Part shown: piece by piece, positions 1 through 44,532 of the stretch | Layout of the letters: the number at the start of each line of letters is the position of its first letter | How positions within the stretch are numbered: position 1 is the stretch's first letter | NCBI GenBank assembly: GCA_020832985.1 | Contig: JAJHRE010000004.1 | Location: 1-44,532 of the forward strand | DNA length: 44,532 nt | Direction of reading: 5' to 3' | From: Desulfurococcaceae archaeon | GTDB lineage: Archaea > Thermoproteota > Thermoprotei_A > Sulfolobales > NBVN01 | The notes under the pieces: generated by a model | Told to the model about the DNA's origin: nothing | Databases searched by the model: none | Seen by the model: only the letters and a program-made list of their open reading frames with translations | Position numbers and translations under genes: made by a program

Positions 1-411
1 TAATTTGTTAGTTTTTGTATGGTAGGTAAATCTACCGATACCTAAAGACTTAAACACATTTAACATCTCTCTATAGTCTACCCAACTAGAATACTCCTTT
101 ATACGTATTAAGTCGAAAGTGTATAACCTACCCTTCCCTAGTATATCCTCCCAATCTACACCCTTGATAGTACTTACTAAGTCGGTATCTGATTCAGTGA
201 TTGTAATTACCTCACCTAAGAACTTAATCAATGCTGACCTACTAATATACATAGGTAATTCTTCAGTCGATTCTACTATTGAAACCATATCCAAGTTAAC
301 TAATTCTTTACAGTATATCCCCTCAGAGTCAGTTATAGCTCTTAACTCAGCTAAGGGGAGGGTTCTATGCTCCCCTGAGAACACTACGTAATACTTCTTA
401 AGCTTAGACAT
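1..411 (-). CDS. Probable tRNA (guanine-N2)-methyltransferase (Trm11/TIGR01177-type, THUMP-containing), N-terminal part; runs off window
   Basis: Hand translation from ATG at 411: MSKLKKYYVVFSGEHRTLPLAELRAI..., open to position 1; the SGEHxxLPxAEL N-terminal motif is typical of archaeal Trm11-like proteins; directly downstream of prs. Confidence 0.65.
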   Translation of the reverse strand, partial: MSKLKKYYVVFSGEHRTLPLAELRAITDSEGIYCKELVNLDMVSIVESTEELPMYISRSALIKFLGEVITITESDTDLVSTIKGVDWEDILGKGRLYTFDLIRIKEYSSWVDYREMLNVFKSLGIGRFTYHTKTNKL

Positions 412-419
412 CTTAACTC

Positions 420-1310
420 CTAAGTTAGGTTTAGACTTAATATTGCTTCAGTCAAAAGTGGTGTTATATCTATAGGTTCAACACCTACTGGTAACGGGAC
501 TGTATTTAGGGAGTATACTCTTGAGACCCCACTTGAGTATATCTTACTTAGAGCCTCACCAACGAACAACCCATGACTACATACCACATATATGTTTGAA
601 GCTCCCTTCTCCCTCAAATAGGATGCTATATTAGCTACCGTACCACCAGTACTTATTATATCATCAACTATGATTACATCCCTACCTGATACATCAACAT
701 CTACAACCTCATGTCTTATACTACCAGTCACCCTATCCCTAAACTTCCTAAATACTACGTATGTAGAGTTTAGAAGTAGTTTAGATAGTTTAACTGCTTT
801 ATCCAGAGCTCCTTGATCAGGTGCTACTACTACAGGATTTTTAACGACTCCGTATAACTTACTTACGTAAAGTTTTGTAGGGTCTAAATTCATAGAGTTA
901 CCGTTGAAGAACTTTAAAGATTCTTCCTTATGGATATCAATAGTTATTAAGTAATCAACACCGATAAAACTTAAAGTCTTAAGTAATGTCTTAATACTAA
1001 TAGCTTCACCGTCTAAGAACCTCTTATCCTGCCTAGCGTAGGCTAAGTATGGGATGATGGTGATAACCCTCCTACACCCTAAATCCTTAGCTGTATCTAC
1101 AGCTAGTAGTAATTCAAAGAATTTCTTATCTTGGTTAGGGTATAATGATTGAATTATTATTAGGTCTTCACCACGTACATCCTTAACGAACCTTATATAT
1201 GATTCACCATCAGGGAATAACTTCATCTCTATAGGTAGTAACTCCTTATTAACAACCCTACTCAAACCAACCTCCAACCCGTTAGAACCTGATAAACCTG
1301 TTATTAACAA
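420..1310 (-). CDS. prs: Ribose-phosphate pyrophosphokinase
   Basis: FPDGE, PYLAYARQDKRF, VVAPDQGA and VIIVDDIISTGGT (PRPP-binding) motifs. Confidence 0.97.
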   Translation of the reverse strand: MLITGLSGSNGLEVGLSRVVNKELLPIEMKLFPDGESYIRFVKDVRGEDLIIIQSLYPNQDKKFFELLLAVDTAKDLGCRRVITIIPYLAYARQDKRFLDGEAISIKTLLKTLSFIGVDYLITIDIHKEESLKFFNGNSMNLDPTKLYVSKLYGVVKNPVVVAPDQGALDKAVKLSKLLLNSTYVVFRKFRDRVTGSIRHEVVDVDVSGRDVIIVDDIISTGGTVANIASYLREKGASNIYVVCSHGLFVGEALSKIYSSGVSRVYSLNTVPLPVGVEPIDITPLLTEAILSLNLT

Positions 1311-1428
1311 CTTAATACCCTAGATTAAAACATTTTAGGGAGGTTTAAATCCTGATAAGTATTGTTAATATGTTTAAACCTATCCACTACGTAATATACT
1401 TTATTAGCTCTATAACTACGCTGAAGTA

Positions 1429-2514
1429 TTGGAGATAATGATTGAGTTGAATAAGCCTTGGATTAGACCTGCAAGGCATTGGATTAGCCTAGGTGATGGT
1501 AAGGTTAGATGTAATCTATGTTATAAGAGATGCCCTATAGTTAGTGGTGGTTACGGTGCTTGTGGTGTTAGGTATAATGATGATGGTACCCTCTACACAT
1601 TAGTTTACGGATTATTAACAGCTGTTAATCTAGACCCTATAGAGAAGAAACCGTTAATGCACTTCATGCCAGGGTCTTCAGTATTATCTATATCAACAGC
1701 TGGCTGTAACTTTATGTGTATGTTCTGTCAGAACTGGACTATAAGTCAGTCACGTAGAGGTGATGTATATGGTGAGTATTACACACCTGAGAAGCTAGTA
1801 AGTATTGGTAAGAAGTATGGTGCTGACGGTATTAGTTATACATATAATGAACCAACGATATTCTATGAATATATGTATGATGTAGCTAAACTAGCTAAGA
1901 GGGAGGGTATGTTTAATACTATGGTGACTAACGGCTATATCACTGAGGAGGCTTTAGTAGAGCTTGCCCCGTATATGGATGCAGCTACAGTAGATTTTAA
2001 GGGTGGTGGTAACTTAAACTTCTACCGTAAGTTTATGGGTGTACCAGACCCTGAACCAATCTTCACGACTTTAAAAGTGATGAAGGAGAAAGGCATCTTC
2101 GTAGAGGTTACTAATTTAGTAGTACCTAAATACGGTGATGATGTAAATGATATTAAGAAGCTGGCTAGATGGATTAGTGAGAATTTAGGTCCTGAAACAC
2201 CATTCCATCTACTTAGGTTTTACCCGCATTATATGATGTCTAACCTACCGCCAACACCTATCGAGACTCTTGAGAAATTAGCTGATATAGCTATTAATGA
2301 AGGTTTAAAACATGTGTACTTAGGTAACGTTCCAGGACATGAATTAGAACATACATACTGTCCTAACTGCGGTACTTTACTAGTACGTAGATTCGGCTTC
2401 GACATCCTTGAATGGGATCTTAAGGAAGGTAATATATGCCCTAAGTGTGGGTATAAGGTAAATATAGTTGGTAGCTATAAGGGTAGGAAACGTAGATTCC
2501 TAGAATGGTGGTAG
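1429..2514 (+). CDS. amrS: AmmeMemoRadiSam-system radical SAM enzyme (PFL-activase-like)
   Basis: DPIEKKPLMHFMPG, GCNFMCMFCQNWTISQ, YTYNEPTI, N-terminal Cys cluster, C-terminal CPNCG/CPKCG. Confidence 0.9.
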   Translation: MEIMIELNKPWIRPARHWISLGDGKVRCNLCYKRCPIVSGGYGACGVRYNDDGTLYTLVYGLLTAVNLDPIEKKPLMHFMPGSSVLSISTAGCNFMCMFCQNWTISQSRRGDVYGEYYTPEKLVSIGKKYGADGISYTYNEPTIFYEYMYDVAKLAKREGMFNTMVTNGYITEEALVELAPYMDAATVDFKGGGNLNFYRKFMGVPDPEPIFTTLKVMKEKGIFVEVTNLVVPKYGDDVNDIKKLARWISENLGPETPFHLLRFYPHYMMSNLPPTPIETLEKLADIAINEGLKHVYLGNVPGHELEHTYCPNCGTLLVRRFGFDILEWDLKEGNICPKCGYKVNIVGSYKGRKRRFLEWW

Positions 2515-2517
2515 GGG

Positions 2518-3294
2518 TTGTACTACATAATAGTAGCTGGACCTGCAGGTTCTGGGAAGTCAACTATGACTAACGTATTAGCTCATTGGTTGGAAGACCA
2601 TGAGATGTCTGTAACTAAGGTTAACTTCGACCCAGCAGCTGATTACCTACCGTATAATCCTGATGTCGATGTTAGGGATTACGTTAATATTAAGGAGGTT
2701 ATGAGTAAGTATGGTTTAGGCCCTAACGGTGCCTTAATAGCTACTATAGATATGTTAGTGAATCACATAGCAGATATTAAGAATGAGATAGAATCCCTCA
2801 ACGATAATTACGTCATCATAGATATGCCTGGGCAGTTAGAGATAGTAGCTTTTAGACGTGTAGGGCCTTTACTGATAGATTACTTAACAGAGGGTAGGAA
2901 AGCAGCGACTTTATTCCTCATAGACTCATACTTAGTCTTAAATGCGATGTCAGCGATCTCATTACTACTACTCTCACTATCTACACTACTTAGGATGAAG
3001 AAACCTCAAGTAATAGCATTAACTAAAGTAGATTTACTAACGAGTGAGCAGGAGTCTGAAGTAGTTAGGATCTTCAGTGAGGAGTTCTCATGTAGTGAAC
3101 TCTTAAGTTCTGAGGGGTTCGTAGGTACTGAGTTAATTATGAATTTATGTGAGGATGTTAAGGAGTTATTACCTGAGGTAATACCTACCTCAGCAGTAAG
3201 TAATAAGGGCTTAGATGAGATTTACGCAGCGCTACAACGTGTATTCAGTGGTGGAGAGGATTACCTAACTGAGGAACCAAGTGGTAAACTTTAA
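2518..3294 (+). CDS. GPN-loop GTPase
   Basis: GPAGSGKST, NFDPA, YGLGPNGA, DMPGQLE, TKVD. Confidence 0.95.
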   Translation: MYYIIVAGPAGSGKSTMTNVLAHWLEDHEMSVTKVNFDPAADYLPYNPDVDVRDYVNIKEVMSKYGLGPNGALIATIDMLVNHIADIKNEIESLNDNYVIIDMPGQLEIVAFRRVGPLLIDYLTEGRKAATLFLIDSYLVLNAMSAISLLLLSLSTLLRMKKPQVIALTKVDLLTSEQESEVVRIFSEEFSCSELLSSEGFVGTELIMNLCEDVKELLPEVIPTSAVSNKGLDEIYAALQRVFSGGEDYLTEEPSGKL

Positions 3295-3466
3295 TATGGT
3301 ATTACCCAGATCTAGGGTTGAGTAGCTACTGCAACATAATTAACACTAATACGCATTCATTAGATGGTATTACTGTCTAATGAAGCTCTCACGCTAGGCT
3401 ACCCACGAATTCATATACGCTAGCTTTATTTACCTCCACCTCTATATAGATACACGGGTGCGTAAC

Positions 3467-3619
3467 TTGCCAGCTGTCGGGTTCTGTGTAAAGTGTAGGA
3501 AGAAGGTAGAGATAAAGGATGCACAGGAAGTAACGTTAAAGAATGGTAGGAAGGCTTTAAAGGGTTCATGCCCGTTCTGTGGAACGCCTGTATACGTATT
3601 TGTTAAGACTAAGGCCTGA
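3467..3619 (+). CDS. Small zinc-ribbon protein (DUF5679-like), 50 aa; missed by the ORF track
   Basis: TTG start after GGGTG: MPAVGFCVKCRKKVEIKDAQEVTLKNGRKALKGSCPFCGTPVYVFVKTKA*; CxxC...KNGR...CPxCGT pattern. Confidence 0.85.
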   Translation: MPAVGFCVKCRKKVEIKDAQEVTLKNGRKALKGSCPFCGTPVYVFVKTKA

Positions 3620-3683
3620 AGTAGGTATAATGCCTAACAACTAAAAATAAAACTTATTTTTTAACTACTTACTTAATAAACTT

Positions 3684-3740
3684 AGATGTTAGAAACTTCC
3701 GACTCTGAATTATGATGAGGCCCTGCGAATTTGAACACCT
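3684..3740 (+). ncRNA. Candidate C/D-box sRNA
   Basis: CTGA (3705-3708), ATGATGA (3712-3718), GC-rich 12-nt guide GGCCCTGCGAAT, TTGA (3731-3734), terminal stem AGATGTT/AACACCT; the 5' C box is poor. Confidence 0.45.
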
Positions 3741-3755
3741 CAAATAAATCATTTA

Positions 3756-4226
3756 CTAACCTAGAGGTTTTATAGCGAAGAGTACTATAGCGATGACGTA
3801 TATTATCATTCCTAAGACCTCACTTAACGATAACTTCTCATTAAGTATTAACCATGAGAGTATAGCGACTAAAGCAGCGTTAGAGGCAGCTATAGCTGTT
3901 GCCGGTCCAGCCTTCCCAGTAGCTACAGCGACTTTAAGGAAGTACATACCTATTGCTAAGGTTATCCCAGCTATAGCTGGTATTATAAAGTATTTAAAGT
4001 CTAATTTCTGTAGGTTTGGATTATTTAACGGGTTAAGCATACCGCTGATTAGTACTATGAGAAGTGTTGCTAAGCCGACTAATCCTGTAGAAACCCATAA
4101 AACAACTATACCCTCGATTGATGGGACCCCCTTAACACTAGCGAGTTTAAGTAGGAAGTTAGTTATACCGAACATTAAGAACGTAGCTAACGCGTATATA
4201 AGCCATAGGTAACCCTCCTCATTCAC
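3756..4226 (-). CDS. EamA/DMT family single-domain membrane protein
   Basis: About 5 TM helices; C-terminal LSWLILNEKLS...LGMII motif. Confidence 0.85.
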   Translation of the reverse strand: MNEEGYLWLIYALATFLMFGITNFLLKLASVKGVPSIEGIVVLWVSTGLVGLATLLIVLISGMLNPLNNPNLQKLDFKYFIIPAIAGITLAIGMYFLKVAVATGKAGPATAIAASNAALVAILSWLILNEKLSLSEVLGMIIYVIAIVLFAIKPLG

Positions 4227-4358
4227 TGCTCAACCACCGAACTAAGATCTAAGGTAGGTATTAAAGTACGTTCATAACCTCTACATACTTAAAAGTACCT
4301 AAATGAAATATTTTAAGCTCTCTAAGCATATGTTGGTTTTGGTGAGGTAGTAGTTAGG

Positions 4359-5732
4359 TTGAGGTGTAGGAGATTATTTCGATACGGTCTACCAGCTGGG
4401 GTATTCCCCGGCGGTTTCGAGGGTGGTTACCCTAAAGCTACTGTAGCGTTAATAATAATTAATGCTGTGGTATACATCATTACATCATTTAATAATATGT
4501 TTATGTCTATAGGTGATTACTGGGTTGAGGTAGGTAGTTATATACCTATATCTCTAGTTGAGGATCCCTCAAATATTTACAGGATACTCACATCTATGTT
4601 TCTACATGGTGATATATTACATATATTCTTTAACATGTACTTCCTCTATATATTCGGTAAGAGTGTTGAGAATACTTTAGGTCATCTAAGATTCCTAATC
4701 CTTTACTTCGCCTCAGGTATATTCGCTACGATATTCCATACAGCGTTTAGTTATATTCAAGGAGCTACAGCGTTAATGGTACCGGCTTTAGGAGCTTCTG
4801 GAGCTATTAGTGGTGTATTAGCTGCGTACTTAATGTTCTACCCAGGAACTTCATTAAGTGCTTGCTGGTTCTTCTTCATCTTCCCAGTATGTTTTACTGT
4901 TAGAGCTTCTTACTGGTTATTATTTTGGTTTGCAACTCAAGTTATCTACGGATATGCGAGGTTAGGAGCTGCGGTAGCATTCTTCGCACATGCAGGTGGT
5001 TTCGTAGCAGGTATAGCACTCCTACCATTACTTATTAGTAGGGAGAGACTTGAGATGTTGAGGTTCTGGCGTAGTTACGGCTCCCTATTCAATGTCGTCT
5101 TCAGGGAAGTTACTATTGCTGGTTTAGGTAGGATTACTAAGTTAATACTAGTTGTCTTAATAGCTTCGTTAGTAGCTGGCTCAGCTATAATAGCTAGTGA
5201 TGTTAGACAATTAGATATTTACGTGGTTAACGTTAGTGGTAGGGCTGTAGGTATAACTGATTTAGATGATTACGTCGTATTCGCTATAGTTAATGGTGGG
5301 TTAGAAATACAAACAATAACTAATACATATACTAGAATATTGATTAACAGATTAGCAGGTCTGGATTTACTCATGAATAAATCAGCAGTTGGTAAAACCA
5401 TAAGCTTAGTAGGTGTTAACACATACTCTAAACTACCAATAGGAGGTCTCATAGTTAACGTACCTACCTATATAGAAAGCTTAACACTTACTTACGACTC
5501 ATCAGGTGTTTTAAGAGAAGCTTACGGGACTATAAATACTGTAGTAGTTTCGATAAAGGACACTACATATAGGTTTGAGAATAACATTACATACGTCTTC
5601 AAAATCAACATAGAAAGTAGCTATAGTAGTTCGAAATTAATCACATCAACAGCGATATCATCCTTCACAGTATCAACTATAGCGTTATTAGTTGCCTTAT
5701 TCAAGGATAAGGATTTAGCTGTTATTAGTTGA
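4359..5732 (+). CDS. Rhomboid-family intramembrane serine protease with C-terminal extension
   Basis: TSMFLHGDILHIFFNMYFL, GASGAISG (catalytic Ser), AHAGGF (catalytic His). Confidence 0.93.
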   Translation: MRCRRLFRYGLPAGVFPGGFEGGYPKATVALIIINAVVYIITSFNNMFMSIGDYWVEVGSYIPISLVEDPSNIYRILTSMFLHGDILHIFFNMYFLYIFGKSVENTLGHLRFLILYFASGIFATIFHTAFSYIQGATALMVPALGASGAISGVLAAYLMFYPGTSLSACWFFFIFPVCFTVRASYWLLFWFATQVIYGYARLGAAVAFFAHAGGFVAGIALLPLLISRERLEMLRFWRSYGSLFNVVFREVTIAGLGRITKLILVVLIASLVAGSAIIASDVRQLDIYVVNVSGRAVGITDLDDYVVFAIVNGGLEIQTITNTYTRILINRLAGLDLLMNKSAVGKTISLVGVNTYSKLPIGGLIVNVPTYIESLTLTYDSSGVLREAYGTINTVVVSIKDTTYRFENNITYVFKINIESSYSSSKLITSTAISSFTVSTIALLVALFKDKDLAVIS

Positions 5733-5734
5733 AG

Positions 5735-7228
5735 TCAATAACCTAGTATTTTATTTATCACATCACCATACCTACTATAAATCTTACTAACTAAGAACTC
5801 TAAACGTAATGCCTTAATGATTTCCTTCAACTCATTCTTACTAATTATCTTAGTCTTTAGGTATATGATATATGATGACGTTATGAATATCAACGCTATA
5901 AACCAGTTAATGTTTAGTATAAAGCATGGAATACCGAGTAGTGTTGGGATTAAAATAACTTTAATTATCAGGTACCAATCCACTACGAAGTTAATTGATT
6001 TGATGATGTATAAGGTAGTTAGTAGTCCTACATAATTACCTACTGTGAACGCTATAGCACTACCTAAACCACCGTAATTAGGTACTAAGTAGTAGTAAAG
6101 TACTAACCTACTAATACTTACTACTAGGTTAAATATCAGGACTAGTAAGTACCTCCCATAAGCATATACTAAGTTAATAATGCTTGAAGTTATTATTGCA
6201 GGGACTGTAGATATAAGTAGTACCGTCAGTATCGTACTGGAACTCACATACTCCCTACCAATTAATGAAAGCGGTACCCATGGGTAGAACATTACGTATG
6301 TGGATATCGGTAGTGTAAGTGCTAAGCAGATCTTCATGATCTGAGACAACACTCTCTTCCTACCATCACGCATACCACTGAGTACTGGGAAAGATAGAGC
6401 TAGTATACTTGATGAAATCATTAATATAACGTTAGATATAGCTGATGATACGTAGTAATACCCTGTTTCTAAAGCACCTGAAATAACGTAAACCGATAGT
6501 AGCCCTACCCAACTACCTATAGATGCTATAAGTCCTGGAAGCCATGATGGTGAACCAGCAATCAACACGTCTTTCAACGCTCTATATGAGAAGTATATCA
6601 TCTTACGGGTTCTGATGATGGAGTATATAGTAATTATGGTTAACCTAGTATATAGTTGAACTACATTTCCAATAACAACACCAACCCACCCGAGATTATA
6701 TATAGTTATTAATGTAATACCAACTACGAATCTAAAGAGTATGCTTATAGTCGTTGCTGTGAAAATTACTTCAGTCTTCATCATCGATGTTATCAGTGAT
6801 GAGGGTACAGCACCGATACCACCTACGATTATTAATGAAGCGAATACTAGCATGATGCCTGATATACTACTTACACTATACCCAGTAATACCTAACAACG
6901 TAATTACAATACCGGCTACTACATGTACTACTGAGTTAAAGATGAATGAAGTCCAGAAATACTCATAAAGTCTAACCTCATCATCACTCCCTAAGTATAT
7001 ACCGAAGAACCTAGTCGCACCAGTACCTACCCCAAGATTTAATATGCTTAAGAATAATGATGCAAGACCTGATATAGCACTAGCTATACCTATAACTGTA
7101 GGTCCAACTATAGCGGATACAATCATCCAATATAGAAAACCTGCTAGATTATCAATAACACTACTAAGGTATAACCAAAAACCACCCCTCACAACGCTAC
7201 CGATGCTGAACCTCCTAGACACAGACAC
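5735..7228 (-). CDS. Oligosaccharide flippase (Wzx/MOP superfamily)
   Basis: About 14 TM segments; ETGYYYVS, LVPNYGGLGSAIA typical of polysaccharide-biosynthesis exporters. Confidence 0.85.
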   Translation of the reverse strand: MSVSRRFSIGSVVRGGFWLYLSSVIDNLAGFLYWMIVSAIVGPTVIGIASAISGLASLFLSILNLGVGTGATRFFGIYLGSDDEVRLYEYFWTSFIFNSVVHVVAGIVITLLGITGYSVSSISGIMLVFASLIIVGGIGAVPSSLITSMMKTEVIFTATTISILFRFVVGITLITIYNLGWVGVVIGNVVQLYTRLTIITIYSIIRTRKMIYFSYRALKDVLIAGSPSWLPGLIASIGSWVGLLSVYVISGALETGYYYVSSAISNVILMISSSILALSFPVLSGMRDGRKRVLSQIMKICLALTLPISTYVMFYPWVPLSLIGREYVSSSTILTVLLISTVPAIITSSIINLVYAYGRYLLVLIFNLVVSISRLVLYYYLVPNYGGLGSAIAFTVGNYVGLLTTLYIIKSINFVVDWYLIIKVILIPTLLGIPCFILNINWFIALIFITSSYIIYLKTKIISKNELKEIIKALRLEFLVSKIYSRYGDVINKILGY

Positions 7229-7274
7229 TCAGCCACATCACATACATATAATAGGTAGAATTAAAGGTATTAAG

Positions 7275-7307
7275 TTGACGACCCCCGTCCTGAAGGGCAA
7301 AGGGTTC
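7275..7307 (-). mobile_element. Isolated IS200/IS605-type right-end palindrome (PATE-like relic)
   Basis: Minus strand GAACCCTTTGCCCTTCAGGACGGGGGTCGTCAA: GC-rich imperfect hairpin ending in TCAA, in AT-rich intergenic DNA; no transposase nearby. Confidence 0.55.
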
Positions 7308-7437
7308 TACACCAGCTAGGACCTCCCCTCACTAAGCTAGACTATATTATTTAAGACTCAAAACTTTTTACGTGTTTAGAGGGTGTATATTTGAAGTATA
7401 TCTATCATGGTGGTAGATATCTCTGTCCGGTGGTGTT

Positions 7438-8550
7438 ATGGGTAGATGTGTTTTATGTGGTAGGGTATCACCAGTTATAAGTGATGTTATAGGTTACTGT
7501 GTAGATTGTTTAAGGAGTATGGATGCTGTACCTGATAACGTAATATTGACTCATAAGAAGGCTAGAGAAGTACTTAAGATCCCGTCGATTAAATACGGGA
7601 GTGGTAAGTTCAGATGTAACTTATGTATTAATAATTGTTATTTAAGTGACGGTGTTTTAGGTTATTGTGGTAATTATACGTATGATAATGGATTTAAATC
7701 AACTCTAAGTTCTTTTGAAGTTGCTTACGGTTCTTGGTATTATGATCCACACCCAACTAATTGTGTAGCTTTTCCAGTATGTCCAGCAATTACTGGTAAA
7801 GGGTACCCTAAGTATACGTTAAGACCTACTGGTGAGGTTGGTTATTATAACTTAGCTGTTTTCTACGGAACTTGCTCACTAAACTGCTTATACTGTCAGA
7901 ATTGGAGGGGTAGGGTTGAGGCTTTAAGTAGTAAGCAATTAATGACTGTTGATGAATTAGTTAACGCGGCATTAAATGATAGGGTTACTTGTATATGCTA
8001 CTTCGGTGGTGATCCAACACCGAATATAATTCATGCGTTGAGGGTTTCTAAGGAGGTTTTAAGTAGGGGTAAAGGTAGGGTTTTAAGGATTTGTTGGGAG
8101 ACTAACGGTACTTTAAGTACTGATATCATACGTGAGGTAGCTAAGATATCATTAGAGAGTGGAGGTATTGTAAAGATAGATCTTAAGGCTTGGTCACCTC
8201 AAATATATCAAGTATTAACTGGTGTTAACGCTGTTGAGAGGGTGAAGGAGAATATTAAGTTAGTAGCTTCAATGATGGATTTAAGGGATGAACCACCCTT
8301 ACTAGTTGTTAGTGTGTTATTAGTTCCTGGATATGTAGACCTTACTGAGGTTAGAGGTATTGCTGAGTTTTTAGCATCTCTTAATACTGAAATTCCGGTG
8401 GTGTTACTAGCCTTCCATCCAGATTTTATGTTAAGGGACTTACCACCAACTAGTAAGAGGCATATGTATGAATCTGTTAAGGTTATGAAGGAGTTAGGGT
8501 TGAGGAACGTATTCGTAGGTAATGAGTGGTTATTAGGGGATTATTACTAG
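7438..8550 (+). CDS. Radical SAM protein, PFL-activating-enzyme-like (AmrS paralog)
   Basis: CSLNCLYCQNW, CYFGGDPTP, ICWETNG, LLAFHPDF; additional N-terminal Cys clusters. Confidence 0.9.
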   Translation: MGRCVLCGRVSPVISDVIGYCVDCLRSMDAVPDNVILTHKKAREVLKIPSIKYGSGKFRCNLCINNCYLSDGVLGYCGNYTYDNGFKSTLSSFEVAYGSWYYDPHPTNCVAFPVCPAITGKGYPKYTLRPTGEVGYYNLAVFYGTCSLNCLYCQNWRGRVEALSSKQLMTVDELVNAALNDRVTCICYFGGDPTPNIIHALRVSKEVLSRGKGRVLRICWETNGTLSTDIIREVAKISLESGGIVKIDLKAWSPQIYQVLTGVNAVERVKENIKLVASMMDLRDEPPLLVVSVLLVPGYVDLTEVRGIAEFLASLNTEIPVVLLAFHPDFMLRDLPPTSKRHMYESVKVMKELGLRNVFVGNEWLLGDYY

Positions 8551-8556
8551 GAGATT

Positions 8557-9615
8557 ATGGTGATGGGTATTTCCAAGATATCTAAGATAATAACGTTAAG
8601 TCATGGTGGTGGGGGTAGGGAGATGTGGGAGTTAATAAATGATTTGATAGTTTCTAAAGTTCCTGAGAAGTTTAGGAATGTCTTAGATGGTGTAGGTCTC
8701 GATGTATTAGATGATGGTGTAGCTATTAAGGTAGGTGATGTATATGTCGTTATGTCTATAGACTCATACACAGTAAAACCTCCTATCTTCCCAGGCGGTG
8801 ATTTAGGTGTACTTGCAGCTTCAGGAACTATTAATGATTTACTCATGATGGGTGCTAAACCTGTAGGTATTATCGATGCTTTAGTTGTTGAGGAGGGTAT
8901 GGAGGTGGATTTAGTGAATGGTTTAATACAGTCATTAATAAATACAGCAGTTTCTGAAGGTGTTGCAGTATTAGGCGGTGATTTTAAGGTCATGCCTAAG
9001 GGTTCGTTAGACGGTATTATAATAACTACTGCTGGTATAGGGATAGCACGTAAGTTAATAGTTGATGTTAATATTAGGGTAGGGGATAAAGTAATTGTTA
9101 CAGGTCCTATAGCAGATCATGGAGCTACGGTAATCGCAGCTCAATTAGGATTACTTAACATGTCTAAAGACTTAGTAAGTGATGTAAGACCCCTGAGTAA
9201 GTACATGTTACCCTTAATAGATACTTACGGAGACCACATCCACGCAGCTAGGGATCCTACTAGAGGTGGTTTAGCATCAACTCTAAATGAGTGGGTAGTT
9301 AATAGAGACTTAACAATAATTGTTGATAGGTCTAAAATACCTATTAGAGAACCTGTTAAGAAATTCTTAGATATGTTAGGTATAGACCCACTTAACGTAG
9401 CTTCTGAAGGTGTTGCAGTATTAGCTGTTGACCCGGTAGTAGCTGATGAGGTAGTTAGTTATTTACGAAGGTTAGGACTTGATAAAGCATCAATAGTAGG
9501 TGAGGTGGTTAAACCACCTTCAGGAATTGCTAGAGGTAGAGTACTAGCTAAGACTGAAGTCGGTGGTATAACATTTATTGAAGCATCATCATCCCCAACA
9601 CCTAGAATTTGCTAA
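8557..9615 (+). CDS. hypE: Hydrogenase maturation carbamoyl dehydratase HypE
   Basis: LSHGGGG, IDSYTVKPPIFPGGDLG, GGDFKV, RDPTRGG, C-terminal PRIC. Confidence 0.95.
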   Translation: MVMGISKISKIITLSHGGGGREMWELINDLIVSKVPEKFRNVLDGVGLDVLDDGVAIKVGDVYVVMSIDSYTVKPPIFPGGDLGVLAASGTINDLLMMGAKPVGIIDALVVEEGMEVDLVNGLIQSLINTAVSEGVAVLGGDFKVMPKGSLDGIIITTAGIGIARKLIVDVNIRVGDKVIVTGPIADHGATVIAAQLGLLNMSKDLVSDVRPLSKYMLPLIDTYGDHIHAARDPTRGGLASTLNEWVVNRDLTIIVDRSKIPIREPVKKFLDMLGIDPLNVASEGVAVLAVDPVVADEVVSYLRRLGLDKASIVGEVVKPPSGIARGRVLAKTEVGGITFIEASSSPTPRIC

Positions 9616-9653
9616 CTATTTAATCCCTAAATCCATTAGTTTTCAGTGATATC

Positions 9654-10535
9654 ATGGATGAAGTATTAATAGGTATATTAGCAGCTATGATAGCTACTAT
9701 CTCATGGTCTTTAGCACCAATAACTATTAAATTAGGTATTAAGTCCGATATAGACTTAATAGCTTTAACCGGTGTTAGAGGGTTAGTAGCGTTTATCTTA
9801 TTAATCCCGTTCTGTATTCCTAACATACTTACTTATAACCTAAGTTACTATGATGTTATCTTAATACTTATTTCAAGTATTTTAATAGGTATCAGTGATT
9901 TATTCTATATAGAAGCTATTAAGAGATTAGGGAGTTGGAAAGCAATTTTAATAGCTTATCAATACATCCTAATAGCTCAAATACTTGCTTACCTACTACT
10001 TAATGAGGTCAGAGGTATTTACGCAGTCTTCTTCACACCTATAGCGTTATTAGGTATTTACATAGCATTAAGCGGTGGTGAGTCCCTAACTACTAAAGAT
10101 AAGATCAACTTCCTAATAGCATACACACCAGCTATTTTCTGGGGAGTCGCTACAGTCATCAGTAAGTACCTAACATCTACTGTAGATGCTGTCTTAATAG
10201 CTACTTTAAGAGCGTTCTTCATAGCCCTGATATTCATGTCTTTAGGTATTAGACGTATGAGAGGTTTTAGTAATTTAAGTAGGTTTGGCTTACTCTCTCT
10301 ACTGGCCTCAGGATTCTTCACACATGTTGGGGGTTTTCTAACGTTTCTATACGCGCTTAAGTTCGTAGGGACATTCATATCTACGCTTACTAACTCTATA
10401 GGACCGCTAATAACTCAGTTCCTAGCTAGTAGGTTAAGTAAGGAAGGTTTAAATCCTAGACATATAGTTGGTGCGTTAGTTACTACTAGTTCTATAGTGT
10501 TGGCGTTAATGCTTAACATGTTTAATATTGTTTAA
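9654..10535 (+). CDS. DMT/EamA family transporter (two domains)
   Basis: About 10 TM helices with duplicated EamA pattern. Confidence 0.85.
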   Translation: MDEVLIGILAAMIATISWSLAPITIKLGIKSDIDLIALTGVRGLVAFILLIPFCIPNILTYNLSYYDVILILISSILIGISDLFYIEAIKRLGSWKAILIAYQYILIAQILAYLLLNEVRGIYAVFFTPIALLGIYIALSGGESLTTKDKINFLIAYTPAIFWGVATVISKYLTSTVDAVLIATLRAFFIALIFMSLGIRRMRGFSNLSRFGLLSLLASGFFTHVGGFLTFLYALKFVGTFISTLTNSIGPLITQFLASRLSKEGLNPRHIVGALVTTSSIVLALMLNMFNIV

Positions 10536-10559
10536 AGACTTCCCCAGGTAGTTTCTTAA

Positions 10560-11249
10560 GTGGTGTGTATGATGGTATCTGTATATGTTGATGAGGATGT
10601 ATCTCGTTTTGAGATTTCGGTGTTCTACGCTACTGTGGGGGAGGTTATTGTGGAGAAGGATAGAGTTGATTTGAGGGAATATGCTAGGAGCTTAGTTAAT
10701 AATCTAGTAAGTACTTACAGTGTTGATAGGGTTAAGGACATACCTATAATTAGGTTTTATAGAGATATCATGTGGAGGTTAGGTATAGACCCTACTAAGG
10801 TTAGGGTAAGTAGTGAGGCGTTATTGAGGAGAGTGTTGAGAGGGGGTTCTTTCCCAGCAATTAACAATGTAGTTGATGCCTGTAACTTAGCTAGTTTAGA
10901 GACGTTAATACCGATAAGTGTATTTGACTTAAGTAAGATTAGAGGTGATTTAAGACTTCGTAAAGCTAAACCTAATGAGGTGTTCGTAAGTCTAGACGGT
11001 ACTGAAAGGTTACTTACAGGTGATGAGGTGGTCTTAGCCGATGATTCAGGTAATATCCTTAACCTATACCCACATAGGGATTCAAAGATAGCTTCAGTGG
11101 ATATGAGTACTAGGAGTGTTTTAGTGATTGCTTACGGAGCTCCAGGAGTACCTCAATCGCTGGTTAGAGGAGCTGTTGAGAAGTCACTTAAGTATTTAAT
11201 GATGTTTAGTAATGCTAAGTACTTAAGTGATGTTTTAAAAGCTAAGTAA
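10560..11249 (+). CDS. B3/B4 domain protein (PheRS-beta editing-like)
   Basis: RLGIDPTKVRVSSEALLRR, INNVVDACNLAS, YPHRDS. Confidence 0.9.
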   Translation: MVCMMVSVYVDEDVSRFEISVFYATVGEVIVEKDRVDLREYARSLVNNLVSTYSVDRVKDIPIIRFYRDIMWRLGIDPTKVRVSSEALLRRVLRGGSFPAINNVVDACNLASLETLIPISVFDLSKIRGDLRLRKAKPNEVFVSLDGTERLLTGDEVVLADDSGNILNLYPHRDSKIASVDMSTRSVLVIAYGAPGVPQSLVRGAVEKSLKYLMMFSNAKYLSDVLKAK

Positions 11250-11280
11250 AACTAAGTATACATAGTGGGGTTAGTCATAC

Positions 11281-12000
11281 ATGTATGTTAAGGTTCGATA
11301 TTACGCACTATTTAGGGAAATTACTAAATGTTTTGAAGAGGATTTACTATTAGATAATTCTTCATCGTTGGATGACCTACTAAACAAGATCTCATTAAAA
11401 TACCCTAAACTAGGTAAGTATTTAGAGTCCGGTATGTTTATAGTACTTCATAACCAGCAAGCAGTATCTGATAAAGACTTAAAAACAATTTTAAGAGATG
11501 GTGATGTAGTTGATTTAATGCCACCGCCTTCTGGAGGTTCTATAGAAGTTAGGTTACTTAAGGATGAGGATAAGGTAGTACTTGATGATGTGATGAGTGA
11601 GTTGAAGAGTGTTGACGGTATTGAGGAAGCCGGGGCAGTAGTTATCTACGTAGGTTTCGTTAAAGGTGTTGTTAGTGGTGTTAAAGTGTATGAGTTAAAG
11701 TATGAGGTTAATGAGGATTACACGTTAAAGGCAATAAATAAGATCTTAAGTGATGTAGTAGCTAAGAATAAGAACATCAAGGCTGTTAAGGTATTCCATA
11801 GGGTAGGTACTTACAGACCTGGTGATGACGTTCTCTACGTATTCATAGTTGGTGTTAGTAGACATGATGTAATACCTGCGTTGACGGAGATTATTGAGAG
11901 GATTAAACATGAGACAGGTATATGGAAGCTTGAGAGAAGAGATGATGGTTATTTCTGGGTCTTAGGTGATGGGGTTAGGATTAAAAGTGAGGTACAGTGA
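11281..12000 (+). CDS. moaE: Molybdopterin synthase MoaD-MoaE fusion
   Basis: N-terminal ubiquitin-like VKVRYYA...GDVVDLMPPPSGG, then MoaE-like GAVVIYVG, HRVG, IERIKHETGIWKLE. Confidence 0.88.
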   Translation: MYVKVRYYALFREITKCFEEDLLLDNSSSLDDLLNKISLKYPKLGKYLESGMFIVLHNQQAVSDKDLKTILRDGDVVDLMPPPSGGSIEVRLLKDEDKVVLDDVMSELKSVDGIEEAGAVVIYVGFVKGVVSGVKVYELKYEVNEDYTLKAINKILSDVVAKNKNIKAVKVFHRVGTYRPGDDVLYVFIVGVSRHDVIPALTEIIERIKHETGIWKLERRDDGYFWVLGDGVRIKSEVQ

Positions 12001-12121
12001 GCTTCCGGTAAGAATTAACCATTAACTACTAACACTGCTATGTTATAGCGGTTGAATATGAATACCTTCTGATCAATACTATAGATTTCCTTAGGACTCT
12101 GTCTTTAATGGTTGGTATGTA

Positions 12122-13018
12122 ATGATAGTTCTTAAGGGTTGGGACGGTTATTCCTTAAGACTAACTCTATACCCATCGTTTTCATTATCGATGTTTAAAC
12201 TAGATGATGGTGTATACCTAAAGTACTTAGGTTCATGTAAGGGTTTAAGGATTTATGACTATGGTTATGATGTGGTTGTATTAGGTGGTTATTGCGATAT
12301 TGATTATGTGAGGGAGTTATGTGGAGTTTTAGATGATCCGTTAAATTATGTTTATGAAGTAGATCCCAGGTTTAACGATGTGTATCACTACTTGGTTACT
12401 CAGTGGAGAGGTGTTGGTTTATCTACGGCTACTAGGGATTTAGATTACGTTTTCATATCTATATTCTTATCTAAGAGGACTTCATATCATGATCGTGTCT
12501 TACAATGGGTGAATTCATTATTTAACATTATAGATAATCCTGAGGACTTAATCAATATAGATACTTCTAATCTATTTAAACCACCTCAAATGAGAGAATT
12601 AAGTGATGTATTTAAGGAATACTTCTATAATGTTAGACCATATGTTGTTAGGGGGAATATCAACGACGTCAGGTATAATTTACTAAGGATTAAGGGTGTA
12701 GGGCCTAAAATCACTTACGCATACCTACTACATGCTATGAGGTTTACTGAAATAGCTCCGATAGACACACACTTTAATTACTTCATCTTTAACGTCTTAG
12801 GCTTAAAATACGGTATGCCTAAAAAGGAGTTATGTCTTAAATATGATTGTAGTAAGTGTAATAGTAATTGTGTTATGAGGGAATTAAGATCATTCTTCGG
12901 TAAATCATTAGGTTATCTACAAACGGTAGTCTACGTTCATGTTAAGATATTATGTAAGAAGGGTAGATGTTATGAGTGTGTCTTAAGGAAGTATAGGCTA
13001 TGTAAGCTTAAGTCTTAA
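12122..13018 (+). CDS. HhH-GPD superfamily DNA glycosylase
   Basis: LLRIKGVGPK helix-hairpin-helix and APIDTH motif; Cys-rich C-terminus. Confidence 0.8.
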   Translation: MIVLKGWDGYSLRLTLYPSFSLSMFKLDDGVYLKYLGSCKGLRIYDYGYDVVVLGGYCDIDYVRELCGVLDDPLNYVYEVDPRFNDVYHYLVTQWRGVGLSTATRDLDYVFISIFLSKRTSYHDRVLQWVNSLFNIIDNPEDLINIDTSNLFKPPQMRELSDVFKEYFYNVRPYVVRGNINDVRYNLLRIKGVGPKITYAYLLHAMRFTEIAPIDTHFNYFIFNVLGLKYGMPKKELCLKYDCSKCNSNCVMRELRSFFGKSLGYLQTVVYVHVKILCKKGRCYECVLRKYRLCKLKS

Positions 13019-13162
13019 CTAATGATTTACGGTTTAGTCAGAGCTTACATAAATTGATCTCTAGAGAAGATTATTGAAGAAGTATTTTACAGGTAATATG
13101 TAAAAATATAAGGATATCAGTTACTAAAGATCGGGTATTTTACCTATGTCTGAGGTAGTGAG

Positions 13163-14566
13163 GTGTTTATGGTGAGCCACGATAAACTAGAGCTATCGAT
13201 GAGGAGGTTAAGTGAGGTTGTAGAGGTAGGACAAATAGATGAGTTGAAGGAATTACTATCTCATTTTTCTCCATATGAGTATATCGAAGTTCTTGAACGT
13301 CTAGATCTTAAGATGAGGAGTTACATACTACCTTATATACCCTTGAATAACTTGAAGGTTGTTTTAAGTAAATTACCTGATGATGTGGTTTTTGAGTTGT
13401 TAAGAGTTAAAGGTATTGATGAATTTGCTAAGGTACTTACTGAGATGCCGTCGGATGACGTTGCAGATGTACTACTTAAGATACCTCCTAAGTTTAGACA
13501 TAAGTTAATGAATTTAATACCTCATTGGAAGTTAAATGAGATCTCAGCACTTCTTAAGTATCCTAGTGAGAGTGTCGGTAGTATAATGACTCCTCAAGTC
13601 CCTATATTCTCATATAAACTCACCGTAGGTGATGTTATTAAGGAATATATTGCTAAGAGTGAGTTAGGCCTTTATGATAAGCACTTCTACGTATATGCCG
13701 TAGATGAGGAAAAGAGAATTGTTGGGTGGGTAGATGTTAAGACACTCATAAGTAGGCCTAAGGATAAGTTATTAAGAGATGTTGTGAGTAAGCCTCCAGT
13801 AGTTGTTAACGTTTACTCTGACCGTGAGGAAGTAGCTAGAGTAGCTATAAAATTCGACTTACTCGAGGTCCCTGTAGTTGATAATGAAGGTAGGTTAGTA
13901 GGTATTGTAACATTAGATGATGTACTTGATGTAGCTATTAGTGAGTATGGTGAGGATCTCTTAAGGTTTGGTGGTTTTGTTGAGACTGTTAGAGGTAGGT
14001 ACTTGACTGTGAGTAGCGCCTCTATAGTTAAGAGGAGATTCTTACCGTTAGTATGGTTATATCTAATGAATACTGTTACAGGAGGTATAGTAGCTTCATT
14101 TACAGGTATTATAGAGAGAATAGCCGTTTTAGCAGCATTCTTACCGATGTTAGCTGATAACTCAGGTAATGTAGGGGCACAGGCATCAACATTTGTAATA
14201 AGGAGTTTAGCGATAGGTGAGGTAAGACCTCAAGACTTATTAAGGGTTTTGAAGAAGGAGGTTAGTGTATCGTTACTATTAGTTCTGTTATTATCACCGA
14301 TATCCTTCTCTATAGCTTCACTAATAACTTACCTAGCCTATACGAACACCGATTACTCTATCATAGTAGGTATCGTGGTTAGTGTAGCATTGATTACATC
14401 AACATTAATCTCAGATTTAGTAGGTGCTTTACTACCGTTAATAGCTTCGCGAGTAAATATAGATCCAGCATCGATTTCAGCACCGTTAATAACCACTATA
14501 GGTGATATCATAACAGCAACTACTTACTTTATGATAGCTACTTCCTTACTTTCATATTTAAGTTAA
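13163..14566 (+). CDS. mgtE: Magnesium transporter MgtE
   Basis: N-domain, CBS pair (VPVVDNEGRLVGIVTLDD), GNVGAQ, DPASISAPLITTIGD. Confidence 0.95.
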   Translation: MFMVSHDKLELSMRRLSEVVEVGQIDELKELLSHFSPYEYIEVLERLDLKMRSYILPYIPLNNLKVVLSKLPDDVVFELLRVKGIDEFAKVLTEMPSDDVADVLLKIPPKFRHKLMNLIPHWKLNEISALLKYPSESVGSIMTPQVPIFSYKLTVGDVIKEYIAKSELGLYDKHFYVYAVDEEKRIVGWVDVKTLISRPKDKLLRDVVSKPPVVVNVYSDREEVARVAIKFDLLEVPVVDNEGRLVGIVTLDDVLDVAISEYGEDLLRFGGFVETVRGRYLTVSSASIVKRRFLPLVWLYLMNTVTGGIVASFTGIIERIAVLAAFLPMLADNSGNVGAQASTFVIRSLAIGEVRPQDLLRVLKKEVSVSLLLVLLLSPISFSIASLITYLAYTNTDYSIIVGIVVSVALITSTLISDLVGALLPLIASRVNIDPASISAPLITTIGDIITATTYFMIATSLLSYLS

Positions 14567-14586
14567 GGTTAAAAGTTATGTAGTGA

Positions 14587-15906
14587 TTGAATAGTTGGTG
14601 GAGGTTAATAGTAAAAGCACTCATAGTTCTACTACTAATACTGTTGTCCTCCTTACTTTCCCAATACTTAGGGGTATTGCCAGTAAGTAAGTTAGAGAGT
14701 TCTGGGAGGGAGGTTATAGGTTTTAGTGTATGTGATGCTTCTTTTAGTGATATGTCATGTGATGTTATGGTAGGTGATGAGAACATAATTAGAAGTTGTA
14801 GCGGTGTTGTATGTATCTCTAGGATTATCTACGATGATAACTACTCCGAACCTCCAGACATCATCTTCGGTAGGAAATACTTCAACGGTGGGTTAGTAGA
14901 GTATATAGATTTGAAGGGTTATGAGATCAAGAGGACAGTCATAGTTAACATCACCACACGTACCGAAGCTAAATTAGTTAGTATTGAGGAGAGCTTAGAT
15001 GAATTCGTACTCAGGAATGTATGTATTAGTGAGTTTTATGAAGATATACCAACCCCTCAGTTAAATTACTTATTTAACAAGTCCATCAAGTTAGATTTGA
15101 TAATACTATCACCAACTAAGACTTACTGCAACGTAAGTGGTTGTCAATACTCATATCACGTACTTACTAATAAGTCATTACTAAGTTATTATATGGAAGC
15201 GTTAGATATTTGGAGATTAGTACTTAATAAGTTCTTCAATTACGACTTAATATCAGTAGTCCGTGACGATATTAACATAGATTTCAACGTATTCATATCA
15301 GGTGATAAAGTAGTAGATGTAGAGGATTTTCTAACGTATATTAAGTTATGGTTACCCAGTAATGATAATTTAATAGTAGTTGTTGAAATACCTAAGCCTG
15401 CTAGAGTTGGTGGTGAGGAACTCCTAGCATTCACTTACAGAAACTTCATATTCTTAAGTAGGAGGGATGTCAGTATAATAGCTCATGAGATAGGGCATGT
15501 TTTAGGCTTAACTCACCCTTTAATTAGTGAGGAGTGGCTTAACACCGTATTTTACGAGTCAATTATGCTGAAATACTCATCAAGTAATAGGAGGAGGTTT
15601 ACATTAGGTGATTTCATAGGTTTATCACATATATTATTCTTACTTGAAGATAGTGTCGGACGTGAACAACTCACTAATAAGTTGAAGGAGGTTGGGATAG
15701 ATCCTGAGAATATGTGTGTTATACTCCCAATGGTTAAGAGGGTATATGTTGCTAGGGAGATTCCTAGGGTGTTATCAACCATTATTAGTGAGGGTCTAGT
15801 AGTATTTGATGTTGATGAGTATGGAGGTCTTAAAAGTATTAACTACAGTCTTAACATACTCGATATTCTTAAAGTATTCAGTAGTAGATACGTTAGTTCC
15901 TATTAA
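14587..15906 (+). CDS. Secreted or membrane-anchored zinc metalloprotease (metzincin-like)
   Basis: N-terminal hydrophobic signal; AHEIGHVLGLTH (HExxHxxGxxH) followed by the SIM Met-turn. Confidence 0.75.
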   Translation: MNSWWRLIVKALIVLLLILLSSLLSQYLGVLPVSKLESSGREVIGFSVCDASFSDMSCDVMVGDENIIRSCSGVVCISRIIYDDNYSEPPDIIFGRKYFNGGLVEYIDLKGYEIKRTVIVNITTRTEAKLVSIEESLDEFVLRNVCISEFYEDIPTPQLNYLFNKSIKLDLIILSPTKTYCNVSGCQYSYHVLTNKSLLSYYMEALDIWRLVLNKFFNYDLISVVRDDINIDFNVFISGDKVVDVEDFLTYIKLWLPSNDNLIVVVEIPKPARVGGEELLAFTYRNFIFLSRRDVSIIAHEIGHVLGLTHPLISEEWLNTVFYESIMLKYSSSNRRRFTLGDFIGLSHILFLLEDSVGREQLTNKLKEVGIDPENMCVILPMVKRVYVAREIPRVLSTIISEGLVVFDVDEYGGLKSINYSLNILDILKVFSSRYVSSY

Positions 15907-16486
15907 TAATTTCTAATAGTGATGTGTTCTTAGTTAGACCTGAAGCTACTATATCAGCTAGTCTTAAGGGTTCTGGATACTGACTTATATTCTGTAGCCT
16001 TACTATTATGTTGTAAGCCTCGTGGATATCAATACCGGTTAATGATATTATTAGATTTCCTTTAGGTGTTGTGATTTCATAAGATTTATTGTAAGTCCTC
16101 TCTATTACGGAATACCTAACTAACCAATCGTTAAAGTTCTTCATTAATGCCTCCTTAACTAAGTTGAGGTTTAACCTATGCTTAAACACTGTTATCACAG
16201 GGATTAATGTTTTGTTATAGATTACTTCCGGGTCTATGATGTTGAAACCTGCATATGTTACCCCGTCTAAGAATATCACTCTGTACTTATCCTTCAGTGA
16301 TTCTATATTCTTAAGTAGTACCTCAGTACCGTCTAAACCGTCGATAGTTATTAAAGATAACTTAACCTTAGTTATTGTTAGGTCTCTACATTCAACTAAA
16401 GCTAGTAATGTCTTCTTGTTGGACTTCTTATAACTTGTTGGGAAGTATCCGTCATCTACCCCTAAAGTTCTTAATGATTGATCCAA
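15893..16486 (-). CDS. DUF99 family protein (endonuclease V-like)
   Basis: [33 protein letters not shown]. Confidence 0.9.
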
Positions 16487-17678
16487 GTCTTTGCTCCTCT
16501 TTAAGTACTTTGAGTAAGGTCTCTACATCAGTATTTAAACTTATTAATCTAGTCTTCCCATACCTACCCCTATTTACGACCTTAGCATTTATTATACCGA
16601 CCATATCTAACTCACTGATTATATCGCTAACCCTCCTCTGTGTGACTGGGTCTAAGTTTAAACTCCTACATAAGTCTTTATATATATTATATAGGTCTCC
16701 AGTAGTTTTACTATCACCACCACTTATAGCTAGGGCTAAAAGTATTAACTTACTATGGAATGGTAATGTCTTAATCACCTCAGAGACCCTATCCTTCTCA
16801 ATCTCCATTCTAGCACTTAACACGTGGCTCTTACTTACCTTCTCAGCACCTTCCCTCTCAGCAATCTCACCAGCAACTCTTAATAAGTCTAAAGCTCTTC
16901 TAGCATCACCATGTTCTTTAGCAGCTATTGATGCACATAAGGATATAACACCATCCTCAAGTACTCCGGGTTTGAACGCTTTAGTAGCTCTACGTGTTAG
17001 TATATCCTCAAGTTGGATAGCATCGTATGGGGGGAACACAATCTCCTCCTCACCTAAGCTCGACCTGACTCTAGGGTCTAACCTATCCATGAAGTTAACA
17101 TCATTTGTTATACCTACTATAGTTACCTTCCCCCTCTTAAGCTCCTCATTAACTCTAGTTAATCTGTAGAGGAGTTCATCACCACACTTCTTAACTAACG
17201 CATCAATCTCATCCAAGATAACTATTAATGGAATACCTAAACCATCTAATGCAGTAACCACCCTCCTAAAAACCTCTGAACTCGATAACCCAGTAAACGG
17301 TACTTTAACACCTAACGTATCAGCTAACCTAGTTAAGACTCTATAGGTAGTGTCATCATATCTACAGTTAATATAACTATATTTGAAGATCTTCCCAAGC
17401 TTAGCGGCATATTCTTCAAACTTAATCAACACGTACTTAACAACAGCAGTCTTACCAGTACCTGTGAGACCGTATATGAATATATTACTAGGTCTTTCCC
17501 CCCTAAATATCGGGGCGAGAATAGCGCTAATCCTATTAATCTGTTCATCCCTATGCGGTAACTCATTAGGTATGTAATCAGGTCTAAGAACCTCCCTATC
17601 ATTAAATATGTTAGAGCTTAAACTCCTCTCAATAACCTTCTTAAATATATCCTCACTACCCACCACTAACACACTCAC
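16452..17678 (-). CDS. cdc6: Orc1/Cdc6 replication initiator
   Basis: [35 protein letters not shown], winged-helix GRYGKT. Confidence 0.97.
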
Positions 17679-17836
17679 AGCATCACTTATAATGAAGTAC
17701 TACTCATTTTATATCCTAAACACTCTAAAACTTATAAACACTACACCTAAATCCAATACCTCACAAAGTACTCTGTAAATCACAACCTATAAAGCAGGAC
17801 ATTCATAACTTAATTATTTTGTGGTGCAGGTAGTGT

Positions 17837-18082
17837 ATGGTGGTGGGTATGGTGTTTTATAGGGTTAGGAGGATTAATGGTCGTTATTATCTTGTTAAGG
17901 AGTGGTATGACCCTACGTTAGGTAAGAAATTAAGTAGGTCTTTAGGGCCTTGTGATAGGATTGAGGAGTTGTTGAGGTGGTGCGGGGGGTGGGATTCGAA
18001 CCCACGCAGGCCTACGCCATCGGGGCCTAAGCCCGACCCCTTTGACCTAGCTCGGGCACCCCCGCACTGTTGTTCTAATTAG
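17837..18082 (+). pseudogene. N-terminal fragment (intN) of an SSV-type tyrosine integrase reading into tRNA-Leu
   Basis: RINGRYYLVKEWYD...RSLGP resembles SSV1 D-335 intN; the C-terminal WCGGWDSNPRRP... is the antisense translation of the tRNA. Confidence 0.8.
17978..18065 (-). tRNA. tRNA-Leu (anticodon TAG), CCA encoded, no intron
   Basis: GCGGGGGTGCCCGAGCTAGGTCAAAGGGG-TCGGG-CTTAGGC-CCCGA-long variable arm-GTGGGTTCGAATCCCAC-CCCCCGCA-CCA. Confidence 0.97.
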
Positions 18083-18179
18083 ATTCTTTGATATTAGGCT
18101 AAAAGGTTTATGTTTATATTGTTGATTTAGGGTCTTAAATATATTGTTAATTTATAGGTTTAAATGTAATTCCGTTTAG

Positions 18180-19103
18180 GTGGTTGTGTTAGGTACTGAA
18201 GGTCGTGATGAGGTCGTAGATATGTTATATAAGGTATTGAGTAAGTACTTAAGTTCTCTACAGGAGTCTTTGAGTAGTTATGTTAAGCAATTAGTTCAAT
18301 TCCTTAAGAGTAGTAATGAGTTACTGATTACTTATTCAGGTATGTATGTATCACCTGCAACATACTTACTACTACTCTTAAGGTCTTTAACTAACGTTAA
18401 TGCGTACTTAGTAGAGCCTGAAACACTTATGTATTATGTAGCACCTTATGTTGAGGGCGGTATTCGTAGGGTCTTAATAATTAGTTCTGGTGTAGATTCC
18501 TCATTAATTAGGTTGTTAGATCAGTTAAACCTTACTGGTTATGAGGTTATGTTAATTAGTCCTTCTCCAATACCTGATAATGTTAGGTATAAGGTTCGTG
18601 AAGATCTGTTACTAGAGATTAAACCTCAGGACCTACTACTTCAGCATTTACTGGTGGGTATAGCTGTTAGTGAATACCTTAACAAGTCTGGTGTTAGGGG
18701 GTCTAGACTATGGAATGAGTTAAGTAACTTAAATGAGGTCTTAAAAGACCTACTAACTAAATATATAGGTAAGTTATATGAGGTTAAGGAATTCACTAAT
18801 GACGTATTCATAATAACATCAACACCTAGCATGTTAGGTCCTGCAGAACATATAACGTATAATTATAATGTTAGGATACCTCGATATCTAATACCTTTAA
18901 ATAACGTTAAACACTATATTAAATATTTTAAGAAAGTCTTAGTAATATCTACAGATGTTGAGGAATTCTCTATTAAGGAGATTATAGGGTTAAAGATTGG
19001 AGGAACTGTTAATGTATGTGAATTGAGGATTAGGACAGACCCACTTACAGCACCTATATACGGTTTAATCCTCTCGAACGCTTTAATGATGATTGGTGAT
19101 TAA
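18180..19103 (+). CDS. Hypothetical protein, possibly a degenerate SIS (sugar-isomerase) fold
   Basis: Alternating alpha/beta pattern; ITYSGMY and LIISSG loosely resemble SIS motifs. Confidence 0.45.
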   Translation: MVVLGTEGRDEVVDMLYKVLSKYLSSLQESLSSYVKQLVQFLKSSNELLITYSGMYVSPATYLLLLLRSLTNVNAYLVEPETLMYYVAPYVEGGIRRVLIISSGVDSSLIRLLDQLNLTGYEVMLISPSPIPDNVRYKVREDLLLEIKPQDLLLQHLLVGIAVSEYLNKSGVRGSRLWNELSNLNEVLKDLLTKYIGKLYEVKEFTNDVFIITSTPSMLGPAEHITYNYNVRIPRYLIPLNNVKHYIKYFKKVLVISTDVEEFSIKEIIGLKIGGTVNVCELRIRTDPLTAPIYGLILSNALMMIGD

Positions 19104-19846
19104 GTGTTTAGTAAATGCTTAGAAGGTAAGGTAGTATTGATTACCGGTGCTAGCGGTCTCATCGGTAGTGAGTTAGCTATTGAATTAGCTAAGGAGAAAG
19201 CAAATCTGATACTACATTATAATAAGTCTGAAGATGTTATCGAGGACTTAATCAGTAAGTTGTCACCGGTTACTCAAGTACATACCATTAAATGTGATTT
19301 TAGCGATTTAAACAATGTGGTTGAGTTTCTAAAATATCTGAAAATACTTACAGACGCATAGATATCGTAGTGAATAGTGTCGGAATATATGACGAAACAC
19401 CATTAGAGTTATTAAATGTTGAGTTACTCACTAAGATATTAAATGTTAACCTATTATCAATAGTTCTAATAAGTAAGGAATTAGGTATGTTGATGAAGGA
19501 GTATGGAGGTACGATAATAAACTTGATATGCTTAACACCGCTAAGAGGTCATAAAGTGTATAAGTGTCTTAATCCCTCACTACCCTACGTAATATCTAAA
19601 ACAGGTTTAATCAAATTAGTTAAGTATTTAGCTGTTGAGTTAGCCCCTAAAGTTAAGGTCGTAGGTATAGCACTTGGTTGGGTTGGTAGTAGTAAGTTAA
19701 CTCAAGATCTAGTTAGATGTGTTGAGGGGTCAGTACCTATGAAGAGGGTTGCTGAAGCTCATGAAGTAGTTGAGTTAATTAAGTACCTGATATGTGGGAG
19801 TCGATATATTACAGGGTCGATAATAGAATTTTCAGGAGGTCTTTAA
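19104..19846 (+). pseudogene. SDR family oxidoreductase (FabG/pteridine-reductase-like) split by a -1 frameshift near 19326-19334
   Basis: Frame A: VVLITGASGLIG...; frame B continues KISENTYRRIDIVVNSVG, YVISK, YITGSII. Confidence 0.8.
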
Positions 19847-19849
19847 ATC

Positions 19850-19905
19850 ATTCAGACGCGGGTTCTCCACTCACCGAGTTCATACCTTGTAAGCTTCATC
19901 ATCAA
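19850..19905 (-). ncRNA. C/D-box guide sRNA, predicted target tRNA-Thr(UGU)
   Basis: ATGATGA-AGCTTACAAGGT-ATGA-ACTCGGTGAGTGGA-GAACCCGCGT-CTGA; guides complementary to CCUUGUAAGC (anticodon loop) and CGCGGGUUC (T arm). Confidence 0.85.
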
Positions 19906-19961
19906 TAACCACTACTCATATTAAGTTATTAATTTTTAAGTAATTTAACGTTGGAGGGTTT

Positions 19962-20714
19962 GTGGGTTTCGAACTACTTGGTGGTGTTGAGGTAGTTAAT
20001 GAGTTACCGGTAATTTACTTAAGGAAGTATAAGTTAGTGGTGTTAGCAGATACTCATATAGGCTTTGAGGAGGAGATGGCTGAGAAAGGTATATATATAC
20101 CTAGGTTTCAGAAGAGGAAGTTGATGAAGATCTTTGAAGAAGTCTTCAATACAGTAGATGTTGAATCTGTAGTCATAGCTGGTGATTTTAAACATAAGTT
20201 TAATGGTTTAGGGAGGATTGAGAGGGTAGAGTTGAGGGAGGTTATAAGTTATATCTTAAGTAGGGTCAGTAAGCTTACTGTAGTTAGGGGGAATCACGAT
20301 AACTACCTCCCCATACTCACACATAGGTTTAAGTTTGATATAGTTGATAACCTCATCATAGATGAATTCCTAATCACTCACGGACATACAGACTTACCAA
20401 GTGATTTAAATGTTAAGTACGTGATTATAGGTCATGAACATCCAGTAATAGCTTTAAGAGATAGTTTAGGTAGTATAGGTAGGTTTCAATGCTTTCTAAT
20501 CGGTGATTTAGTTAACGGGTTAAAACTGATCACACTACCTGCTGTAGGGGCTTATCAAACCGGTAGTAGAGTGACTTTAAGTAGGGATACATACCTCTCA
20601 CCAATACTTAAGAACTTAGCACTATTAGAGGGTTTGAAACCTGTGATAGTTGATGAGGATGTAGGTATATTAGAGTTACCGGCTCTTAAAGACCTCTACG
20701 ACTTAATGGGTTAA
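19962..20714 (+). CDS. Calcineurin-like metallophosphoesterase
   Basis: ADTHIG, AGDFKH, RGNHD, THGH, IGHEHP. Confidence 0.92.
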   Translation: MGFELLGGVEVVNELPVIYLRKYKLVVLADTHIGFEEEMAEKGIYIPRFQKRKLMKIFEEVFNTVDVESVVIAGDFKHKFNGLGRIERVELREVISYILSRVSKLTVVRGNHDNYLPILTHRFKFDIVDNLIIDEFLITHGHTDLPSDLNVKYVIIGHEHPVIALRDSLGSIGRFQCFLIGDLVNGLKLITLPAVGAYQTGSRVTLSRDTYLSPILKNLALLEGLKPVIVDEDVGILELPALKDLYDLMG

Positions 20715-20760
20715 AACATTTATATAGTTTAAAAACCCTCTTAAAAACTTTTTAAAGGGC

Positions 20761-21327
20761 TTGATGATGGGGTTAAATCCATTAATCAGGATTGAGAATA
20801 TAGTAGCAACTGTAAGTCTTGATCAGGAGTTAGATTTAAACTTAATCGGTAGGAACGTACCTAATATAGAGTACGAACCTGATGAATTCCCAGGGCTTAT
20901 TATGAGGTTAGAAAGCCCTAGACTTACAGCTCTAATCTTCAACTCAGGTAAGATGGTAGTTACAGGGGCTAAGAGTACTCAAGAACTTATCAGGGGGTTT
21001 AAGAAGATTATTAAGACGTTAACTAAGCATGGAATAATCATTATCGGTAAACCTAAAATACAGATCCAGAACATAGTTGCGTCGGCAAATCTAAATGCTG
21101 AGGTAAATCTAGAGAAAGCAGCATACCTACTTAAAAACACAATGTATGAACCAGAACAATTCCCAGGCCTAATACATAGGATGGACGACCCTAAAGTAGT
21201 ACTACTAATATTCAGTAGTGGTAAGATGGTGATCACTGGAGCTAAGAGTGAGGAGGAAGTATATAGAGCTGTTAATAACATCTACAACACCTTAAAAGAC
21301 TTAGACTGTATTAGAGAACTAACATAA
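20761..21327 (+). CDS. tbp: TATA-box-binding protein
   Basis: Duplicated NIVA...YEPxxFPGL...LIFxSGKMVxTGAKS repeats. Confidence 0.98.
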
Positions 21328-21335
21328 CATCTGAT

Positions 21336-21393
21336 AATCAGAGTGAGTTGCGGTCTTCATCAATTAATCCATGGCTGCCCACTTCATCATCAA
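21336..21393 (-). ncRNA. C/D-box guide sRNA
   Basis: ATGATGA-AGTGGGCAGCC-(ATGG/TGGA)-TTAAT-TGATGA-AGACCGCAACTCACT-CTGA. Confidence 0.75.
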
Positions 21394-21459
21394 CTAACCA
21401 ATACCTACAAACTTTATAAAAGCTAATGAAGATTTTTAATCCTTAATAAGAGTAATAAG

Positions 21460-24123
21460 GTGATGGTGTTCAGATTGAGTACGAAGAATAACTTAATATA
21501 CGTTTTAATAATAGCTATAATATTGTTCTCAGTGATCACCACCTTCAACACCTCTATAGTTACTGAAGCTCAAGTAGTTAAAGGACCTAAATCAGATATC
21601 GTAATGATTAAAGCAGTACCTCTAGATCAGGCAGTAGCTGCTTTAAGAGCTGGAGATATAGACTACTATCTATTCGGGTTAAGACCTGCTCAGGCAGCTG
21701 CATTAGTTGGTGCTACAGATATTAAGCTATATAAAGCACCTGCAGGTATAAACAGCTTCATCCTTAACCCAGCACCAGACCCTAAAGGCTTAAACCCGTT
21801 CTCAATTAGGGAGGTTAGATTCGCTATAAACTACTTAATCAATAGGGATTACATAGTAACGACAGTACTTAAGGGCTTAGCAGCACCTATGTATTGTCAG
21901 GTCTCACCATACGACCCCGACTACACAGTAGTCTTCGACATCATAGCTAGGTACGAATTTAAATATAATCCAGCATTAGCTGATGAGATCATAAGTAAGG
22001 CGTTGAAGGATGCAGGTGCTGAGAAGGTAGGTGGTAAGTGGTTATATAAGGGGTCACCGATAAAGATCAAGTTTGTAATAAGGGTTGAAGATCATAGAAG
22101 GGTTTTAGGTGATATGCTTGCTTCAGAACTTGAGAAATTAGGGTTTGAAGTTGAGAGGCTATATATGACTTTTAGAGAGGCTATACCTACAGTATATAGT
22201 TCTAATCCTGCAGACTTTAAGTGGCATATATACACTGAGGGTTGGGGTAAGGGAGTTCCGGAGAAGTATGACTATACGACTGTGAATCAATTCTACGCAC
22301 CATGGTATGGTTGGATGCCTGGATGGCAAGAACCGACATTCTGGAATTATAAGAATGATACTATAGATGAGTTAGGTAAGAAGATATATAGAGGTGAGTT
22401 TGCTTCTAAGGAGGAGAGGGACTCACTATATAGGAGAGCTACAGAATTAGGTATGTTAGAGGCTGTGAGGATATTTGTTGTAACGACTTTAGATTCCTAT
22501 GCTGCTAGGGCTGAGGTCTCCGGACTTACTTTAGATTTAGGTGCTGGGTTACGAGCACCCTTCAACCTTAGAGAGGCTTATGTCCCTGATAAGAAAGTGT
22601 TGAAGGTAGGTCATCTATGGGTATGGACTGAAGGTACTGCTTGGAACCCGATAGGAGGTTTCGACGACGTATATAGTGTGGATATTTGGAGGGCTGTCTA
22701 CGATCCTTGGACTTGGAGAGACCCGTTTAACGGACTACCAATACCGTTTAGAGTTACCTATACTGTTGAGACTGCAGGTCCTAAGGGGAGTTTAAACGTA
22801 CCTAAGGATGCGTTTATATGGAATGCTACTTTGAGGAAGTGGGTTTATGTTGGTGAAGGGGTTAAAGCTACTAGTAAGGTAACGTTCGACCTCTCTAAAT
22901 TCATTGGTAGTAAGTGGCATCACAACATAACGATTACGTGGGCTGACGTCCTATTCCCGATATACCATATCTACGACTTAGTATATAATGAGACTAAGGC
23001 ATCTGTGGAGGGTGGTATAGCTTCAACTAATAAGGAAGTACTACCGATGTTTAAAGGATTTAGAATAGTTGGTGATAAGTATTTAGAAGTATATATTGAT
23101 TACTGGCATTTCGATGAGAACTACATAGCTGAGATGGCCGTACCTCCAGGTTATGGAGCAGGTGGCTTCGCATCTAATCCTTGGGAAATAGTCTACGCTA
23201 CCGACTTCCTAGTATTTGATGAGCATAAATACGGTTATTCAGAGAGTACAGCTGAGAAGTTAGGTGTTCCATGGCTTTCACTAGTTCTTAAATCACATGC
23301 TGAAGATATTAAGAAGAAGCTAACTGAGTTGAAGGATAAGAAGCTCGTTCCTGACACAGTCTTCACATTACCTGATGGTAAGAAGTTAATCACTACTGAA
23401 GAAGCTATTAAGAGGTATGAAGCAGTTATTAAGTGGATAGATACTTATGGTCATGCAGAGATAAGTAACGGTCCTTACTACGTCTACGTCTACGATCCAG
23501 CAAACCAGTATTGTGAGTTAAGAGCATTTAGAGATCCTACATACCCGTTCAGCCCTGGTACATGGTATTTCGGTATGCCTGAGTCAGTCAATATAGTTAG
23601 TGTAGGACTACCCACAGTAGTACCTGGAGGTGATGCTCAGGTAGTAATCGAACTTAAAGGCCCTACACCACTACATGTTAAGTACTTAATTAAGGATCCA
23701 GTAAGTGGTGAGGTAGTAACCTACGGGTTAGGGACTTCAGTAGCTCCGGATAGGTTCTTAATACAGTTAAGTTCAGAACTGACTTCGAAATTACGTCCTG
23801 GCGGGATATATGAGATCACAGTGATAGGTTATAGTGATAGGGTAGCGTTACTATCATCTGAGAAGCACTTCCTAAGCATACTCAACATACAGCCACTACA
23901 GGCAGGGATAGCTTCAGTAGCTGAGCAGTTAAGATCTGATATAGCTACACTAACTAAGCAAGTATCAACAGTTACTACACAGGTAGGTGGACTCTCAGCT
24001 ACTCAGCAAGATATAATTAAGGCTTTAAACAATGCTACAGCGAGTATAACGACAGCTATATACGTACTGATAATACTTGTAATCGTAGATATAATAGTTA
24101 CAGTCGTTGTTAGGAGGAAGTAA
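21460..24123 (+). CDS. Oligopeptide/dipeptide ABC transporter substrate-binding protein with C-terminal membrane anchor
   Basis: Signal peptide, NPFSIREVRFAINYLINR family-5 SBP motif, C-terminal TM helix plus RRK. Confidence 0.92.
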   Translation: MMVFRLSTKNNLIYVLIIAIILFSVITTFNTSIVTEAQVVKGPKSDIVMIKAVPLDQAVAALRAGDIDYYLFGLRPAQAAALVGATDIKLYKAPAGINSFILNPAPDPKGLNPFSIREVRFAINYLINRDYIVTTVLKGLAAPMYCQVSPYDPDYTVVFDIIARYEFKYNPALADEIISKALKDAGAEKVGGKWLYKGSPIKIKFVIRVEDHRRVLGDMLASELEKLGFEVERLYMTFREAIPTVYSSNPADFKWHIYTEGWGKGVPEKYDYTTVNQFYAPWYGWMPGWQEPTFWNYKNDTIDELGKKIYRGEFASKEERDSLYRRATELGMLEAVRIFVVTTLDSYAARAEVSGLTLDLGAGLRAPFNLREAYVPDKKVLKVGHLWVWTEGTAWNPIGGFDDVYSVDIWRAVYDPWTWRDPFNGLPIPFRVTYTVETAGPKGSLNVPKDAFIWNATLRKWVYVGEGVKATSKVTFDLSKFIGSKWHHNITITWADVLFPIYHIYDLVYNETKASVEGGIASTNKEVLPMFKGFRIVGDKYLEVYIDYWHFDENYIAEMAVPPGYGAGGFASNPWEIVYATDFLVFDEHKYGYSESTAEKLGVPWLSLVLKSHAEDIKKKLTELKDKKLVPDTVFTLPDGKKLITTEEAIKRYEAVIKWIDTYGHAEISNGPYYVYVYDPANQYCELRAFRDPTYPFSPGTWYFGMPESVNIVSVGLPTVVPGGDAQVVIELKGPTPLHVKYLIKDPVSGEVVTYGLGTSVAPDRFLIQLSSELTSKLRPGGIYEITVIGYSDRVALLSSEKHFLSILNIQPLQAGIASVAEQLRSDIATLTKQVSTVTTQVGGLSATQQDIIKALNNATASITTAIYVLIILVIVDIIVTVVVRRK

Positions 24124-24210
24124 TAAATAATTAAGTTTTTAACCTAAGATTATTTTTAATTTTATAAAAATTTTATAACTGAAGTGAGTCATCATCTTAG
24201 GTGATGTTAG

Positions 24211-25260
24211 ATAGGTCTAGGGAGGTCGTTAGTAGTTAAGGGACTGACGTTGATAGCAGTACTTTACGGAGTGTTAATACTAACTGGTGTTATAATAGGG
24301 GTTACAGGACTTTCTGATATAGTACTCTACAATATAGTTGATGAGAGGTTAAGGATAATTAAGCAGCAATTAGCTATTAAAATTAAGGATCCTGAGCAAC
24401 TTAATAGAGCTGTTGAGGAGTTAAAACAAGAGCTTATAAGAGCATATGATTTAGATAAGCCTTGGTATGCTAGAATACCTAGGATTATATATCAAATCAT
24501 GGTTCTCGACTTAGGTACCTCCAGATCTACGTTATCTTTTAGTGGTAGTAATAAGGTTGCTGATATAATCCTTGAGAGAATACCTAACACTGTTTTAATG
24601 GTTACTACAGCAGTACTTATTAGTTCTTTGGTAGGCTTAGTTGTTGGGTTATGGAGTGCTACTAAGGTTGGTAGCCTCCTAGATAGGTTTACATCGTTAA
24701 TCTCAGCAATCTCCTACTCACTACCGACATGGTGGTTCGGTATGGTAGTTATCTTAGTATTTGCGTATGAGTTAAGATTATTCCCAAGTGGTGGTATGAC
24801 AACACCAGGCCTGACTATTACAGACCCGATAACTAGGTTTCTAGACCTCCTATGGCATTTATTCCTCCCAGTACTTACGTTATTCGTGGCTTTAGTTGGT
24901 TCTTGGATCTACGTAACTAGGTCTATAGTTATATCTATAACTAAGGAGGACTTCATAGTAGTTGGTAGAGCTAAGGGACTCCCTGAAAGAGTAATCCGTA
25001 ATAGGTACTTACTCAGGAATTCAGCACCTCCAATACTTACAAACATGATTTTAGGGTTAGCAGGTTCTATAACCGGTGCTATACTTACTGAAGCAATATT
25101 TAACTGGCCAGGTATGGGTAGTCTGTACTACAACGCTATATTAAGTGCTGATATAAACATGATATTAGCGTTAACGTACATCTACACTTTAGTATATGTG
25201 GTAGCTAGGTTCATCCTTGAAGTACTTTACGTCGTGTTAGACCCTAGGGTGAGGTATTAA
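24211..25260 (+). CDS. oppB: Oligopeptide ABC permease (OppB/DppB); probable ATA start at 24211 (track start 24250)
   Basis: DLGTS, LPTWWFG, HLFLP, RAKGL, TEAIFNWPGMG, LDPRVRY. Confidence 0.92.
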   Translation: MGLGRSLVVKGLTLIAVLYGVLILTGVIIGVTGLSDIVLYNIVDERLRIIKQQLAIKIKDPEQLNRAVEELKQELIRAYDLDKPWYARIPRIIYQIMVLDLGTSRSTLSFSGSNKVADIILERIPNTVLMVTTAVLISSLVGLVVGLWSATKVGSLLDRFTSLISAISYSLPTWWFGMVVILVFAYELRLFPSGGMTTPGLTITDPITRFLDLLWHLFLPVLTLFVALVGSWIYVTRSIVISITKEDFIVVGRAKGLPERVIRNRYLLRNSAPPILTNMILGLAGSITGAILTEAIFNWPGMGSLYYNAILSADINMILALTYIYTLVYVVARFILEVLYVVLDPRVRY

Positions 25261-26684
25261 TGAAGAAATTACTACGTAATGAATTACTACGTATCTTCCT
25301 ATCAAGTAGTATTTCTAAGATAGGTATTATATTCCTAGCGATCATGATTATAGCTTCGGCATATGTAGTTATGTTCATGCCATTAGACTTCGGTTTAAGG
25401 TACTGGAACAACCCTACTTTCTGGGCTGACTACCCGAAGTTAGTACCGCCTGAATGGGTTAACATATTCTTAGGTAATAAGCTACTACGTCATACAATCC
25501 TAATCACTGAAAAGCCTACATTATCTCTGGAGGATACTAAACAATACATTCTAACATACTCACACGATACCGACCAATTACCTCAGACTATAGTGTTTAA
25601 GCTTAATAACATAACCTTCACCTACACACCGATAATAGAATTAAGTGTTAGAAGACCTGATGGTAGGGTTATTAACTTACTAGTAATTCAACCTCTAACT
25701 TCAGGGGTTAGTGAGAGAGTAGACTTAAGTGGTAGGTTAGAGGTAGCTGTTGCATTATCTAGGTTTCTTAAGGATGAATTTAACGTAAGTATCAGTGCTA
25801 CTGAGGTAATTCAGAGGAAGTTAGAGTTTAAGATACTTATGGGTACTCCAGTAATTTCTAACGGTTATGTAGATTTCAAGACACTTAGAGGTAATTATAT
25901 GTTTAATGTGTTTCTCAAGAGTGATGACCCGACAGCACGTATAGGTAGTGTAGAGGTAGTGATTTTCGGTTGGTGTTATGGTTTGATGGGTACTGACCAC
26001 TTAGGTAGGGACTTATCTCAAGCATTACTTTACGGTTTCCCAGTAGCTCTGTTAATAGGTGTTGTTACGTCAGTGATTACAGCAGTTGTAGGTGCTTTAG
26101 CAGGTGTTGTTAGTGGTTACTATGGAGGGATTGTTGATGAAGTCATTCAGAGATTATGTGATGTTCTAAATAATATCCCATTACTTCCGTTACTGATATT
26201 CTTCATGTTCGTTATCAGAATGAATGAGGAGTTAAGGAGGACTGTCTCACCGTTAGCTGTCATAATCATAGTTTTAGTAGTCTTTAGTTGGGCTGGGATC
26301 GCAATCATAGTTAGGTCTATGGTATTATCAATAAAATCTCAGCAATTTATTGAGGCTTCAGTAGCTGTGGGGGCCTCTAGTATTAGGATAATGTTTAAAC
26401 ATATACTACCGCAGGTAGCACCCTTCATATTCGCTCAAATGATGTTCTTAACACCATCAGCAATACTTTCAGAGGCTGCATTAAGTCTACTAGGTTTGAG
26501 CGATCCATCAATACCTACATGGGGTCAGATACTTGAGTCAGCCTTCGCTAATCAAGCAATGTATTTAGGTCTTTGGTGGTGGATAGTACCTCCAGGACTA
26601 CTAATTATGTATTCAGCAATAACATTCGTATTCATAGCTCAAGGGTTAGAACCTATAGTTGAACCTAGGTTAAGGAAGGTGTAG
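25260..26684 (+). CDS. oppC: Oligopeptide ABC permease (OppC/DppC)
   Basis: GTDHLGRD, FIEASVAVGAS, HILPQ, EAALSLLGL, PTWGQIL. Confidence 0.92.
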   Translation: MKKLLRNELLRIFLSSSISKIGIIFLAIMIIASAYVVMFMPLDFGLRYWNNPTFWADYPKLVPPEWVNIFLGNKLLRHTILITEKPTLSLEDTKQYILTYSHDTDQLPQTIVFKLNNITFTYTPIIELSVRRPDGRVINLLVIQPLTSGVSERVDLSGRLEVAVALSRFLKDEFNVSISATEVIQRKLEFKILMGTPVISNGYVDFKTLRGNYMFNVFLKSDDPTARIGSVEVVIFGWCYGLMGTDHLGRDLSQALLYGFPVALLIGVVTSVITAVVGALAGVVSGYYGGIVDEVIQRLCDVLNNIPLLPLLIFFMFVIRMNEELRRTVSPLAVIIIVLVVFSWAGIAIIVRSMVLSIKSQQFIEASVAVGASSIRIMFKHILPQVAPFIFAQMMFLTPSAILSEAALSLLGLSDPSIPTWGQILESAFANQAMYLGLWWWIVPPGLLIMYSAITFVFIAQGLEPIVEPRLRKV

Positions 26685-26721
26685 GATATGAGTAATAATT
26701 TATTAATGGGGGTTAGACTCT

Positions 26722-27672
26722 ATGAGTTTATTAGATGTTAAGAACTTAAAGATTTACTACTTCACACTTAAAGGTGTTGTTAGAGCTGTTGATGATGTAA
26801 GCTTCAATGTTAGGGAGGGTGAGGTCTTAGGTATTGCTGGTGAGTCAGGTAGTGGTAAATCGACGTTAGGTTACGGATTAATGAGGTTAGTACCTCCGCC
26901 TGGGAGGATAGTTGGGGGGAATATAGTAGTTTCCGGGAGGGATATAGTATCTATGGATGAGGGAACTCTAAGACGAGAGATTAGATGGAAGGTCATCAGT
27001 ATGATCTTTCAAGGGGCTTTAAACGCTTTAAACCCAGTATACACTATAGGTAAGCAGTTAGTTGAGCCTATAATTTTCCATGAGGATGTAAGTCTTAAGG
27101 AAGCTTATGAGAGGGCTGCAGAGATGGTTAAGTTAGTAGGTCTTAACGAGGATGTATTAAGACGTTATCCGCATGAGTTAAGTGGTGGTATGAAGCAGAG
27201 GGTGATGATAGCTATGGCTTTAATCTTAAGACCTAAGATAGTCATTGCTGATGAACCGACAACAGCTTTAGACGTAGTTATACAGGCTCAGATAATGAAC
27301 TTATTCAAGAAGATAAAGAAGGAGTTAAACCAATCAATTATTTTCATAACACATGATTTAAGTCTAATAGCTGAGATAGCAGATAATGTAGCTGTGATGT
27401 ATGCTGGGAAAATAGTTGAGTACGGTAACTCAGACAATGTATTCAACACACCAAAACATCCATATACTCAAGGACTTCTTAAGAGTATACCTAGGCTTAA
27501 GTCTAAGGAGAAACTCTCATGGATACCTGGAACACCACCAGACCTTAGAAACCCACCAGTTGGCTGTAGATTCCATCCTAGGTGTCCTTATGTTATGGAT
27601 GTTTGTAGACGTGAGGAACCACCTATTAAGGATGTTGGTGGTAATCATTTAGTAGCCTGTTGGTTATATTAG
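26722..27672 (+). CDS. oppD: Oligopeptide ABC ATPase
   Basis: GESGSGKS, LSGGMKQR, DEPTTALD, C-terminal GCRFHPRC. Confidence 0.95.
   Translation: MSLLDVKNLKIYYFTLKGVVRAVDDVSFNVREGEVLGIAGESGSGKSTLGYGLMRLVPPPGRIVGGNIVVSGRDIVSMDEGTLRREIRWKVISMIFQGALNALNPVYTIGKQLVEPIIFHEDVSLKEAYERAAEMVKLVGLNEDVLRRYPHELSGGMKQRVMIAMALILRPKIVIADEPTTALDVVIQAQIMNLFKKIKKELNQSIIFITHDLSLIAEIADNVAVMYAGKIVEYGNSDNVFNTPKHPYTQGLLKSIPRLKSKEKLSWIPGTPPDLRNPPVGCRFHPRCPYVMDVCRREEPPIKDVGGNHLVACWLY
27571..27671 (+). repeat. 101-nt exact direct repeat, copy 1 (3' end of oppD)
   Basis: TTCCATCCTAGGTGTCCTTATG...TGGTTATATTA, identical to 28621-28721. Confidence 0.95.
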
Positions 27673-28722
27673 GTGGGTACTATGGTTGATAAGATACTAA
27701 TAGTTGAAGATTTAAGGAAGTACTACCCTATAAGGAGGTCGTTGAGTGAGATACTCATGTTTAAACGGGGTAGATATGTGAGGGCTGTGGATGGGGTTAG
27801 CTTCTACGTAAATGATGGTGAGGTATACTGTATTGTTGGGGAGTCAGGATGTGGTAAGACAACTACTGGTAGGTTAGTAACTAAGTTGATAGAACCTACA
27901 GGAGGTGTTATAAGGTATAAACCAAGTTCCGCTCTAGCGAGGATTAATAATGAGTTCGTGGTAGGTGGGTATGTAGACTATAGAAGACTACCTAAGAAGT
28001 ATGTTAAGCTACTTAGGAGGGAAGTCCAGATAATATTTCAAGATCCTTACGGGTCTTTAGACCCTAGACAAACAATATATTCAATACTTGAGGAACCGTT
28101 AGTAATTCATGGAATAGGTAATGACCGTAAAGAACGTGAGGAGTTAATATTTAAAGTACTTGAGGATGTTAAGCTATCACCTCCTGAGGAGTTTATTAAT
28201 AGATACCCGCATATGTTATCTGGAGGTCAGAGGCAGAGGGTTAACATAGCTAGAGCGTTGATATTAGGACCTAAGCTAGTAGTTGCTGATGAGCCAGTAT
28301 CAATGTTGGATGTATCTGTTAGGGCAGAGATACTTCAGCTAATGATGGATCTAAAAATAAGTAGGGGGTTAACATACGTATTCATAACTCATGACTTAGC
28401 AGTAGCTAACTACATATGTGATAGGGTTGCTGTGATGTACTTAGGAAAGATAGTTGAGGAAGCTGATATGCTTAAATTAGTTAATGAGCCGTTACACCCA
28501 TATACTAAAGCATTAATTAGTGCTGTTCCAGAACCTAACCCCTCTAACAGGTTTAAGATTAGAGAAGTACCTATAGTTGGTGAAGTTCCTAGTGCTGCTG
28601 CGGTCCCCCCAGGCTGTAGGTTCCATCCTAGGTGTCCTTATGTTATGGATGTTTGTAGACGTGAGGAACCACCTATTAAGGATGTTGGTGGTAATCATTT
28701 AGTAGCCTGTTGGTTATATTAA
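27673..28722 (+). CDS. oppF: Oligopeptide ABC ATPase
   Basis: GESGCGKT, LSGGQRQR, DEPVSMLD. Confidence 0.95.
   Translation: MGTMVDKILIVEDLRKYYPIRRSLSEILMFKRGRYVRAVDGVSFYVNDGEVYCIVGESGCGKTTTGRLVTKLIEPTGGVIRYKPSSALARINNEFVVGGYVDYRRLPKKYVKLLRREVQIIFQDPYGSLDPRQTIYSILEEPLVIHGIGNDRKEREELIFKVLEDVKLSPPEEFINRYPHMLSGGQRQRVNIARALILGPKLVVADEPVSMLDVSVRAEILQLMMDLKISRGLTYVFITHDLAVANYICDRVAVMYLGKIVEEADMLKLVNEPLHPYTKALISAVPEPNPSNRFKIREVPIVGEVPSAAAVPPGCRFHPRCPYVMDVCRREEPPIKDVGGNHLVACWLY
28621..28721 (+). repeat. 101-nt exact direct repeat, copy 2 (3' end of oppF)
   Basis: Identical to 27571-27671, offset 1050 nt. Confidence 0.95.
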
Positions 28723-28775
28723 CTATGAGGAGCTAGTTATAAAAATTAGGTACCCCCTAAATTAATGGTGTCTTA

Positions 28776-29831
28776 GTGAGTAAGGGCTTATCAGTAGGTA
28801 TTGTCGGGTGGGGTGCTTACATCCCTAGATATAGGATAAAGGCTTTAGATATAGCTAGTTTGTGGGGTTTTGACCCGCAACTGGTTAAGTCGTTAAATAT
28901 TGAGGAGAAGGCTGTAGCTAATGTTGATGAAGACGCTACTACGATGGGTTGGTATGCAGCACGTTCAGCTATTATTAGGGCAGGTATTGACGTAAATGAA
29001 ATAGGTGCTATATTCGTAGGGACTGAGTCAAAACCCTACGCAGTCAAACCCTCAGCTACTATAATAGCTGATGCTCTAAACCTACCTAATAAGAAGTTAG
29101 CATCTGATTTAGAATTCGCGTGTAGGGCTGCTGGAGAAGCTATTAGGATATCATTAGGTCTAGTATCTAGTGGGATGGTTAAGTACTCATTAGTGGTAGG
29201 TTCAGATACTGCTCAGGCTAACCCCGGTGATGTGTTAGAACTTACAGCTGCTTCAGGTGCAGCAGCCTACGTGATTGGCCCTAAAGAAGGTAGTGTAGCG
29301 TACTTCGAAGGTTACTACACATTCATTAGTGATACACCTGATTTCTGGAGGAGGGATGGTTCACCATACCCACTACATGGTGAGATATTCACTGATGAAC
29401 CGGCATACTTTACACATATAGTAAACGCTGTTAAGGGTTTAATGCGGGAGTACTCCTTCAAACCTGAAGATTTTGACTACGTAGTATTCCACCAACCGAA
29501 CGGTAGGTTCCCGTTAAAAGTAGGTTTAGAGTTAGGATTTACTGAGGCTAAGATATTGCCGGGCTTACTAAACCCCTGGATAGGTAATACATATAATGCA
29601 GCTGCATTAATAGGATTAGCTAGGGTTCTTGAGGAGTCTAGACCTGGTCAGAGGATATTATTAGCTACGTTCGGGAGTGGTGCTGGTAGTGATGCATTCA
29701 GTTTAGTAGTTACTGATGAGGTGAAGTCTAAGGTGGATAAAGCGGTTAAGGTTATGGATATGTTGAGGAATAAGGTATATATCGACTACGGTAGGTATGT
29801 GAAGTTTAGAAAACTGCTGGTGAGGGTATAA
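28776..29831 (+). CDS. Archaeal hydroxymethylglutaryl-CoA synthase
   Basis: GTESKPYAVKP, DLEFAC, DTPDFWRR, FHQPNG, GNTYN, FGSGAGSD. Confidence 0.95.
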   Translation: MSKGLSVGIVGWGAYIPRYRIKALDIASLWGFDPQLVKSLNIEEKAVANVDEDATTMGWYAARSAIIRAGIDVNEIGAIFVGTESKPYAVKPSATIIADALNLPNKKLASDLEFACRAAGEAIRISLGLVSSGMVKYSLVVGSDTAQANPGDVLELTAASGAAAYVIGPKEGSVAYFEGYYTFISDTPDFWRRDGSPYPLHGEIFTDEPAYFTHIVNAVKGLMREYSFKPEDFDYVVFHQPNGRFPLKVGLELGFTEAKILPGLLNPWIGNTYNAAALIGLARVLEESRPGQRILLATFGSGAGSDAFSLVVTDEVKSKVDKAVKVMDMLRNKVYIDYGRYVKFRKLLVRV

Positions 29832-29832
29832 C

Positions 29833-30963
29833 ATGAGTTCTAATAACGTATACTTAATTGCTTCATCTATGGTTAGGGTTGGTAGGTACTTCAGTAAGTC
29901 TTATAAGGATTTAGTAGTTGATGTAGTTAATGAGTTGTTCTCGTCAGTAGGTAGTATCGATATAGACTACTTAATAATTTCAAACGTATTTAGTGATTCA
30001 ATACTTGAGCAACTAGATATCTCTACCATACTAACTCAGGAACTAGGACTAACGCCTAAGCCTGCATTAAGGGTTGAGACTGGAGAATCCAGCGGTTTAA
30101 CAGCTATTACTCAAGGGTACTCACTAATTAAGTCCGGGATCGCTGATACAGTTCTTGTAGTAGGGGTTGAGAAGTGTAGTGAGTTCCCAACACCAACAAT
30201 GAATAAACACTTCATTAAATTCTCAGATTATGAGGTAGAATCTATTTACGGGTTATCAGTAGTTAATGAGGCTGCATTACTTATGAAGATATACATGAGG
30301 AGATACGGGTATAGTAGGGAGGACTTAAGTAGTTGGTCTGTGAAGATGCATTCAAACGCTCTTAAGAACCCATACGCTCAGTTAAGATTCTTGATAAGTA
30401 AAGAACAGGTAGTTAGGAGTCAGGTAATTTCAGACCCTATAAGACTACTTGATATGTACCCAGTAGGTGATGGTGCTTCAGCAGTCCTCCTAAGTAGTAA
30501 GGAGGGTATCGTTAATAATGAGGCGTTAGAGGTAGTTGATATTGCTCAAGCGACGTCACAACCACTTAACTTAAGGGAAGACCTTCTATCCCTACCAGCT
30601 ACTAAGATAGTATTTAATAAGTTATTGAGTAGGTCTAAGTTAGACCTTAATGACTTAGTAATTGAGGTTCATGACTCCTTCAGTATCTTAGGTTATTTAA
30701 TACTTGAGGAGCTTGGATTAGTTGAGAAGGGTAAAGCACCATCAATTATAGATGATCTAGATAACGTTAACTTAAGTGGTGGGTTGAAAGCTAGGGGTCA
30801 TCCAATAGGTGCTACAGGGGTTTACCAAGTAGCTGAGGTATTTAAGATAATGACTACTGGGTTAGGGGATATTAAGAGGGATAGTTGTTGGGGTTTAATA
30901 CATAGTATGTCAGCAGTAGATAATAACTCTGTAGGTATTCTTGTAAGGAGGTGTAGTTGTTGA
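29833..30963 (+). CDS. Acetoacetyl-CoA thiolase-family protein (catalytic Cys residues replaced)
   Basis: VVGVEK, NPYAQ, DGASA, GGLKARGHPIGATG; VETGESSG and EVHDSF stand in place of CxSG and HDCF. Confidence 0.88.
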   Translation: MSSNNVYLIASSMVRVGRYFSKSYKDLVVDVVNELFSSVGSIDIDYLIISNVFSDSILEQLDISTILTQELGLTPKPALRVETGESSGLTAITQGYSLIKSGIADTVLVVGVEKCSEFPTPTMNKHFIKFSDYEVESIYGLSVVNEAALLMKIYMRRYGYSREDLSSWSVKMHSNALKNPYAQLRFLISKEQVVRSQVISDPIRLLDMYPVGDGASAVLLSSKEGIVNNEALEVVDIAQATSQPLNLREDLLSLPATKIVFNKLLSRSKLDLNDLVIEVHDSFSILGYLILEELGLVEKGKAPSIIDDLDNVNLSGGLKARGHPIGATGVYQVAEVFKIMTTGLGDIKRDSCWGLIHSMSAVDNNSVGILVRRCSC

Positions 30964-31361
30964 GGCTTTCAATACCTAGGTTTTGGAGGAAGAGGTTTGA
31001 CTACTACTCAGTAAGGATTAGTGAGTGTTTAGATTGTGGTAGGAAGTTCTACCCTAGGAGGAGTATATGTCCTTACTGTAGGTCACGTAATGTTAAGGTA
31101 GTAACTTCTAGAGGTGTTGGTGAGGTATTAACCTACACTGTAAGCTACTATAGATTAGAAGGTTATGAAGAAGTCATACCTAAGGTTATAGCGTTGATAA
31201 AATTAGTTGAAGGTCCTGTATTAATTGGTGAGTTAGTTGATGTTGATATCTCTGAAGTTAGGGAGGGTTTGAAGGTTGAGGCAGTTCTAAGGAGGTTAAA
31301 ATCTGAAGACCCTGCAGGACTGATTTATTACGGGATAAAGTTCAGACCTATAGTAGGTTAG
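30957..31361 (+). CDS. DUF35 Zn-ribbon/OB-fold protein (thiolase/HMGS partner)
   Basis: CLDCG...CPYC, GLIYYGIKFRP; operon context. Confidence 0.92.
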   Translation: MLRLSIPRFWRKRFDYYSVRISECLDCGRKFYPRRSICPYCRSRNVKVVTSRGVGEVLTYTVSYYRLEGYEEVIPKVIALIKLVEGPVLIGELVDVDISEVREGLKVEAVLRRLKSEDPAGLIYYGIKFRPIVG

Positions 31362-31363
31362 GG

Positions 31364-32002
31364 TTATCTAATCCTGAATATACTCCCTAACTGCCTCGTA
31401 AACACTTTTAAACCTTCTGAAAAACCTTTAGAAGTTAACGCATCTAAAACTGCAGACCAATCAACTTTAATTACTATATATGATAACACTATAGTTAGTA
31501 CTACATATATAGGTATTAACATTGTAAATTCAACTGCTACTTCCTTAATAGTATGTACGTAGAAAACTACTGCTGAGGTCATGACCACCTTACCGCTAAG
31601 TACTGCTATAAAGTACTTAATAATGCTGTATCTGGCTATACCAACCGGTATATAGAGTATATCGTCAGGTAGTGGTAATGATGCGAAGAGGAATATAGCT
31701 AAGAATAAACTCTTACCAGCAATCCTGTTAAAAACCTCTAAATTCTTTAAAGTCTTCTCTGAAAAACCTAATCTAACAATACCTCCTATAAAGTATATCA
31801 CTAACTTACCTAAGGTCGCCCCTAACGCTGAAGCAAATGAAATCACTAACTTATTAGTTAAGTCTTGAATGAATAGAGAGTAAGTCATAATCACTGCTAA
31901 GTATGGTATAGCTACAAAAGGTATGGAATTAGCTATGAAGCTAATAATGAAAATACCTAAAACACTTAACGGCCACTCAAACAACCTCAATATATGAATC
32001 AC
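31364..32002 (-). CDS. DedA/VTT (SNARE-associated) membrane protein
   Basis: GATLGKLVIY, FASLPLPDDILYIPVG, GK. Confidence 0.85.
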   Translation of the reverse strand: MIHILRLFEWPLSVLGIFIISFIANSIPFVAIPYLAVIMTYSLFIQDLTNKLVISFASALGATLGKLVIYFIGGIVRLGFSEKTLKNLEVFNRIAGKSLFLAIFLFASLPLPDDILYIPVGIARYSIIKYFIAVLSGKVVMTSAVVFYVHTIKEVAVEFTMLIPIYVVLTIVLSYIVIKVDWSAVLDALTSKGFSEGLKVFTRQLGSIFRIR

Positions 32003-32087
32003 TTTAACACCTCAATCAATATTAGGTAATTAGTTAATAAGTTAGTGGTGTTGGGGGATTACTAGGCTAAAGTACTTAGGTGAAGAG

Positions 32088-32594
32088 GTGATTAAGTGTT
32101 TAAACTGTGGTGAGTTAAGTTTTAAAGTAGTCTTTTATATTTACGAAGCACCACTAGTTGGTGAGGTATTAATAGAACATGGTTACTGTACATTATGTGA
32201 TTTTAGGAGGTCTGATGTATCGGTAATTAATTCTGGGAAGCCTAAGATTATAAAGATTAAAGTTAAATCAGTTGATGACCTAAAAATAATAGTTATTAAA
32301 TCTTCAAGTAGTTCTATAGAGATTCCCGAACTAGGTATAGAGATTAATCCTGGGATTGCAGCACCAGGTTATATAACAACCGTAGAAGGTATTTTAGAGA
32401 GGGTTCTAGATATTATACCATCAGATTGTGAATTAAGGAAGGAATGCTTAGATGAGGTTAACCTCATCAAGAACGCTATGAACGGATTAATAGAGTTTAC
32501 ATTAGTAATTAAAGATCCTCTAGGTAGGAGTGCGGTAATATATGAGGAAGGTAAAAATAATGTAATTATTGAAGAATATAGAGAATCACTGTAG
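32088..32594 (+). CDS. ZPR1 zinc-finger domain protein (start possibly ATT at 32058)
   Basis: CLNCG, CTLCD, IPELGIEINPG, ITTVEG, DPLGRS. Confidence 0.92.
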   Translation: MIKCLNCGELSFKVVFYIYEAPLVGEVLIEHGYCTLCDFRRSDVSVINSGKPKIIKIKVKSVDDLKIIVIKSSSSSIEIPELGIEINPGIAAPGYITTVEGILERVLDIIPSDCELRKECLDEVNLIKNAMNGLIEFTLVIKDPLGRSAVIYEEGKNNVIIEEYRESL

Positions 32595-32777
32595 GTAATA
32601 ACAGCCCATACATGATTACTGTCGAGTATTTATCAGTTGGTACGAGTACATACTGCTTAACCCTGATAAGCAGGTATAAATATAAGTGATAAGCTAGTAA
32701 TAGGAGTAAGTCTATGATGTTAAAAACTTTAAATTGTTGGGCTCTTGGGTTAATATCTTTATATGGAGTATAATCTT

Positions 32778-33281
32778 CTAATCTATTTTAACCTCAACAC
32801 CGCCTCCTTTCTTCTCATGCTTCTCTATAACTACCTCTAAAACACCATTCCTATAGGTTGCTTTAGCAGTTTCAGGTTTTACTCTAGCGGGTAGTTTAAC
32901 CTCTTTATAGTATTTCCTATTCGCGTTACTACCCTTAATTATTAAGGTGTCTTCAGTAGCTCTAACATTTATCTTCTCTTTCTCAACACCGGGCATCTCA
33001 GCTACTACCTTAACTTTATCATCCTCCTCAATAACATCGACTAGAGGCTCCATCTCCTCAACTATCCTAGGCTTAATCCCTACCCTCTTAACATTACCGA
33101 ATTCCTCAATCTTAGGCTTACCATCAGGACCTATAGTTATTCTAAACCCGTATACGTAAGGTCTAACCCGTCCATACTCACCACTAAAAGATTTCATTAT
33201 ATCTTCGAACTCTTCCTCAAACTCCCTCACGAGCTCATCAAATATATCAAAGATACTCCTTCTCCTTCTTCTCTCACCCAT
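32778..33281 (-). CDS. hsp20: Archaeal small heat-shock protein Hsp20
   Basis: PYVYGFRITIGPDGKPKIEEFGN, EPLVDV, AEMPGVEK, YRNGVLEV; ATG at 33281 preferred over track TTG at 33293. Confidence 0.95.
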   Translation of the reverse strand: MGERRRRRSIFDIFDELVREFEEEFEDIMKSFSGEYGRVRPYVYGFRITIGPDGKPKIEEFGNVKRVGIKPRIVEEMEPLVDVIEEDDKVKVVAEMPGVEKEKINVRATEDTLIIKGSNANRKYYKEVKLPARVKPETAKATYRNGVLEVVIEKHEKKGGGVEVKID

Positions 33282-33330
33282 ACATAATCCCAAATTAAGT
33301 AGTGATAGTGATTTAATAAGTTTTACAACT

Positions 33331-33364
33331 GAAAGCCCGTTCTTTAGGGTGGAGAGGAGGTCAG
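33331..33364 (+). mobile_element. Isolated IS200/IS605-type right-end palindrome
   Basis: GAAAGCCCGTTCTTTAGGGTGGAGAGGAGGTCAG resembles the recalled crenarchaeal IS605 end GAAGCCCCGCCCTTTAGGGCGGGGAGGAGGTCA. Confidence 0.65.
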
Positions 33365-33378
33365 ATTTTATTATGAAG

Positions 33379-33636
33379 TTAGTAGTAGGATGCGAATACT
33401 ACCATGTCTACTTCCTTAGCTGATGTCTTCACTACATCAACTATGTCGGGGTCTACGTACGATACCTTAATGATGTTTTCTATACGTTCTAAATCTAAAC
33501 ACTCTAGGTTTATGGTGTGTAAGGTCTTAGACTTCTCATCAATATAGCATTTCTTAATGATGTCATATATGAATGTGTACTGAGTTCTAACTCTAGGGCC
33601 TAAAGGTGTGGAAAGATGTGAAAACCACATCCTCAA
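33379..33636 (-). CDS. Hypothetical protein or gene fragment
   Basis: 85-aa ORF filling the gap; no recognised motif. Confidence 0.3.
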   Translation of the reverse strand: MRMWFSHLSTPLGPRVRTQYTFIYDIIKKCYIDEKSKTLHTINLECLDLERIENIIKVSYVDPDIVDVVKTSAKEVDMVVFASYY

Positions 33637-33674
33637 ACCCTATAGAGTTGGTAAGAGGTGGTTAAAAACCTTAA

Positions 33675-34067
33675 GTGTGGACGTCATTAGTGTTAGAATT
33701 TTTATTAAATCTACATAGTATTTTAATGAATGGTGTGGTTATGGCTGTTGACGTCTATATAGTTTTTAGGCATGGGAATGTATTAGGTGATGAGATCTTA
33801 AGAAGGTTTTGGGATGCAGCTATAAAGGTATTTAAGGAGTATGGTATTGAGGTTTATATCATGCCGTTACTAACTAATGAGAAGGATAAGGGGGTCTCAG
33901 TGATTATTAACGGTTTTGAGGTAAGCCTTAATAGTTTAGTAACTGTTGATGAAGCTGTTGATTTAATACTGACATACTCAACAGTTGAAGGTGATGTAAG
34001 TCCTGCATATGCTTTAGGGATATATATTGATAGGGATGATTCACTAGACAACGTTGTTACTATCTAA
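33675..34067 (+). CDS. Hypothetical protein (real start probably ATG at 33741)
   Basis: ORF with host-like codon usage; no motif recognised. Confidence 0.55.
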   Translation: MWTSLVLEFLLNLHSILMNGVVMAVDVYIVFRHGNVLGDEILRRFWDAAIKVFKEYGIEVYIMPLLTNEKDKGVSVIINGFEVSLNSLVTVDEAVDLILTYSTVEGDVSPAYALGIYIDRDDSLDNVVTI

Positions 34068-35012
34068 TAACTCCTTAATACTTAACTCCCTCCAAATACC
34101 TAAACGTCCTTTAAGTACTACACCGGCATCCTTTAAACTACCTAAGTAATATTCTAAATCTTCATCAACCCTCCCTAATAACCCGTACTTCTCATGAATT
34201 ACTTTATAACTAATTAACTCTACATTAAACATCCCTAACTTATTAACATCTAATAATAATCGATTCACGTACTCACCCTTAAAACTAATGTAGGGCCTCC
34301 TAATAGACGTTATCGAGTAAACTATTGCGTAATTCGTTAATTCCTTCATAAAGTATCTTAACGGAATCACAACTATAGTATGTGGGATTAAGTTCTTCTT
34401 ACCTACGTAAACAACTGTGTAGTTATCTACATTACATCGTGTTAATGCTATATTAATTAGCAAACCTACATAGTCCAACTTAGATATTAAACCCTCCTTA
34501 ATATCTGATGGTAAGTCCGTCTTGTTTATAAAGTATGGTAGTGGTAATGTATTCACTAAAGTACCGTAATGTAGGACCCCATATCTAAGAAGTTTTAACT
34601 CTTTATCCCTTAACTTAATAGTGCTAATCACGTCGTAGTTTCTTTTAACACCTACTAAAGACTTTAAACTTCTATATATACTACAGAAGAATTTCCTAGG
34701 TATGATACCTCCTTGAGATAGTTCCTGAAACCAGTTCCTCTGTAGTTCTACACCCATAGATACCTTGCTATCGTAGGTAGTCTCACTACCTATGTATATG
34801 GTATCTGGTTTAAAGTATACTGTATTATCTGTGGTAATACTCTCCTTAACCAACATAGGGATTTTATCAACTTCTAAATTACTTACCCTAATACCACTTA
34901 GTAAACTCCCATCACTCCATATATCAACTATTATCGTCTCATCAACTGTTAATTTCCTTGAGATAGAGGCTAGTGTTGATAAGCTCTCACCTAAGTATAC
35001 TACATCTATCAT
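34044..35012 (-). CDS. Degenerate FAD-dependent oxidoreductase-like protein
   Basis: YGTLVNTLPLP and C-terminal GRLGIW resemble protoporphyrinogen-oxidase/UDP-galactopyranose-mutase-like proteins; GxGxxG is eroded (VVYLGESLS). Confidence 0.5.
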   Translation of the reverse strand: MIDVVYLGESLSTLASISRKLTVDETIIVDIWSDGSLLSGIRVSNLEVDKIPMLVKESITTDNTVYFKPDTIYIGSETTYDSKVSMGVELQRNWFQELSQGGIIPRKFFCSIYRSLKSLVGVKRNYDVISTIKLRDKELKLLRYGVLHYGTLVNTLPLPYFINKTDLPSDIKEGLISKLDYVGLLINIALTRCNVDNYTVVYVGKKNLIPHTIVVIPLRYFMKELTNYAIVYSITSIRRPYISFKGEYVNRLLLDVNKLGMFNVELISYKVIHEKYGLLGRVDEDLEYYLGSLKDAGVVLKGRLGIWRELSIKELLDSNNVV

Positions 35013-35311
35013 TCTTCCTCTTCTCCTTCCTCTTCAACCTCTTCAGCTTCTTCGTACTTCTCTACTTTGAATTTAAACTTCTTAAGATATTTATGACTTC
35101 TTAAATGATATACTAAATCTCTAGATGTGAAGAATGTGAGGAGGTTTTCCCTCACTTTAGAAGTTTGCCTACCCTCAGGGCAAAACTCATCAATGTTCTC
35201 ACATATAGGGCATAAGATTAACTTAGTGACCTCATCTACACAAGTAATTACCTCAATACCATCAACTATTAACTTCTTCCTAACCCATCTAGGCTCCCAG
35301 AATAAAGACAA
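35009..35311 (-). CDS. Zinc-finger-like protein with acidic tail
   Basis: CPIC...FFTSRDLVYHLRSH (C2H2-like with insertion); poly-Glu C-terminus. Confidence 0.65.
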   Translation of the reverse strand: MSLFWEPRWVRKKLIVDGIEVITCVDEVTKLILCPICENIDEFCPEGRQTSKVRENLLTFFTSRDLVYHLRSHKYLKKFKFKVEKYEEAEEVEEEGEEEE

Positions 35312-35354
35312 TAGATAATCACCATATAGACCTAACTAAAATTTAAACATCCTA

Positions 35355-35564
35355 CTATAATACCTGACCGTACCTACCGTCCTTCTCTAACTGATTAATT
35401 TTATACATAATTGCATTCCTAATAAACTCACTCCTACTCCTAAATTTATAATGCTTTATTAGATAATCAATCTTCGCTAATGTATTACAGTCAAGCTTTA
35501 TTGATAAAGTCCTTGAAGGACCTTGAATCTTATCAAATAATAAGCTCTCATTCATAACATACAC
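35355..35564 (-). CDS. Ribbon-helix-helix (CopG/NikR-like) transcription regulator
   Basis: TLSIKLDCNTLAKID...FRSRSEFIRNAI. Confidence 0.85.
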   Translation of the reverse strand: MYVMNESLLFDKIQGPSRTLSIKLDCNTLAKIDYLIKHYKFRSRSEFIRNAIMYKINQLEKDGRYGQVL

Positions 35565-35806
35565 CTACGTTAAAGCAGTGACAATAAAGTTAATAACTCT
35601 TACTCTCTAGTAATTCCTAAATGATTAACCATTTATATCTACAATTAGTAGGGATAAGTGAATTACTTGAGGAGTTAATTAAGCATTAAGACTCATCAAT
35701 TATTAAAGACAGTACCTAAGAAGTACTATACACAATCACTAAGTTTGATAGACCTCGTCTTAATAAGTAGTACCTTTTTTATGTATTTTTATTTGTAGGG
35801 TTTTAA

Positions 35807-36229
35807 GTGGGTACTATGGAGGAAGCTATTACCGCTATCGTTAGGTATTTAGTCATTAAGAAGTTGATTAATGATGTAGTAGCATTAGTAGCTATTAAGG
35901 AGTATTTAATTGATGGTGAGTCTCCAAGCGTTATAGCGTTTAAGTATAGGACTAGTAAGTTCAAGGTTCGAGGACATATCCAGAGAGTTATAGATAAGGC
36001 AGGGAATTATAGAGTAGCTACTAAGGTTGTTGAGGTAGTATATCCCCATATAGCGTCTATAGAGCCTGTGATGTTAAGGAGTGGTGGTAGGGTGTTATGT
36101 ATGTTATGTAATACTTATCTAAGAGCTTCTGATGCAGAGTCGCATCTTAGGAAGAAGCATAAGGAATTCATCAATAATATAATCCGTAACATTACCAACA
36201 TAGTAATCTCCAGAGTTAGAAACCCTTAA
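35807..36229 (+). CDS. Putative DNA-binding protein with HTH-like N-terminus and C2H2 zinc finger
   Basis: GESPSVIAFKYRTSKFKVRG HTH-like; CMLC...HLRKKH. Confidence 0.7.
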   Translation: MGTMEEAITAIVRYLVIKKLINDVVALVAIKEYLIDGESPSVIAFKYRTSKFKVRGHIQRVIDKAGNYRVATKVVEVVYPHIASIEPVMLRSGGRVLCMLCNTYLRASDAESHLRKKHKEFINNIIRNITNIVISRVRNP

Positions 36230-36238
36230 GGCTGTTAC

Positions 36239-36321
36239 CTTTCAGTTCTATTTTAGATATTCTACACCTTACATCTTCTATTAGAGATTTAGGTATTTAT
36301 TCAGTTCTATCATTTTAATTT
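36239..36321 (-). CRISPR. Orphan mini-CRISPR-like unit: one intact 24-nt repeat, 35-nt spacer, one degenerate repeat
   Basis: Repeat 36239-36262 reads GAATATCTAAAATAGAACTGAAAG on the minus strand (crenarchaeal ...ATAGAA(T/C)TGAAAG type); the partial copy at 36298-36321 shares TTCAGTTCTAT. Confidence 0.6.
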
Positions 36322-36504
36322 TTCTTAATCTGATTTTTAAATTTTTGTTGTCATGCATTTCATTAATGTGATTTACTTGGTGGTTTTCTTGAAGAGCCAC
36401 ACTGTTAATAAGAGTAGCTTTACGTCCTCGTTAGATGTATTAAAACCTGCCGTGATAGTTACATAGCTTATTTTTAGCCTACAACTAGGGTACATACCCA
36501 AATG

Positions 36505-36512
36505 TTTATAAA
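36505..36512 (+). promoter_or_regulatory. TATA box for the downstream structured RNA
   Basis: TTTATAAA about 25 nt upstream of the GC-rich structured segment. Confidence 0.55.
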
Positions 36513-36535
36513 CACGCTAGGCAGCAATAACTACA

Positions 36536-36742
36536 TGGTTGGTGCTGAGTCCCAAGACCTGTGGCTGAACCGCAGTGCGTGGCTTAGCACTGTGCCGTGA
36601 TGAACTCGAGGGTGGTCTTGAAAACTCTGAAACACCATAAACAACCACTCTTGGGTGAACGGCTTATGTAGCATGGGTGGAGCTAACGAATCCGTAGTGA
36701 GGCTCAACTAACAGAAACACGAGTACCGTTATCGGGGAATGC
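36536..36742 (+). ncRNA. Unassigned ~200-nt structured RNA with C/D-type K-turn motifs
   Basis: GC-enriched non-coding island; GTGCTGA, CTGA, GTGATGA, CTGA boxes; several complementary helices; ACA at 36711. Confidence 0.6.
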
Positions 36743-36796
36743 TTAATTTATAAGCTTAATACTTGATTCTATATTATCGTTATAGGGGATTAAGTA

Positions 36797-38350
36797 ATAA
36801 GTGGTGCTGGACTCTTTAAAGAGTTAAACGTATTCGTACCTAAGGGTAATCCGTCAGTTAAGATAGCCTTAGTGTACCCAAGTACTTATCAAGCATCGAT
36901 AACTAACTTATTCACCCATATAGCTTACTACTACTTAAACTCATATGATGATGTATTAGTTGATCGGTTTACTATGGATAACCCCATCAGCGGTTCTTTA
37001 ACATCCTTAAACTTAAGGAAATTCGATATAGTCTTAATGAGTTTAAGTTATGAATTCGACTATATCAACGCTATTAAAATCCTCTTACTAAATAATATAC
37101 CGGTAGTTAACGACCGTGGTAGGAGACCTATAATCATAGCTGGTGGTCCAGCAGTTTCTGCAAACCCCTTACCACTCTCTAAATTCTTCGACGGTATAGT
37201 TATAGGTGAGGGTGAGGAAGTTCTTAAGTTATTAATGGATTCTACAGGATTACTACATAGTAAGGACTTATTCCTAGAGAATTTAGCTAGTAAGGGTCTC
37301 TACATACCGTTACTTCATGATGGTAGTAAGATTAAGAAGTCTTATGTAGTTGATCTAGATAGTTCCTACTACCCAGAATATCAGATACAGTCGTTAATTA
37401 TTGAGCCAGTATTCGGCAGAGGGTACATCATGGAGATTTCTAGAGGATGTAAGCACTTATGTTCATTCTGTATGGAGGCATTTATATCATACCCGTATAG
37501 GGTGAGGAGTTATGAAAAGATAATGGAGAGTGTGGGTAAGGGTTTAGAAGTTAATAAGGTTGATAGAGTTGTATTCTACTCACTTTCATTCTTTGACCAT
37601 CACTCAGCAGATAGGATATTAGAAACACTCTTAGAAAGAGGTATAAGGTTTAGCATACCTTCAGTAAGAGCAGATACTCTAAATGAGTATAGGGTTGACT
37701 TGATAAGACGTGGAGGTCAGAAAACACTTACGTTAGCTCCGGAAACACATAGTGATAAGTTAAGATGTGTTATTAGGAAGTATATTAGTGATGAGTTAGT
37801 TTCTAGGTTAATAGATTACGGTATTAAGTTAGGTATGGAGGTTAAACTATATTATATGGTAGGTATACCATTCGAAGATGATGAGGATATAAACCAATTA
37901 GTTAAATTCCTTAGAGGCCTAATACCAATTCTAGATAAGAGTAGGTTTAGGAGGAGGGTTAGAGTAGTTATAAATCCATTAATACCTAAGGCGAACACAC
38001 CTATGCAGTTCTTCGGATTAATTAATAAGAAGGAGTATATGCATAGAGTTAGACTTATCAGGAAAGGACTTCCTGGCAGGTATTTCAGAGTTGAAGCATT
38101 AAGCCATAACTTAGCATATATGCAAGCAACTATGAGTTTAGGTGATGTGAAACTAGGTGATGTATTATTAAGATACGTTAGTGAAGCATATGTTAATGAG
38201 GAATTACATCTCTCAAGCTATAAATACCTACTTAAGTCCTTAGGTATTGATACTGATTACGTATTTAAACCTAGGAACCCATCAGAAATACTTCCTTGGG
38301 AATTCATAGATTTAGGTTTAAATATAAGGGGTTTTAACATCATTAAGTAG
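36797..38350 (+). CDS. B12-binding-domain radical SAM protein; probable ATA start at 36797 (track start 36872)
   Basis: KIALVYPSTY, IAGGPAVSANP, IGEGEE, EISRGCKHLCSFC, TLAPET, YYMVGIP, LPWEFI. Confidence 0.9.
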   Translation: MSGAGLFKELNVFVPKGNPSVKIALVYPSTYQASITNLFTHIAYYYLNSYDDVLVDRFTMDNPISGSLTSLNLRKFDIVLMSLSYEFDYINAIKILLLNNIPVVNDRGRRPIIIAGGPAVSANPLPLSKFFDGIVIGEGEEVLKLLMDSTGLLHSKDLFLENLASKGLYIPLLHDGSKIKKSYVVDLDSSYYPEYQIQSLIIEPVFGRGYIMEISRGCKHLCSFCMEAFISYPYRVRSYEKIMESVGKGLEVNKVDRVVFYSLSFFDHHSADRILETLLERGIRFSIPSVRADTLNEYRVDLIRRGGQKTLTLAPETHSDKLRCVIRKYISDELVSRLIDYGIKLGMEVKLYYMVGIPFEDDEDINQLVKFLRGLIPILDKSRFRRRVRVVINPLIPKANTPMQFFGLINKKEYMHRVRLIRKGLPGRYFRVEALSHNLAYMQATMSLGDVKLGDVLLRYVSEAYVNEELHLSSYKYLLKSLGIDTDYVFKPRNPSEILPWEFIDLGLNIRGFNIIK

Positions 38351-38404
38351 TACGTCATTTGTTGTAGTTAAGTTTATATATTTATACTGTCACACTTCTA
38401 AGGT

Positions 38405-39628
38405 GTGGGCTTGTCGATGAGTAATGTATCTAGGTTCATAGCCCGTAGGGTTGAGTTGATGAGGTCTTCAGAGATTAGAGAGTTGCTTAAGATCGTCGGT
38501 AGTAGGAAGGTGATTAGTCTTGCTGGAGGACTCCCAGACCCGCAGACATTCCCTAAAGAGGAGTTAGTCAGGATATGTAGTAAGGTGTTGATGGAGCGTG
38601 GGGATAGTGCTCTTCAGTACAGTCCTACTAAGGGGGTAGATGAATTCAGGTATGAGTTAATTAAGTTCTTAAGTAATAAAGGTGTGAAGGTGTCTAAGGA
38701 TGATGATTTGATAGTAACTACAGGTAGTCAACAAGCACTTCATATAATTGCTTTAACGTTGATAGACCCTAAGGATTACGTAGTTATGGAGCTCCCATCA
38801 TATCTAGGAGCTATTAATGCCTTCAGACTTAGTGAGCCGAACTTTATCGGTATACCGTTAGATGATGACGGTATGAATACGGATATCCTCGAAGTAAGGT
38901 TGAGGAGGTTATATGCTGAGGGTAAGAAAGTAAAGCTATTATATACTATACCTATAGCTCATAACCCAGCTGGGGTTACTATGAGTTTAGATAGGAGGAA
39001 GCATTTAGTAGAGCTAGCTGAGAAATACGATTTCCTAATAGTTGAGGACGACCCCTATAGTTCATTCACCTACGAACCTACAGATACTACACCATTAAAG
39101 AGTTTAAGTAGTAGTGGTAGGGTTATATATGTAAGTACGTTAAGTAAGATACTCTCTCCAGGCTTTAGAATAGGTTGGATAGTAGCTCATAACGATATAG
39201 TGAAGGAGTTTGAGAAGTGTAAGCAATCTCTAGACTTACACACACCGACATTCACTCAATACCTCTCAGCAGAGGCTTTAAGGACCGGTATAGTTAACTC
39301 AGTCATTGAGAAGGCTAAGGCCATATACAAACGTAAGAAAGACGTTATGTTAGAGGCTTTAGAGGATTATATGGTGCCTGGGTGTTGGTGGTCTAGACCG
39401 GTTGGTGGTCTGTTCGTAATGCTTAGACTACCTAGGGAAGATATGAATACCTCAGAGATGTTATTAGATGCTATAGAGGCTGGAGTAGCTTATGTACCAG
39501 GGGCATCCTTCTACGTTGATGGGAGTGGGGCTAACACTATGAGACTTAACTTTAGTTATCCGAAGGAGGAGCAGATAGTTGAAGGTATTAAGATATTAAG
39601 TAATGTTATTAAATCACGTCTTCAATAA
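38405..39628 (+). CDS. PLP-dependent class I/II aminotransferase (2-aminoadipate/aromatic transaminase-like)
   Basis: SLAGGLPD, HNPAG, EDDPY, STLSKILSPGFRIGW, MRLNFS. Confidence 0.93.
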   Translation: MGLSMSNVSRFIARRVELMRSSEIRELLKIVGSRKVISLAGGLPDPQTFPKEELVRICSKVLMERGDSALQYSPTKGVDEFRYELIKFLSNKGVKVSKDDDLIVTTGSQQALHIIALTLIDPKDYVVMELPSYLGAINAFRLSEPNFIGIPLDDDGMNTDILEVRLRRLYAEGKKVKLLYTIPIAHNPAGVTMSLDRRKHLVELAEKYDFLIVEDDPYSSFTYEPTDTTPLKSLSSSGRVIYVSTLSKILSPGFRIGWIVAHNDIVKEFEKCKQSLDLHTPTFTQYLSAEALRTGIVNSVIEKAKAIYKRKKDVMLEALEDYMVPGCWWSRPVGGLFVMLRLPREDMNTSEMLLDAIEAGVAYVPGASFYVDGSGANTMRLNFSYPKEEQIVEGIKILSNVIKSRLQ

Positions 39629-40522
39629 CTTACTAACTACTATCACTCTCCAAAAGTGGAACATACTGTTAAGTGCTTTATCGTAATCATCTACGATACT
39701 GATTAAATTCTTTAAATTACCTAAATCATTCTTAAGAATGTTTACACTAGTATTTAAGTCACCGTAATTTAATATCTTCAACCTGACATTACTAGTTATG
39801 AGGTTTAGACATAGTAAGTTAGTTAGTTGTTTAGGGATTGTGGGGGGTATGAGGATTAACCCACGATCCTTAACATGTTTAGAAGCTCTAGATATGAGGT
39901 AACTACTTAAAGTTAGTACTAACACAACGTCGTAGTATTCCTTACTAATATTATCGTAATTTGCTACGTAAACACCTACTTCAGCTATCTTCTGTAGGAA
40001 TTTATGACTATGATAACATACTATGTAAGCATTACATAGTTTACTAATAGACTTAGTAATTACGTAGGAAGTAGGCCCACACCCCAATATTAAAACTTCC
40101 TTACCCTTAACATACCTAATTAAATCCTGAATATATGAGAGCTCAGCATAGACGAGTACTTCAGGGTTTTGGATATAGTATTCACTAATAGGTATTAACA
40201 CATTATGAGGAAGTACTGCGTATTCAGTAAGTATGCCGTCGAAATCAACCCCGCCTATGCTGTCATACCTAGGTAATAGTAGGAAGTACTTACCAATTAA
40301 ATTACTATCTAAGTCTCTACCAACATCAATTACTCTGACAATACCTAAAGACCCTAAAATCCTACCAACTTCGATGGGGATCATACCTAAGGATACTGCC
40401 CTCTCAATATGTGTGATTCCTGCTAATACTGTCTTACCTAGGATATAGCCTTGTCTTATGTAGGGTCTTAAAACATCTACAACCTTAACAGAACCATCCC
40501 ATAAAACCCCCTTCACTGTCAA
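39614..40522 (-). CDS. Zn-dependent alcohol dehydrogenase (MDR)-like protein, degenerate active site
   Basis: GroES-like N-terminus, DGILTEY, VLILGCGP; lacks the C/GHE zinc ligands. Confidence 0.6.
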   Translation of the reverse strand: MTVKGVLWDGSVKVVDVLRPYIRQGYILGKTVLAGITHIERAVSLGMIPIEVGRILGSLGIVRVIDVGRDLDSNLIGKYFLLLPRYDSIGGVDFDGILTEYAVLPHNVLIPISEYYIQNPEVLVYAELSYIQDLIRYVKGKEVLILGCGPTSYVITKSISKLCNAYIVCYHSHKFLQKIAEVGVYVANYDNISKEYYDVVLVLTLSSYLISRASKHVKDRGLILIPPTIPKQLTNLLCLNLITSNVRLKILNYGDLNTSVNILKNDLGNLKNLISIVDDYDKALNSMFHFWRVIVVSKLLKT

Positions 40523-40590
40523 TCACTAATATATCTTTTAATGATTAAATATAATATTATTGTAAGCTTTAGTAATTAGGGTATTAGTAA

Positions 40591-40980
40591 GTGAGTGAGT
40601 ATAAACCGTTACTTGCTACTGGGGAGTTAGTTAAGGACTACACACCATTGTTTCAATATATTAAAACAGCTGTGGAGATGGGTAGAGATAAAGCTAAGGA
40701 GGAGGTCATCATTAAGAATTCAGACCTAGAGAAGGTGAGGGAGTTAGCTAGCACGACTAAATTATCTCTACCTGACCTAATAAATAGGTTGTCTGATTAT
40801 GTAAGACATCGTATAGACCCTGAAGTTGCTGTTAAGGCATTAGCTAAATACTTAGGTCGTGAAGTATCTGAAGAATATGCAGTCCTCTACTATTCTAGAT
40901 TAATTGCTTGTTGGGCTATTGAAGCAGCTACGACTTTAAACATGGTGAAGATCTCCGGTAGAGCCGCTAACTTAATTTAA
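40591..40980 (+). CDS. Hypothetical protein
   Basis: 129-aa helical ORF with host-like codon usage. Confidence 0.6.
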   Translation: MSEYKPLLATGELVKDYTPLFQYIKTAVEMGRDKAKEEVIIKNSDLEKVRELASTTKLSLPDLINRLSDYVRHRIDPEVAVKALAKYLGREVSEEYAVLYYSRLIACWAIEAATTLNMVKISGRAANLI

Positions 40981-43222
40981 TGTTACTTAATGAATTCTCA
41001 TCAAGTTTGTAAAGTGTCGTTATTAAGTATATAGTTGACGTAATTCTTGAGATCGCTATATAGGATGGTTTGAAATACTTCATCTCAGTAGTGTAGATCT
41101 TCGTTGGTGTTCCGGACTGAGTGAAGAGGTCGTAGACTTCATAGCCTAGAGGACCCCACACACTCCGTGCTGTATCAACTAGTAATTTGTAGAGGAGTGC
41201 TTCAGAAACCTTACTAGAGTTCCAGTTAGGTAGTACGAATGAATATACAGTACCTTGTGAGGTGGTATACCTATAGATCTTAACGTGCTCACCACCACCT
41301 AAGGCTATCTCCTTATCTATATCGACACCAGCTATTCTGAACATTGCGGAGATAGCTTTAGCACCATCAGCTCCTAAGAAGATCGGTGTCCCATCAGGTC
41401 TTGAGAGGACTAGAGGTCCTGGATATACCCTCTTACTAGTATCATCAACTATGAAGAACTCGTAAGTAGCTACGTATAACTTATCAGGAGGTATCTTAAA
41501 ATATTTCAGCAAGGTATTTACGGCTGAATCCTCATCACTAGTTAACGCTTTTGCTAGTAGGTGTATTTGCGTGAAGTTTAATGTTGACCCATCAGCTAGT
41601 GAGGCTCTCTCACCAACCACTGAGATCCAGTAGCCGTAATCCCACCAAGCAACAATTACAGCATCTCTATCTGTGTTGTTCTTAATCCAGTTTAAAGTAT
41701 TTATCCATGATGGAATATTTAGATTTAAACCAACTCCAGACTCTATAATTGTCGGTACTACTGACCTATACGGAGGTACCCACACATACAGTCCTTGAAG
41801 TATGACGGAGATTACGTAGATGGTTAGTAAGGTTATGGCTAAGATCTTAGAGAACCACCCAGTCTTACTCTTAATGAATATCTTGGGTGTTAGTAGTTCT
41901 CCGAGAACACATCCTGAAACTAGAGCTACTACTAAGTTACTGTATGAGAAGAAGTAGGCTACGTTTGAAGTAGCTACTACAGAGATTATCAGTAAGAACA
42001 TCATGAAGAGTTGGTTAAGGTCTTTACGTACTAACACCTTATACATCATGTAGGGAATACATACTAAGGAGATTACCAATGGAGCACCACCTAAGTATAT
42101 GAACTCTGACGGTGTAGCACTTCTATATTGAGCTATAGTACCTGTTAATACTCCCGCTATACTTCCTAAACCCATAGCTGCTAACCCCTTACCACCTATC
42201 CCTACAAAACCTGTGGTTAACGCTACTATACCTAAAGACCCGAATAAAGCTAAGACTATGAAGTAGATAAGCCTCGGTCTATACAGCTTAGAATTCCTTC
42301 TAATAACCCCTAACTTAGGTAGGTAGAAGATGGTGAGAGCTATGACTAATACTATAGTACCTAGCGGGATCATTAAACCAGCATTCCTTATTAAGTATTC
42401 ATATCCGTTGTAATACGATGGTGTAAGTAGTATAAATAGTGTTAAAGGCAAGATCTCATAAATCCAGAGTTTAAAATACTTCATATCCATATTACCTACT
42501 ATTAACGGTGTTAACACATACTGTAGGAATATAGCTGCTAAGACTAAGTTAAATCCTGCCCAACTAATAGCTGAGACCCCTAATACCACACCACATAGTA
42601 GTGCAGAAATCGTAGAACCCCTTCTAAATGCCCTCACATGGAGATATATAGCCGGGAATATGAAGGCAAGACCTAGAACGTACTTAACCGTGAAACCAGC
42701 TACCTGCCTATCAATAAACATTAATGATGCTGTTAATGATGCTATAGTAGCTGGTAGTGGGCCGTAGAGTTCACGAACTGTTAAGTATATACCTACAACA
42801 CTAACTATGTATAGTAATATGGGTAGGTAGACAAGCCATTCGTAAATGGTTAGTGATGGATTTACAGCATGTGCTATGTAGTAGGTGAGTAATGAGATGT
42901 AAGGAAGTGCTGGTAGTTCAGTAGTGGGGATATCCCTACCGTAGGGGTACCAGAATATCTTAGTTACCGGGTTCTCACTAGTTAATGACATATAGTATGT
43001 AAGACCGTTCTCATATAACTTACTAACTATCCAATAGTTTAGGAACGGATCCATCTCATAAAGTGTAGGGCCGTAACCATATTTCAACGCGTTATAAACT
43101 GGTTGTAGTCTAAGGTAGGATCCAACAGCTAACGATAAGATAAGTATAAATATACATGCTACCTCTATTAGGAGTGTTTTATATTGCTTAACATCCCTAG
43201 ACATATCACCAACCATCAACAA
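40967..43222 (-). CDS. aglB: Oligosaccharyltransferase AglB (STT3)
   Basis: EMDPF, FWYPYGRD, TIAQY, AWWDYGYWI, DGAKA; about 13 TM helices. Confidence 0.95.
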   Translation of the reverse strand: MLMVGDMSRDVKQYKTLLIEVACIFILILSLAVGSYLRLQPVYNALKYGYGPTLYEMDPFLNYWIVSKLYENGLTYYMSLTSENPVTKIFWYPYGRDIPTTELPALPYISLLTYYIAHAVNPSLTIYEWLVYLPILLYIVSVVGIYLTVRELYGPLPATIASLTASLMFIDRQVAGFTVKYVLGLAFIFPAIYLHVRAFRRGSTISALLCGVVLGVSAISWAGFNLVLAAIFLQYVLTPLIVGNMDMKYFKLWIYEILPLTLFILLTPSYYNGYEYLIRNAGLMIPLGTIVLVIALTIFYLPKLGVIRRNSKLYRPRLIYFIVLALFGSLGIVALTTGFVGIGGKGLAAMGLGSIAGVLTGTIAQYRSATPSEFIYLGGAPLVISLVCIPYMMYKVLVRKDLNQLFMMFLLIISVVATSNVAYFFSYSNLVVALVSGCVLGELLTPKIFIKSKTGWFSKILAITLLTIYVISVILQGLYVWVPPYRSVVPTIIESGVGLNLNIPSWINTLNWIKNNTDRDAVIVAWWDYGYWISVVGERASLADGSTLNFTQIHLLAKALTSDEDSAVNTLLKYFKIPPDKLYVATYEFFIVDDTSKRVYPGPLVLSRPDGTPIFLGADGAKAISAMFRIAGVDIDKEIALGGGEHVKIYRYTTSQGTVYSFVLPNWNSSKVSEALLYKLLVDTARSVWGPLGYEVYDLFTQSGTPTKIYTTEMKYFKPSYIAISRITSTIYLITTLYKLDENSLSNIKLS

Positions 43223-43429
43223 CTATAGTTTTTAACGTTTTAAATCTTAGATTTAGTCCATTCTGTAATGTAGGAGATAGGTATATGGACTAACTACGTA
43301 TATGAGGACTTCATAAACATCACATTAACGTAATACCTAGGTAATACTTTTTTAAGTAGTGTTTTGGTGACTCATTATGAGTAGTACTTAAATTACGTAA
43401 CAGGGTTAATCATTTAGGAAGTAGTTCTT

Positions 43430-44125
43430 ATGGTCGGTATCAGCGAGTCTATAGTGCTTGACCTCCTCTACAAGTATGGGGAGAAAGCATATTTAGTGTT
43501 GAAGACAGCTTATGAGTTATATAAGGTGAATGTTATTGATGGTAGGAAAGTTCTTGGGGATTTCGACTTTAAATCATTAGTTAGTAAGTTACGTGAGAAA
43601 GGTTTTAACTATAACCCTAATCAATTACTTAGAATTATGGAGAGGGATTTCGGTGTTATAGAAACTACTTATAGGTCATCTAATCAGAGGTGGTGGAGGT
43701 TTACAGACCCTACAGCTATTTCTAAAGCTTTAGATATTTATGAGGGTAGGTATGAAGACTCTTTAGATAACGACCCTGAAGTAACTCTACTTAAACTTCA
43801 GGTGGAGGTTGTTGACATAGACGGCATATTAAACTTCATATCCGAACTCTCGGCTAAGAACTCATTAACAGTTAGTGATAAGAGTAAGTTGAAACAGATG
43901 TTATTTAACGATATACCTATAGTTGTGAAACTCTTCAAAGAGACTCAAAATTATGAGAATTACTTTAAAGATTTTAATAGTAAAGTTAGGTTAATGTTTA
44001 AGTACTTAAACATACTTATTAAGAAGTTTAAAGGTATAAATATCGATTTAGACGTTAATGAGAAGGAAGAACAGTATCGTAGGGATTCCCTAGCTAGATT
44101 AGATATGTTAAGTAGTAAGTCTTAA
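43430..44125 (+). CDS. Crenarchaeal hypothetical protein, winged-helix-like N-terminus
   Basis: GDFDFKSLVSKL...YNPNQLLRIMERDFGVIETTYRSSNQRWWRF. Confidence 0.65.
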   Translation: MVGISESIVLDLLYKYGEKAYLVLKTAYELYKVNVIDGRKVLGDFDFKSLVSKLREKGFNYNPNQLLRIMERDFGVIETTYRSSNQRWWRFTDPTAISKALDIYEGRYEDSLDNDPEVTLLKLQVEVVDIDGILNFISELSAKNSLTVSDKSKLKQMLFNDIPIVVKLFKETQNYENYFKDFNSKVRLMFKYLNILIKKFKGINIDLDVNEKEEQYRRDSLARLDMLSSKS

Positions 44126-44532
44126 CTCCCTAGATAGTGTGTGGAGTCTATTAAGCATATAGCTAATGACTTCCTTAAGAACCTCCTCATTATTATACCC
44201 AGCAACTATCTGTCTTAACTCATCAACTCTAAACCCTTTTAAACTCTCAACTTCCTCAATCAGCTTAGGTAAAGCCCTTACAATATTATCAACTATAGTT
44301 ATTGATGCAGCTCTCGAAGTTCTTGATAAGGGGTTTAGATCTATGGCTATGACGGTCTTACCTAACCTCCTAAGAGCTTCAGTCCTATCCCCATCCTCTA
44401 ACGGCACTAACACAGTATCGGCCTTATAGATACCTCTTAAACTAACTTTACGTCTCTCACTATGGATTTCAGGTATAGTGGTTAGGACGTCCCCCTCCAC
44501 ACCTAAAACTTCATCAGCTCCGTAAGATCTTA
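44108..44532 (-). CDS. pps: Phosphopantothenate synthetase (4-phosphopantoate--beta-alanine ligase), C-terminal part
   Basis: SERRKV...GIYKADTVLVPLEDGDRTEAL, IDLNPLSRT, IVDNIVRA; frame open to the window end. Confidence 0.93.
   Translation of the reverse strand, partial: RSYGADEVLGVEGDVLTTIPEIHSERRKVSLRGIYKADTVLVPLEDGDRTEALRRLGKTVIAIDLNPLSRTSRAASITIVDNIVRALPKLIEEVESLKGFRVDELRQIVAGYNNEEVLKEVISYMLNRLHTLSRELRLTT

Follow-up and report, generated by a model that had tools for sequence, protein, structure and literature searches.

The window (the whole stretch of 44,532 nt analysed here, from a contig of a Desulfurococcaceae archaeon) contains an island of high G+C content: positions 36534-36666 have 52.6% G+C, against 37.2% for the whole window and 31% for the upstream 300 nt. 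The plus strand of the island folds at -70.2 kcal/mol (z -2.03), somewhat better than shuffled sequences, 7 of 200 of which are equally good, and the minus strand folds no better than shuffles (z -0.78). The island matches a conserved RNA (Table 1) whose mature scaffold likely spans from approximately 36536-36541 to 36663; a TATA box and a short palindrome lie between it and the remnant of a divergent gene encoding a TnpB-like protein. A preliminary description of the locus had proposed a GC-enriched, non-coding, structured RNA behind a TATA box, and this is borne out, the promoter of its own being a prediction from sequence. The length it gave, about 200 nt, is too great, as the conserved RNA comprises about 130 nt. 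Each of the motifs that it had listed occurs at exactly the position given: GTGCTGA at 36542, CCCAAGA at 36551, CAAGACC at 36553, CTGA at 36565 and 36627, GTGATGA at 36597, GGTCTTG at 36614, TCTTGGG at 36649, ACA at 36711, and TTTATAAA, GAGGGTGGT and ACCACTCTT at 36505, 36608 and 36644. The comparison with Rfam that it had suggested finds no known family (Rfam 15, 0 matches at E<=10 in 36300-36950); the whole window yields a single tRNA (17981-18065, minus strand). RNase P and SRP RNA are ruled out as identities for the island, since both sit on other contigs of the same genome. The possibility of a leader or riboswitch for the radical-SAM gene downstream is likewise rejected: other copies of the RNA have unrelated or convergent neighbours, and this gene has a TATA box of its own that a same-genus genome also carries at its empty site.

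Table 1. Coordinates (window numbering) of the features at the RNA locus and of the block that contains them.
Feature	Position	Strand	Remarks
Inserted block, ~507 bp	36234-36740		Missing from same-genus genome G001 at the syntenic position
Repeat X, 155 nt	36239-36393		Unrelated repeat; overlaps the gene remnant where it is decayed
TnpB-like gene remnant, N-terminal (~residues 1-70)	36274-36477	-	Several stops; divergent from the RNA gene
Palindrome GGGTACATACCC	36488-36499		Separates the TATA box from the TnpB-like gene start
TATA box TTTATAAA	36505-36512	+	Preceded by an A-rich, BRE-like stretch; putative promoter of the RNA gene
Conserved RNA	36534-36666	+	Match to model R1, 134.5 bits
Hairpin 1	36541-36591	+	RNAalifold: 11-bp outer stem, internal loop, inner 4-6 bp stem, CUGAA cap
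Hairpin 2 with K-turn	36594-36663	+	RNAalifold and 60-RNA alignment
K-turn C stem	GCCGU 36594-36598 / ACGGC 36659-36663	+	96.5% paired; double changes in 5/5 pairs
K-turn bulge	GAU 36599-36601	+	3 nt; third position U in 42/60 rows
K-turn tandem G.A	GA 36602-36603 / GA 36657-36658 (in GGTGAACGG)	+	Conserved
NC stem	36604-36615 / 36645-36656	+	12 bp, compensatory changes
A-rich loop	36616-36644	+	15-35 nt in the family
Unique 3' flank	36664-36740	+	Position of an omegaRNA guide; holds the second hairpin and ACA of the preliminary description

The RNA belongs to a widespread family. Blastn against 41 related genomes gives matches in 4, the window's own genome (G000) included; there, a second copy (G000:C40) is 80% identical, TATA box included, and a third (G000:C15) is partial. 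Seven copies align from the TATA box through ...GGTGAACGG(C/T) and diverge after it; these seven first-found copies all have the TATAA core, unchanged and in register. RNAalifold predicts two hairpins for the seven, with 35 pairs, 13 of which show compensatory double changes. A covariance model, R1, detects the RNA in half of the family genomes (26 of 52), in 11 of 13 genera and in up to 14 copies per genome; at the level of the class, 37 of 151 evenly sampled genomes have matches. RNA length varies between 113 and 170 nt, with clusters near 113, 134 and 165 nt. More than 100 of these RNAs were recovered in all.

The structure consists of a 5' hairpin, followed by a K-turn and then by a 12-bp stem with an A-rich loop. 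It was evaluated on 60 RNAs collected independently, via neighbouring TnpB-like genes. Among these, 92.9% of the cells of the consensus structure are paired (shuffled mean 67.2%, slid controls 36-44%), with a covariation score of 0.644 (slid controls <=0.107) and changes on both sides in 34 of 35 pairs, counts of pairs that are inflated by the fitting of this alignment to the model. Homologues with compensatory changes, which the preliminary description had called for, thus exist both among the seven copies and in the larger alignment. Pairing reaches 77-98% in helices 1-3 of hairpin 1, with double changes in 17 of 18 pairs. Hairpin 2 has every part of the K-turn definition: a Watson-Crick C stem, a 3-nt bulge and tandem G.A/A.G pairs with the right strand polarity. 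On the 5' side of the tandem pairs, G is found in 56 and A in 57 of the 60 rows; on the 3' side, the first base is G in 50 rows (A in 6) and the second is A in 56. A second K-turn in hairpin 1 is rejected, the GA being lost, on a by-eye reading, in the subfamily of the window. A guide within the A-rich loop, in the manner of bridge RNAs, is also rejected: near-identical paralogues share near-identical loops, yet their 3' flanks are unrelated. The covariation could partly stem from single-stranded DNA hairpins used in transposition. G.U pairs are frequent and strand-specific, one pair being U.G in 54 of 55 lettered rows.

These alignments also bear on the box motifs and alternative pairings of the preliminary description, which had assigned to the RNA a full C/D'/C'/D-like set. 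GTGATGA at 36597 does form part of the conserved K-turn, but its partner is the GA at 36657-36658 and not CTGA at 36627. The latter lies in the variable loop and CTGA at 36565 in a hairpin loop, neither being conserved. The pairing of GAGGGTGGT with ACCACTCTT holds, as it falls within the 12-bp stem with compensatory changes. The remaining helices receive no such support in a 56-sequence family alignment: CAAGACC/GGTCTTG has 45.4% of cells paired and a covariation of 0.060, the alternative CCCAAGA/TCTTGGG is 60.8% paired with 490 of 500 shuffles as good, and the hairpin insert GCAGTGC/GCACTGT is 42.6% paired. The second hairpin, ending in ACA (approximately 36651-36713), borrows bases of the conserved K-turn stems and otherwise consists of sequence that no other copy shares.

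The putative promoter is conserved together with the RNA. At 53 further loci, most of which have the box, a CTTATAAA consensus is centred about 26 nt before position 1 of the RNA model, with an A-rich stretch upstream of it in the spacer, and in many of these loci a second TATA-like box occupies -11 to -4. The palindrome GGGTACATACCC has G-rich/AT/C-rich equivalents (GGGGAATCCCC, GGGTATATACCC, GGCTATAGCC) at about -47 to -35 in the same set. It is possibly an operator or a 5'-UTR hairpin of the TnpB-like gene, and the palindromic TATA box TTTATAAA may also serve this divergent gene.

Clustering of all ORFs around the RNA loci reveals one recurring family, of ~365 aa, at 6 loci, starting about 55 nt from the RNA 5' end on the opposite strand. 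Conversely, a divergent RNA lies upstream of 9 of the 11 intact TnpB-like genes in the family's genomes, where three of the nine RNA matches are weak (14-23 bits) and one of the misses has only 155 nt of upstream sequence. The linkage extends to 80 loci from named public genomes, including Desulfurococcaceae, Ignisphaera, Aeropyrum, Acidilobaceae, Pyrodictiaceae, Vulcanisaeta and Caldivirga; Caldivirga sp. MU80 and Vulcanisaeta sp. JCM 14467 are among those in which the element is intact. After exclusion of 25 truncated loci, 55 are testable (N-terminus and >=249 nt upstream present); in 51 of these the RNA diverges from the TnpB-like gene across a gap of 41-71 nt (median 48), and in the other four (L131, L133, L141, L182) it is not found. 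Across the 52 family genomes, 18 have both RNA and protein, 8 the RNA only, 9 the protein only and 17 neither. The 3' region of the gene (the last ~150 nt and the far end of the element, 32 loci) holds no conserved structure, with 2 pairs and none covarying.

The protein encoded by the divergent gene adopts the fold of compact RNA-guided nucleases. An AF2 model of the ~360-aa protein (pLDDT 87.2) retrieves Cas12f (E 8.7e-11, TM 0.57-0.60), Cas12k and ISDra2 TnpB (E 7.6e-8) as the best PDB folds in Foldseek, the overall matches to Cas12f, Cas12k and TnpB having a probability of 1.00 and TM scores of 0.50-0.60. The model contains what is predicted to be a RuvC/RNase H-fold nuclease core, with WED/REC-like N-terminal domains. 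Sequence similarity is much fainter: NCBIfam gives weak, sub-threshold matches to guided_TnpB (E 1.6e-8; 34 bits, cut-off 100), TIGR01766, Cas12f2 and the TnpB N-terminal domain, the Pfam copy searched, which lacks PF27229, has no match at E<=0.01 (Cas12f1-like_TNB alone appears, at E 0.07-0.17), and a sequence profile search of the PDB returns 0 matches. A large-database search finds 473 protein relatives; all 120 of those listed are labelled PF27229, and some bear the name 'IS605 OrfB family transposase'. Thirty-nine diverse members all have D210, E274 and H349, giving D-E-H in place of D-E-D, and there are no cysteines between RuvC-II and RuvC-III that could form a zinc finger. Because the third RuvC residue is His rather than Asp, nuclease activity is uncertain. 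The genome of the window carries two intact homologues of the gene, encodes L7Ae-family proteins and has one Y1 TnpA gene, the product of which could act on the element in trans.

Gene and RNA together form an element of 1.3-1.5 kb when intact, homologous between paralogues in one genome. Homology of paralogues begins 21-40 nt beyond the stop codon and extends through the K-turn C stem to its final base. It ends at exactly this base, 3-4 nt inside the 3' end of the model, in 7 of 11 pairs from one genome; in the remaining 4 the alignment stops earlier, within the RNA, and in none does it reach beyond the RNA. As the homology stops at the last K-turn stem base, the scaffold would be transcribed on into the neighbouring DNA, like the omegaRNA of a TnpB but from the opposite end and strand of the element and from a promoter of its own. 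At its far end the element has the sequence GGG(G)C[AT]G[AT][AT][AT]C; one subgroup has a subterminal hairpin there as well. All 17 element ends inspected have GGG or GGA before C[AT]G[AT][AT][AT]C, and their flanks show no other conserved motif that might represent a TAM; the GGG/GGA is possibly the element's own. Six miniature derivatives combine the far end and the last 26-39 codons with the promoter and the whole RNA; the G000:C40 copy is such a derivative on a by-eye reading. The same-genus genome G001 offers a clean empty site, where the left flank is continuous with the sequence that a miniature copy has after its ...ACGGT; this filled-versus-empty pair shows insertion without duplication. 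At the G000:C22 insertion, about 52 nt of target were lost alongside.

The copy in the window is decayed. In contig G001:C46, the counterparts of window positions 35300-36233 and 36738-37998 adjoin and meet in a GCT microhomology; the flanking genes being contiguous there, 36234-36740 is an extra block of ~507 bp. It holds repeat X, the gene remnant, an intact promoter, an intact RNA and 77 nt of unique sequence. The remnant, which sits where the gene does at other loci, is recognized by tblastn with the L013 protein (36346-36474, 60% identity over residues 2-45) and by a profile match with 7 stops (36274-36474); by blastn, window positions 36389-36664 are 81% identical to an intact element. 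Further copies of repeat X occur at G000:C66:4760-4915 and C71:12370-12527 and at three places in G001. Homology of the window to other copies of the RNA stops at 36662-36664. The 77 nt thereafter, 36664-36740, have no other copy in the window's genome and are also missing from the empty site in G001; as they are part of the block rather than native flank, the window copy is not a simple canonical insertion. With its far end missing the copy is immobile, and with its partner gene destroyed as well it could act only in trans, if at all. It is most likely an immobile relic of this kind. The genome assembly, which is 82% complete, contains no intact protein of the copy's own subfamily; its two intact proteins are 32-33% identical to that subfamily.

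On this evidence the RNA is probably the scaffold of an omegaRNA-type guide, read across the element end from its own promoter and bound by the TnpB-like protein, with the K-turn as a likely L7Ae site. The source is probably an IS200/IS605- or IS1341-like element of 1.3-1.5 kb in hyperthermophilic Thermoprotei, the intact form of which comprises two genes that diverge from a spacer of 41-71 nt containing a palindromic TATA box: one for a ~360-aa protein of TnpB/Cas12f fold that has D, E and H as its RuvC residues and lacks a zinc finger, and one for an RNA of 113-170 nt made up of the 5' hairpin and the K-turn hairpin. With the last base of the C stem at the element end, transcription would run out into the flanking DNA. 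The scaffold would then be bound by the TnpB-like protein, with archaeal L7Ae or that protein itself folding or holding its K-turn, and the variable 3' tail would pair with DNA matching the flank, by analogy with canonical TnpB. From the sequences we infer transcription, binding by the protein and by L7Ae, guiding and cleavage. The role as L7Ae ligand, already put forward in the preliminary description, is plausible in view of the C/D-type K-turn, which is conserved. No trans target for the 3' tail of the window RNA is found: G000 contains no second match to it.

The family shares several features with the omegaRNAs (reRNAs) of TnpB in IS200/IS605 and IS607 elements such as ISDra2: a scaffold of 100-200 nt tightly linked to a gene of TnpB fold, a scaffold 3' end that coincides with the transposon end, a 3' tail drawn from flanking DNA, and solo and miniature copies scattered in genomes. 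However, the canonical omegaRNA is described as overlapping the tnpB 3' end, downstream and in sense (PMC10691335, PMC12817955), whereas the RNA here lies upstream of the gene start, on the opposite strand and behind its own putative BRE/TATA promoter. No similarity of the window RNA to known omegaRNAs was found, in sequence or in Rfam. A precedent for the K-turn is offered by the OrfB/TnpB-related non-coding RNAs of Pyrococcus abyssi (sRkB, sRkC, sRk52), which are reported to contain K-turns and to bind L7Ae in vitro (PMC3124441); the same paper cites transposase-linked, L7Ae-bound sRNAs for Sulfolobus solfataricus too. As described there, these RNAs are likewise archaeal and TnpB/OrfB-derived, with GC-rich repeated loci, a K-turn and, in part, their own BRE/TATA; in contrast to the present family, they match the sense 3' end of orfB and form euryarchaeal or Sulfolobus families. 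The partner protein resembles TnpB clade RIIIr-4 (Altae-Tran et al., 2023), described as lacking the C4 zinc finger and as having Asp replaced by His in RuvC-III (PMC10691335); the likeness, an invariant His (DRH) and no cysteine cluster, is drawn from the published description. In the passages of its main text compared here, no upstream RNA is mentioned for RIIIr-4.

A more far-reaching version of the guide reading would make the family a distinct OMEGA system of Thermoprotei, in which a zinc-finger-less D-E-H relative of TnpB, a divergent and separately promoted guide RNA and L7Ae recruited by the K-turn would form a three-part RNP. The solo RNAs would then be trans guides, either forming a dispersed repertoire comparable to a CRISPR array or tethering the protein near host genes, here by the radical-SAM promoter 80 nt downstream. 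In this extended form the proposal is speculative, and we hold it to be unlikely.

The RNA may instead be transcribed without being a guide, regulating the element by promoter competition, by titration of the protein or in an antitoxin-like manner. This would fit the shared 41-71 nt spacer with its palindromic TATA box and the palindrome that is conserved where the protein gene starts, and also the replacement of a catalytic Asp by His, owing to which the protein may not cut; exapted, non-cutting relatives of TnpB are among those described in PMC10691335. A regulator nevertheless leaves unexplained that the scaffold ends exactly at the element boundary in different subfamilies, that the whole RNA is retained in solo and miniature copies, and that no other conserved RNA occurs at the expected guide position. 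Such a role is distinctly unlikely.

It might also be argued that no stable functional RNA is made, the conserved hairpins acting mainly in cis, as single-stranded DNA at the transposon end that a Y1 transposase recognizes in the manner of IS200/IS605 right ends, and the TATA box serving the TnpB-like gene only. The structure does lie exactly at the element end, a Y1 TnpA is encoded in the window's genome, and both ends are kept in miniature derivatives; one subgroup also has its own subterminal hairpin at the far end. However, a two-domain structure of 113-170 nt far exceeds a terminal hairpin, and the orientation and spacing of the BRE/TATA elements fit a start at the first helix. Frequent strand-specific G.U pairs and a full K-turn consensus, which is an RNA motif, also speak against a DNA end, as does the G+C enrichment, a usual trait of stable RNAs where a hyperthermophile genome is AT-rich. 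The omegaRNA of canonical elements overlaps their right end, so that a cis-acting end and an RNA are compatible. Overall, a purely cis-acting role is highly unlikely.

The reading of the preliminary description, an atypical modification-guide RNP with L7Ae (a C/D-H/ACA chimera) or a switch-like regulator, is hardly credible: every motif is present in the window and GUGAUGA with its GA partner does make a K-turn of C/D type with a terminal stem closing it, but the family conserves neither the ACA nor the D', C' and D (CUGA) boxes, the proposed 'guides' lie in conserved helices or in the neutral loop, the alternative helices are 43-61% paired without covariation above controls, the ACA hairpin is outside the family homology and the RNA is tied to a TnpB-like gene rather than to modification machinery. 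Compared with archaeal box C/D sRNAs, the family shares the terminal stem closing a GUGAUGA...GA K-turn, and the conserved GUGAUGA-like element with its GA partner (within GUGA, not CUGA) is the only such trait found. It lacks a conserved C'/D' pair, a CUGA D box and free single-stranded guides, the corresponding segments being in conserved helices or in a loop that drifts neutrally; it is also longer (113-170 nt against ~50-60 nt, range ~50-70) and linked to a transposon gene. Of H/ACA traits, there is no conserved pocket, the linker after hairpin 1 is GUG, and the ACA at 36711 belongs to the unshared flank.

Cas12 descends from TnpB and its omegaRNA, which attract interest as genome editors of very small size. 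TnpB/OrfB-linked K-turn RNAs, and omegaRNAs in general, are already known. A divergent RNA gene at the other end of the element, and a zinc-finger-less D-E-H protein as the partner of such an RNA, are both without a description in the TnpB literature searched. The family appears to break the rule that the guide lies downstream of tnpB, and it occurs in about a quarter of the sampled Thermoprotei genomes. If the RNA is a guide, the guide gene would have been separable from the nuclease gene before any CRISPR array, and a transposon RNP would be coupled to L7Ae, an RNA chaperone of the host. The family would then also point to naturally thermostable RNA-guided proteins of ~360 aa with a defined scaffold of ~130 nt. 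For annotators, the covariance model allows an "orphan" RNA that is GC-rich and common in archaeal genomes of high A+T content to be recognized.

Within the 41-71 nt spacer that separates the conserved K-turn RNA from the divergent TnpB-like gene, two extra conserved features recur: a palindrome, whose arms covary with each other among its variants at the 53 loci compared, and a second TATA-like box. Together, the palindrome and the box suggest overlapping divergent promoters combined with an operator or a 5'-UTR hairpin.

Elsewhere in the genome from which the window derives (G000), an intact element on contig C22 interrupts an amidase-like gene (GTDTAGS...PLAPSLD motifs, recognized by eye). 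Relative to the corresponding site in G001, a genome of the same genus, the target lacks about 52 nt on the RNA side, and it resembles the end of the element opposite the RNA (GGTGTTTAC vs GGGCTGTTTTG). The same locus (L061) carries a solo RNA copy, and both RNA copies are insertions relative to G001. They are convergent and lie about 480 nt apart, so that two outward-reading putative 'guides' face one another across a fragment of a host gene. A partial copy on contig C15, reduced to the K-turn hairpin, adjoins an apparent truncated DNA methyltransferase ORF (SPPY motif, by eye); an intact TnpB-like element is located about 10 kb away on this contig.

In the window, repeat X overlaps the remnant of the TnpB-like gene at its decayed N-terminal part. 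This repeat is a separate family, with copies 76-86% identical, and those in G001 run on into different sequence. Repeat X may be a gene fragment that recurs, or else a further miniature element. On the other side of the RNA, the radical-SAM gene probably starts at the GTG at 36802, not at 36872; G001 conserves the sequence from 36802 on, and a TATA box lies ahead of this GTG at about 36747.

Outside Thermoprotei, one intact TnpB-like gene with a divergent RNA (36 bits) occurs in a metagenomic bin labelled Archaeoglobaceae (L160), through horizontal transfer or else because of an error in binning.

Coordinates of the spacer features, element copies, repeat X and neighboring genes
Feature	Location	Strand	Remarks
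Palindrome	window 36488-36499		GGGGAATCCCC and variants; adjoins TnpB-like start codon; 53 loci
Second TATA-like box	window 36524-36531		-11 to -4 relative to RNA; in many of the 53 loci
Intact element	G000:C22 (L061 1059-2565)		compared with G001:C3:8397-8437
RNA of intact element	L061 1059-1192	-	
Solo RNA copy	L061 341-580	+	
Partial RNA copy	G000:C15:19254-19295 (L010 about 1495-1546)	-	K-turn hairpin only
Repeat X (~155 nt)	window 36239-36393		copies at G000:C66:4760-4915, G000:C71:12370-12527 and G001:C24, C42, C27
B12-binding radical-SAM gene	window 36802-38350		downstream of RNA
tRNA gene	window 17981-18065	-	sole Rfam match in window, 56 bits
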